This document shows positions 1-43,006 of a stretch of DNA of 43,006 nt, piece after piece. The position numbers were made by a program, and so were the translations under genes. Within the stretch, counting starts at the first letter, position 1; each line of letters opens with the position of its first letter. Below the pieces are notes generated by a model. It was not told the origin of the DNA. It searched no databases and worked only from the letters and a program-made list of their open reading frames with translations. The stretch comes from Actinomycetota bacterium (GTDB lineage Bacteria > Actinomycetota > Thermoleophilia > UBA2241): positions 1 through 43,006 of the forward strand of contig DAIQNY010000002.1 of assembly GCA_036788155.1 (NCBI GenBank), given 5' to 3'.

Positions 1-55
1 CGAGGAAGGCGTCGCGCTTGGCGTCGTCGTCGGCGAGCAGGGTCTCGCGCTCGGC
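1..55. repeat. 55-bp exact terminal direct repeat, copy 1 (identical to 42952-43006)
   Basis: Read directly: the first 55 nt (cgaggaaggcgtcgcgcttggcg...ctcgcgctcggc) recur as the last 55 nt of the window. Confidence 0.95.
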
Positions 56-268
56 GGGGGTGATCTCGCCGGCGTTCATGGCCTCGTCAAGGGTGACGGC
101 CACGGCTGCCTTGTGGGCGGCTTCCGCTGCCTCGGCGAGCTTGGCCTCGGCGGCGTCGGCGCGGACGGTCTCAGCGGCGTCGTGCTCGGCCAGCTTCTCG
201 ACTTCGGCGAGGATGACGTCCTCGGCGGAGTCCTCGGCCAGGCCCAGCCTGAGTGCTACGGTCTTCAT
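1..268 (-). CDS. Candidate nested in-frame scaffold protein (Mu gpZ-like) initiating inside the protease gene; continues to 42734
   Basis: In-frame ATG at 268 preceded by AAAGGAAG and a 7-nt spacer. The downstream sequence is Ala/Glu/Lys-rich and helical-looking (MKTVALRLGLAEDSAEDVILAEVEKLAEHDAAE...). Confidence 0.45.
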   Translation of the reverse strand, partial: MKTVALRLGLAEDSAEDVILAEVEKLAEHDAAETVRADAAEAKLAEAAEAAHKAAVAVTLDEAMNAGEITPAERETLLADDDAKRDAFL

Positions 269-934
269 GGATTCACTTCCTTTCGTCGCGGCGTCGCCCT
301 CGGCGAGCGTCACGGTCTGCCCTTCGTCCGTCTCACCGGCGGCGACGGCGGGCGAATCGGCGGGGGTGGGCTCGACGGGACTGCCGTCGTCTTCAGTGGC
401 GAGGGAGAACTCCGAAAGCGAGAGCGTCGCCACGACGCGCTGCTTCTCGGCGGCGTTCTGCACGTCCGGCATCAGGCGCAGAACGGGGGTGTTGGTCAGA
501 GTGAGCGAGCGCAGCACGTTGTCGACCGTCTCGCCGGAGTCGTTCAGGACGACGCTGCCGATCTCGACGGAGCCGTACTTGTACTGCTCGCTCGTCAGGA
601 GCTCGGCGCCCAGCGGGGTCCACTTGACGTCGGCCCAGAGCGCGAGGCCGGTCACGTCGCCCTCTTCGTAACTGGCGAGGTAGACGCGCTTCACCCAGCC
701 GGCGGCCGGGGCGGAGGTGTCGTGCTTGCCGGAGCTGTCGACCACCGGCTCGGTGCCGAGCACGCCCGCCTCGAAGTTGGCGATGAGCTCGTTCGCTAGC
801 TCCTCAGTCAGCGGCAGGTTCGGGTACTTGGCGCTGTGCCACTCGCCGACGGGGAACACCATCATGGGCGTCGTATCGCCCGCCTGGATGGCCTCGCCGA
901 GGCGCACGCGGTAGAGGGCCTGCAGGGACGTCAT
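1..934 (-). CDS. Prohead protease/scaffold, Mu gpI-like (N-terminal part; ORF wraps across the circular junction to stop at 42734)
   Basis: ATG at 934 overlaps the portal stop (ATGA). The frame is open to position 1 and continues in phase from 42951 to TGA 42734-42736 (1152 nt, 383 aa). Absent from the ORF track because no stop lies at this end. FPVGEWHSAKYP, GKHD..APAAGWVKRV, LWADVKWTPLGAELL, YKYGSVEI and LTLTNTPVL fit the Mu-like prophage protein I pattern. Confidence 0.8.
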   Translation of the reverse strand, partial: MTSLQALYRVRLGEAIQAGDTTPMMVFPVGEWHSAKYPNLPLTEELANELIANFEAGVLGTEPVVDSSGKHDTSAPAAGWVKRVYLASYEEGDVTGLALWADVKWTPLGAELLTSEQYKYGSVEIGSVVLNDSGETVDNVLRSLTLTNTPVLRLMPDVQNAAEKQRVVATLSLSEFSLATEDDGSPVEPTPADSPAVAAGETDEGQTVTLAEGDAATKGSESMKTVALRLGLAEDSAEDVILAEVEKLAEHDAAETVRADAAEAKLAEAAEAAHKAAVAVTLDEAMNAGEITPAERETLLADDDAKRDAFL

Positions 935-3114
935 GAGGTGGCCTCCTGTCGGATCTCGTAGACGACGATGCAGCGGCACTTGTCGCCGCCCAGACAGTTC
1001 GGATTCGGAGTCCAGCCCGCGGCCTCGGAGAGGTCGGTGGTCTCGCTCCCGTCCATGGGCGCGCAGTTATCACAGAGCGAGCCGTCGAGGATCGCGCTGT
1101 ACACGGCCGTCTCGATGTCCTGCGCCTGCTCGGCGGCCTCAGTAGCGCGGCCCAGGTTCATGAGGTCGGAGGCGACGCCCGCCATGCGCAGCGCCGCAGC
1201 GTCGGACTCGCGGGTCGCGAGCTCGGCCATGCCGGCCGGGTCCATCGGTACGCCACTGCCGGAGCGGAGCACGGCGCCTGCGACGGCGGCCTGCGTCTGC
1301 GCGGCGATGGCGCGGGCTGCCACCTCTGCGGCCTCGTCGACGGCCTCGTCGGGGTCGGGGAGCGGCTGGGCCTTGCGCTTCTTCTCGGCGGCCGCGACGC
1401 GCATCCCGGCCTCGCGGCGCTCGAGCGCCTCCTCTACCACCGGACGGCCTTCGCGCTGGCGCTCGAGCTCGCCTGAGACCTGCTCGCGGCCGGCCTCGAC
1501 GAACCCGGCGAGCACCGGCTTGATGGCGTCGCGCAGGGCGTCGACCATCGGCGGCTGCTGCGCGGCGAACTGCGCAAGCTTCCCGGCCTTCTGGGCGGCG
1601 AGGGCGCGTTCTATGACAATGCCGACGAGCTTGTCTCTCACCCGCTGCGTCGCCATGCGCACGGCCGTCTTGGCGTCGTCGAAGCGGGAGGCGACTTCAG
1701 CCAGCTCGACGAAGCACTCGACGCCGCGAGGTGCCCGCATCTCGGCGAGGTGCAGGTGCTGGCACTCGCAGGCTTGCGCCTCCATGCCATCGTCGTCTGA
1801 GGAGTCGGCGCCGTCTGCATCGTCTGCGCCCGGGCTATCCTGTTTGTTGGCGGCGGGTGCTGGCGGCGCCGGCTTCTCGACGACGACCTGTGCAGTCGTG
1901 CCCTCGGGCATGTTCATCTGCTGGCGCGCCCAGTCCTGCGTCTCCTCGTCCAGCGTGCCGAACGCTGTGTTGAAGGCGACGAGCGCCTGAGCGAAGCGCA
2001 GCATGTCGACGGCCTGCACGTTGCCGAAGCGCAGCTTGGGCAGGCTGTCGTCGGTGGGGAAGTTGTAGGCGACGGCCTGGTGGATGAGGCCGCCGCGGGC
2101 GTTCAGCACGTCCTCGCGGTACATGGCGTGCGCGGTGATCGAGTCGGCGAACAGGTCGGAAAGCGTGGAGCCGAGCGCGCGGCTGCCGTTCTGCGCGTTG
2201 CCGAGGTCGAAAACCTGCGCTTGGCAGACGCTCGTGATTTCGGTGTTCCGCTGCCGGATGGCCTCGAGGATGTCGGCCACGCTGACGGAGCCGGTGAGGA
2301 CCTGGATGTCCTCGACGTCGTCGGAGGAGAAGCGCAGGAACGAGCCGGCCGCGGCGCCGAAGTTGCCGAGCGCCGTATCGATCTTCGCGGCCGTGTCGGA
2401 GTCGGGGGTGCCTTGAGTGCGCGCCATGGGGATGCCGCCCAGCTTGCGCGCCAGCTCCGGGAGCTCTACCTCGAGCTGCTCCTTGATGTACCACGGCTTG
2501 AACATGGCGCGCAGGATGGGGCGGCCGCGGAAGTTGTCGCCTTCCTTGTCGTGGCAGAACCAGACGAGCTTTTCGCCCGGTATCTCGAAGGAGCCGCCGG
2601 TGTCCGGCCGCTGCGTCACCTGCACGATGGCGCCGTGCTGCACTTCGATGTCGTTCGCCTCGATGGACGACGGCGGGCGCAGGGCGAGGCGGAACTTGGC
2701 GAGCCCGTCCTCGAGCCGCCAGATGATCTCGAACGGCGCGAAGCCGTAGTCGAAGGCCAGGCAGGTGTCTTGCAGGAACGCGCGCCAGGGGAACTCGTCG
2801 AGCAGTAGGCGCTTGATGAGGGCCGCCTTCTCGTCGGCGTCCGGGTTGCCAGGCTCGGCAGAGACGATGGAGACGGAGGCGCGCAGCAAGGGCAGGTTCT
2901 GGGCGCGCCTGAGCCCGGCGATGTGCGGGTCGCTGAAGCGCATGCGCTGGTAGACGGTGCCGCCCTGGCGGCCCATGAGCTCGTACTTGTACTCTTGCTC
3001 ACGAAGCCGTGAGGGGCCGCTGCCGACCTGCCACGTGACAGCGTTCGAGCCACGCTCGGAGGTGTCCGGGCGCGGCTTCGTCTCGGCGAGGCGGAGGCGG
3101 TGGAAGATGCTCAC
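931..3114 (-). CDS. Portal protein (Mu gp29/DUF935-like) fused to a MuF-like head morphogenesis domain
   Basis: 727-aa ORF immediately downstream of TerL. The C-terminus CDNCAPMDG...NPNCLGGDKCRC is the Cys motif typical of Mu gpF/SPP1 gp7 domains. GTG start with no clear SD; an in-frame stop lies 27 nt upstream. Confidence 0.8.
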   Translation of the reverse strand: MSIFHRLRLAETKPRPDTSERGSNAVTWQVGSGPSRLREQEYKYELMGRQGGTVYQRMRFSDPHIAGLRRAQNLPLLRASVSIVSAEPGNPDADEKAALIKRLLLDEFPWRAFLQDTCLAFDYGFAPFEIIWRLEDGLAKFRLALRPPSSIEANDIEVQHGAIVQVTQRPDTGGSFEIPGEKLVWFCHDKEGDNFRGRPILRAMFKPWYIKEQLEVELPELARKLGGIPMARTQGTPDSDTAAKIDTALGNFGAAAGSFLRFSSDDVEDIQVLTGSVSVADILEAIRQRNTEITSVCQAQVFDLGNAQNGSRALGSTLSDLFADSITAHAMYREDVLNARGGLIHQAVAYNFPTDDSLPKLRFGNVQAVDMLRFAQALVAFNTAFGTLDEETQDWARQQMNMPEGTTAQVVVEKPAPPAPAANKQDSPGADDADGADSSDDDGMEAQACECQHLHLAEMRAPRGVECFVELAEVASRFDDAKTAVRMATQRVRDKLVGIVIERALAAQKAGKLAQFAAQQPPMVDALRDAIKPVLAGFVEAGREQVSGELERQREGRPVVEEALERREAGMRVAAAEKKRKAQPLPDPDEAVDEAAEVAARAIAAQTQAAVAGAVLRSGSGVPMDPAGMAELATRESDAAALRMAGVASDLMNLGRATEAAEQAQDIETAVYSAILDGSLCDNCAPMDGSETTDLSEAAGWTPNPNCLGGDKCRCIVVYEIRQEATS

Positions 3115-3165
3115 GCTGTCTAGCGTGAGGCACCATGGTGGTCACTCTAACGGCAAGTTCTGAGG

Positions 3166-4656
3166 CTAGAAGGTGCCGGAGCGGCGGCCGGGGACGGTGG
3201 CGACCGCGTTCTCCGACGCCGGTCGGTTCGTCCAGTTCACGCCGAAGTACCGGAGCGCGTCGAGCACGTGCTGATAGGGTGACTCGTGCGACTGGTCGTA
3301 GAGCTCAGGGCGCACCTTGTCGGGCGGCACCGAGGTGAGCGAGGCGACGAGGCAGGGGCAGGCGGTCGAGACGACGAGCGGCAGGTCGGGGTCGGCGATC
3401 AGCTCGAGCAGCCGCATGCAGCCGTCACGGACGCTGCTCGGCTTGCTGACGAAGTGCAGCCCGGCGCGGCGGAAGGCGCTCGCCTCCGACTCGCCCGTCT
3501 GCGCGTTCACGCCGCGGCCTGCCGGGTCGCCGTAGGTGCGCGCCGGCGGCTTCGCGAGGCCGAGCTTGATGTCCGTCTCAAGGATGCCGTCGATGAACGC
3601 TCCCGTCGTCATGCGCGCCGACGGCTCGCGGAAGGCGGGCACCAGCTCGGCGACGACGAACGGCTGCCCGGCCGGTGAGACCTGCACCCAGACGCAGGCG
3701 GGGTGGTGGTAACCGAAGTCGACGGAGCGGTACGTCTGCCAGTCCTTCACCGGCCGGATCTCGCGCACGTGCTGCTCGCGCTTGAAGCGGGAGAAGTAGG
3801 ACCCGGCCGGGGTCACGTCCCAGTTGCCCTCGAGGAGCTGCGCCCGTGTCACGTCGTCAAGCTTCTCGAGGGCCGCAAGGTAGGCGTCTTGGTCGACGTG
3901 CGGGTTCTCACGGAGCTTGGCGGGGATGAAGACGCGCGTCCCGTCCTGCTTGGTCGTGATGAACCGCTGCTTGACCCACTCGTGGCCGACGCCGCCGGGG
4001 TTCGAGGCCGCACGCATGCGAATCGGCACCTCACTGCCGGCGAGGCGGCGGAGGCGGCTGAACAGGTAGGTGTACTGGCTCTCGGTGAACTGCGTGAGCT
4101 CGTCGAAGCCGATGAACTGGAACTCGGCCGACTGGTAGCGGTACTTGCTGTTCTCGCTCTCCAGATAGCCGAACGTCAAAGTCGCGCCGCTCGGGAAGGT
4201 CCAGGCATGCTCGATGCCGTTCCACTTCGCCGCCGTCCCGCGCAGCCACAAGTCTGCCCTGTCCATGAGGGCGCCGGGGAGGGCGAGGTCGGCGAAGGTG
4301 CGGCGCAGGAGGAGCGCGGCGTACCCGGGCACGTCGACGTACTGCAGTGCGGCCATGAGCAGGGCGTCGCTCTTGCCACCGCCGGCGGCGCCGCCGTACA
4401 GGGCTTCGTCGCAGGTGAGGTCGAGGAACTCGCGCTGCTTGGGCGTCGGCTCGTGCGGAGCCCAGCCGCGGCGGGCGTCAGTCCTTCGCTGCCGCTCCGC
4501 CAGTAATGCCCTCAGCCTCTCGGACGATGGCGGCGGCGAGTTCGTCGTCCGACATGGCGGCGATGTCCGGGTACCGATGAGACACCTCCTCGCGGATCGT
4601 GCTCTCGCCTGCCTCCAGGCGCAGCTTGTCGATGAGGATGCCGCAGGTGACGGCAA
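3166..4656 (-). CDS. terL: Terminase large subunit (start codon uncertain)
   Basis: Walker A YGGAAGGGKS, FIGFDELTQF, and a nuclease-half pattern. The conserved-looking N-terminus ERLRALLAERQRR begins near 4515. The nearest in-frame canonical starts are TTG 4656, ATG 4686 and TTG 4707, all deep inside terS. Confidence 0.85.
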   Translation of the reverse strand: MPSPAASSSTSCAWRQARARSARRCLIGTRTSPPCRTTNSPPPSSERLRALLAERQRRTDARRGWAPHEPTPKQREFLDLTCDEALYGGAAGGGKSDALLMAALQYVDVPGYAALLLRRTFADLALPGALMDRADLWLRGTAAKWNGIEHAWTFPSGATLTFGYLESENSKYRYQSAEFQFIGFDELTQFTESQYTYLFSRLRRLAGSEVPIRMRAASNPGGVGHEWVKQRFITTKQDGTRVFIPAKLRENPHVDQDAYLAALEKLDDVTRAQLLEGNWDVTPAGSYFSRFKREQHVREIRPVKDWQTYRSVDFGYHHPACVWVQVSPAGQPFVVAELVPAFREPSARMTTGAFIDGILETDIKLGLAKPPARTYGDPAGRGVNAQTGESEASAFRRAGLHFVSKPSSVRDGCMRLLELIADPDLPLVVSTACPCLVASLTSVPPDKVRPELYDQSHESPYQHVLDALRYFGVNWTNRPASENAVATVPGRRSGTF

Positions 4657-5005
4657 GGTCTTTGCAGACGTTCGCCGGCGGCTCATCCAGCTCGACCTCG
4701 ACGCCAAGCTTCGTGAACGTCTTGAACTTGCCGTCCATGCGGTCGAGCACCGTGAGCGCCCGGTCCAGCAGCTTGACGCGCAGTTGCTCGCGCTTCTCGG
4801 CCTGCGCAGCGATGGAGGCGGCAGTCGCCGCGGCCGTCTGCTGTTCCACGAGCGCCGCCTTGTCGACGCCGGCGGCCTTGCACCAGTTCGACACGGAGCC
4901 GGCCGAGCAGCCGAACTTGCTCGCTGTCTCGAAGACCGGGTGCGTCTTCGCGTACTCGACGACGGCCGCCTTCTCGGCGTCAGTCCAGGTCTTGCGCTTG
5001 CTCAT
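4478..5005 (-). CDS. terS: Terminase small subunit-like DNA-binding protein (N-terminal HTH plus coiled coil; Mu gp27/DUF3486-like by pattern)
   Basis: 175 aa directly upstream of terL. HTH-like RKTWTDAEKAAVVEY...ASKFGCSAGSVSNWCK followed by a long helical region. Confidence 0.55.
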   Translation of the reverse strand: MSKRKTWTDAEKAAVVEYAKTHPVFETASKFGCSAGSVSNWCKAAGVDKAALVEQQTAAATAASIAAQAEKREQLRVKLLDRALTVLDRMDGKFKTFTKLGVEVELDEPPANVCKDLAVTCGILIDKLRLEAGESTIREEVSHRYPDIAAMSDDELAAAIVREAEGITGGAAAKD

Positions 5006-5415
5006 GCCTTCACCTTGGACCGCAGGCGGCTCGGTCTAACGGCAACTTCCCCCAGCTCGAGCACGTAGCCGCGACGAGCCCCGACGATGACGCCGCCGAG
5101 CGACTCCGGGCGGCGGTTCAGGTAGCGCACGACGTCCTGCACCTGACGCGACGTCGCCTTCAGTACGGCGCACAGGTCGACGGCCTCCGGGTAGGCGGCC
5201 ACGACGAGGTGGCGCACGACGGTGTGGACGCGGGGATCGTGCCGCGGGTTGTACCCGGCCGGCACGTGAAAGCCGCAGACCGGCGAGTCGTGGTCGTGAG
5301 CAAGGCGGGCTCCGCAGCCGGGCCACAGGCAAACCGGCGTGCGGGTTGTCGGGCAGGAGCGGCGGCGGGAGGTGGGCTTGGTCGCGGTCTGTGGCTGGCG
5401 GTGCAGGGTGACCAT
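5002..5415 (-). CDS. Hypothetical protein with Cys/His cluster and winged-helix-like C-terminus
   Basis: Internal ATG at 5415 (TGATG overlap with the upstream frame), 137 aa. CLWPGCGARLAHDHDSPVCGFH motif. Confidence 0.55.
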   Translation of the reverse strand: MVTLHRQPQTATKPTSRRRSCPTTRTPVCLWPGCGARLAHDHDSPVCGFHVPAGYNPRHDPRVHTVVRHLVVAAYPEAVDLCAVLKATSRQVQDVVRYLNRRPESLGGVIVGARRGYVLELGEVAVRPSRLRSKVKA

Positions 5416-5549
5416 CAGTCCGGCCGCCCCTTGCGCTGCAGCCAGAACCACGTGTCGGGCCGGCGATCCTGTATGGCCTCCCAGAACTCGGCGACCTCGG
5501 CCGGCGGGGAGGTGGTGACGATGGGCGGGGTGGAGAGGAGGACGGTCAC
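5415..5549 (-). CDS. Possible 44-aa protein (VTVLLSTPP...EFWEAIQDRRPDTWFWLQRKGRPD)
   Basis: GTG 5549 a few nt after the stop of the 66-aa HTH gene. Fills the gap to the next gene. Trp-rich, protein-like C-terminus. Confidence 0.3.
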   Translation of the reverse strand: MTVLLSTPPIVTTSPPAEVAEFWEAIQDRRPDTWFWLQRKGRPD

Positions 5550-5553
5550 CGTC

Positions 5554-5754
5554 CTACCCCTGCGCCGCCTCCATCTCCCGGTGATACCTGTCCCGCACCG
5601 CCTGCGCCAGGTGCAAGGCGATGCGGAACGAGGGATCCTGGTCCGCCGCGGCCTGCACCTCTGAGAGCGAGAGCCCCAGTGCAGTCGCTGCCGTCTCCGT
5701 CCCTGCTCCTTCGCAGATCGAGCCGAGCAGTCGCTGCCGTTGTGAGGTGTCCAC
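5554..5754 (-). CDS. Small HTH DNA-binding protein (packaging- or regulation-associated)
   Basis: 66 aa; ICEGAGTETAATALGLSLSEVQAAADQDPSF looks like a classic HTH. Third-position GC counted by eye is about 82 percent, against about 73 percent for the overlapping long frame, whose translation is Arg-rich junk. Confidence 0.6.
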   Translation of the reverse strand: MDTSQRQRLLGSICEGAGTETAATALGLSLSEVQAAADQDPSFRIALHLAQAVRDRYHREMEAAQG

Positions 5755-5816
5755 GTCCGTAGCCTACCATCCCTGCCAGCGTAGACGGCGTTCGCCAGTC
5801 GCTCTATGACGTCTTT

Positions 5817-5849
5817 TGGCAGCGTTCTGGCAGTCAGTTGGCAGTCAGT
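5817..5849. repeat. Three tandem 11-bp units carrying CTGCCA (minus strand ACTGACTGCCA ACTGACTGCCA GAACGCTGCCA)
   Basis: Read directly. The first two units are identical and the hexamer CTGCCA recurs with 11-bp phasing. Confidence 0.9.
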
Positions 5850-6365
5850 ATTTGACGGCACGAGGCCGAGAGCGTGTGCCCAGGCGTAGCAGGCGTGGAG
5901 GGTGGCGCGGTAGCTGCGGACCGACTTCGGCGCGGCGCCGGCTGCGATCTCGGCCGCCTGCCACTCGGCGACGTCGGCGGGGGAGAGGGCCGCGGCCCTG
6001 CACATGCCCAGACTCGGGACGATGTGCAGGGCCGCGTTCTTGGCGTGGTGACGGATGGTGTTCGGGCGCTTATCGGGAGCCACGCAGTCCCGTTGCCAGC
6101 GGGTGAGCAGGTCGGCGACGGTGCCCGGGTCGGAGGCGGAGACGGGGCCGGACAGCAGGGCCTCGAGCTCGTCCCGGAGCCGATCAAGGTCGGCGTCGGC
6201 GCTCGGGTCTGAGGGTGAGCGCCGTAGCCGTGACCGCCACGGGCCGTAGTAGGTGCGGTGCTCGAGCCTGCCGCCGGAGCGTTCGGCCTCACGGACCCCG
6301 ACGTAGACGGCGGCCCGGTAGCGGGGCTTGCCGCGGACGGTGCGGGATTCGGTGCGGCCGGTCAC
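5850..6365 (-). pseudogene. Tyrosine integrase N-terminal fragment (arm-binding-like plus SAM-like core-binding domain), catalytic domain absent
   Basis: GTG 6365 (GTGA overlap). RYRAAVYVG...RTYYGP, then TVADLLTRWQRD...RPNTIRHH...IVPSLG...LSPADVAEW...KSVRSYRATLHACYAWAHALGLVPSN fits the phage integrase SAM-like domain and ends at the N of the usual NP motif. Downstream translation is Arg-rich junk with no stop until 5415. Confidence 0.6.
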
Positions 6366-6643
6366 TTGGTGCAGAACTTGGCATGGCAGTTGTCCCATGC
6401 GATCTCGCGGTCATCCTGGCTCATGCTCAAGAGATGCTCGAGGCACTCGCGCTCGGCAGTCAGCTGCTCCGTCGTAGCCTCGTGGATGTTCTCCGGCAGG
6501 GCCACGTCGAGACACCAGCGAATGTGTGCGTCCTCCATGTTGCCGTCGTCAACGACGACGTGCGCGTTGCCTGCGACGACACTGAAGGCGTAGACGGCGC
6601 GCATCAGGTCGACAGCCTTGTCTATCGCGGTCAGGTCAGGCAT
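6362..6643 (-). CDS. Hypothetical protein (93 aa)
   Basis: ATG 6643 overlaps the upstream gene end (ATGCCTGA). Acidic, protein-like composition. Confidence 0.55.
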   Translation of the reverse strand: MPDLTAIDKAVDLMRAVYAFSVVAGNAHVVVDDGNMEDAHIRWCLDVALPENIHEATTEQLTAERECLEHLLSMSQDDREIAWDNCHAKFCTK

Positions 6644-7013
6644 TGTGCCGCTCCATGTAGCACGCATCGCAAACCGGACGCGCTCCCTCGTACTCGTGCT
6701 CGTCCAGGAAGCTTTCGGCGACACGCTGGCAGTAGTCGCATTTCTCGACCCCGCACACGGCGCAGGTGAATCGCCGCTCCATGTGCTCGCAGTAGTCGTC
6801 ATCGCCCTCTACCGCTCGCTTGTACTTGGCCACGAGCCGGGCGAGGGCGAGGATGGCCTGACCTCCGCCGGGGACTTCGGACAGCATGTAGTCGGGGTCC
6901 CAGTTGAACAGTTCGGCACGGGCGAGTCTCGACTTCGCCCACGTCTCCACCTCCGCACACTCCACCCCGGCCTCGGCCAGTATCTGTCTCGGGTCATCGC
7001 TCATGCTCTGCAT
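6636..7013 (-). CDS. Hypothetical Cys-rich protein (125 aa)
   Basis: ATG 7013 preceded by GGGAGGG and a 6-nt spacer. CAVCGVEKCDYC...CDAC zinc-ribbon-like motifs. Confidence 0.65.
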   Translation of the reverse strand: MQSMSDDPRQILAEAGVECAEVETWAKSRLARAELFNWDPDYMLSEVPGGGQAILALARLVAKYKRAVEGDDDYCEHMERRFTCAVCGVEKCDYCQRVAESFLDEHEYEGARPVCDACYMERHNA

Positions 7014-7014
7014 G

Positions 7015-7368
7015 CTACACCCTCCCTAGCGGCAACTGGCCTTTGATTGGCTTCCGTGGCTTGCTTGAGATGAACTTGCGCTGGTGACGCGGCCAGTACA
7101 CGCGCACGTACGGTGGTTTGCGCCAGCCAAGATAGCGGTAGCCAATCAGGTCGTTGCCTTCAATGATGTCTCCAAGGCTCCTGGCGATGTTCACCACTTT
7201 GCCGGTGTATGAGGCGAGGTAGGCGCAGTCCACGTCCCCGCCGCGCTGGTCGGCCACGATCCTTCCGCTGTGCCGCCACTCGCCCCGGTGGTCGCGCAGG
7301 TCGTTCACCACGTCGGCGTAGAAGTGCGGGTCAGTAGCGGGGTCGTAGGCTGTGAGGGTGGCGGTCAC
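7015..7368 (-). CDS. Hypothetical protein (117 aa) with strongly basic C-terminus; lower-GC gene
   Basis: GTG 7368 in GTGA overlap with the VRR-NUC stop. Its 3' half (7015-7200) is visibly less GC-rich than its neighbours. Confidence 0.55.
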   Translation of the reverse strand: MTATLTAYDPATDPHFYADVVNDLRDHRGEWRHSGRIVADQRGGDVDCAYLASYTGKVVNIARSLGDIIEGNDLIGYRYLGWRKPPYVRVYWPRHQRKFISSKPRKPIKGQLPLGRV

Positions 7369-7697
7369 CTTCGCCCCTTCCCTCGCCTGCACCAGTTCAC
7401 GCACTCGACGAAGTCCTCGAGCGAGTCCACGACCCGGACCTCGACGCCTTGCTCGGCGGCGCGCTCGATGAAGACCTGTTGGCCGAGGTTGAGACGGCCC
7501 GCTGGATTGTCCGCGTCCTTGGTCCGCTTGCATTCGATGAGGACGACTTCGCCGGCGCAGAGGAGTACGAGGTCGGGGAAGCCAGCCGTGGTCCCGGAAC
7601 CCTTCGCCCGCCGCTGTCCGACCTCGGCCAGGAACGCACCCATGGCCGTGGCGGCGTCGCGGCAGGACTGGACGAGGTCGCGTTCGAGGCCGCTCAA
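7365..7697 (-). CDS. VRR-NUC domain nuclease
   Basis: GFPDLVLLCAGEVVLIECKRTKD...LNLGQQVFIERAAEQG matches the VRR-NUC pattern. TTG 7697 in TTGA overlap with the upstream stop. Confidence 0.75.
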   Translation of the reverse strand: MSGLERDLVQSCRDAATAMGAFLAEVGQRRAKGSGTTAGFPDLVLLCAGEVVLIECKRTKDADNPAGRLNLGQQVFIERAAEQGVEVRVVDSLEDFVECVNWCRRGKGRR

Positions 7698-7706
7698 GGC
7701 TTGGCC
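7690..7706. repeat. 17-bp direct repeat CCGCTCAAGGCTTGGCC, copy A
   Basis: Exact copy also at 7887-7903. Each copy contains a stop (TGA) overlapping a TTG start on the minus strand. Confidence 0.9.
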
Positions 7707-7894
7707 CAGTAGTCGGCAGCAGGGACGCCGTTGATGTAGCCGGCGCGCTTGCGCTTGTAGTCGCCACACCAGCACATAACGGCCGTTCTCGGGAACCGCT
7801 TTCCGGGCTTGGCCGGGTCGGGCGCGTACCTTCGACACTCGGACAGGTTGGCGTGCCAGAAGCGGCACGTCTGGCAGTACCCGCGCCCGCTCAA
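7694..7894 (-). CDS. Hypothetical Cys-rich protein (66 aa from TTG 7894; the track ORF extends to 7966)
   Basis: YCQTCRFWHANLSECRRY...CWCGDYKRKR. TTG start lies in TTGA overlap within repeat copy B. Start uncertain. Confidence 0.5.
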   Translation of the reverse strand: MSGRGYCQTCRFWHANLSECRRYAPDPAKPGKRFPRTAVMCWCGDYKRKRAGYINGVPAADYWAKP

Positions 7895-7903
7895 GGCTTG
7901 GCC
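7887..7903. repeat. 17-bp direct repeat CCGCTCAAGGCTTGGCC, copy B
   Basis: Exact copy of 7690-7706. Confidence 0.9.
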
Positions 7904-7956
7904 TCGAAGTGGGAGCAGCCGAAGTCGGGCGGCTTCAGTGGGGTGCGGCGAAGCAT
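7891..7956 (-). CDS. Possible 21-aa bridging micro-ORF (MLRRTPLKPPDFGCSHFEAKP)
   Basis: ATG in TGATG overlap with the upstream stop, GGGAGGTG 7 nt upstream, and its stop in TTGA overlap with the next start. Confidence 0.25.
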   Translation of the reverse strand: MLRRTPLKPPDFGCSHFEAKP

Positions 7957-8255
7957 CACCCCGCACCTCCCTGTCCGGGGTTGCGGTCGGGGAGCAGTGA
8001 CAGGGCGAGGGCGCTGTCGTTCAGTCCGTCAACGAGGTAGCGACGTGGCCAGCTTTGCACTCCACGCTCGCCAAGCAGCAACTCCTCATACGCACGGCGC
8101 AGGTTCGTGATTGCCCTCTCAACGAGGGCCAGCGGTTCGCAGTCTGGCCACAACTTTCCGTCCTCGTCGTGGAGCGTCTTCGTGTCGTTGAACTCAGCCG
8201 CCCGCGCCTTCATCAGCACTACGGCGGCGTCTATCTGCTGGTCGATGCTACCCAC
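7956..8255 (-). CDS. Hypothetical protein (99 aa)
   Basis: GTG 8255 preceded by AGGAGG and a 6-nt spacer; helical-looking sequence. Confidence 0.6.
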   Translation of the reverse strand: MGSIDQQIDAAVVLMKARAAEFNDTKTLHDEDGKLWPDCEPLALVERAITNLRRAYEELLLGERGVQSWPRRYLVDGLNDSALALSLLPDRNPGQGGAG

Positions 8256-8257
8256 GG

Positions 8258-8830
8258 TCAGCCTCCTCTTCCGGTGCGGGGACGTGGCTTGCCGTACACC
8301 CCACACGCGCATCTGTCGTCAGCCCTGTTCTTGGCCAATGTCGCGCCACAGTCAGGGCAGTGGGCCTCCTCTTCCGGTGCGGGGTTGGCGGCGTCGTAGC
8401 CTGCGTTGAGTCCGTCGAGCGTGTTCTTGACCCAGACAGATTCGGCCGGAAGGACGTGCTTGATCGTGCTGTGTGCCTTGGTCTGGTACGCCAGTGACAA
8501 GGCGCGGCCCAGCATCCACTCCCACCTGTCCCGCTCCCGCTCGACGGCGGCGAGGGCTTGGTCCCTCTCCCTCAGCGCGGCGGCGAGTTCGCGCCGTAGC
8601 TCCCGCTGCCTCCATGCCTCGTTCGCCCATATCTGGATGGTTAGGAAGGCGTCGGTGGCCAGCATGCTCGCGATCTGCATCGCATGCTCGGGTGACATTC
8701 CCTTGATGAACCACGGAGACTCGTCAAGGAACTTGAACCACTCAGCAGGCAGGCCGTCGGGGAACACCTTGATGCTGCCTCGCTCCACCGCCGGGAACCC
8801 CTCCCCCAGCAGGTCACGGATGTCGGTCAC
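8258..8830 (-). CDS. Hypothetical protein (190 aa) with coiled coil and C-terminal zinc-ribbon-like motif
   Basis: GTG 8830 (GTGA overlap, GGAGGA SD). CPDCGATL...CACG near the C-terminus. Confidence 0.6.
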   Translation of the reverse strand: MTDIRDLLGEGFPAVERGSIKVFPDGLPAEWFKFLDESPWFIKGMSPEHAMQIASMLATDAFLTIQIWANEAWRQRELRRELAAALRERDQALAAVERERDRWEWMLGRALSLAYQTKAHSTIKHVLPAESVWVKNTLDGLNAGYDAANPAPEEEAHCPDCGATLAKNRADDRCACGVYGKPRPRTGRGG

Positions 8831-9048
8831 GTCAGGTCCTCCTCTCCGAAGTAGCCGATGAACGGCATTTCGACCCGGCCGCACTTGGCGCAGGTGGCGT
8901 TGGGTTCGCGCTTGATCTCCTCGAAGCCGTTGACGAGCACCGTGTGGTCGGCCTTCACGTACCGGCAGCACTTCGGGCAGTGGCGGGCGAAGAGGGCGCC
9001 GCCCTGGTAGGCCTGGTACGGGCCCTCGTAGTGGTCGAAGGCGGTCAT
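8827..9048 (-). CDS. Hypothetical zinc-ribbon protein (73 aa)
   Basis: CPKCCRY...CAKCG pairs; internal ATG 9048. Confidence 0.5.
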   Translation of the reverse strand: MTAFDHYEGPYQAYQGGALFARHCPKCCRYVKADHTVLVNGFEEIKREPNATCAKCGRVEMPFIGYFGEEDLT

Positions 9049-9085
9049 CGGTACACCACCAGGTCCAACCGCTCGCGGTAGGCGC

Positions 9086-9229
9086 TCATAGCTGCGCCAC
9101 CGTGATGAGACGGCACATGTGGCAGAGTGCGCCTGCTGGCCGTTCCTTGTGCAGCTTGAACGTCTCCCAATCTGGGTCATCGGACTCGGCCCACCAGTGG
9201 CACACGTTCTCGATCTCGTCCTCGTGCAT
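9086..9229 (-). CDS. Hypothetical small protein (47 aa)
   Basis: ATG 9229 coupled to the upstream stop; below the ORF-track size cutoff in its true frame segment. Confidence 0.35.
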   Translation of the reverse strand: MHEDEIENVCHWWAESDDPDWETFKLHKERPAGALCHMCRLITVAQL

Positions 9230-9420
9230 CACTCCTTGTCCTCCCTCGTGATCTTGTGCCGGGCATCGACCTCCATGGTCCCGTTGCCGGCGATGTTGAG
9301 ACGCACCTTGTTCCCGTGCTCTGTCCCGGCCTCGACCCGGACCCGGTTCCCGGAATAGGGACTGACCGTGGTATAGGTGCCGGTCCTGGGGCGGTGGCGG
9401 GCGAAGCGGCGGGCGGTCAT
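9229..9420 (-). CDS. Hypothetical small protein (63 aa)
   Basis: ATG 9420 in ATGA overlap with GAGGTG upstream. Confidence 0.4.
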   Translation of the reverse strand: MTARRFARHRPRTGTYTTVSPYSGNRVRVEAGTEHGNKVRLNIAGNGTMEVDARHKITREDKE

Positions 9421-9542
9421 GGACACACCTCGTGCCGGGCATAGAGCTGTCCGCCGCGTGTCTCGACCTCGACGGTCTGGCCACGGGCGGCGCCGGGGTA
9501 GGAGTCGTTGAGGAGGGCACTTTTCGCCGCCTGCGCATTCAT
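9417..9542 (-). CDS. Hypothetical small protein (41 aa)
   Basis: ATG 9542 in TGATG overlap with the upstream stop. Confidence 0.35.
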   Translation of the reverse strand: MNAQAAKSALLNDSYPGAARGQTVEVETRGGQLYARHEVCP

Positions 9543-9898
9543 CACAGCGTGCCCTCCCAATCGCAGTCCGGGCACCAGCCCGGGCCGCCGATGATGCCGA
9601 CGACGAGCACGCTCGAGCACTCCGGGCAGCGCCAGTCGTACAACTCCTCACCGGCGACCTCGTGGCAGCGGCGGATGACACGGGCCGGGGTCGGCAGCTC
9701 CTCCTCTTCGCGGATGAGGGCGCGGACGGCCTGACGCACCACGGCCGGGGCAATCCCCTCATCCATGATCGCCATGACGTACACGGCCTCAGTCGCCTTC
9801 GACCACGCATTGCGCGGGAACGCGGAGCCGATCATCTTCACGGCGTCCAAGAGGTCGCGCGGGTTGGTCTGCGGGGCATACGGAACTACGTCCGCCAT
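9542..9898 (-). CDS. Hypothetical protein with C-terminal zinc ribbon; possibly helicase-loader-like
   Basis: ATG 9898 with GGAGGG SD. AFPRNAWSKATEAVYVMAIMDEGIAPAVVRQAV resembles G39P-type loader domains by eye only. CPECS...CPDC ribbon. Confidence 0.5.
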   Translation of the reverse strand: MADVVPYAPQTNPRDLLDAVKMIGSAFPRNAWSKATEAVYVMAIMDEGIAPAVVRQAVRALIREEEELPTPARVIRRCHEVAGEELYDWRCPECSSVLVVGIIGGPGWCPDCDWEGTL

Positions 9899-10790
9899 TG
9901 TTCCCTCCGTATGTCTGGGCACCGGCTCGGAGCACGGCGGCCAGGTCGTCATCGTCGGCTACGTCCATGGACCCGTGCTCCTCGCCTTCGGCCCACTCGT
10001 ACCAGCGGGCGCGCTCACCCTTGGGCGGCTTGGCGAGGAAGGTCCGGGCGTGCTGCATCTTGCAGTTCGTCCGCTCGCAGTGGGCGCGGTACTCACGGGC
10101 AGCGGTCAGAAGGTCGCCGTGCTCGGCTCCCTTGGTGCGCCAGAAGCGGTAGAGGCGCTCGGCGTCGGCCTTGCTGCCGATCTTGCCGTAGACCTGCCAC
10201 CATTCCGCGAAGTCATCCGCTCCGGCTGGCGCGGAAGCGTCAGCCAATGCTCTTAAGGACAGGGCAGGACCGGGCAGGGCAGGACCGGGCAGGGCAGGGC
10301 AGGGCAGGGCAGGGGAAGTAGTAACGCTCTCGTTCGATGCTTGTTCAACGCTTGTACTACCGTCTGGGAGCGGTGGTAAGGCATCATCGTGTACCGTGAA
10401 GACCCACTTACGACCGTCGGTTGAGTGTCGTTCACCGGTCACCCATGGAGGCAGCGGCAGTGTGTTCTCCTGCGGATTGCGCGGGTGCTCGTGCTTGTGG
10501 AAAGAGCGCAGGTAGAGGTACCTGACGCCGCCGGATGTGTACGGGATGAGCTTGCCGGCCGCGATCAACTCGTCTCGCCACTGCTCGAGCTTCTCCACGG
10601 TGATGTCGGCGTCGAGCGGGCTCGGCCAGAGGAGTAGCTTCCAGGTGAAGCAGTCGTCCTCGAGACAACCCGAGTCCTCCGCCAGCGCGTACAGGCCGCT
10701 GTACGTGGTGCGCTTGTCACGCGGCCAGCGGAGCAGCTCGCCGTCACTGAAGTAGTCGGCCTTGCGGATCCGGTTGCGCAGGCGGGCCAT
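9789..10790 (-). CDS. Replication organizer/initiator-like protein (two domains joined by a Pro/Ala repeat linker)
   Basis: 333 aa. The C-terminal FAEWWQVYGKIGSKADAERLYRFW...ARTFLAK...RWYEW matches the widespread phage replication-protein motif (F..FW..YP.K.gK..A). The 3' end overlaps the next gene by about 110 nt. Confidence 0.6.
   Translation of the reverse strand: MARLRNRIRKADYFSDGELLRWPRDKRTTYSGLYALAEDSGCLEDDCFTWKLLLWPSPLDADITVEKLEQWRDELIAAGKLIPYTSGGVRYLYLRSFHKHEHPRNPQENTLPLPPWVTGERHSTDGRKWVFTVHDDALPPLPDGSTSVEQASNESVTTSPALPCPALPGPALPGPALSLRALADASAPAGADDFAEWWQVYGKIGSKADAERLYRFWRTKGAEHGDLLTAAREYRAHCERTNCKMQHARTFLAKPPKGERARWYEWAEGEEHGSMDVADDDDLAAVLRAGAQTYGGNNGGRSSVCPADQPARPLGRREDDRLRVPAQCVVEGD
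10260..10314. repeat. Pentanucleotide/15-bp tandem array: (CAGGGCAGGACCGGG)x2 then (CAGGG)x5
   Basis: Read directly. Encodes PALPCPALPGPALPGPAL on the minus strand and is followed at 10316-10375 by a visibly AT-richer stretch. Confidence 0.9.
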
Positions 10791-10895
10791 CAGGACTCAC
10801 CACGCACGGCAACGGCGAGGCTGGTTGAGGGCGACGAACGCGGGGTACGGATGATACACTTCACCCGTCACCACCTCCTCGCAGGTAGTGGCCAC

Positions 10896-10923
10896 GCCCC
10901 GGGCGTTCACAGCGCGCCGGGGC
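10896..10923 (-). terminator. GC-rich hairpin in the 200-bp intergenic gap (candidate terminator/attenuator)
   Basis: gccccgggcg / cgcgccggggc pair over 10 bp with one bulge and a 7-nt loop. No U-tract. Confidence 0.35.
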
Positions 10924-10994
10924 ACTTCTCTTGCCGACCACCATACACCCTTCGCCTGACTGATGGAAGCCCGACCCCCCGGGCGATGGATATG

Positions 10995-11549
10995 TCATGC
11001 ACCTACCTCCTCGAGGACATCGGCTGGGACGCGGCCTTGGCGGGCGAGGTGGCGGTAGAAGACGACCAGCCGCGCCCATGTCTTCGGCCTCACGGTCTGC
11101 TGGCGCCGGATGTTCGCGGGAGCCGCGATGTGCAGGCGCTCCTTGAGTTCGTAGACCGACACGCCGGCGGTCCGCATCTCGTCCATCAGCCTGATGGCCT
11201 TGCGGGCCGGGACGACGCGGCCGGGCAGCACGGTGCCGAGCTTGACGGAGAGGATCGCGTCTTCGGAGTCCCGGTGCAGGGAGTTCTGGCGGCCGAGCAT
11301 GATGCGCTTCAGCACGAGCCGGTGGAGGCCGGCGGCCTCTGCGACGGCGTCGCGGCTCATGCCGGACCTGATGAGCTGCTCGACGTGAGCCACGGCGGCA
11401 TCAGCGGGCACGCGGCGCGTCTGCCCGTGGTACCGCTCGCGCATGTAGGTCCGCTGGTAGTCCCGCCACGCCTCGCGGCAGGCGTCGCAGCGGCAGCTGG
11501 ACTTCGTGTAGGAGCTGATCCCAACGGGGTAGGGTCCGACGTGTTTCAT
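10995..11549 (-). CDS. DNA-binding protein with Cys motif and tandem HTH-like segments (184 aa)
   Basis: ATG 11549 (ATGA overlap). CRCDAC motif. SRDAVAEAAGLHRLVLKRIMLG and AGVSVYELKERL are HTH-like. Confidence 0.55.
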   Translation of the reverse strand: MKHVGPYPVGISSYTKSSCRCDACREAWRDYQRTYMRERYHGQTRRVPADAAVAHVEQLIRSGMSRDAVAEAAGLHRLVLKRIMLGRQNSLHRDSEDAILSVKLGTVLPGRVVPARKAIRLMDEMRTAGVSVYELKERLHIAAPANIRRQQTVRPKTWARLVVFYRHLARQGRVPADVLEEVGA

Positions 11550-11785
11550 CCCCTCACCCGCGCCTTCGCCAGCCGCCGCTCCCGGTACTCGGCGTCGGTG
11601 TGGTACTTGCGGACCGAGCGCCCGTTGCGGCATTCTGAGCAGGTCAGGGAGAGGCCGTCCGACTCGTCCCGGTCTCGGTGGAAGAACTCGCTCGAGGCCG
11701 GCAGCGTGCGGAAGCAGGCGTTGCAGATCCGGGGGCCGAACAGCAGGAAGTCGATGTCTGTGGCGTCGTCCCAGTCGTCGGTCAT
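11546..11785 (-). CDS. Hypothetical zinc-finger-like protein (79 aa)
   Basis: ATG 11785; CNAC...CSEC pairs. Confidence 0.5.
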   Translation of the reverse strand: MTDDWDDATDIDFLLFGPRICNACFRTLPASSEFFHRDRDESDGLSLTCSECRNGRSVRKYHTDAEYRERRLAKARVRG

Positions 11786-11988
11786 GCCGCCCCCCTCCTG
11801 CGCGGCCACGGACCACACACCGTACCGACGCCGTTGCGTGCCATCTGGTACCACTCCCGCGCCTGCCGCTCGCTCACGACGTGCTCGGTGTCCGGGCAGG
11901 CGACCATGGTGGTGAAGGTCGTGCCGTCGTGGCAGAGAATGACTACGTTGCCGGTCGGCGTCTCGGTGGCGGACAGGACGCTCACCAT
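11782..11988 (-). CDS. Hypothetical protein (68 aa)
   Basis: Coupled ORF with overlaps at both ends. Confidence 0.4.
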   Translation of the reverse strand: MVSVLSATETPTGNVVILCHDGTTFTTMVACPDTEHVVSERQAREWYQMARNGVGTVCGPWPRRRGAA

Positions 11989-12380
11989 GGGGCACCTACC
12001 TGTGGATAGACCCGCGAGATGAGCCAGTGCGTGTCGACCAGCCAGCCGAAGCCGCCGTTCTGCAGCGTGCCCTTCTTCGCCACGAGCTCGTTCGGCTTCG
12101 GCCGTGCGTCACCAAGACCGTGCACGGGGCTCGCCTCCATCCGTTCCCGATAGCGGGCGCAGGCCCGGGTCACGGCGCCGGATGCCTCCTCATGGACCAC
12201 GCCGGTCTTCTTGTCGACGACGCGCTTGCGCCGGTAGCCGAGCACGTCAGAGGCCGTGCGCGCCGAGCACCAGCCCGCGTTGTACAGGTCCCGGTGATCG
12301 GCCGGGATCGTGTCCAGAGGGCTGATGTGCTCGGCCGTCCAGGTGACCGGCTCGGTGGGGACGGTGGCGGGGGCGCTCAT
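11982..12380 (-). CDS. Hypothetical protein (132 aa)
   Basis: ATG 12380 in ATGA overlap; protein-like composition. Confidence 0.55.
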   Translation of the reverse strand: MSAPATVPTEPVTWTAEHISPLDTIPADHRDLYNAGWCSARTASDVLGYRRKRVVDKKTGVVHEEASGAVTRACARYRERMEASPVHGLGDARPKPNELVAKKGTLQNGGFGWLVDTHWLISRVYPQVGAPW

Positions 12381-12886
12381 GCCCCCGCCTCGTCGCCGGT
12401 GAAGAAGTCGCGGGCCTGGTCGAGACCGTCGTCGAACTCTTCCTCGACCGGCTCCGGCGCTTGGTCCTTGGATGTACCCTTGCCGGTCGGGATGAGCGTC
12501 TGCGTGACCTGCTTGCGTCCGAGCCTGGCACGGAACTTGAGCGGCTCCGTCAGCTCCGGCGAACCATTGACGCGGATGCACAGGCCGCTCTCGGACAGAC
12601 CGCTCGTGTCCTTGACCGGGTGCAGGGTCAGCTTGTGACCGACCCATGCGCCGGAGTCGTCTCCCCACATGGCGCGGCAGCAGACCCCGTTGGTCTTCAC
12701 GAGGACGAGCTTCTTCTCCGTCTCATCGAAGGAGACGATCACGGCGCCCTCTTCGGACCCGGCGCCGTTGGACAGCATCTCGCGGGTCACGTCCTTGATG
12801 GTCAGCGTGACCGGCTTGCCGTTGAACTCCCCGGCCTTGAGGTAGGTTCCGGGGTAGAGCTGGTCGAAGGACAATCCCTTCGTCAT
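12377..12886 (-). CDS. Hypothetical protein (169 aa) with acidic C-terminal tail; possible OB-fold/ssDNA-binding role
   Basis: ATG 12886 in ATGA overlap with the exonuclease stop. The EEEFDDGLDQARDFFTGDEAGA tail and position next to a recombination exonuclease are suggestive only. Confidence 0.5.
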   Translation of the reverse strand: MTKGLSFDQLYPGTYLKAGEFNGKPVTLTIKDVTREMLSNGAGSEEGAVIVSFDETEKKLVLVKTNGVCCRAMWGDDSGAWVGHKLTLHPVKDTSGLSESGLCIRVNGSPELTEPLKFRARLGRKQVTQTLIPTGKGTSKDQAPEPVEEEFDDGLDQARDFFTGDEAGA

Positions 12887-13701
12887 TTCAGCACCTCGAT
12901 TGTGTCTGTCTCGTCGGCATCCCCAAACGCCCACGGCGGGAGGTCGAGCGATACGCGCTCTGGATAGCGCCCCGGCCACTCGCCGGACTCGGAGCATTCC
13001 GCGAGTCGCGAGAGCAGGGCGTGGAACTCGTCGGAGCCTGACCAGAGGTCGTCGCTTGAGACGGCGAAGACCCCGCAGTCGAACGGCGGCTTGGTCTCGG
13101 CGGCGATGATGACGGCGCGGCACTCGCGGTCGAACATGGCCTGCACTCCGTCGCGGTACATGCCGAGCTGCGAGACGTACTTGAGCTCGGAGACGGTGCG
13201 GACGAAGCGGTGCAGGTCGAGGTCGGCCGTGGTCTTGAAGTCGACGATTACCCCGAGCCCGTTGCCGTTCGGGAGGATGAGCCGGTCAAGGCGCGACTTG
13301 CAGGCGATGTCCGTCTCGGTGTCCCGCCACGTGATCGTGACCTCGTTCTGTCCCTTGCCGGCCAGCAGCTTCGACGCCACGGGGTGAGCCGTGACCGCCG
13401 CCTGTACGCCGAGCACCCTGTCCCACTCGTCGCGGGTGAGGATGTCCTTGCCCGCGTTCGCGTCCCGGAACTCCGTCCAGACGCCTCCGCGGCGAGCCCC
13501 GTCGAAGACGACGAACTGCTCGGGCAGGTGGACTGGTTCGAGCACGGCGCAGTGACAGGCGCGGCCGAACAGCATCGCCGGAGAGTCGACCGGCTCGCCC
13601 TCAAGATGCGCCAGGTAGTGGGCCGGTGACTTGGCCATGTGCTTGAGGTCAGACCAGCGGACGCCGGGCAGGGCCTCGTACTCTGCATAGCTGATGTTCA
13701 C
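12883..13701 (-). CDS. PD-(D/E)XK exonuclease (RecE/DUF3799-like)
   Basis: GRACHCAVLEP, KSRLDRL, VIVDFKTT and YVSQLGMY fit the PDDEXK exodeoxyribonuclease VIII-like pattern. Confidence 0.75.
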   Translation of the reverse strand: MNISYAEYEALPGVRWSDLKHMAKSPAHYLAHLEGEPVDSPAMLFGRACHCAVLEPVHLPEQFVVFDGARRGGVWTEFRDANAGKDILTRDEWDRVLGVQAAVTAHPVASKLLAGKGQNEVTITWRDTETDIACKSRLDRLILPNGNGLGVIVDFKTTADLDLHRFVRTVSELKYVSQLGMYRDGVQAMFDRECRAVIIAAETKPPFDCGVFAVSSDDLWSGSDEFHALLSRLAECSESGEWPGRYPERVSLDLPPWAFGDADETDTIEVLK

Positions 13702-13704
13702 GCC

Positions 13705-14505
13705 CTACACCCGGAACGGCTTGAGCATCCGGTCGGCCGCACGTCTGCCGCGGTTGTACTCCTGTACGACCAGTTCAGCTACGCAGGTGGCGATTGACCC
13801 GCCGATGAGGGAGTGCATCCCGCGTGCGTCTCCGAGAAGCTTCTGTGGGCCGCCTGCCCGGCGGGCAAGCTTGGAGACCATCTCCTCGTCGGAGATGCGG
13901 TCCTTGTCGCGCAGGTAGACCTGACCGATGCCCTTGATCATCATGCCGTGGAGCGCGTGGCTGTCGTCGCCCCACGCCTGCACGATTGTGTGGAGGGTAC
14001 GGTGCAGGGCCGCGGCGTCTGGCTCGGCCTTCGGATGCGGGCGGTGAATCTTCTCGAGCGCCTTGACTGCCTGGATGGCCCCACGCTGGCCGCCGGGAGC
14101 GATGGTCAGACCCTCGTTCTCGACGATGTCCATGATGGTGCATTGGTCTTGCTTGCCCTGCATCCACGCGGACATGAAGAGGTTGTACGCCTGCAGGCCC
14201 TTGAAGTTGTTGACCTGCCGGAAGATCACTGCGGCCTCTGCGTCGGTTATCTCCCCGTGGTCCACACAGGGCACTTTGTGACTGCCGTTGTATCCCATGA
14301 GCCTGAGAGCGGCAGTGCGGTTCTGGCCGTCGATGATGAGGTACTTGCCGTTCCGACGAAGGACATGGAGTACGCCGAAGGCGCGTTGGTCGAAGTTCTC
14401 AGCGATGTCGTGCTGCAGGGTGGTGACGTCGCGCTGGCAAGGAGCGTTCCACTTGCCAAGTTCCGAAAGCGGAAGCCAGACTGTTTCGATGCCGATGGTC
14501 TTCAC
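13705..14505 (-). CDS. ParB/Srx-superfamily protein with DGQNR motif (DndB/DGQHR-like)
   Basis: KYLIIDGQNRTAALRLMG resembles the DGQHR/DGQQR signature. GTG 14505 in GTGA overlap with the upstream ParB gene. Confidence 0.6.
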   Translation of the reverse strand: MKTIGIETVWLPLSELGKWNAPCQRDVTTLQHDIAENFDQRAFGVLHVLRRNGKYLIIDGQNRTAALRLMGYNGSHKVPCVDHGEITDAEAAVIFRQVNNFKGLQAYNLFMSAWMQGKQDQCTIMDIVENEGLTIAPGGQRGAIQAVKALEKIHRPHPKAEPDAAALHRTLHTIVQAWGDDSHALHGMMIKGIGQVYLRDKDRISDEEMVSKLARRAGGPQKLLGDARGMHSLIGGSIATCVAELVVQEYNRGRRAADRMLKPFRV

Positions 14506-15344
14506 AGTGAGTTCTCCTTGAGAGTCTTGCGGGCAGCGAGGATCACGCGAATGCCCGCGTCCAGTTCGTGAATCTGCGTCTCGTCAAGCTGGCAGCCAGC
14601 GAAATCGACTCCGTCGATGGCTGCCGCAATGCCGTTGATCTGGGTGAGGAAACGGCTTACGAGTGCAGCGCCGTTTCTGTGGTGCAGTCGTGGCTTGCGC
14701 TGTCTCGCTCCCGGTACGTCGGGAGCTGATGCCGAGGGCTCTTGGCTCTGGACACGCTGGCGAGCCCGTCGCACCTTTGCGTAGGCGGGGACCACCTTCC
14801 CGGTCGTCTCCATCTCAGCGAGCGCGGCCTGTGCCACCTCCCGCACCTCCTCCGGTGCCTCTGCGTCTTCGGCAGCTTCCACGACCGCCTTCGCCCGCTG
14901 ATACGTCGCGCCGCTCATGCCGATGGCGGAGCCGACTACGTCGCGGGTCTCGGGACCGCGGACACCCTGAGTTCCGGGGACCTCAGGGTCCGGTTTGCCA
15001 GCCTCCATCCGCGCCCGCGCCCTCGGCCGCTCCAGTTCTTCGAGGCGGCGGCCCAGCGCGACGAGTTCTGGAATGGTCATGTCCTTGCGGCAGGTGTTCT
15101 CGTCGCGCTCTGCCCTAACGAGGTCAGCAGCGTCGGTCAGCGTGTCGATGACACACACGGGAACGTCATCCATGCCGAGCGCGAGACAAGCCTGCAGTCG
15201 ACGCTCGCCGACGATGAGCCGGTTACCTTGGTCGATCACGATTGGCTGGAGCAGTCCGACCGTGCGGATGCTGTCCATGAGGTCGTCGAGCGACCCGAGG
15301 TCTTTGCGGAACCGTGTCCCGACTGTGATTGCGGAGGGGTTCAC
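14502..15344 (-). CDS. ParB-like protein (N-terminal ParB/Srx domain with GERR box, central HTH)
   Basis: GLLQPIVIDQGNRLIVGERRLQACLALG is the ParB box pattern. VGSAIGMSGATYQRAKAV is HTH-like. Confidence 0.75.
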   Translation of the reverse strand: MNPSAITVGTRFRKDLGSLDDLMDSIRTVGLLQPIVIDQGNRLIVGERRLQACLALGMDDVPVCVIDTLTDAADLVRAERDENTCRKDMTIPELVALGRRLEELERPRARARMEAGKPDPEVPGTQGVRGPETRDVVGSAIGMSGATYQRAKAVVEAAEDAEAPEEVREVAQAALAEMETTGKVVPAYAKVRRARQRVQSQEPSASAPDVPGARQRKPRLHHRNGAALVSRFLTQINGIAAAIDGVDFAGCQLDETQIHELDAGIRVILAARKTLKENSL

Positions 15345-15544
15345 GCCCCCACCCCCTTCAGCAGCCCCGCCGCCGCCTCCATCTCGCGGCGCAGTACCTC
15401 GATCGGGTCCGTGACCGCGCGCTCTATCTCGGCGTCGGTCGTGGTCCCGTGCACTTCCCCGAGCCGGGCACAGGCGGCGACGAAGGCCAGCTCGAGCCGG
15501 TAGCGGGGAAGGCTGTAGATGAGGTCAAGGGTCGTGGCGTTCAT
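15341..15544 (-). CDS. Hypothetical protein (67 aa)
   Basis: ATG 15544 in ATGA overlap. Confidence 0.45.
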   Translation of the reverse strand: MNATTLDLIYSLPRYRLELAFVAACARLGEVHGTTTDAEIERAVTDPIEVLRREMEAAAGLLKGVGA

Positions 15545-15873
15545 GCCGCGGCCCTCGCCTTCCGCACCGGCGCGCAGTCGGCGATCCACGAGCGCGCGTC
15601 GAACTCGCCGCCCCGGTCGTTCGCCATCTCCCAGAGCACGTCCGCGTTCGCGCGCACGTACTCGTCCCAGTCGTCGCCTGAGTGCCGCGTCTTGCGGTAC
15701 GAGGCGGCGATGAGCAGGGCAAGCTCGGAGACGCGGCCGAGCGCTTGGATGCGCTCGCACTCGCAGTCGCCGTAGGGGCTGGCCTTGCAGTAGCCGGCGC
15801 CGGTCTCGGTCTCACGGCCGAGGTCGTCGCAGGAAGAGCACGACCAGGAGGCCATGTAGGAGAGGTCGATCAT
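15541..15873 (-). CDS. Hypothetical Cys-rich protein (110 aa)
   Basis: ATG 15873 in ATGA overlap; CSSCDD...CECE motifs. Confidence 0.5.
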   Translation of the reverse strand: MIDLSYMASWSCSSCDDLGRETETGAGYCKASPYGDCECERIQALGRVSELALLIAASYRKTRHSGDDWDEYVRANADVLWEMANDRGGEFDARSWIADCAPVRKARAAA

Positions 15874-16163
15874 CGCGTCATCGCCTCCCCAACCAGCCAC
15901 GACGCCGCGCCAGCCACGATCCACAGGACCGCGTGCGTGACGTGCTCGGGCAGCTCGACCACGGCGGCGATCCAGCAGCCGAACGCGGTGAGCATGAGGA
16001 TGGCGGCGAGTGCGCGAAACGTGCCTGAGTAGGAAGCGCGCGGCGTTTTCCCTGTGGTACGATGCGCGAAGCCTCGGCTTCCTTGGCGGGAGGTTCTTGG
16101 CTGTGTTACCCGGCCGTCTGGGGCGCTCGCAACGCCCCGGGCGGCCACCTTCTTGGTGGTCAT
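15870..16163 (-). CDS. Small membrane protein (97 aa, two predicted TM helices)
   Basis: ATG 16163 preceded by AAGGAG and a 5-nt spacer. FRALAAILMLTAFGCWIAAVV and AVLWIVAGAASWLVG are hydrophobic segments. First gene after the 16241-16270 promoter. Confidence 0.7.
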   Translation of the reverse strand: MTTKKVAARGVASAPDGRVTQPRTSRQGSRGFAHRTTGKTPRASYSGTFRALAAILMLTAFGCWIAAVVELPEHVTHAVLWIVAGAASWLVGEAMTR

Positions 16164-16240
16164 CTCATCTCCTTACTCACTCACGACAGGTCTCTTCTTC
16201 ACCTCCTCTCGTCTCTCGCGGTTGGCGTGCGTTGCCACGG

Positions 16241-16270
16241 ACTCTATACCCGGTGTCGGACGGATGTCAA
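16241..16270 (-). promoter_or_regulatory. Sigma70/HrdB-type promoter, -35 TTGACA, 18-nt spacer, -10 TAGAGT
   Basis: Minus strand reads TTGACAtccgtccgacaccgggtaTAGAGT about 75 nt upstream of the 16163 start, inside a 450-bp noncoding region. Confidence 0.6.
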
Positions 16271-16548
16271 CACTTAGACTCGTCAGTCCGAGGCCTTCCG
16301 CGCTTCCTCGGAGTCACGTTGCACACGCCCACACTGCGACGACGGCCCCGCACCTCGGACAGTTCGCCATCTTCCACCCCTCCTACCTGCCCGGCCCCCC
16401 GACCGGACGCTTTGGACCCTACACCAGATGCGGTCCCCGTGCCTCATGCTCTGCTTGAGTCGGTACTATCATGGCCGAACGGAACGCTGCCGACAACAGT
16501 AGCTTGGCCGGAATCTCGCGTCTCAGCTCCTGACCCCCGTAAACGGCT

Positions 16549-16591
16549 CCGGGGCCGCCCCCGACGCGAAACGCGCTGAGAGCGGCCCCGG
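16549..16591 (-). terminator. Strong hairpin terminator after the holin-like gene
   Basis: ccggggccgc / gcggccccgg is a perfect 10-bp stem. The 23-nt loop contains an inner cgcg-aaa-cgcg hairpin. Lies 21 nt downstream of the 16612 stop. Confidence 0.6.
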
Positions 16592-16611
16592 TGCGGCTGT
16601 GGCGGGCTATC

Positions 16612-16824
16612 TCACCACGTCGCGTCCGGCCACGCCAGCTTCTTGATGAAGTAACCGACGGCGGCCGCGGCGGCGCTGGCGACGGCGGCCCAGCTCTCCG
16701 GCACGCCGATGGCCACGAGGTTCGCCCCGACGGCGGCCCACGCGATCCCGGTCAGGGCCAGCGTCCAGATGCCGCGGATGAGGGCGGCCTTGAAGCGCGT
16801 CCAGTCCATGGTCTCGTTACCCAT
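16612..16824 (-). CDS. Holin-like two-TM protein (r1t-holin-like pattern)
   Basis: ATG 16824 with GGGGAG 6 nt upstream. WTRFKAALIRGIWTLALTGIAWAAVG and a second hydrophobic helix. Confidence 0.55.
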   Translation of the reverse strand: MGNETMDWTRFKAALIRGIWTLALTGIAWAAVGANLVAIGVPESWAAVASAAAAAVGYFIKKLAWPDATW

Positions 16825-16836
16825 GTTCACCTCCCC

Positions 16837-18477
16837 TCAGACAGGTAGACGGGTCTGTGCCGCAGCCGCTTCGATGCGGCGGCGGGCGATGGTGACGTAC
16901 TCGGACTCCCTCTCAATCCCGATGAAGTCCCGGCCCTCTTCCATGCAAGCGACGCCGGTGGTGCCGGAGCCGGTGAAGGGGTCGAGGACGAGGTCGCCGG
17001 GACGGGCCACGAGGCGGACCAGCCAGCGCATGAGGGCGAGGGGCTTACAAGTTGGGTGCGTGTTCCCTTGCAGCCGCACGCTTGCGCTTGTTCTCAATGG
17101 CGTTTCGGATACAACAGTCCTTGCACCAGGGGCTGACCCCGCTCTTTCGTTCGTAGTAGTCAGTGATCGGCCTAGTGACTCCGCACTTTCCGCAAGGCTT
17201 ATGCCACAGGCCGGAAGCGTCGCGAGTACAGCCGCTATGGATTCGCTTATGGGTCGTGTGGTCCAGACAGGTGAGGTTTTCGATACGGTTGTCTTGCTTG
17301 TCTCCGTTGACGTGGTGGATACAGTGACCGTCAGGTACTGGCCCGAACTCGGACTCCCACACGATGACGTGCTGCATCCTTGACTTTCCTGTCCCGTCGC
17401 CCACTCGGATATAGCCCTTACGAGTGACGTGACCTGTGCCGTACTTTCGCCGCATGGACACACCTCCAGTTCCAGCGTTACGAATAGACCGCTTACGCCT
17501 GCGTTGCGCTCACGGGACGAACTCTTAGCGTTGTAGAAGAAGCGGGAGGGGCCACCGGAGTCGCCCACGCTCAGCACATCGCCCTCGCGCCGTGCTGCCC
17601 CGTACATGCCTGCCCCATAGTCGCTTCGGCAGGTACCGGGATGAGTCGTCAGCACCCCCACCGCCCCATCCAACTCCCGCCCCGCCTCCTCATCCAGCAC
17701 GAGGTTGGCGGGCCAGCGACCTTCGGCATGGTGGCGCGGCGAGTCTGGGTGCGGATTCTCGCTGCCTGTGTAGGTGTGCGAGAAGCCGCCTGCGTAGACC
17801 TCGCCGCGCCCCAGTCCGCTGCCGGGCTGGTTGTACGAGCGGCGTGTCGGGTCGATGCAGCCCTCTATCGAAACCCGGCACTCCTCAATCCCCAGCTCCC
17901 GCATCGGCCCCGGTTTGCGGGCGAGAATGATCGGCTCCCATGCGGGCTTGAGACACGCCTTGCCTTTGGGAAACCCGGACCCGTACAGCCACATGAGCGT
18001 GTCCCGTATCTCGAACCCGGCATCTTCCAAGGCGCAAGCAAGGCGGTGCCATGTGCGGGTGCCACCGAAGGCGAGGAGGTAGTGGGAGGGCTTGAGGACG
18101 CGGAGGGCCTCGGTTGCCCATTCCTCGTTGAACTTTTGGAATGCGTGCAGTTGCGCGGGCTTGCTGGCGACGACCTCCCAGTCCGGCTCGGGGCACTGAC
18201 AGGGCGACCCGCTGAACTCCTGCTTGTGGCATATACGGCACCGCTTCTTCGTTGCGCGGGGATAGGCTGACGACTGACGCCTGACACGGCGGCCATTCCA
18301 ATCTGGTGAGTTTGTGTCCTTACGGCTCCATGCCTCGCCGCCCGAATGGAAGCGGTCCCATTCCTTCCCCATGAACTCCAGCCCATAGGGAGGGTCACAG
18401 ACCACCGCATCCACCGACCCGGCCTCCATCCCGGCCATGACCTCGAGGCAGTCGCCGTGGATGACCTCGAACGTCAC
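16837..18477 (-). CDS. DNA methyltransferase (beta-class N6-adenine/N4-cytosine type) carrying a 144-codon insert
   Basis: Motif IV VVCDPPYG near the N-terminus; NTHPTCKP and motif I LDPFTGSGTTG near the C-terminus. 144 Ser/Thr-rich codons (17065-17496) separate ERNAG from NTHPT, where I recall related enzymes having roughly 40. Confidence 0.85.
   Translation of the reverse strand: MTFEVIHGDCLEVMAGMEAGSVDAVVCDPPYGLEFMGKEWDRFHSGGEAWSRKDTNSPDWNGRRVRRQSSAYPRATKKRCRICHKQEFSGSPCQCPEPDWEVVASKPAQLHAFQKFNEEWATEALRVLKPSHYLLAFGGTRTWHRLACALEDAGFEIRDTLMWLYGSGFPKGKACLKPAWEPIILARKPGPMRELGIEECRVSIEGCIDPTRRSYNQPGSGLGRGEVYAGGFSHTYTGSENPHPDSPRHHAEGRWPANLVLDEEAGRELDGAVGVLTTHPGTCRSDYGAGMYGAARREGDVLSVGDSGGPSRFFYNAKSSSRERNAGVSGLFVTLELEVCPCGESTAQVTSLVRAISEWATGQESQGCSTSSCGSPSSGQYLTVTVSTTSTETSKTTVSKTSPVWTTRPISESIAAVLATLPACGISLAESAESLGRSLTTTNERAGSAPGARTVVSETPLRTSASVRLQGNTHPTCKPLALMRWLVRLVARPGDLVLDPFTGSGTTGVACMEEGRDFIGIERESEYVTIARRRIEAAAAQTRLPV
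17045..17461 (-). mobile_element. HNH homing-type endonuclease gene nested out of frame inside the methyltransferase ORF
   Basis: 138 aa; HCIHHVNGDKQDNRIENLTCLDHTTHKRIH is an HNH_3-type motif. Own SD (GGAGG plus 7 nt). Region visibly lower in GC. TAA stop overlaps the NTHPT codons of the host gene. Confidence 0.8.
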
Positions 18478-18662
18478 GCGCGGTCCTCCTTCAGTCGCTC
18501 GACATCGGAGCGCACGATCTGATACCGCTCCCGGTCAGAGGCCCGCTGCCGGGTCCGCAGCGTCCCGTCCTCGCACCATGCCGTGACCGTGCGCCGGGAG
18601 ACGCCGAGCAGGCGCGCGGCCTCGCCGGTGGAGAGATAGCGACGGGCGCGGAGCCGGGTCAT
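18474..18662 (-). CDS. Small HTH protein, excisionase/MerR-like (HTH_17 pattern)
   Basis: YLSTGEAARLLGVSRRTVTAWCEDGTLR. Its 3' end overlaps the methyltransferase start (18477) by 4 nt. Confidence 0.65.
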   Translation of the reverse strand: MTRLRARRYLSTGEAARLLGVSRRTVTAWCEDGTLRTRQRASDRERYQIVRSDVERLKEDRA

Positions 18663-18844
18663 CACGGAGCACCCGGTACGTGCGTTTGCATGAAGAGAGC
18701 GAGGCCGACCACGACCAGTGCCCCGGCTAGGAACAGGCCCCAGCGCACGGACAGGCGGCCGGTGTACCAAAGGACGGTGCCGACGGCGGAGACGGCCGCG
18801 GCCGTCCAGACGAGGAGGGCTAGGGCGTCGGTGGCGGTCACCAT
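18662..18844 (-). CDS. Small membrane protein (60 aa, two TM helices)
   Basis: ALALLVWTAAAVSAVGTVLWY and WGLFLAGALVVVGLALF. Confidence 0.55.
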   Translation of the reverse strand: MVTATDALALLVWTAAAVSAVGTVLWYTGRLSVRWGLFLAGALVVVGLALFMQTHVPGAP

Positions 18845-19095
18845 GCACCCGCCCTGACCTCAAGCCGCCCGTCGACCAGCAGCAGCAACCGATGGCACCG
18901 GCTGCAGTCGTAGTAGCTGAACGCCTCGCCCTCGATCCTGACCTCTGCCGGCCCGAACAGCCGCGTCGAGCCACAGGCCGGGCAAGTGTGCGCGTGCTCG
19001 GCGGTCATGTAGGCGAACTCGGCGCACAGACCGGGCTCGGCGTAGTCGCAGCGGTGACAGTCATGTACGCAGTCGTGTCGGAGATGGTGGGTCAT
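18838..19095 (-). CDS. Hypothetical Cys/His-rich protein (85 aa)
   Basis: HDCVHDCHRCD...CPACG...CSRCH. Confidence 0.5.
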   Translation of the reverse strand: MTHHLRHDCVHDCHRCDYAEPGLCAEFAYMTAEHAHTCPACGSTRLFGPAEVRIEGEAFSYYDCSRCHRLLLLVDGRLEVRAGAW

Positions 19096-19427
19096 CACGT
19101 CACCTCACCGCTCGAGTTGTAGGCGAGGAAGTCCTCAGCCGTGCCATGGAAGACAGGTACGCCTATCTCGTTGGCGTACTCCTCTTCGCGGTCGGCTCCC
19201 CATGAGTCGCCAGGCAGGCGCACCATGACGTCGCAGCGATCCAGAAGGCGCAAGTCCCACTCGTACCAGTAGTCAGGCTCGCGCGGGTCAACGATGTGCG
19301 TGAGCAGTGACAGGTGCGGGATGAGCGGGCAGTACCCGGCGTCGCGCAGCACGAGGCCAGCGCGGATGGTGTTGTGCGTGTTCTGTACCGGGTCAGGGTG
19401 CGTGTACGGCCCGGCGACGTAGACCAT
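19095..19427 (-). CDS. Nucleoside 2-deoxyribosyltransferase-like protein (DUF4406/DUF1937 pattern)
   Basis: MVYVAGPYTHPDPVQNTHNTIRAGLVLRDAGYCPLIPH. Internal ATG 19427 with a purine-rich (AAGG) upstream stretch as a weak candidate SD. Confidence 0.6.
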   Translation of the reverse strand: MVYVAGPYTHPDPVQNTHNTIRAGLVLRDAGYCPLIPHLSLLTHIVDPREPDYWYEWDLRLLDRCDVMVRLPGDSWGADREEEYANEIGVPVFHGTAEDFLAYNSSGEVT

Positions 19428-19441
19428 GCCCTTGTCCTTCA

Positions 19442-20113
19442 CTAGTCCCCCTCTCGGAAGCACTCCTGGTAGACGCCCATCCAGCCGATGACGTCGACCA
19501 TGGAGTCGTGGTGTCCCGGCTGCCCGGCGAGGCGCGAGAGCTTGACCATCTCGAGTAGCACCGGGACGTCGAACGGCTGGAGCGCCTTGTCCGGCGGCAG
19601 TAGGCCGCGCTTGTGCAGGTAGCCGTTCATCATCTCGGCGGTCCCTGTCATGTCGGCCTTCGGGTCGCCGTAGTCCTGATTGCGCGGCCCGGCGACGGCA
19701 TTGACTGCCTCACTTGCCAGTTCGGCTACTCGTTCGCGCAGGGTGGTCGCCGGCCACTCGTCGGGCACGAGGACCTCGTCGTTCACGATGTCCAGCGGTT
19801 TCGCTGATTGCTCAGTGTCCTGAGTAGTGATGCGGCCCCCGTCAGTTCCAGCCGCATCGTGACTGCGCCTATTTCCGACTCGCACGGGCTGGTTACCGTC
19901 GGCCGCCCCCTTGCGGGACGGGCACTGGTCGGTCGCCGACTCTGGAGCGTCCTCCATCGCAGTCCCCGGCACCGGAGATACATCCTCTCGCGCACGAGTA
20001 GGAGAGGGTCCGGTAGTCTTCATGTTCGTCGCCCACATGCTCGCGCACCCGTCCCGGTGCAGCTCGCCGGCCAGTGCGCCACAGGAGGGGCAGGGGGTGA
20101 GGGCGCGTTTCAC
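19442..20113 (-). CDS. Hypothetical protein: N-terminal zinc ribbon, low-complexity linker, C-terminal DUF6378-like domain
   Basis: GTG 20113 in GTGA overlap. CPSCG...HRDGC. The C-terminal RNQDYGDP...MVKLSRL pattern is recalled from phage nucleotide-metabolism-associated domains. Confidence 0.5.
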   Translation of the reverse strand: MKRALTPCPSCGALAGELHRDGCASMWATNMKTTGPSPTRAREDVSPVPGTAMEDAPESATDQCPSRKGAADGNQPVRVGNRRSHDAAGTDGGRITTQDTEQSAKPLDIVNDEVLVPDEWPATTLRERVAELASEAVNAVAGPRNQDYGDPKADMTGTAEMMNGYLHKRGLLPPDKALQPFDVPVLLEMVKLSRLAGQPGHHDSMVDVIGWMGVYQECFREGD

Positions 20114-20424
20114 TTTCCACCTCCACACTTCGGGCAAGGCTCCGACGTCGACTCGCGCTTGCCGCAGTCCGGGCAGTAGAACCAGGGGTTCAGCCACTCC
20201 CCACTCCACCAAATGTGCCTCGGGTTGTACGGCACGCCGCAGCAGGCGCAGACGCGGGTCTCGTCGCTCAAGCCGGGATGGTTCGCCGCGAACACCCTGA
20301 GCGCCGCCACGGCATTCCCCATGAGCACGCGCACGGCCGGGTGCGTGTCGTCGCACATCTCCAGCAGACGGTCTTCCAGCGGCTTGAGCGGGTGGTCGTC
20401 GGGGAGGGCGGCGTGGTCAGTCAC
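20110..20424 (-). CDS. Hypothetical zinc-finger protein (about 104 aa; TTG 20430 is an alternative start)
   Basis: CACCG...CPDCG...CPKCG. GTG 20424 with GAGGTGGTG upstream. Confidence 0.55.
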   Translation of the reverse strand: MTDHAALPDDHPLKPLEDRLLEMCDDTHPAVRVLMGNAVAALRVFAANHPGLSDETRVCACCGVPYNPRHIWWSGEWLNPWFYCPDCGKRESTSEPCPKCGGGK

Positions 20425-20638
20425 GCTCAATCACCACCTCATCCGGCCTCGGGTACCACCACTCGCGCACCTCCGGCTCCATGTGCTTGCTGGTCCAATA
20501 GGTCCAGATGCGGACCCCGTCCCGGACGCGGCGCAGCTTGACCACGTCATCGTCCACGAACACGTTCTCGCCCCTGACCCGGACCCGGACGGACATGGGG
20601 CGCAGGCGGCGGCGGATGCGGGCTTCGAGGTGGGTCAT
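20417..20638 (-). CDS. Hypothetical protein (73 aa)
   Basis: ATG 20638 in ATGA overlap with the HNH stop. Confidence 0.45.
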   Translation of the reverse strand: MTHLEARIRRRLRPMSVRVRVRGENVFVDDDVVKLRRVRDGVRIWTYWTSKHMEPEVREWWYPRPDEVVIERD

Positions 20639-21003
20639 CGGTCCCCCTGAATGGACCACCGCGTGATCCCGCGGAAGTTCTTGACGCGCCCGTGTCTCTT
20701 GGCGTGGCACGAGGCACACAGGGGAACGCACTTAGCAAGTTCTGCGTCCCTCATCGCCTTACTGTAGTCCCCCATGTCGGAGACGTTCTTGTGCCGCTGC
20801 GCCGGGTCCACATGGTGGAAGTGAACGGCGGTCCCGCCGCAGTCCAGACACCCAGCCTTGGCGAGCATCTCTCGCAGCTCGGCCCGCCATGCGACGTTTC
20901 TGGAGGCCCTGTATGCGGCTCGCTGCTTCTTCTCGCGCGCGCAGTACTCTGGGTGCTCGGCCCGGAAGCGGCGCTTGTACTCTGCGCTGGTCACCGCGCT
21001 CAT
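20635..21003 (-). CDS. Free-standing HNH endonuclease (122 aa)
   Basis: CLDCGG..VHFHHVDP...NVSDM...CVPLCASCHAKRH. ATG 21003 in ATGA overlap. Confidence 0.75.
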   Translation of the reverse strand: MSAVTSAEYKRRFRAEHPEYCAREKKQRAAYRASRNVAWRAELREMLAKAGCLDCGGTAVHFHHVDPAQRHKNVSDMGDYSKAMRDAELAKCVPLCASCHAKRHGRVKNFRGITRWSIQGDR

Positions 21004-21740
21004 CCCGCCACCTCCCGGATCGCAACCGTCTTGTAGCTGTGCGTGCCTCTCGACCACTTTCCACAGTCTTTGCACACGAACCGCTGAAACCGGGACTGAG
21101 GCGTGTACGCAAATCCGCGCTTCTTCAGGTTCTTGGACCCGCACGCGGGGCAGATATGGTCGTCGCCGTGATGCGCGGAGTAGGACGGGATGCCGGGTAT
21201 CCACGGCAGCAGCTTCATGTACAGCATCTCGGTCAAGGCGACGTCATTGATGTTGTACTGCCGCATGAGCTTCCACGCGGACGGTTCCCCGTCCATGCAC
21301 CGTTGCCAGAGGTCGAAGCCTTCGTGCTTGAGCTTGTGGCCGATGCCTAGTTCGCCGCAGACGTACTCGAGCTTGTTGGACGGGAACCGGAACCGCTTCT
21401 TGACCGCCGCCAGGAGGTCTATCTGGGCGCACGGCGATGGCGGTTCCATGTCCGCCTGAAGGAATTCGCGGTTGATGTGCGGCACGTCGAACTTGCGGCC
21501 GTTGTAGTGGATGACCGCGTCGGCCTGGTCAAGCAGCTTCCACAGGTCCTTCAGCATCTTCTCTTTGCCGTCGTGGAAGGTGGACCGGTAGTGAATCTTC
21601 GTGTGGTCCGTCCACTTCGCCGCCCAACAGACCATCTCGGTAGACGCTGCGATCTGGTTGATGGCCACGTTCTGATTCCACAGACCCCAGACGTAGGCCA
21701 TATTCGGGCGGGTCTCGATGTCGATGGTCAAGAGCCTCAA
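21000..21740 (-). CDS. 3'-5' exonuclease, RNase H-like/PolB-exonuclease-like, with C-terminal zinc ribbon
   Basis: LLTIDIETRPN, HYNGRKFDVP and YNINDVALTEML resemble Exo I-III motifs. CPACGS...CKDCG. TTG 21740 in TTGA overlap (the track ATG 21782 is an alternative). Confidence 0.7.
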   Translation of the reverse strand: MRLLTIDIETRPNMAYVWGLWNQNVAINQIAASTEMVCWAAKWTDHTKIHYRSTFHDGKEKMLKDLWKLLDQADAVIHYNGRKFDVPHINREFLQADMEPPSPCAQIDLLAAVKKRFRFPSNKLEYVCGELGIGHKLKHEGFDLWQRCMDGEPSAWKLMRQYNINDVALTEMLYMKLLPWIPGIPSYSAHHGDDHICPACGSKNLKKRGFAYTPQSRFQRFVCKDCGKWSRGTHSYKTVAIREVAG

Positions 21741-21955
21741 GCGGTCCCCTCCCTCCGCGCCTTCCGTGCCGAGTACCAGCACGGCATCTCGACCCGGAAG
21801 TCCACGGCCGGCAGCTTCACGCCGTGGGTGAGGGCCTCGGTCGTGTGCCGGGCCAGTACCTCGCCGACCTCATCCATGGCCGCGCGCGCGATCCTGCACC
21901 CGGGCCGGGCCGCGTCCTTGCAGTTCTCACAGCGGGCGTAGCGGGAGAGGTTCAT
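21737..21955 (-). CDS. Hypothetical protein (72 aa)
   Basis: Coupled ORF; CENCKD...GC motif. Confidence 0.45.
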   Translation of the reverse strand: MNLSRYARCENCKDAARPGCRIARAAMDEVGEVLARHTTEALTHGVKLPAVDFRVEMPCWYSARKARREGTA

Positions 21956-22017
21956 GGGGTCCGCTTCCGCCAGTCGTTCAACGTGTCGCAGTTCTCGTAC
22001 TCCTCCAGCGCCGTCAC
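21952..22017 (-). CDS. Possible 21-aa bridging micro-ORF (VTALEEYENCDTLNDWRKRTP)
   Basis: GTG in GTGA overlap with the upstream stop, AAGGAG 5 nt upstream, and its stop in ATGA overlap with the next start. Confidence 0.3.
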   Translation of the reverse strand: MTALEEYENCDTLNDWRKRTP

Positions 22018-22310
22018 GGCCTCTCCTTCCTCCAGTGCAGTCGCCAGTACAGCCACCTGTCGAACGCCGCGAGCGCGTCCCAAAACCGGGCGGCGAGGCG
22101 GGAGCGGAGGGGGAGACGAGTGAGGCGCGTCCCGAGGTACTGGCCGGTCACTGGGTCGTGAGCCCGACTCAGCTCGAACCCGGGCGGGGCACCATGCGGT
22201 GCGACCATCCAGACAGCGTCCTCAGGAACGGGGTCCACTTGGTAGTAGTGCCTGACCACCGGCCACTCGGGCTCGGGCGGGTCCTGGCGGGGGATGTGGC
22301 CGGTGTTCAT
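22014..22310 (-). CDS. First early minus-strand gene, hypothetical (98 aa, Trp/Arg-rich C-terminus)
   Basis: ATG 22310 preceded by GGAGG and a 5-nt spacer. The upstream part of the track ORF runs through the promoter region and is not credible. Confidence 0.6.
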   Translation of the reverse strand: MNTGHIPRQDPPEPEWPVVRHYYQVDPVPEDAVWMVAPHGAPPGFELSRAHDPVTGQYLGTRLTRLPLRSRLAARFWDALAAFDRWLYWRLHWRKERP

Positions 22311-22361
22311 GCGGCCTCCATTGCCGATTCGGCAGACTTTCTCATTCTGCCCATTTTCGTG

Positions 22362-22389
22362 TTGACTCTCATCTGCGAGTGGGTATAAT
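22362..22389 (+). promoter_or_regulatory. Near-consensus sigma70-type promoter, -35 TTGACT, 16-nt spacer, -10 TATAAT
   Basis: Read directly in the only clearly AT-rich patch of the genome, about 38 nt upstream of the AAGGAGG-ATG of the first plus-strand gene. Confidence 0.75.
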
Positions 22390-22426
22390 GAGAAATGTGA
22401 GAAGCAATCAGACGAAGGAGGAGACG

Positions 22427-22618
22427 ATGACCGAGCAGACGACAGCCAAGACGTACACAGCAATCATCACCGACGGCGGCGAAGAGGGCGGCCAGTACCG
22501 GCGCCCAGTCAAGGTGACGTCGGACGTCGAGCTGAGCTACGCGCAGGTCGCCGAGCAGGCCCGCAAGCAGATGCGGCGCGGCGAGGTCATCGTGAGCATC
22601 GACGGTATCGAGTGGTGA
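22427..22618 (+). CDS. Hypothetical small protein (63 aa), first gene of the plus-strand operon
   Basis: ATG 22427 preceded by AAGGAGG; high GC3; protein-like sequence. Confidence 0.65.
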   Translation: MTEQTTAKTYTAIITDGGEEGGQYRRPVKVTSDVELSYAQVAEQARKQMRRGEVIVSIDGIEW

Positions 22619-22634
22619 GCAGGAGATGGATACA

Positions 22635-22664
22635 CCGCCATCGGCCCGGCTGGGCCTTTGGCGG
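22635..22664 (+). terminator. Intercistronic hairpin (candidate attenuator) between the two plus-strand genes
   Basis: CCGCCA tc GGCCC ggct GGGCC tt TGGCGG followed by TTAAGG. Confidence 0.4.
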
Positions 22665-22693
22665 TTAAGGAGACGACCAGGAGGGAGACAACC

Positions 22694-23371
22694 ATGACGC
22701 TCACCACCGACAGACTCACCGAGATCATCGAGGCGCTGCGCGAGTACGACCGCGTCGACGCCGCCTACCGCGCCGAGAGCCTGACCGCCGAGGACATCCG
22801 TGACTACCTGATCGCCGGGACGACCGATGACGGCCGCAGCGAGCACGACGTGTGGCTCGAGACGGCGCCGGCTGCTGAGGTCGCCGACTGGGTCGACCTG
22901 GACGCACTGCTGACGACGCGCTGCGCGTACTGTGACGCCGAGGTGGAGCGCGCGACCGAGCCGACGGCGCCGTCTGCCGACGATGACACGGCGTGGGCTG
23001 CGCTCACGCTCGAGCACGCCGACGGCTGCGAGTGGGTGGAGACGCGGGGCCATCGCTGGACCCGCTCCCTCTCGCCGTCCGAGTCGGCGGAAATCCTGGG
23101 CGTCACCCGCCGGACCATCCTCAACTACCGGACCGCCGGCCTGCTCACCGGCTCGCACGAGACGCCGGGCGGCCACCTGCGGACTCCCGAGGCGACGGTC
23201 CAGCACCTGCGCCGCGGCCACCTGCCAATCGTCCGCGCACATGAGCGCCAGATGGTCGCGCGCTCCGTCCGCGGCGAGGTCTGGCTCAGCAGTCTTGGAG
23301 ACGGCACGGCGCGTGATGAGTCCGGACGGCTGTACTGGACGGCTGGCGACTGGGCGATGCCACAGTCCTGA
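22694..23371 (+). CDS. HTH DNA-binding protein (225 aa), candidate regulator/immunity factor
   Basis: ATG 22694 with AGGAGGGAG SD. LSPSESAEILGVTRRTILNYRTAGLL...TPGGHLR is an excisionase/MerR-type HTH. The minus-strand 388-aa ORF opposite is Arg/Gly/Leu-rich shadow. Confidence 0.7.
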   Translation: MTLTTDRLTEIIEALREYDRVDAAYRAESLTAEDIRDYLIAGTTDDGRSEHDVWLETAPAAEVADWVDLDALLTTRCAYCDAEVERATEPTAPSADDDTAWAALTLEHADGCEWVETRGHRWTRSLSPSESAEILGVTRRTILNYRTAGLLTGSHETPGGHLRTPEATVQHLRRGHLPIVRAHERQMVARSVRGEVWLSSLGDGTARDESGRLYWTAGDWAMPQS

Positions 23372-23379
23372 TCGCCCGA

Positions 23380-23619
23380 TCATGAGATGGTCACCACCCC
23401 GAAGACGCCGAGCCAGAGCCAGACCGCGGTGCATGCGCTGGCGACGCCGTACCTCTTGCGCGCGTCCGCCCACTTCATGTCGCGCGTCTCATCCCACCGG
23501 TCAAGAAAGGCCTCGCGCGCCTCGCGCTGAGTTCGACGAACGGTCTCGAAGATGACGCCGCCGTGCGGCCAGCAGACGGCCCAGGCGCGCTCGCGTGGGA
23601 TGTGGCCGGTGCCGGTCAC
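23380..23619 (-). CDS. Hypothetical protein (79 aa) with C-terminal TM helix
   Basis: GTG 23619 in GTGA overlap. ACTAVWLWLGVFGVVTIS hydrophobic tail. Confidence 0.45.
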   Translation of the reverse strand: MTGTGHIPRERAWAVCWPHGGVIFETVRRTQREAREAFLDRWDETRDMKWADARKRYGVASACTAVWLWLGVFGVVTIS

Positions 23620-23918
23620 TTGGACACCAGCTTCAGACGACGGTTGCCGAAGCGCCTCACCAGCGCCTTGTGTGCAATCTTCCACAGCGGCATCACCCCG
23701 TCGTGCTCGAGGTACTGCGTGAACAGCTTGATGAGGTCGCGCTGCTTGAGCGTGGCAGTGCACCTGTTGCCGTCCACCTTCGCATCCCCCACGGCGACAG
23801 TGATTGTGAAGCTGACGTACGGGCGCGCGTCACCCTTCGGCGATGCTGGATGGTCGGCCTCAACGGAGATGACCTCGAGCGGGTTCACGCGGGGAGGGGC
23901 TACGTAGGTTGTGGTCAC
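23616..23918 (-). CDS. Hypothetical protein (100 aa)
   Basis: GTG 23918 in GTGA overlap; balanced composition. Confidence 0.55.
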   Translation of the reverse strand: MTTTYVAPPRVNPLEVISVEADHPASPKGDARPYVSFTITVAVGDAKVDGNRCTATLKQRDLIKLFTQYLEHDGVMPLWKIAHKALVRRFGNRRLKLVSK

Positions 23919-24106
23919 GATGCCCTCCGCGTCCGCAGCTCGCGCACATCTCCGCTGTCCATGTCGCTGCAGACGTAGCCGCCGCCCTCACGCCTCGTCA
24001 CGACGACGAGCTCAGCGCCCTGTGCCATGAGGTCGAGGACGCCGATGCCGATGGCCACGCAGGCGTCGTCTACGCCGCGAGCGATGTAGGTCTCGTCGTC
24101 GTCCAT
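23915..24106 (-). CDS. Hypothetical protein (63 aa)
   Basis: ATG 24106 in TGATG overlap. Confidence 0.4.
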   Translation of the reverse strand: MDDDETYIARGVDDACVAIGIGVLDLMAQGAELVVVTRREGGGYVCSDMDSGDVRELRTRRAS

Positions 24107-24303
24107 CACTCGCACCCGCGCAGGACCGCGAACGCCTGCACGATAGCCACGGGATCGCCTGACTCCCACGCCCGCTCAGCAGCGGCGATGGTCTGTCGCA
24201 GCGTCGCGGCTCCGAACGCACCCGCCGGGCCGATGGCCTCGTACTGCTGCAGCAGCTCCTTGACGCGATGCAGCTCGTCGGGGAACTCGGTACCAACGCT
24301 CAT
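24106..24303 (-). CDS. Hypothetical protein (65 aa)
   Basis: ATG 24303 overlapping the transglycosylase stop. Confidence 0.45.
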   Translation of the reverse strand: MSVGTEFPDELHRVKELLQQYEAIGPAGAFGAATLRQTIAAAERAWESGDPVAIVQAFAVLRGCE

Positions 24304-25013
24304 CACTCCACCGCCTCAACGGCCTTGTCGCGCGCCCACGCCGGCTTGAACTTGCCGCCCTGCGACTTCCAGATCCAGAGGGCGAAGCGCAGGTTGTACT
24401 CGGGGTTCAGCGTCTTGCTCCACGCCGCGTGCATCACCTGGCGGAACTTCGCCTCCCAGCTCGGACGGTTGAGCTGCGTGAGGCCCCAGTCGTTCGTCGG
24501 GCTGATGTTCGCCTTGATGCCGCTGGACTCGTACCAGATGAGGCCGGCGAGGGTGTGGAGCGCGCGCTTTGGCCAGCCGACCCACTTCGCGAGCGGCAGC
24601 CACTTCTTTCCGCTGGCGGCGCCGTGAGGGCTGCGCATCTCCTTGCGCCCGGCCTTGACCTTCGCCTGCCAGTCGTCGCGCTGATGAGTCCACCGCCGGA
24701 GCGCCTTCTGCCACGCCTCCGCCGTGCGCGTCTTCGGCGTCGGATACAGGCGGACCGGGCCGCGCGCATCGAAACAGGCGCGGACGCGGGCAAGGGACTG
24801 ACGCTGAGCCTTGGCCTTGCCCCGCATCTTGAGCGCCTTGGCCACCTGCGCGGCGGTGGCCTGTTCCGGCGCCGGGTCTGCCGTCACGCTCGGCGACGGG
24901 GAGGGGGACGGAGACGTGTCCGCTCCGGCGGCGCCGGGCCCGAAGACGGCGGCGGTGAGGATGAGAAGGAACACGAAGACGAAGATCGCGATGATGCCGA
25001 TCAGTCGGGACAC
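24303..25013 (-). CDS. Membrane-anchored/secreted lytic transglycosylase (SLT family 1-like)
   Basis: GTG 25013 with GGAGG SD. N-terminal IGIIAIFVFVFLLILTAAVF, SPSPSPSPS linker, and catalytic pattern WYESSGIKAN...DWGLTQLN...PEYNLRFALWIW. Confidence 0.75.
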   Translation of the reverse strand: MSRLIGIIAIFVFVFLLILTAAVFGPGAAGADTSPSPSPSPSVTADPAPEQATAAQVAKALKMRGKAKAQRQSLARVRACFDARGPVRLYPTPKTRTAEAWQKALRRWTHQRDDWQAKVKAGRKEMRSPHGAASGKKWLPLAKWVGWPKRALHTLAGLIWYESSGIKANISPTNDWGLTQLNRPSWEAKFRQVMHAAWSKTLNPEYNLRFALWIWKSQGGKFKPAWARDKAVEAVE

Positions 25014-25042
25014 GGTTGCCTCCGCGTTCGCTGTCAGTGCCG

Positions 25043-25078
25043 GGGCGGGCGAGCTGACCGGGGGCGGCTCGCCCGCCC
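25043..25078 (-). terminator. 12-bp perfect GC hairpin between the LamG and transglycosylase genes
   Basis: gggcgggcgagc / gctcgcccgccc with a 12-nt loop. A second hairpin, gagacggg...cccgtctc, lies near 25158-25193. Confidence 0.5.
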
Positions 25079-25211
25079 GTCCCGTGAGGTGAGATGACCT
25101 CGAGACGAGCCTAGAGAGGAGGCCGCCTCGCCTCTATGACGACTTTGGCATGCCCCCGAGACGGGTCCCGGCAGCGATCGCGCCGCCCGTCTCGTTCTGG
25201 TCTTGCGAGAG

Positions 25212-25955
25212 TCACCGGAGCCCGGCGGCGTAGTTGACGGCGACTTGCTCCGGCGTGAGGGCGAACGGGTAGACGCGAGCGACGGCGATCTTGCCATTGA
25301 AGTACCTGTCGACCGTACTCAGGCGCCGGGCCCCGAGCGCGGCCGAGTTGATGGTCGCGTAACTGCCCACGCTGATCGGAGCAGGCCCGCGGACGAGCGC
25401 GCCGTCCACGTAGAGGCGCGCGTCAGTGCCATCCGAGGTCGCGACGGCGTGGTGCCAGACGCCGTCCGAGAGGTTCTCGGTGCCCGTGAGGGTGGTCGTG
25501 GTGCGTCCGGATGCGCGGGTCACGACCCGCAGGTAACCCAAGGTCGCGAGCTGCATCTCGACGTAGGGCGAGGTCCCGCCGGTGTTGCCCTCGCAGGTAA
25601 GGGCGCGGTCCGAGGTGATGGACCCGCCGAGGAACCATGCCTCGTGGCTGAACACGCCGCCGGCCGACGCCGCTCCGAGCTCCGGAAGCTGCACGTAATC
25701 GTTGCTGCCGTCAAACGTCAGCGCATACGGGTCCGCCGCCGTGCCGGTGCCGCCCCATGGGGTGCCGCTGAAGCCCGTGAGGGTGCCGTGGTGGCCGTTG
25801 CCGGAGGTGTCGAACCACTGCGTCGTCAGCGGGTCATTGGAGCCGGGAGCGGTGCCGCCCGCAGCCTTGGCGGCGATGAGTTCAAGGACTGCGCCAGGGG
25901 TCACTGTGGGTGCCGCCGCGACCGTTACCTGCCGCCGCCGCCTTCTCTGCATCAT
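25212..25955 (-). CDS. LamG/concanavalin-A-like lectin domain protein (247 aa)
   Basis: ATG 25955 in ATGA overlap with the endolysin stop. LTFDGSNDYVQLP, GVWHHAVATSDGTDARLYVDGALV and FNGKIAVARVYPFALTPEQV fit Laminin_G_3. N-terminus is MMQRRRRRQVTVAAAP. Confidence 0.75.
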   Translation of the reverse strand: MMQRRRRRQVTVAAAPTVTPGAVLELIAAKAAGGTAPGSNDPLTTQWFDTSGNGHHGTLTGFSGTPWGGTGTAADPYALTFDGSNDYVQLPELGAASAGGVFSHEAWFLGGSITSDRALTCEGNTGGTSPYVEMQLATLGYLRVVTRASGRTTTTLTGTENLSDGVWHHAVATSDGTDARLYVDGALVRGPAPISVGSYATINSAALGARRLSTVDRYFNGKIAVARVYPFALTPEQVAVNYAAGLR

Positions 25956-26713
25956 CGCTTCCCCTTCTTCCAGGCCCACATCTTCCGCCACCACTTCGGC
26001 CTGTCCTCGGGCACCGGGATCACGACGGACTCCTTGCCGCCCGTCTTGACCCGCTTGCCCTGTCCCTGTGCGCGCAGCTTCTCGATGTAGGGGACGAGGC
26101 CGAGGTTCCACCAGCCCGCGCGGTTCGGCCTCTTCTGCCGCGGCACGGAGATGTTCTTGTCGGTCAGGGCTGTCTTGTCGTTTGCGAACATGCGCGCCAG
26201 CTCGAGCACGTAGTCCATGGGGTAACCGGAGCCGGGATCGGTGTGCCCGCCGACGACGTGGAAGACGCGCGTCGCCTGCGCGTGCGTCACGACTCCCGGC
26301 TTGTCGGCGCGGAGCTCAGCGTCGGAGAGCGTGCGGAGCGGGATGCCGTACTTCTTGCTGAGCCGGGCCATGAGCCACGCCGTGCGCGAGAGCGTGCCCT
26401 TGTGCTTCATCCACGTCGCGCGGCTCCACGACGCCTTGCCCATCTGCTCGATGTGGATGCCCGTGTCGTTCAGGTGCGGCGCGCCCCAGGCGGTCACGCG
26501 GTCCGGCAGGTACTGCTGGATGGAGTCGTCGTCAACGCCGTACTGGGTGGAGCCGCCCGAGGCCGGGTTTTCGAACCACGAGCCAGCCCCCTCCGCTGCC
26601 CCGGTCGCGTTGGTCGACTCGATGCTGTGCAGGACGATGTGCCGGAGGGCCGACTTCGGCCGGGTGCCGGAGTAGTGGACGGCCTTGTAGTCGTGACGGA
26701 TCTTGTAGCCCAT
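25952..26713 (-). CDS. Endolysin, N-acetylmuramoyl-L-alanine amidase (Amidase_2/PGRP-like)
   Basis: ATG 26713 with GAGGAGG SD. IVLHSIEST, STQYGVDDDSIQQY, NDTGIHIEQMG and GGHTDPGSGYP. C-terminus is KWWRKMWAWKKGKR. Confidence 0.8.
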   Translation of the reverse strand: MGYKIRHDYKAVHYSGTRPKSALRHIVLHSIESTNATGAAEGAGSWFENPASGGSTQYGVDDDSIQQYLPDRVTAWGAPHLNDTGIHIEQMGKASWSRATWMKHKGTLSRTAWLMARLSKKYGIPLRTLSDAELRADKPGVVTHAQATRVFHVVGGHTDPGSGYPMDYVLELARMFANDKTALTDKNISVPRQKRPNRAGWWNLGLVPYIEKLRAQGQGKRVKTGGKESVVIPVPEDRPKWWRKMWAWKKGKR

Positions 26714-26724
26714 GAGGCTCCTCC

Positions 26725-27786
26725 TCAGTTCGGCAGCCCGGTGTTCCCGGTCGAGTTCACGCGCGTCACCCGCGCCGTTCCGCCCTCGCGTACCCACGTC
26801 GTCCCGGTGAAGTCCGCGCCCCGCACGTTGTCGAGGTAGCCGCAGTCACTTACCGTGCCGACCACGAGGCCGGAGAACGTCCAGCCGCCGCCGACGTTCT
26901 TGCAGTAGACGACCTGACTGGACGCGCTCATGGGCTGCGTCTGGTCAGGGTCCCTGACCCGCATGTCGGCCGTGACGTTTCGGAATGACCAGTCCATGAG
27001 GGTGCTGGAGCTCGGCCCCTGCAGGTTGAAGGCCGAGCCCCGGGTCTGGCGGATGGTGAGGCCGTCCACCGTGATGCCCCGGGCCTTGTTGATCTCGAAC
27101 CCCTGCCCCCACGGGTACAGGTCCGGGCGGTTGCCGGAGCCGCAGATGAGCATGTTGCGGATCCTGCAGTCAAAGCCGGTCATGTTGCCGCAGAGGGAGA
27201 CGGCCTCGGAGCCCTGCGGGTCGAGGATGACGTCCGTGAGGGTGACGCCGCGCCAGTTGGCGGTCTTGCGCCCGGAGGAGGTCCGGTCCGTGAACTCCAG
27301 CCCCATGCGCGGCTGAGGCCGGATGGTGAGGCCGTCGACGGTGATGTTCTCGATGACGACGTTGTCCTTGGCGTTGATGGTCCAGCCGTTCTGCGGGCCG
27401 GAGTCGATGATGCAGTCGCGGAGGGTGACGCCGCTCAGGGGGTAGTCGATGTGCAGGACGCCCTTGGTGCTGGTGCCGCCGGTGAAGACCACGTGATCGT
27501 AAGTGCGGCCGGACTCAAGGCGGGCGTTCTGCATGGTGGTGTAGGCGGGATTGGCGGTCGGGGTCGGGGTGGGAGTCGGGACTGCCGGGGTCGGGGTGAC
27601 GGTGGCCGTCACGGTCACGGTCGGGGTGGGGACGGGCCCCGACACGGTAATGGAGTCGCCGGAGCGCGCGACCTCGTACAGCCCGGTCGAGCCCGGCGCC
27701 GGAAGGTCCGTCTCGGCGATGGTGGCGCTGCAGCCGGCCAGGGCGAGGGTCAGGAGCAGCAGGAGGGTGAGCATCACTCGGCGCAC
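26725..27786 (-). CDS. Predicted lipoprotein with Pro/Thr linker and right-handed parallel beta-helix (pectate-lyase-like) domain
   Basis: GTG 27786 with GGAGGT SD. MRRVMLTLLLLLTLALAGC is a signal peptide with LAGC lipobox. PTPTVTVTATVTPTPAVPTPTPTPT linker. Repeated NITVDGLTIR / GITVDGLTIR beta-helix rungs. Confidence 0.75.
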   Translation of the reverse strand: MRRVMLTLLLLLTLALAGCSATIAETDLPAPGSTGLYEVARSGDSITVSGPVPTPTVTVTATVTPTPAVPTPTPTPTANPAYTTMQNARLESGRTYDHVVFTGGTSTKGVLHIDYPLSGVTLRDCIIDSGPQNGWTINAKDNVVIENITVDGLTIRPQPRMGLEFTDRTSSGRKTANWRGVTLTDVILDPQGSEAVSLCGNMTGFDCRIRNMLICGSGNRPDLYPWGQGFEINKARGITVDGLTIRQTRGSAFNLQGPSSSTLMDWSFRNVTADMRVRDPDQTQPMSASSQVVYCKNVGGGWTFSGLVVGTVSDCGYLDNVRGADFTGTTWVREGGTARVTRVNSTGNTGLPN

Positions 27787-27789
27787 GGT

Positions 27790-28083
27790 CTACCTCCAGA
27801 GAGAGACGAGTAGGGCGCCAGCGGCCGAGAGGGCCGCGGCGACGGATGCGCGCTTGGTCCAGACGACGTCCTGCATCTCGGACTCGAGGCGCGTGACACG
27901 GGTCTTGAGGCCGTCGTGACCGTTGCCGTAGACGGCGGTCTTGAGGTCGGACATGTCGCCGCAGTCGAACGGGCAGCCGCCCGACTTCTTGAGGTCGTCC
28001 AGGACGCGCCGCGCGGCTCGCTCCGCCACCGAGTCGAGGATGTATCCCTGCTCAGGGGTGAAGCCCGGGATCTGCTCGCTCAT
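27790..28083 (-). CDS. Tail-anchored membrane protein (97 aa), holin candidate
   Basis: ATG 28083 with GAGGAGG SD. Soluble N-terminal part and a single C-terminal helix ASVAAALSAAGALLVSLW. Sits at the head of the lysis region. Confidence 0.5.
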   Translation of the reverse strand: MSEQIPGFTPEQGYILDSVAERAARRVLDDLKKSGGCPFDCGDMSDLKTAVYGNGHDGLKTRVTRLESEMQDVVWTKRASVAAALSAAGALLVSLWR

Positions 28084-28093
28084 CCTCGCCTCC

Positions 28094-29491
28094 TCATGAG
28101 AGCGGCCGGCGCGTCGCGATGCGCGCAAGCACCTTGTCGATTCTGCGGCTCTTGGCGTCCATCTCGACCTCGGCCTCCCGGGTCAGCGGGTGCAGGGTGA
28201 CGCGCGAGATCTCGCGCTCCGTGCGCCGGAACGTGCGCGGCGCGTCCTGCACCTGTAGCAGCTCGCCCGGCTGCATCAGCAGGCAGTCGCGCTTCTCACC
28301 GGAGGCGACCGGGACGGTGCCCTTGAACGAGGCAGACCCAGCGATCGGCGGCTCTGCGTAGGACGCCTTCACGCGGCGCATCATCTTCTGCGCCTGCTTC
28401 TTGCTCCGAATGGCCTCTGGCATCTCGAAGTAGCGCGTCTTCACGGCGGTCCCGAGCGTCTCCGACTCCCAGTGCTCTACCAGCTCCTTGGGCCGCTCGT
28501 TGCGGTTCGTGTAGTTGATGCGCGCCCCGTTGCAGCACTCGTCCATGGCGGGGGTCAGCTTGCCGGCGTAGTGCGGGTCGGCCAGGCTGACGACGTAGAG
28601 GTCCTCGTCGGCGGTCTCGCCGAGCGTCGGCGGCTTGCGGTAGGTGAAGCTCTCCTCCGTCGCCTCCATGTCCCAGTCCAGCATCTCGTCGACCTGCAGC
28701 GCCGCCTGCAAGCGGTCCATCGGCAGGTTCTCGAAGCAGAGTTGGTCGCAGGTGACGCCGGAGACGTCGGGGCAGAAGAACCGCTCGCCGGGCCAGTACG
28801 GCGAGACGATGTCCTCGACGATGCGCTCCGGCGTCACGTCCCGGCGCAGCGGGCTGGCATAGATGGAGGAGCGCAGCAGGCGCACGCCCCACATGGGCGG
28901 GTCGGCCGTCGTCGACTGGTCGCTCCAGTTCGGCACGTAGTCCGTGTTCTGCGGCGTGTAGGACGGGTCAGCGAGCAGGGCCTCCACCTTGATGACGATG
29001 CAGCGCACGGGGTTGACGTCGATGTTCTCCTCGTCGATGTTCACGTAGCGCCAGTAGCGCCATGCCTCGTCGAGTCCGACAGAGCCGATGTCGGGGAGGT
29101 CGATGTACTCGCGGTGGAGGGTGACGAGGTTCTCACCGTTGACGCTCCGGCGGCCGTAGCAGGAGACGCGGAAGCGGTCGCCAGCCAGCGCCGCTTCGAG
29201 GCCGCCGATCTGCAGCCGCGCCGTCCAGTCCGTGATACGGTCGTCGACCGCGAGTCCGTCGAAGAGCTCACGGTAGATCCGGGCCGACGAGTACGCTGGC
29301 GGGTCGGCTCCGCAGGCGTCGAGGTAGCGCAGCCAGGGCCGGTCGAACTCGTCGACCCGGTCTTCGTAGCCGGCCGCGTACATGTCCCAGTAGTGCCGCA
29401 GGACCTTGTCGAAGACGAGGATGCCGGCCGCGCTCGTGAACTCCGGCGGGTAGAGGGTGGGGCGAACTTCGATGAAGGGGGCGGTCACCAT
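28094..29491 (-). CDS. Minor tail protein (465 aa), family not recognised
   Basis: Large ORF at the distal end of the tail module, coupled to neighbours. Confidence 0.6.
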   Translation of the reverse strand: MVTAPFIEVRPTLYPPEFTSAAGILVFDKVLRHYWDMYAAGYEDRVDEFDRPWLRYLDACGADPPAYSSARIYRELFDGLAVDDRITDWTARLQIGGLEAALAGDRFRVSCYGRRSVNGENLVTLHREYIDLPDIGSVGLDEAWRYWRYVNIDEENIDVNPVRCIVIKVEALLADPSYTPQNTDYVPNWSDQSTTADPPMWGVRLLRSSIYASPLRRDVTPERIVEDIVSPYWPGERFFCPDVSGVTCDQLCFENLPMDRLQAALQVDEMLDWDMEATEESFTYRKPPTLGETADEDLYVVSLADPHYAGKLTPAMDECCNGARINYTNRNERPKELVEHWESETLGTAVKTRYFEMPEAIRSKKQAQKMMRRVKASYAEPPIAGSASFKGTVPVASGEKRDCLLMQPGELLQVQDAPRTFRRTEREISRVTLHPLTREAEVEMDAKSRRIDKVLARIATRRPLS

Positions 29492-30165
29492 GCCGGCGGC
29501 CAGGTCGGATAGTTGGCGGGAGTCATCAGCAGAGGAGTATTCAGCGCGGGCGAGTAGACGTAGTTGCGCGTCATGTCCACCGTGCGGGCTACGCTCACGT
29601 TCACGTAAGTGAAGCTCGGGTGGTAGGCATAGCCGCCAAGCGTTTGCAGCGATGGGATGCCGGCATCGACGTAGACGGGCGCCTTGATGACGGCGACGAC
29701 GTAGGACCCGAGAGAGGGCTCCACGTCGGTCGGGAACGGCCAGTAGACCTCGCGGCCATTGTCGTCATCATGCGCCGTGCGCGTACCCAGGCTGACCCAG
29801 TTCTCGTTCAGGGCAAGGACCTCTGGGTATCCCCACATCGCCGGCAGCATCGTGTACGAGCCCCCCGCCCACACGCCGAAGTTCGCGCCCGGATAGGCGA
29901 CGAACGCCTCCAGCTCGACCTCGTCGACGGGGAGGTCTTGATAGCCAAGGTCCGACGTGAAGCGGGCGATGCCGTAGAAACGCCAGAGGCTTTCGGCGAC
30001 CGGACGCGGCATCGCCGCCACCTGCAGGTAGTCGTCCTGCATGGAGACCTCGAAGCGCGGCGCGTGGGGATCGCGCACGAAGACGAACGGCCCCTCGTCG
30101 TCGCGCCCGACGTTGAAGGCGTGCCCGTCCTGACGGCCGACCGCGATCTCGACGTAGTCAGTCAC
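29485..30165 (-). CDS. Minor tail protein (226 aa)
   Basis: GTG 30165 (GTGACTGA overlap), GGAGG-rich upstream. Confidence 0.55.
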   Translation of the reverse strand: MTDYVEIAVGRQDGHAFNVGRDDEGPFVFVRDPHAPRFEVSMQDDYLQVAAMPRPVAESLWRFYGIARFTSDLGYQDLPVDEVELEAFVAYPGANFGVWAGGSYTMLPAMWGYPEVLALNENWVSLGTRTAHDDDNGREVYWPFPTDVEPSLGSYVVAVIKAPVYVDAGIPSLQTLGGYAYHPSFTYVNVSVARTVDMTRNYVYSPALNTPLLMTPANYPTWPPAW

Positions 30166-30949
30166 TCGGGCCTCCGCCTCCGGTTGCCGATGTCTCGAAT
30201 CCGTAGCTGCGCGTCTGCGGTCCTTGGTCCGTGCGCCACGCCGAGACGCGGCTGTCGACGTACACCTTGCGGAAGCCCTTGTGGCGCTCTGACAGCTTCG
30301 CGATGTGCCCGAGCATGCGGACGGGCCGAGTCATGGCCGAGCGACCGTGCTCGAGCCCGGCCTCACGGATGAACGCCGGCCAGACGCGGCCCAGGTACTC
30401 GACCTCGCACCGGGTCCAGTAGTCGAGGTCGCCGTAGTCGCGGCGACTGTCCCGGCTCAGGGTCACCTCAATGGACTCGACCCCGCCCTTGCGCGAGAGT
30501 GCGATGCGGAGGTCCGTGAGCTCCGCTGGGTCGATGGTCGTGTACTCGCCGTCCTTGGTCGCGAGGCGGACGCGGAGGGTGCGGAGGAGTTCGGGGTCGG
30601 GCTCCGGCGTGCCCCACGTCCAGTCGGTGGCCGGGAGGGCGGGTCCGACGTGGCCGCGGGTGCGGCTGGTGGGGAAGCCGAAGGTGCCCGACGCCGCGCC
30701 GGTGACCACTGCGTCACGGACGCGGCCGCTGGCGCTGCCCTCGAAGCCGAAGCGGCCGGGCCTCGGCGTCGGGATGCCGGTCGTGCCGGTGACGGTGCCG
30801 CTGAAGCCGAACTCACCCGAGGCCGCGCCACGGGTCAGCGTCACCGTCCGCCCGGCGCACGAGCCGCTGAAGCCGAACGTACCGGACGCGGCGCCGTGGA
30901 CGACGCTGCCGCTGGAGGGATGCGGAGTGAGGAGGGGGCCTAGCGGCAT
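30158..30949 (-). CDS. Minor tail protein (263 aa) with four N-terminal GAASGxFGF repeats; C-terminal part Dit-like by position
   Basis: GAASGTFGFSGS / GAASGEFGFSGT / GRFGFEGSASG / GAASGTFGFPTS read in the translation. Confidence 0.55.
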   Translation of the reverse strand: MPLGPLLTPHPSSGSVVHGAASGTFGFSGSCAGRTVTLTRGAASGEFGFSGTVTGTTGIPTPRPGRFGFEGSASGRVRDAVVTGAASGTFGFPTSRTRGHVGPALPATDWTWGTPEPDPELLRTLRVRLATKDGEYTTIDPAELTDLRIALSRKGGVESIEVTLSRDSRRDYGDLDYWTRCEVEYLGRVWPAFIREAGLEHGRSAMTRPVRMLGHIAKLSERHKGFRKVYVDSRVSAWRTDQGPQTRSYGFETSATGGGGPSD

Positions 30950-30953
30950 GGGC

Positions 30954-31676
30954 TCACCAGATGCCGCGCATGGGGGTCATGGACCGGTCGGCTGTGTCTC
31001 CCGCAGCGGGAGCGAATGCGGCCACTCCCATGAATCCGTACATGGACCCAGACCCGACCGCTGACTGGCTGATGTCCCCGGTGCTCGACGATGCCTCGCG
31101 AACGGCGTAGTCGACTCGGACGCGGGAGCCATCGAAAGCGGTATCCGGGTAGAGATTCGTCCATGTCGGATTGTCGGTGGCGAGCGCCGGTCCCGCCACC
31201 GACGTGATTCCCCCGCCGAACGTGAAGCCGGAGGCCACGATGAGCAGGCCTCCGCCTCCGGCCGGAGCAATGCCGCCGCTCAGCACGAGCGGCGACGTCT
31301 TGGCCGCGGCACGGGCTCGCGCATCGACGTCGAATCCAGAAAGACCGCTCACACCGACGATGACGACGCCCAGTCGCTTGTCCGCCGTACTGGCGGTGAA
31401 GGTGAAGTTGCTCGCAGCCGCGTCCGCCGCGTCCGCCACTTTGTAGAAGAGCGCCCAACGGTTGTACGTCGCAACGTCGAAGAATGGGTCCCCGTTCAGC
31501 ACGGTCCCGGCCGTCCACCCGGACGGCGTGTTGAACGTCGGGTAGCTGTGCCGTGAGCAGAACACGAGCGCCACCAGACGGTCTCCAGCGGTAAGCCCGG
31601 TCGGCTTGTCCACAGTCACTGACGACGCCGCTGCGGCAGTCCATGCGCTTTGGGTTCCATAGGGGGCAACGGTCAC
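30954..31676 (-). CDS. Minor tail/host-recognition candidate (240 aa)
   Basis: GTG 31676; Ser/Thr/Gly/Ala-rich beta-type composition. Confidence 0.5.
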   Translation of the reverse strand: MTVAPYGTQSAWTAAAASSVTVDKPTGLTAGDRLVALVFCSRHSYPTFNTPSGWTAGTVLNGDPFFDVATYNRWALFYKVADAADAAASNFTFTASTADKRLGVVIVGVSGLSGFDVDARARAAAKTSPLVLSGGIAPAGGGGLLIVASGFTFGGGITSVAGPALATDNPTWTNLYPDTAFDGSRVRVDYAVREASSSTGDISQSAVGSGSMYGFMGVAAFAPAAGDTADRSMTPMRGIW

Positions 31677-31680
31677 TGGC

Positions 31681-32331
31681 TTATTCCTCCCAGCCGTAGC
31701 CCCAGATGGACCCGGCCGCGCCTGCGCCCGACGTGTACTTGAGGACGTTGTCGGCCGCGCTCATGACCAGCGGAAACTCGTTCGACAGGTGCGCGTCCCA
31801 GCCGCCGTTCGCGGCCAGCGAGAGGACCGGGGACCAGGCGTTGCCGGATGCATCCGAGCCGTCGAACAGCTTGACCGTCCCGGCCGCGCTGGCGCTGATG
31901 ACGAGGTGCGCGAGGCAGAGCTTCTTACCGCTGGCCGGGGTGTAGACGGTGGCCGCCGTCTGCGACGCTGAGTAGGCGACCTGGAACTTGACCGGCGTCT
32001 TGCCGGTGGCGCGGTCCGCGACGTGCAGGCGGCCGTAGCGGTCGAACCATGCCCAGACCGCGTCGCCGTCAGCAGACACGGCAGACGGGGCCACGGCGTA
32101 GGCACGGCCGCCGACCATGACGGGGTCCTGCGAGACCTCGTCATCCACGGTCTCGACGCCGAAGATGCCGCCGACCGGATTGACGGGGAGCCCGGCGCCG
32201 GGCACGACGTCGGTTGCCGAGTCGTCCGCGCCGAAGGCCAGCTTGACCTTCTGGTAGTGGACGCCCGACACGTCGTCGGACGCGAACTCGATGCCGGACG
32301 CGGACTCTTCCCAGGTGAAGTTGTCGGCCAT
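31681..32331 (-). CDS. Minor tail protein (216 aa)
   Basis: ATG 32331; compact beta-rich sequence. Confidence 0.5.
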   Translation of the reverse strand: MADNFTWEESASGIEFASDDVSGVHYQKVKLAFGADDSATDVVPGAGLPVNPVGGIFGVETVDDEVSQDPVMVGGRAYAVAPSAVSADGDAVWAWFDRYGRLHVADRATGKTPVKFQVAYSASQTAATVYTPASGKKLCLAHLVISASAAGTVKLFDGSDASGNAWSPVLSLAANGGWDAHLSNEFPLVMSAADNVLKYTSGAGAAGSIWGYGWEE

Positions 32332-32333
32332 GG

Positions 32334-32726
32334 CTACACCGCCTGCCTGACGAGCGAGCCGGCGTCGATGACGAAGGTCTGGCCGTTGGCGATGATGACG
32401 TCGTCGGTGAGATCCTCAGACCAGAGCCGGTTCCCAGCCGTGGAGGCGTCGAACGCGGCGACCTCGACGGCAGTGCCCCAGTCCTCAAGCGCCTCGTCCC
32501 AACTGATGTCGGCCGTGTTGGAGAGCTCGCCGGCGCCGTCGTTCGTCCAGCCGGTCTGCGCGAAGGCGACGCGGGCGTAGCCGTCACCAACGACCTCTGT
32601 GCCGGTGGCCGCTGGCGTCGATGCCACGGTCATGAGCGCGAGATAGATGGTCGCCGGTCCCTGGTAAGCGGTGCCGTTCGCTTCGGCAGTCGCCAGCAGG
32701 TCGGCGGCGTATTCAGAGAGTGGCAT
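32334..32726 (-). CDS. Small tail-associated protein (130 aa)
   Basis: ATG 32726. The pattern YLALMT...GTEV..DGYARV.F...W......NT..I.W......WG.V...A.FDA.TAGN.LW is recalled from conserved phage tail-region proteins. Confidence 0.5.
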   Translation of the reverse strand: MPLSEYAADLLATAEANGTAYQGPATIYLALMTVASTPAATGTEVVGDGYARVAFAQTGWTNDGAGELSNTADISWDEALEDWGTAVEVAAFDASTAGNRLWSEDLTDDVIIANGQTFVIDAGSLVRQAV

Positions 32727-32728
32727 GG

Positions 32729-33979
32729 TTAAGCCTCCGGTGTCGGGACCCAGTGGTCAAAGAGCGGTGTGTGCTCGAGCTCCAGCGTCACGTCGGGCCG
32801 CCTGAGAGCGCCGTTCGCGTCGATGGCGGCGACGAGCAGGCGGCAGGCGCCGACGCCCTCGAGGCCGGGACCGGATGCATAGCGCCGCGCGCTCCGCCAG
32901 GCGCCGGAGCTGAGCTGCATCGACGTGTCCAGCCATTCGGAGACGACCTTGGCCACCTCCGCCGCCGTGCAGTGGAAGTAGAAGGGGGAGCCGAGGTCGA
33001 GCGGCACGGCAAGCACCCAGTCGACCAGGATGCCGTTCGCTGCCTCGCGGCACTTGCCGACGATGCGCGGCGGCGTGTACCCGTCGCTGGCCCAGTCGCC
33101 AAGCCGCAGGAACCGCCAGTCGTTATCGGTGAGCGCCACCGCCGGCGTCGCCTGTATGTTCGTCTCCCGCGCCTGCGCGAGCCAGCCCTTTCCGCCGGTC
33201 TGGATGCGGCACCGGGCGACGTAGGAGTACCGGCCCACGGGCTGCACCTTTCCGGGCCAGTAGAGGGCGCGGTAAGTCGTGTCAGTGCAGATCCTCACGT
33301 TGTCGTCGCCGGTCTCGTGCCCGGACGTCGCCGTGTAGGTGCCCCAGTTCGGGCCCGTCGCGGTCTTCGCCAGCATGAAGATGTCCGCGAGCTCGACGTC
33401 TGGGGGGATGAGCGCGGCCATGAAGGTCTGCAGGCCGGAGCCGGTAAAGCCGCGGGTCGCGGTCAGCTTGAGCTCGGCGGGGCGGGAGCCGGAGACGGTG
33501 AAGTCGACCGTGGCCGGGGTGTCTGCTTCCGTGGCGATGGTCCGGGAGACGGACTCGCCCTCCACCCAGGGCGCCACCGAGAGCGTCACCGGCACGTAGA
33601 GGATGCCGCCCTTGTCGAAGATGCGCGTGAAGGGGACGCGGGGCACCTGATTGCGTGCGACCCGCCACGTGTTCGCGACGGAGCTGCCGCGGCGCGTGAT
33701 CACCAGCGTGTTCGCTCCCTTGGCGAGCTCCACCGAGAGGTTGTGCTGCAGGCGCACGGCGCACTCGCGGGCGTTCTCCTCAAGGCTCGTGACGCCACGC
33801 AGCCTCACCGGCCAGGTCTGCTCACGCCAGCCGGTGACGTAGCTCATGGTGTCAGCGGGCTCGCGAGACAGCGGGCCGGCGACGGTGCCGAAGTCCTGCT
33901 GTGGGGCGCCGAGGTCGGGCTCGTCGTCGTAGAGCTGGAGGGTGAGGCTCCCAAGGGTGAAGGTGCCGGGGGTGCTCAT
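32729..33979 (-). CDS. Minor tail protein (416 aa) immediately after the tape measure
   Basis: ATGA overlap with the TMP stop. The position is typical of a distal tail protein, but no motif was recognised. Confidence 0.55.
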   Translation of the reverse strand: MSTPGTFTLGSLTLQLYDDEPDLGAPQQDFGTVAGPLSREPADTMSYVTGWREQTWPVRLRGVTSLEENARECAVRLQHNLSVELAKGANTLVITRRGSSVANTWRVARNQVPRVPFTRIFDKGGILYVPVTLSVAPWVEGESVSRTIATEADTPATVDFTVSGSRPAELKLTATRGFTGSGLQTFMAALIPPDVELADIFMLAKTATGPNWGTYTATSGHETGDDNVRICTDTTYRALYWPGKVQPVGRYSYVARCRIQTGGKGWLAQARETNIQATPAVALTDNDWRFLRLGDWASDGYTPPRIVGKCREAANGILVDWVLAVPLDLGSPFYFHCTAAEVAKVVSEWLDTSMQLSSGAWRSARRYASGPGLEGVGACRLLVAAIDANGALRRPDVTLELEHTPLFDHWVPTPEA

Positions 33980-36180
33980 GGGACCGCCAGGGCGTCGAGC
34001 ATGCGGGGGACGACCTTGTCTGTGAGGATGCGCTCGACGTCGCGCTCGGTGACGCTGCCCTCGAAGCGGGCGCCGGAGAAGTCGAAGGAGATGCCGCCCC
34101 CCGCCCCCAGCAGCGCCTTCACCTGCCGCTTGCCGATCACGTACGGCTCCGGCCCAGCCTCGCCGATGACGGCTTCAATCTCGCTGCGGGCAACGCCGAT
34201 GCCGCCGGCGGCAAACTTCTTCTTCGGCTTGCGCGCAGCCTTCTCAAGCTCGGCTGTGATGCGGTCACGCGCCGCCTTGTCGAGAGGAGCGTTGTCGGCG
34301 TTGTAGCCGAGCTTCGACGTGTAGCCGCCCGCGATGGCGTCGGCGAGGTTCGATGCCGCCTCGGCCCGGGCTGCGTCTGCCGCCTGCTGCGCCGTGAGCG
34401 GCTTGCCCATGACGGCCGCCTCGGTGCTGGCCCGCAGGAAGTCCGCCATGGTCTTGAACTGCGCCTCGGTGTTCTCCTTGACTGCGCCGGTCAGGCCCTC
34501 GACGGCGACGGTGTTCTGGTCGGAGGCAAGGGCGTCCTTCTCGGAGGCGGCCGCGGCCTGGTCGGTCTTCTGGAGCCCTTCGCGGTAGGCGGCGATGGTC
34601 TTCTCGTTGCCTGAGGCGTAGGTCTTGATGGCTGTGTTCAGCGCGGCGGCCGCTGCCTGATTACGCTCGCTCTTGAAGTAGATCCCGAGCGGCCCCTTCT
34701 GCAGGTCGCTCAGGCCGAGCTTGAAGTCGGCGTTGAAGTCGTCGAGCGCCTGCTTCAGATACTGGGGAAGCTCACGACCTGGGTTCTTCGCCTGCCACTC
34801 ACCGATGGCGCGGCCGAGGTTCTGCGCGCGTGCCTCCGCGGCAGCCTCGTTCTGACCTTCGGCGTTCCACCATTCCTTGAAGGCGCCAGCGGCCTCGATC
34901 ACGAGGTAGGTGGTCGTGACGGCGGCGGAGCCGATGGAGAGTGCGGCGCTGCCGACGCTCATCCCGCCCATGAAGTTGGATGCCGTGGTAGGCCGTGGCG
35001 CCGAGCCCATGCCGGAGTTGCCGGTGCCGACGACGCCAGGGACGGTGGTTCCGAGGCCGGTGACGCCAGCCCTCTGCGACTGGACGCCCCACGTTGCCGG
35101 GGCGGCAGCTGCAGCGCCAGAGACGCGCATCCCCGGGCCGCGTGACACCGTGGTGTTGTTCTTCTGCCAGGCGCGCGTGTTAGCCTCGACGGCCGTGGTC
35201 TGCGTCGTTACGGCCCTCGTCTCAGACTCGACGGCGGTCCTGTGCGCATGCACCTGCGGCAGCAGCCTCCCAAACGTCTGCCCCCATGCTCCGCTTAGCA
35301 TGTTCGCGATCTTCACCACACTGACAAAACCGCCGAGGGCCATGGTCACCGGAACGATTGCAGGGGCAAGCGGCTTCAGTAGGCGTAGACCGTCGCCGAG
35401 CAGTTCGACGAATGGGGTCATGGCCGGAACGACGTCGCGCGCCACGACCTCGGAGATGCCGCGCAGGGAGATCTTCAGTTCGGCCTGCGCCTTCGCAGCG
35501 GCGGCGTACTGCTCGACCGTCTTCTCATCCCAGACGAGGCCGGACTCCTCGATCAGCTTGTTCGTCTCGGCCATGGACTCAGCCGATTGGCTGAACCAGT
35601 TGCTCATAGAAAGGGCACCGCGGCCGAGGAGTTTGGTTGCCGTGCTAGTCCGCTCCAGTCCCGGGCCGAGTTCTGCAAGGGCGTCGCGCGTCGCGAAGAT
35701 GGCCTCTGAGTCGCTCATGGCGGCAAGTTCTGCAGCGGACAGCCCGAGAGTCGCGAACGACTTAGCGTACTGCTCGTTCCCCTGTCGCGCTTCAGTGATG
35801 GCCTTGGCTAGCGTCTTCGTCGCCATGCCGGCAGCCCCGGCCTCGACGCCGTACCGCTTCCACTGCGCCTCGAGCAGCGAGGCGCCGGCAGCGTCCATGC
35901 CAGTCGAGCGCATGATGGAGCGGATCTCCGAGCCACGCTTCTGGAAATCGTAGACGGACTTGGTGATGATGCCGAGCCCGACCGCGAAGCCCCCGGCGGC
36001 GACGTTCGCGGCCTTGTTCATGCTCTCGCCCCAGGCGCCGAAGGCGGTGGCCGTCTTCTTCGCCTGCGTCTCCGCCTTCTTGAGCGTGGTTGTCGTCTTC
36101 TTCTCGAGCGCGTCGACGGCGCGCACGGCTCCCTTGGAGTCGCCCGCGATGACCAGCCTGAGTGTCTCCGTCATGGACAC
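33976..36180 (-). CDS. Tail tape measure protein (734 aa)
   Basis: Ala/Gly/Lys-rich. N-terminal region similar to the TP901-type TMP core (GAWGESMNKAANVAAGGFAVGLG...LLGRGALSMSNWF). Lies directly after the chaperone-like ORFs. Confidence 0.85.
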   Translation of the reverse strand: MSMTETLRLVIAGDSKGAVRAVDALEKKTTTTLKKAETQAKKTATAFGAWGESMNKAANVAAGGFAVGLGIITKSVYDFQKRGSEIRSIMRSTGMDAAGASLLEAQWKRYGVEAGAAGMATKTLAKAITEARQGNEQYAKSFATLGLSAAELAAMSDSEAIFATRDALAELGPGLERTSTATKLLGRGALSMSNWFSQSAESMAETNKLIEESGLVWDEKTVEQYAAAAKAQAELKISLRGISEVVARDVVPAMTPFVELLGDGLRLLKPLAPAIVPVTMALGGFVSVVKIANMLSGAWGQTFGRLLPQVHAHRTAVESETRAVTTQTTAVEANTRAWQKNNTTVSRGPGMRVSGAAAAAPATWGVQSQRAGVTGLGTTVPGVVGTGNSGMGSAPRPTTASNFMGGMSVGSAALSIGSAAVTTTYLVIEAAGAFKEWWNAEGQNEAAAEARAQNLGRAIGEWQAKNPGRELPQYLKQALDDFNADFKLGLSDLQKGPLGIYFKSERNQAAAAALNTAIKTYASGNEKTIAAYREGLQKTDQAAAASEKDALASDQNTVAVEGLTGAVKENTEAQFKTMADFLRASTEAAVMGKPLTAQQAADAARAEAASNLADAIAGGYTSKLGYNADNAPLDKAARDRITAELEKAARKPKKKFAAGGIGVARSEIEAVIGEAGPEPYVIGKRQVKALLGAGGGISFDFSGARFEGSVTERDVERILTDKVVPRMLDALAVP

Positions 36181-36190
36181 GTCGGCAGCC

Positions 36191-36556
36191 TCAGAACACC
36201 GTCAGTTCAAGGAGCGCGACCACGAACTCGCGGTCACGGTCGGGCAGGTCGCGGACGTGGACGTGGCCCTTCTTCGGGGTCATGGAGACCTTGGGCTCGA
36301 CGAACGCCTTGCAGAGCAGGACCTCGAGCGTCTTCTGGCGGATGTCGAAGTCGGGCGTGATGCCATGCTCGGCCGCGTTGCGGATCGCGGTCTCGACGTC
36401 CTTGGGAAACTGGCCGGTGCGCATCATCACGTACTTGGAAGGTGCGTGCAGGATGACGCGGGCACCGCTCGGAAGCTCTACCTCACGGTCGCGCTCGACT
36501 GGGTAGTCCTCAGCCTTGGTCGGTACGAAGGCCGGGGCCTCTTTCTCTTCGCTCAT
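36191..36556 (-). CDS. Tail assembly chaperone-like protein (121 aa)
   Basis: Position between tube protein and TMP. Own AGGGGAG SD and an ATG in ATGA overlap with the upstream ORF. Confidence 0.55.
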   Translation of the reverse strand: MSEEKEAPAFVPTKAEDYPVERDREVELPSGARVILHAPSKYVMMRTGQFPKDVETAIRNAAEHGITPDFDIRQKTLEVLLCKAFVEPKVSMTPKKGHVHVRDLPDRDREFVVALLELTVF

Positions 36557-36888
36557 CGCTTCTCCCCTTTGATCACCAGCAAGCTGGCGAACTCGTAATC
36601 ACAGGTGAACGCCAGCACCGGGTCCGTCACGCGCAGACGAACGCTCGGCGGCGTCCCGAACTTGGCGCAGACCTGTGCGAACGCCGGTGCTTCTTCGTCC
36701 TCGGCGAGCCCGGCAAGGCACCACTCAGCGATCCACTGCCGGTCCCCTTCGTCTAGGCGCTCCGGGTCCATGTCGTGCGCCCAGACGGCGTCCACGAGGG
36801 CCTCCACGGAGCCGCCGCCGAGCAGGACCGCGGCGAGGCGCGGCTTCTCAAGCTCGGCGACGGCACCCGATGGCAGGCGTTCGGTCAT
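36553..36888 (-). CDS. Tail assembly chaperone-like protein (111 aa, acidic)
   Basis: Position immediately after the major tail protein. Confidence 0.55.
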   Translation of the reverse strand: MTERLPSGAVAELEKPRLAAVLLGGGSVEALVDAVWAHDMDPERLDEGDRQWIAEWCLAGLAEDEEAPAFAQVCAKFGTPPSVRLRVTDPVLAFTCDYEFASLLVIKGEKR

Positions 36889-37859
36889 CCGCCGTAGGTC
36901 TCATACGCGCTCGTGGCGTTGACGAGCGTGATCGTGCAGAGCGTGTGGGTCGCCTCGTCGACGCGGGCCTCCCAGCCGAAGCGCGTCTCACGCCGGCGCA
37001 CGTTGGCGATGTCGTCGGGGTCCCAGGAGACGTGCTGGCAGCCGGGCATCTCGATCCACATGGCGCTCGTGCGGCCGGTCTGCCCGATTTTCTCACGGTG
37101 CGTCAGCTTGATGACGGCCGCGAACTGCCCGCCCTCGTGGAGCGCGTTGAGGTCGACCGTGGCGACGGTGCGCTTGTCGATGGTGCCGGCGACGGAGGGC
37201 AGCGAGTCCTCGTCGTTGCCGAACTGGATGGTGTCCGGGTAGTCGGAGACGACCGAGAAGCCCTTGTCGGTCTCGAGCCCGGCGGCGAGCGTGAAGTCGA
37301 AGCCCTTGGTGACCGCCGATTCGGTCAGCCACTCGAGCGTCATGTCGCCCTGCCGGAACGGCGTGGCGGCGTCGAACGTCGGGGTCAGCGACGGGTCCTC
37401 GATCTCGCCGCCGAAGAGGCCGACCAGCTCGAGGTCGCAGCCGAGTACGCCATCGTCGCCGAACTTGAAGGCGATGGACGAGAGGCCGGCCCCGGTCAGC
37501 TTCCAGAACTTGCCACCCGCGTCCTTGGCGATGATCTGCGCCGTCTTCGGCGTGTCCTCGGCGAAGTTGTACACCCACTTCGTGCAGCCCGCCGGCACGG
37601 CGGCCGAGTCGGGGTCGGTGACGGCCGCGCCGCCGGGGGTCTTGGTGACGTCACCGGCGAACAGCAGCAGGAAGAGGCCGAGGTCGGACGGCCGCGGGAA
37701 GACGCCGCTGACGGTCATCTTCGGCTCGTACTTGGCGACGCCGAGGTGCTTGGCGCGGCCGAGCACGCCGACCGTCTTGCCCTTCTCTTCGAGGAGCGTC
37801 AGCCCCTCGTCGAACTTGACGCTGTCCGCCTTCAGATAGAAGACGTTTGACGACCTCAT
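36885..37859 (-). CDS. Major tail (tube) protein (324 aa from ATG 37859)
   Basis: Position and size fit. Internal ATG 37859 has a GAGGG SD. The N-terminal 21 codons of the track ORF lack an SD. Confidence 0.7.
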   Translation of the reverse strand: MRSSNVFYLKADSVKFDEGLTLLEEKGKTVGVLGRAKHLGVAKYEPKMTVSGVFPRPSDLGLFLLLFAGDVTKTPGGAAVTDPDSAAVPAGCTKWVYNFAEDTPKTAQIIAKDAGGKFWKLTGAGLSSIAFKFGDDGVLGCDLELVGLFGGEIEDPSLTPTFDAATPFRQGDMTLEWLTESAVTKGFDFTLAAGLETDKGFSVVSDYPDTIQFGNDEDSLPSVAGTIDKRTVATVDLNALHEGGQFAAVIKLTHREKIGQTGRTSAMWIEMPGCQHVSWDPDDIANVRRRETRFGWEARVDEATHTLCTITLVNATSAYETYGG

Positions 37860-37925
37860 ATTGGTGCCGCCCTCAGCGTTCGGCAGCTCCTCAGCCGCCA
37901 TGCACACCCATGCTCCGGCCACGGG

Positions 37926-38174
37926 TCAGCCCTCCTTCTCGGCCGACTTGGCCGGATCGGTCTCGGTCTTGGTCTTGGCGTCCGGGTCTTCGATCTTGAC
38001 CTTGAGCCCGGCCCGCTCCAGCCGCCTGCGCAGCTCGGCCTCGCTCAGTCCGGTCGACTCGACGGGCACCGGCACCCCGTTCTGGTAACGGCCGGGGATG
38101 CCCAGCAGGGTGAACGGGCCGCCGGAGTGGTGGCCGCTCACGACGACACACTTGCTCACGTCTGCTCCTTTCAT
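37926..38174 (-). CDS. Small protein (82 aa; GTG 38159 with AAAGGAG SD is an alternative start)
   Basis: ATGA overlap with the upstream stop. Lys/Glu-rich C-terminus. Confidence 0.5.
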   Translation of the reverse strand: MKGADVSKCVVVSGHHSGGPFTLLGIPGRYQNGVPVPVESTGLSEAELRRRLERAGLKVKIEDPDAKTKTETDPAKSAEKEG

Positions 38175-38662
38175 GGGGACTCGTGGACGGTGACGGTGAA
38201 GACCACGGCGACGTCGCGCACGACGCCGGAATCGGTGGTCCACTTGCGCGCGAAGCCGCCGCCCTGATAGGCGACGGACCCGCAGGTAAGGCTGGTCTCT
38301 GGGGCGAGGATGGACTTCACGACGCGCATGTGGCGCAGGAGTTGCTTCTGCTGCTCGGCTGGTGTCGCGAAGTCGACCACGACCGCCACCTCGACCGGCA
38401 CAGTGACGGTGTACTCGTCGCCGAAGCGCGGTCCCTCGGCATCCTCCGGTCCGGGACTGATGACGACCAGCGGGTACTCATACGCGGTGAGCTCGTTCTG
38501 GTCGGCGGGGTCGAAGATGCGGTGGTAGGAGGTCGACGCCGGCGCCGCGATCGCGATACCGTCCGAGTAGGCTGCATTGACGGTCGTGACAGCCGCCGCG
38601 TACCCGGCCTTCAGCACGCTCTCGACCTCGTCCATGATGGCTTCAGCTCCGAGGAAGGCCAT
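38171..38662 (-). CDS. Neck/tail-terminator candidate (163 aa)
   Basis: Position between the morphogenesis protein and the tube gene. Confidence 0.45.
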   Translation of the reverse strand: MAFLGAEAIMDEVESVLKAGYAAAVTTVNAAYSDGIAIAAPASTSYHRIFDPADQNELTAYEYPLVVISPGPEDAEGPRFGDEYTVTVPVEVAVVVDFATPAEQQKQLLRHMRVVKSILAPETSLTCGSVAYQGGGFARKWTTDSGVVRDVAVVFTVTVHESP

Positions 38663-39240
38663 CAGGTGCCCCGCAGGTCGATGTTCTGGACGGAGCCGGT
38701 GACGCCGCCTGCGCGCACCGATGAGGCGACGCCGGAGCCGCCGGAGCCGAACGCTGCGCGCTCCTCGGCGACGAGCCAGGTATGCACGACCTTCTGGTAC
38801 TGGCGCCCGTGCCTCGCCTGAAGCCGTATCACCTTACGCACGTAGTCGAAGAACTCGCCGTAGGGGGCCGCCTCCGAGGAGGTGCTCATGCCGAAGTCGG
38901 CGCGCGTCTTGGTGATGTGCTCGGAGTAGCCGCCGCCGCCCGTCATGGAGGCGCGCAACTTGCCTGTGAGCACGCCGACCTTGCGGCCGAAGCCGTGCTC
39001 GGCCTTCCACGCCGCATAGGCGGGCTCGTTCTTCGCCCACGCCTTGCCGCCAGCGCGGCCTTCGGTCTCGAACTGCTCGCCCATCTGACGCTTGAAGAGC
39101 TCCGAGGCGGCCTGGAACATGCCGGACCAGTCGCTGATGCCCTTGGTGAAACGGGACACGCGGAAGTTGAACTCCTTGAGCGGCGGGTCAACGCGGAAGT
39201 CGAACTCGACGCCTGCCTTCTGCCGGCGGACCTTGGCCAT
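38662..39240 (-). CDS. Virion morphogenesis protein, Mu gpG-like
   Basis: FETEGRAGGKAWAKNEPAYAAWK...KVGVLTGKLRASM fits the phage virion morphogenesis family pattern. Confidence 0.6.
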   Translation of the reverse strand: MAKVRRQKAGVEFDFRVDPPLKEFNFRVSRFTKGISDWSGMFQAASELFKRQMGEQFETEGRAGGKAWAKNEPAYAAWKAEHGFGRKVGVLTGKLRASMTGGGGYSEHITKTRADFGMSTSSEAAPYGEFFDYVRKVIRLQARHGRQYQKVVHTWLVAEERAAFGSGGSGVASSVRAGGVTGSVQNIDLRGT

Positions 39241-39677
39241 CAGAACTGCGCCTCCTCGGGCGGCCAGGTCTCCGGCATGCCGTAGGCGAAGGAGCCGCTC
39301 TCGTCCTCCGTGGTCATGTCGAGCGCGAGCCCGCCGGCGTCGATGAAGGCGAGCCCGGCATGGTAGTCCTCGCGCAGGTTGGCCACGAGGTCGTCGTCCT
39401 TGCTGGTCGGCATCGCCTTGCCGATGCGCGCCGCGGTCCCGTTCATGGCGATGGTCTTGAGGCTGGCCAGCGCATCGGAGTCGGTGGGCTGCACGGCGTA
39501 GCCCTTGCCGCGCAGGTGCATGTCGATCTCAGCGGTGACGGACGCGAGGATGGCGGCGCCCTGCGTCGCCGTCGGCTTGGTCGCCGTGACGGCGGGCGGA
39601 CCTGTCGCCGCATCACGCAGCGTCGGGCCGCCGGGCAGCAAGGAACAGGCTTCGGCGAGCGTGCAGTATTCAGCCAA
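39240..39677 (-). CDS. Head-tail adaptor, Mu gp36/DUF1320-like
   Basis: TTG 39677 with GGAGGTG SD. N-terminus AEYCTLAEA resembles the DUF1320 start. Confidence 0.55.
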   Translation of the reverse strand: MAEYCTLAEACSLLPGGPTLRDAATGPPAVTATKPTATQGAAILASVTAEIDMHLRGKGYAVQPTDSDALASLKTIAMNGTAARIGKAMPTSKDDDLVANLREDYHAGLAFIDAGGLALDMTTEDESGSFAYGMPETWPPEEAQF

Positions 39678-39752
39678 GGGGCACCTCCATGCGTGCTCTC
39701 TCCGGCCCGTGTGAACGGGTCAGAGACAACCGGGAGGCTGTGGGGGTGGTGG

Positions 39753-40466
39753 TCATCGGGCAGCGACCTGGATGACGCTCACGGCCGCCGTCATGGCCGA
39801 CCCTGCGTCGCTGTTGGTGAGTCCGATGTAGGCGTAAGGCACGCCGTCGACCCACTGCTCATAGACAGCTCCCGCGGTCGCTGAGTTGTCGGCGACGCCG
39901 GTCGTGGCCGCCCCGTCCTTGATGAGCCCCGCCAGCGTCGTGGTCGCGAAGGCGATCTCGTTGGTGGCAGAGGTGCCCTGGTTGAAGAGCAGCACCGGGG
40001 CGTCGCCGATGTCGATTGTGATGACGTCGGTTGCGTCGACGGCCGCGGCGGTCGCTCCGCCCAGGCCGGGCACGCCGTAGGTGTCGTCGGCCAGCAGTGC
40101 CGCGAGGTTCACGGCAGCTGCGGCGTTGTTCTCCCCGATCCAGAACTTGCGCGAGGCCGCGGCGGCGTCACCCTCAGTCGCCTCTGCCGTGTACGTCTCG
40201 CCGTTGAGCTCGAACGTGTCGCCGTCGTCGACGGCGGTCGCATCCGCGAGCGTGATCGTGTAGGCGTCGGCCTTCTCGAAGGCGAGGTAGGTCTGTACGG
40301 CGTGGGCCTTGTTGCCCTCGACGATCCACTTGAGCAGGTTCGTCCCTGGCGCGACGTCGCAGCGCACGTACATCACACCGGAGGCCGGGATGGTGCCGAT
40401 CTTGCCGAGCCCGCCGTCAGACCCGGAGGCGGCGGCGAGCACCTGGCGGACAGGGCGCTGCATCAC
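39753..40466 (-). CDS. Capsid-proximal structural protein (237 aa), Thr/Ala/Gly-rich
   Basis: GTG/ATG start overlapping the 58-aa ORF stop. No family recognised. Confidence 0.55.
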   Translation of the reverse strand: MMQRPVRQVLAAASGSDGGLGKIGTIPASGVMYVRCDVAPGTNLLKWIVEGNKAHAVQTYLAFEKADAYTITLADATAVDDGDTFELNGETYTAEATEGDAAAASRKFWIGENNAAAAVNLAALLADDTYGVPGLGGATAAAVDATDVITIDIGDAPVLLFNQGTSATNEIAFATTTLAGLIKDGAATTGVADNSATAGAVYEQWVDGVPYAYIGLTNSDAGSAMTAAVSVIQVAAR

Positions 40467-40639
40467 TTCACCGCCTTCGTCCGGGCCTTGCGCGGCTCAC
40501 GCGGCTTGGGGTCGACCCACTCCACGGCGCCGACTGCCTCCATGTCGGCGAGTTCGCCCTTGGCGCCGGGCACGAACTCGCCGCGCTTGTAGCGCCGCTC
40601 TCCAGCGTGGACCTCGCCGTTTGTCACGATGTACGGCAT
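40463..40639 (-). CDS. Small protein (58 aa, MPYIVTNGEVHAGERRYKRGEF...)
   Basis: Read from sequence; below the ORF-track cutoff. Coordinates are set relative to neighbouring track ORFs and may be off by one. Confidence 0.45.
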   Translation of the reverse strand: MPYIVTNGEVHAGERRYKRGEFVPGAKGELADMEAVGAVEWVDPKPREPRKARTKAVK

Positions 40640-40646
40640 GTCAGCC

Positions 40647-41324
40647 TCACTTGTCGCCCAGGTTGATCCACGTGAGGGTCACGGTGCCGGTGATCGTGCC
40701 GGTGCCGGCCGTGTGGGTGGCGGAGTCGTCCACCACGAGGTTGAGGTAGCAGTCCTTCGCGGTCGCGGTACCGTCGAACCAGCGGGCGCCGGACTCGGTG
40801 AGCGCGGTGGCCACGGGCACGGCGTCGATGACGGCGACCTTCGCGGTCGCAGCCGCGACGTCGACCTCGGGCAGGATGTCGGCCTCGGTGCTGGTCAGGG
40901 TCGCGCCGGTGGTGGCGGTCGCCGTACCGAGCGCGACGCCGCCCGCCCAGGTGTCCGTGATCGTGCCGGTGGCGCCGAGCGTCACCGCGGCGTCGATGAC
41001 GGCGCCGAGCGTTATGATGGCGCCGGCCGGGAAGTCGTAGATCTTGACGCCGCCGTACTGGGCGACGTCCGCGTCGTCGGCGATGGTGATCGGCGTGGCC
41101 GCCAGCGTCAGCACCGTCTGGTGGATGACGTTGTCACCGTACTCGACCGCCGTGACGGTGGCGCCGGTCTTGGCGCCGACGCCGGAGTCGGTGATGCCGT
41201 CGGCGAGGTTGTTGAGCTCGGCCGCGGTGGCGGTGATCTCGGTGCCGAGGCCGCTGCCGAGGTAGAGCTCGTTCGCGTGGACCCGCTTGATGAGGGCCGC
41301 GAGGTTGAGCTTCCAGATCTTCAT
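40647..41324 (-). CDS. Capsid-proximal structural protein (225 aa), Thr/Ala/Gly-rich with AAELNNLADGIT motif
   Basis: ATG 41324 with AAGGAGAG SD just after the post-capsid hairpin. Confidence 0.6.
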   Translation of the reverse strand: MKIWKLNLAALIKRVHANELYLGSGLGTEITATAAELNNLADGITDSGVGAKTGATVTAVEYGDNVIHQTVLTLAATPITIADDADVAQYGGVKIYDFPAGAIITLGAVIDAAVTLGATGTITDTWAGGVALGTATATTGATLTSTEADILPEVDVAAATAKVAVIDAVPVATALTESGARWFDGTATAKDCYLNLVVDDSATHTAGTGTITGTVTLTWINLGDK

Positions 41325-41340
41325 GTCTCTCCTTCCAGAA

Positions 41341-41379
41341 GCGCCGGCCCGGCCCGGTCAATGAGAGCCGGGCCGGCGC
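41341..41379 (-). terminator. 13-bp perfect GC hairpin directly after the major capsid gene
   Basis: gcgccggcccggc / gccgggccggcgc with a 13-nt loop. On the minus strand it is followed by TTCTGG and the next SD. Confidence 0.6.
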
Positions 41380-41388
41380 CAGTCAGTG

Positions 41389-42327
41389 TCAGCTGACCAC
41401 CGTGGAGTACAGGTAGGCCGAGTAGATCGAGACGACCTTCTCGTCCACGTAGTCGTCGCAGTACCACTTCCAGCCCTTGACGTCGTCGTCCCAGACGGGG
41501 CCGCGGACGGTGTAGCGCCCGCCGTCCACAGCGGTCCACGCGAACGACTTCATCGGGCAGATGGACTTGCTCATCGGGGCGGGGTCGATGTACGCGACCG
41601 AGGCGAACTTGCCCCAGATGTTGGTGAACGTGTCGGCCGCCGACTTGTAGACGGCGCGGCCCACGAGGATGCGGGCGACGCCGAGCGCCTGGGCGATCTG
41701 CGCCTCGGTCGGCATCGCCTCGGGGGCGTTCAGGCCGAACACGATCTTGCGGATGGCGGCGTGCTTCTGCAGGGCGCGGAAGCAGTCGTAACCCATGACC
41801 ACGGCGTTCGGCTCACGGCCGATCTTTCCGCGCACGGTCGCCTTGGCGTCGTCCACCTGGTCGACCGGATCGCTCGTGTCGACGTCCCAGCGGTTGGCGC
41901 CGGCGAGGGCCGCCGTCTGCGTGAAGGTCCCGGGCGCGAACATGATGTCGGCGACGCGCTTCTCGCGGGCGATCTTGAGGTTGTCGATGGGGATCTGCAG
42001 GGCGTCCTTCGCGGGGTCGACCTGCGGGTCGGCGTTGGCCATGTCCTCCTGCGGGACGACTGCCTTCAGGCCGTGGCCCTCACAGGCGTAGGTGCCGGTC
42101 GACTTGGCCCACTGGACCTCGCCGTACTGGCCGCCCGGGCCGCGGGCCGTCTCGACGAGCTCGTAGCCCTCGGCGCCGTGGACCCAGTAGTAGTCGGTCT
42201 TCTTCGCGACCGGGATGACCGGGGCCACGAGGTCTGCGATCAGGGCGTCGTCCTGGCGGGCGTACTCCTGTGCCCAGCCGGTGAGGGCGGCGTCGATGTG
42301 AAGGTCGGCGTGCTGCGTGCCTGACAT
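41389..42327 (-). CDS. Major capsid protein (HK97 fold, lambda E / Mu T-like family by pattern)
   Basis: 312 aa. Lies after the protease/scaffold and decoration genes. The VIPVAKKTDYYW...ARGPGGQYGEV...YACEGHGLKAVVPQEDMANAD pattern is typical of this capsid family. Confidence 0.8.
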   Translation of the reverse strand: MSGTQHADLHIDAALTGWAQEYARQDDALIADLVAPVIPVAKKTDYYWVHGAEGYELVETARGPGGQYGEVQWAKSTGTYACEGHGLKAVVPQEDMANADPQVDPAKDALQIPIDNLKIAREKRVADIMFAPGTFTQTAALAGANRWDVDTSDPVDQVDDAKATVRGKIGREPNAVVMGYDCFRALQKHAAIRKIVFGLNAPEAMPTEAQIAQALGVARILVGRAVYKSAADTFTNIWGKFASVAYIDPAPMSKSICPMKSFAWTAVDGGRYTVRGPVWDDDVKGWKWYCDDYVDEKVVSIYSAYLYSTVVS

Positions 42328-42342
42328 GTCAGCTCACTCCTC

Positions 42343-42732
42343 TCAGACGCTCAGGGTCTGCGGACAGACGTCCACGACGATGAGACCGGGGGTTGCGGAG
42401 GTGTAGGCCTCCCGAGCGAAGCCGACGATCCAGCCCTTGTCGACCGCCTGCTTGACGCCGTGGGCGCTGGCGTCGGCGTCGAGGCCGTCCATCACGTCGA
42501 TGTCGGTGGTGCCGTCGACGTACATGTAGCTCTGGCCGGCGGTGCGGACGATGGCCTGCTCGCCCGAGGCAGGCGCGTTCTGCAGGACGCCGATGGACTT
42601 GTCGTTCTCGTCGCTCGCCGCCACGGTCGTGGAGCTGGCGAGGTCGACCTGGTGGTACTGGAACTCAGAGAGGTCCTCGGCCGCGACGAAGGTCTCGTCA
42701 CGGTAGGGACCACGCGGGAGCACGGTGGCCAC
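42343..42732 (-). CDS. Head decoration/cement-like protein (DUF2190-like, 129 aa)
   Basis: GTG 42732 with AAGGAGG SD. Size, position before the capsid gene and the G.LQNAP..GE.A.V...G pattern fit DUF2190. Confidence 0.6.
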   Translation of the reverse strand: MATVLPRGPYRDETFVAAEDLSEFQYHQVDLASSTTVAASDENDKSIGVLQNAPASGEQAIVRTAGQSYMYVDGTTDIDVMDGLDADASAHGVKQAVDKGWIVGFAREAYTSATPGLIVVDVCPQTLSV

Positions 42733-42733
42733 G

Positions 42734-43006
42734 TCAGGCCTCCTTTCCGTATCGTTCGATGTGGACCCGCTTGGCGAGGTCCGGGTCCTCGGCGAGCACG
42801 AGCTGCTCGGCGGCGATGAGGTTCACGCCGTCCTTCTCGGCCCGGGCCGTGGTCTTCTCGGCCAGCGTCTGCACGGCCGACTTCTCCTCGTCGCCCTCGT
42901 CGCTCGAGCCGCGCTCGGAGAGGTCGATGACCTTGAGGCCCTTGCGGGCCGCGAGGAAGGCGTCGCGCTTGGCGTCGTCGTCGGCGAGCAGGGTCTCGCG
43001 CTCGGC
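42734..43006 (-). CDS. C-terminal part of the protease/scaffold ORF that starts at 934 and wraps through the junction
   Basis: In-phase continuation checked codon by codon through the 55-bp repeat. Ends ...AEDPDLAKRVHIERYGKEA then TGA 42736-42734. Confidence 0.8.
   Translation of the reverse strand, partial: AERETLLADDDAKRDAFLAARKGLKVIDLSERGSSDEGDEEKSAVQTLAEKTTARAEKDGVNLIAAEQLVLAEDPDLAKRVHIERYGKEA
42952..43006. repeat. 55-bp exact terminal direct repeat, copy 2
   Basis: Identical to 1-55. A minus-strand reading frame passes through the join without disruption. Confidence 0.95.

Follow-up and report, generated by a model that had tools for sequence, protein, structure and literature searches.

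A putative mobile HNH_3 endonuclease gene nested out of frame in a DNA methyltransferase gene, probably without an intron or intein

A DNA methyltransferase gene and a second gene nested within it in another frame are found in the window, the whole 43,006-nucleotide stretch of DNA that was analysed. An earlier note on this DNA had described an HNH endonuclease gene lying out of frame in a methyltransferase ORF that stays open. The coordinates of both genes check out, and both products match Pfam families. The features are listed below.

16837..18477, minus strand: host gene, a beta-class N6/N4 DNA methyltransferase ORF of 546 amino acids that spans the insert (Pfam N6_N4_Mtase, 9e-39)
18382..18396, minus strand: DPPYG catalytic motif (motif IV) of the methyltransferase; D28, P30 and Y31 invariant in a 60-sequence alignment
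17488..17511, minus strand: ERNAGVSG, the final conserved host residues ahead of the insert (ERNAG-LEG in homologs)
17497..17511, minus strand: ERNAG motif
17065..17496, minus strand: Ser/Thr-rich read-through segment of 144 codons in the host frame with 0 stops, in place of a native spacer of about 30 residues
17463..17467, minus strand: GGAGG Shine-Dalgarno site, 7 nt upstream of the ATG at 17455
17045..17455 (17461), minus strand: nested gene for a putative HNH_3 homing endonuclease, 136 aa from the ATG (138 aa from the GTG at 17461), frame offset 2 to the host
17237..17317, minus strand: HNH catalytic core, HHVNGDKQDNRIENL...HKRIH
17114..17194, minus strand: C-terminal zinc ribbon of the HNH protein, CGKC...CKDC; Cys ligands kept in 81-82 of 82 nested homologs
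17050..17064, minus strand: NTHPT motif
17041..17058, minus strand: HPTCKP, the methyltransferase motif ahead of the AdoMet-binding FxGxG; overlaps the end of the HNH gene
16954..16983, minus strand: DPFTGSGTTG, AdoMet-binding motif (motif I) of the methyltransferase; AF2 pLDDT above 90

The methyltransferase is encoded by a single continuous ORF, and the host gene is not split in two. The DPPY motif is located in its N-terminal part, and HPTxKP and FxGxG are located in its C-terminal part. All invariant motifs are kept in both halves, including H474, P475, T476, K478 and P479 of the HPTCKP region, which are invariant in the 60-sequence alignment. The nearest solved structures are those of CcrM (6PBD), DpnA-type enzymes, MboIIA and RsrI. 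The methyltransferase core is predicted by AF2 with pLDDT above 90. This model and the selection on the open frame described below suggest that the methyltransferase may be active with its 144-residue insert. A second long ORF is found on the plus strand at 16709-17383, where it overlaps the insert region.

The product of the nested ORF matches Pfam HNH_3 at 8e-17, with 61 bits against a curated cut-off of 24.8, and a PHROG HNH endonuclease family at 8e-16. The HNH assignment of the earlier note thus stood up to a profile search. Residues H47, H48, N56, N60, H69 and H73 do not vary among the nested homologs (82/82). No PDB entry matched the HNH protein sequence at E<=0.01. The 138-aa gene at 17045-17461 proposed earlier is correct as the extent of the ORF, but the likely start is the ATG at 17455, which gives 136 residues. 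This ATG is 7 nt past the GGAGG, whereas the GTG at 17461 is just 1 nt past it. The Shine-Dalgarno site and the lower GC content noted before are both present; GC is 0.569 in the insert compared to 0.659 in the rest of the methyltransferase gene and 0.677 in the window. The Shine-Dalgarno context AACTGGAGGTGTG is identical in three related loci (L018-L020) and near-identical in a fourth (L017, AATTGGAGGTATG). A clear motif of this kind is present in only 35/82 nested copies.

At its other end the HNH gene runs into a conserved motif of its host. The earlier note had placed its stop codon over the NTHPT codons. It is the final five HNH codons that overlap NTHPT, and the TAA stop (17045-17047) falls on the codons for Cys and Lys in HPTCKP. 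The overlap with HPTCKP is 14 nt, and positions 17045-17058 encode both this motif and the end of the HNH gene including its stop. Through this dual coding, the usual Val of the motif has become Cys in the window.

Alignment with insert-free homologs indicated that the insert lies between ERNAG-LEG and HPTxKP. The interval between ERNAG and NTHPT measures 432 nt, or 144 codons, and contains no stop in the host frame, as the earlier note had counted. Insert-free homologs, including P0002 and P0004, have about 30 residues at this site. In P0002 the region reads ERNAG-LEGMEAKAAEWDHWVASGTNPGGISAPRT-NHHPTVKP, and the ERNAG-to-NHHPT spacing is 29 residues, compared to 144 in the window. Likewise, the SRFF-to-HPT spacing is 19-60 residues in insert-free homologs and 163 in the window. 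The claim that the interval is longer than in relatives is therefore correct. However, the native spacer of about 30 residues has been replaced by the insert rather than added to. In mycobacteriophage homologs, other elements interrupt the same junction.

The host-frame translation of the insert, of which SPVWTTRPISESIAAVLATLPACGISLAESAESLGR is an example, matched no Pfam family at E<=1. AF2 predicted the insert with pLDDT of about 36-80 and a mean of about 57. These values fit a loop, and the term ‘disordered loop’ is approximate because parts of it have moderate confidence. Outside the HNH ORF, the insert contains only about 41 nt, or about 14 residues.

These properties bear on whether the extra segment could be an intact or degenerate intein that splices itself out of the protein and carries its endonuclease out of frame. 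Such inteins exist (bioRxiv 10.1101/2025.01.02.630785), and like the window they have a frame 3 endonuclease in an in-frame insertion of the host gene. A relative of the window's HNH is itself such a case: L141 is an HNH_3 gene of the same family, located out of frame inside a terminase intein in which Hint_2 is present. In the window, the Pfam search gave neither a Hint domain nor any other intein family at E<=1. The HNH ORF spans all but about 14 residues of the insert, leaving no space for splicing blocks, and the junctions (G|V...G|N) are not the Cys, Ser or Thr residues of inteins. An intein was rejected on these grounds, and we consider it extremely improbable. The extra peptide should stay in the protein.

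Group I introns of phages often carry HNH genes, and I-HmuI is an example of the homing endonucleases encoded there. These intron-encoded enzymes are also cited and discussed in PMC11855218. As in those systems, the insertion in the window is located beside a highly conserved motif of a phage gene, and homing is the likely route of spread. This position, frequent among introns, and the interruption of the same junction by other elements in mycobacteriophage homologs would fit excision of the insert from the RNA, through a group I intron or splicing of an unrecognised kind, so that the read-through protein is never a functional product. The earlier note had offered splicing as an alternative. 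However, a permissive Rfam search of the window (E<=10) gave no intron match, and no intron was found by Rfam in 16 further loci (10 related and 6 atypical). With about 41 nt beyond the ORF, and the ORF extending 14 nt into HPTCKP, there is no space for a ribozyme core (P3-P9), and a group I intron was rejected. Moreover, an intron has no need of an open host frame, and splicing gives no reason for the stop-free frame found in 81/81 copies (see below). We consider splicing very unlikely; the insert is probably not spliced out.

A -1 ribosomal frameshift could in principle fuse the N-terminal part of the methyltransferase to the HNH protein, giving a nuclease targeted by the recognition domain. 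The offset of 2 corresponds to the -1 frame and is common to three nested endonuclease lineages of this methylase family. However, a TGA at 17510-17512 closes the HNH frame, no slippery heptamer is found between it and the HNH start, and the HNH gene has its own Shine-Dalgarno site and ATG. This fusion was rejected on the sequence and is highly improbable.

How often would a host frame of this length stay open by chance? The earlier note had estimated by hand a probability under 1 in 20, and the computed values, between 0.4 and 4.8%, agree with it. The probability is 0.048 with the codon usage of the window, 0.012 with that of the HNH gene itself, and 0.004 when the HNH gene's own codons are permuted. 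When control genes of the window were read in the equivalent frame, 4.4% of stretches of 139 codons had no stop.

Related loci provide a broader comparison. Read-through homologs were first collected by a protein search, which favours long ORFs. Because of this ascertainment bias, the survey was repeated with the HNH protein as the only bait. It yielded 89 distinct HNH copies directly upstream of a methyltransferase C-terminal part with HPTxKP, of which 83 keep the host frame open at offset 2. Another layout is found in about 6% of the copies surveyed; L041, for example, is split into two ORFs with a separately started methyltransferase C-terminal part. At least 80 distinct copies, with 32-66% GC, are distributed over phage contigs and assemblies labelled Planctomycetota, Proteobacteria, Bacteroidota, Bacilli and Actinobacteria.

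Not one host-frame stop is found in the 81 intact nested copies (81/81 open), including those at 32-40% GC. Synonymous permutation predicts only 17.4 open copies. The third frame of the nested copies contains about 12 stops on average, and about 20 in the loci at 32-40% GC. Free-standing homologs contain a mean of 4.5 stops and are open in at most 2 of about 45. Five of the 49 homologs first classed as free-standing are open; three of these in fact lie within methyltransferase genes and one within an intein. Mean identity across the nested copies is 52% in the HNH frame, compared to 29% in the host frame, so that conservation lies with the HNH frame. The contrast between 81/81 open nested copies and 4.5 mean stops in free-standing ones supports the conclusion that the open host frame is kept by selection. 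The proposal of the earlier note, a mobile endonuclease that invaded the linker while selection kept the host frame open, is thus supported by copies at the same site and offset.

The earlier note had also considered a recent pseudogene. According to this explanation, the methyltransferase was recently disrupted and its open frame is a matter of chance in GC-rich DNA, where long open frames are usual. The plus-strand ORF overlapping the region, the upper chance estimate of 4.8% and a host-frame stop in the near-identical copy L005 all agree with it. However, it leaves unexplained why all 81 intact copies are open, very AT-rich ones among them, against the 4.5 mean stops of free-standing genes. 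It gives no account of the conservation across copies that are just ~50% identical, and both methyltransferase halves keep all their invariant motifs. We regard a pseudogene as improbable.

The selection might also have another object. The host frame could be kept open to avoid premature termination with polarity on downstream genes, or because ribosome traffic tunes how much endonuclease is made. The evidence for selection comes from sequence comparison, and ribosomes in the host frame would cross the endonuclease start and could keep its expression low. In all nested copies, however, the AdoMet-binding C-terminal part is conserved and in frame downstream of the insert, as would be expected if one covalent methyltransferase is needed. 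Polarity can also be solved otherwise, as the split L041 with its separately started C-terminal part exists. Such other reasons are unlikely to account for the open frame.

The inserts have histories different from those of their host genes. The window and L005 share 98.6% identity in the insert, whereas their methyltransferase DNA is only 49-89% identical, with indels. Similarly, L025, L026, L028 and L120 have HNH genes that are 95-99% identical and methyltransferase N-terminal parts that are 55-60% identical. Near-identical inserts in divergent methyltransferases, together with a patchy distribution, indicate a mobile element. In L005, a CGA to TGA change introduces a host-frame stop at window position 17256; in the HNH frame this C to T change gives Thr to Met. 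Because such closed copies exist, the window copy could in principle be neutral. Megablast against sequenced phages gave a single match of 57 nt, in Arthrobacter phage Orcanus, and tblastn with the HNH protein against GenBank phage records gave only free-standing HNH genes at 30-40% identity. The window lineage is therefore absent from the GenBank phage records searched.

Taken together, we propose, with a probability of roughly 0.75, that a phage DNA methyltransferase gene here houses a mobile gene for an HNH_3 homing endonuclease and that neither an intron nor an intein is involved. The element sits in the naturally variable linker between ERNAG-LEG and HPTxKP, having replaced it. The endonuclease would be translated by internal initiation from its own site, the GGAGG and the ATG at 17455, in frame offset 2, while ribosomes on the methyltransferase read the same DNA through in their own frame. 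The predicted product is a methyltransferase with a Ser/Thr-rich, poorly structured loop of about 140 residues between its target-recognition and AdoMet-binding parts. Spread most likely depends on the endonuclease cleaving alleles that lack the insert in co-infecting relatives, after which repair would copy the element in; the distribution of the element is consistent with such homing. Selection on the phage would remove copies with a host-frame stop, and the element would stay harmless because such copies are purged. An extended proposal is that the element is one of a large family spread across phyla, whose members persist with neither intron nor intein because they are overprinted on a linker that the host gene translates, with purifying selection in both frames and a methyltransferase that depends on the DNA of the element. 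We consider the odds of this wider proposal to be about even.

The closest known system is the ShiLan domain, a hidden out-of-frame HNH in mycobacteriophage DNA methylases (Gosselin et al. 2023, PMC9957025; Arsenault, Gosselin & Gogarten 2025, PMC11855218). The read-through design is therefore not new; it was published in 2025 (PMC11855218). We compared the window with Mantra gp64, a carrier of the ShiLan domain named in these papers. Both methylases belong to the same family, the window protein being 40-45% identical to those of Taj, Mantra, Megiddo and similar phages. In both, close homologs lack the insertion, its patchy, disjunct distribution points to transfer, the HNH gene uses the third frame (offset 2 in the window and in Mantra gp64), the methylase frame contains no stop across the insert, and there is no intron or intein signal. 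Both endonucleases are of the HNH_3 type, and they are 35% identical over 97 aa.

Unlike the window site at ERNAG-LEG / HPTxKP, the ShiLan-type site in Mantra gp64 is KPxxEPIVVARKP. The window HNH has 136 residues without an N-terminal zinc finger, whereas ShiLan-type proteins have 195-229. The window has a clear GGAGG, whereas no ribosome-binding site is reported for ShiLan (PMC11855218). The window element also replaces the native spacer, has its stop codon inside a conserved host motif, and belongs to a lineage that spans many phyla and GC contents. Neither the site nor the element is thus the same as in ShiLan. The window element is of the ShiLan kind but belongs to a different, distantly related lineage, inserted elsewhere in this methylase family.

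Two further systems are related in design. The Pacc40 gp60 methylase contains a hidden endonuclease-like ORF, whose HNH assignment the paper calls less certain (PMC11855218). As in the window, this ORF is nested out of frame in a phage methylase whose own frame stays open; compared by its description, it differs in methylase family and site. The second type is that of split genes, in which, again with no intron or intein, an endonuclease gene lies within a gene that is essential or conserved. An example is mobE, a free-standing homing endonuclease gene that splits its host gene, nrdA of Aeromonas phage Aeh1. L041 has the same layout, whereas the host gene of the window is unsplit, with one continuous ORF.

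To our knowledge, homing endonuclease genes have been thought to persist in conserved genes only within self-splicing introns or inteins. The 2025 ShiLan report proposed a third possibility: translation of the host gene simply continues across the endonuclease gene in a different frame (PMC11855218). With the window, a second lineage, distantly related to the first, is added at a different position in the ShiLan methylase family. Our survey provides the first quantitative sign of strong selection on the read-through frame, and indicates that the nested arrangement reaches well beyond actinobacteriophages. Because gene callers annotate the long methyltransferase ORF alone, nested endonuclease genes are systematically missed. 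Such loci are natural cases of long (about 400 nt) same-strand dual coding and offer a clear test for selection on each frame. If the extended proposal is true, overprinting would be a general third way, besides the intron and the intein, for a homing endonuclease to be harmless.

Profile searches confirmed the HNH identity that an earlier note had assigned, from the sequence alone, to the ORF nested out of frame in the methyltransferase gene. The methyltransferase motif positions in that note (DPPYG, ERNAG, NTHPT and DPFTGSGTTG) were all exact on re-check, and the methyltransferase (host) frame contains no stop codon in the 432 nt from ERNAG to NTHPT. The lower GC content claimed for the HNH gene was also seen, with 0.569 in the insert versus 0.659 in the remainder of the methyltransferase gene. 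The features of the locus are:

16837-18477, minus strand: methyltransferase ORF, 546 aa (Pfam N6_N4_Mtase, 9e-39)
18382-18396, minus strand: methyltransferase motif DPPYG
17497-17511, minus strand: methyltransferase motif ERNAG
17463-17467, minus strand: GGAGG Shine-Dalgarno sequence, 5' of the nested HNH ORF
17045-17461, minus strand: nested ORF, 138 aa (HNH_3, 8e-17; also PHROG HNH endonucleases)
17050-17064, minus strand: methyltransferase motif NTHPT
16954-16983, minus strand: methyltransferase motif DPFTGSGTTG

The extent of the nested ORF is as first described, but its start is probably not at 17461. GTG 17461 is only 1 nt from the GGAGG, whereas ATG 17455 lies 7 nt downstream and is more likely to be used. 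The TAA stop codon (17045-17047) falls within the HPTCKP codons, and 14 nt are therefore dual-coded with a conserved host motif. This overlap changes the Val normally present in HPTVKP to Cys. On the plus strand, an ORF of 224 aa (16709-17383) is open over most of the insert. It is expected by chance, since 56% of control-gene stretches in the window have this antisense frame open.

The closest insert-free homolog, P0002, is 69-75% identical to the window methyltransferase and reads SRFFYCAKASRRERNAG-LEGMEAKAAEWDHWVASGTNPGGISAPRT-NHHPTVKP at the junction. The distance from SRFF to HPT is 19-60 residues in most homologs versus 163 in the window. The HNH element therefore occupies, and has replaced, a linker whose length and sequence naturally vary. 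Solved relatives of the methyltransferase are beta-class enzymes (CcrM, DpnA-type, MboIIA, RsrI and PvuII). Their alignments to the C-terminal part of the window enzyme begin at residue 467-473 (431 for PvuII), which is where the insert ends or slightly ahead of that point.

Relative to the HNH gene, the host frame is +1, composed of codon positions 2 and 3 and the next position 1. We held the HNH protein fixed, redrew synonymous codons and scored the openness of the host frame. It was open in 4.8% of redraws under the window codon usage, 1.2% under the HNH gene's own usage, and 0.4% of trials permuting the gene's own codons. As a control, 4.4% of 139-codon stretches from 33 window genes were open in the same frame. 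By itself, the open frame of the window copy is suggestive but not decisive evidence against chance.

Among the top 120 homologs of the methyltransferase, several contain similar Ser/Thr-rich read-through inserts. In each of the four fetched (L010, L012, L013 and L014), the insert conceals a homologous HNH ORF, 137-141 aa long, that shares the window's frame offset. A methyltransferase-derived list is possibly biased to open frames, so the survey was redone with HNH bait only, an alignment of five HNH proteins (A1), in metagenome, viral and genome collections. It found 89 distinct HNH genes immediately 5' of a C-terminal methyltransferase part whose start is HPTxKP. Of these, 83 are at offset 2, which is the -1 frame of the host gene, and here the host frame stays open across the entire HNH gene and usually over 1.2-2.6 kb upstream. 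None of the 81 intact copies has a host-frame stop, whereas only 17.4 open copies are expected under synonymous permutation. Stops in their third forward frame average about 12, rising to about 20 where the GC content of the locus is 32-40%. The 49 homologs first classed as free-standing have a mean of 4.5 stops in the same frame, and five are open. On re-check, three of these five were methyltransferase-nested and one was intein-nested, so the true background open rate is at most about 2/45. Compared to this background, the 81/81 open copies show that selection maintains the open host frame. This supports the reading preferred in the earlier note, a mobile HNH gene in the linker with the host frame selected open.

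A minority of the surveyed loci are arranged differently. In an AT-rich contig (L041, 1129-3309), a stop-terminated methyltransferase N-part (1129-2496), an HNH ORF of the same family (2486-2863) and a separately started C-part (3052-3309) represent this insertion as a 'gene in pieces'.

Removal of the insert from the mRNA as an intron was rejected. Such removal is not expected to select for an open host frame, yet the frame is under this selection. Rfam scans of the window (E<=10) and of 16 related loci gave no intron. The HNH ORF takes up all but about 41 nt of the insert and enters the conserved downstream motif, leaving no space for a ribozyme. Intein splicing blocks cannot be held in these 41 nt either, and an intein was likewise rejected. 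An intein with an out-of-frame HNH_3 ORF does exist in L141 (IMG/VR UViG_3300007363_000002), where Pfam Hint_2 and Intein_splicing are present in a terminase large-subunit ORF (1776-4043). The endonuclease region of that intein encodes the HNH_3 ORF (2423-2992), which is related to the window HNH.

The two frames differ in constraint. Over 3,321 pairs, the HNH frame has a mean identity of 52%, versus 29% for the host frame. H47, H48, N56, N60, H69 and H73 of the HNH protein are invariant in 82/82 nested copies, and the four zinc-ribbon cysteines are kept in 81-82 of 82. The endonuclease is thus kept functional; for the host-frame peptide, only openness is kept. Ser, Thr and Leu are abundant in this peptide, which matches no Pfam family at E<=1. 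In an AlphaFold2 model of the methyltransferase built with 60 homologs, pLDDT is above 90 in the core and 36-80 (mean about 57) in the insert (residues 328-471), which fits a tolerated, loosely structured loop. The read-through methyltransferase would be active, and the endonuclease is presumably translated by internal initiation.

The element is also mobile. The insert in a metagenomic contig, L005, is 98.6% identical to that of the window, and the near-identity extends about 70 nt into the upstream flank. Elsewhere the methyltransferase DNA of the two is 49-89% identical, with indels. Similarly, L025, L026, L028 and L120 have HNH genes 95-99% identical and methyltransferase N-parts 55-60% identical. 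Across the survey, HNH and host distances are only moderately correlated (Spearman 0.56). Near-identical inserts in divergent methyltransferases and this correlation indicate movement between divergent alleles, as homing would predict, with cleavage presumably by the HNH endonuclease. Closed copies do arise, since in L005 CGA is changed to TGA in the host frame (aligned to window 17256; Thr to Met in the HNH frame). This copy may be decaying or contain a sequencing error.

By gene content the window is a tailed-phage genome, and looks complete or nearly so:

931-3114: portal
3166-4707: large terminase
33976-36180: tape measure
41389-42327: major head protein

It also encodes an exonuclease, ParB-like proteins and an excisionase-like regulator. 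Nucleotide similarity between the window and the GenBank phage records searched is close to nil, and these records contain no close relative of the element.

The ShiLan domain was described in mycobacteriophage methylases (Gosselin et al., 2023, PMC9957025), and its hidden out-of-frame HNH was published in 2025 (Arsenault et al., PMC11855218). Its host frame is open without intron or intein features, and a tolerated loop was proposed (PMC9957025; PMC11855218). The window methyltransferase belongs to the same methylase family and is 40-45% identical to those of Taj, Mantra, Megiddo and others. However, the ShiLan-type element of Mantra gp64 is located at KPxxEPIVVARKP, while the window element precedes HPTxKP. 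The Mantra HNH_3 ORF has 229 aa and is only 35% identical to the window HNH over 97 aa. The window element is therefore a separate lineage of the ShiLan kind. Unlike the ShiLan type, it has a clear Shine-Dalgarno sequence, substitutes for the native spacer and ends within a conserved host motif.

A second, unrelated nested endonuclease (MRCEYCG...HRHH...) is found in L006 (1559-1954) and L009 (1662-2009). It is carried by homologs P0003, P0006 and P0016, and probably P0057 and P0070, and matches PHROG endonuclease/HNH at 1e-11. Its site is another one, immediately following SRFF(Y); it too is at offset 2 in an open host frame, with the target motif duplicated (SRFYFIAK ... TRFLYCAK). Offset 2 is common to all three nested endonuclease lineages of this methylase family (L016 1773-2462, L006/L009 and window 17045-17455), which is not significant with three lineages only. 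In many mycobacteriophage homologs, such as L001 (Kari), L002 (Seagreen) and L004 (Daenerys), the annotation has two methylase CDSs, with the break at the same ER/HPTVKP junction; L003 (MooMoo) is an uninterrupted comparison. In some of them a vsr-like endonuclease lies between the two halves, on the opposite strand. Rfam gave no intron at these split junctions.

The hidden out-of-frame HNH design is thus already published, and the window lineage is a widespread, separate one. For this lineage, the HNH-only survey provides strong evidence that selection holds the read-through frame open.
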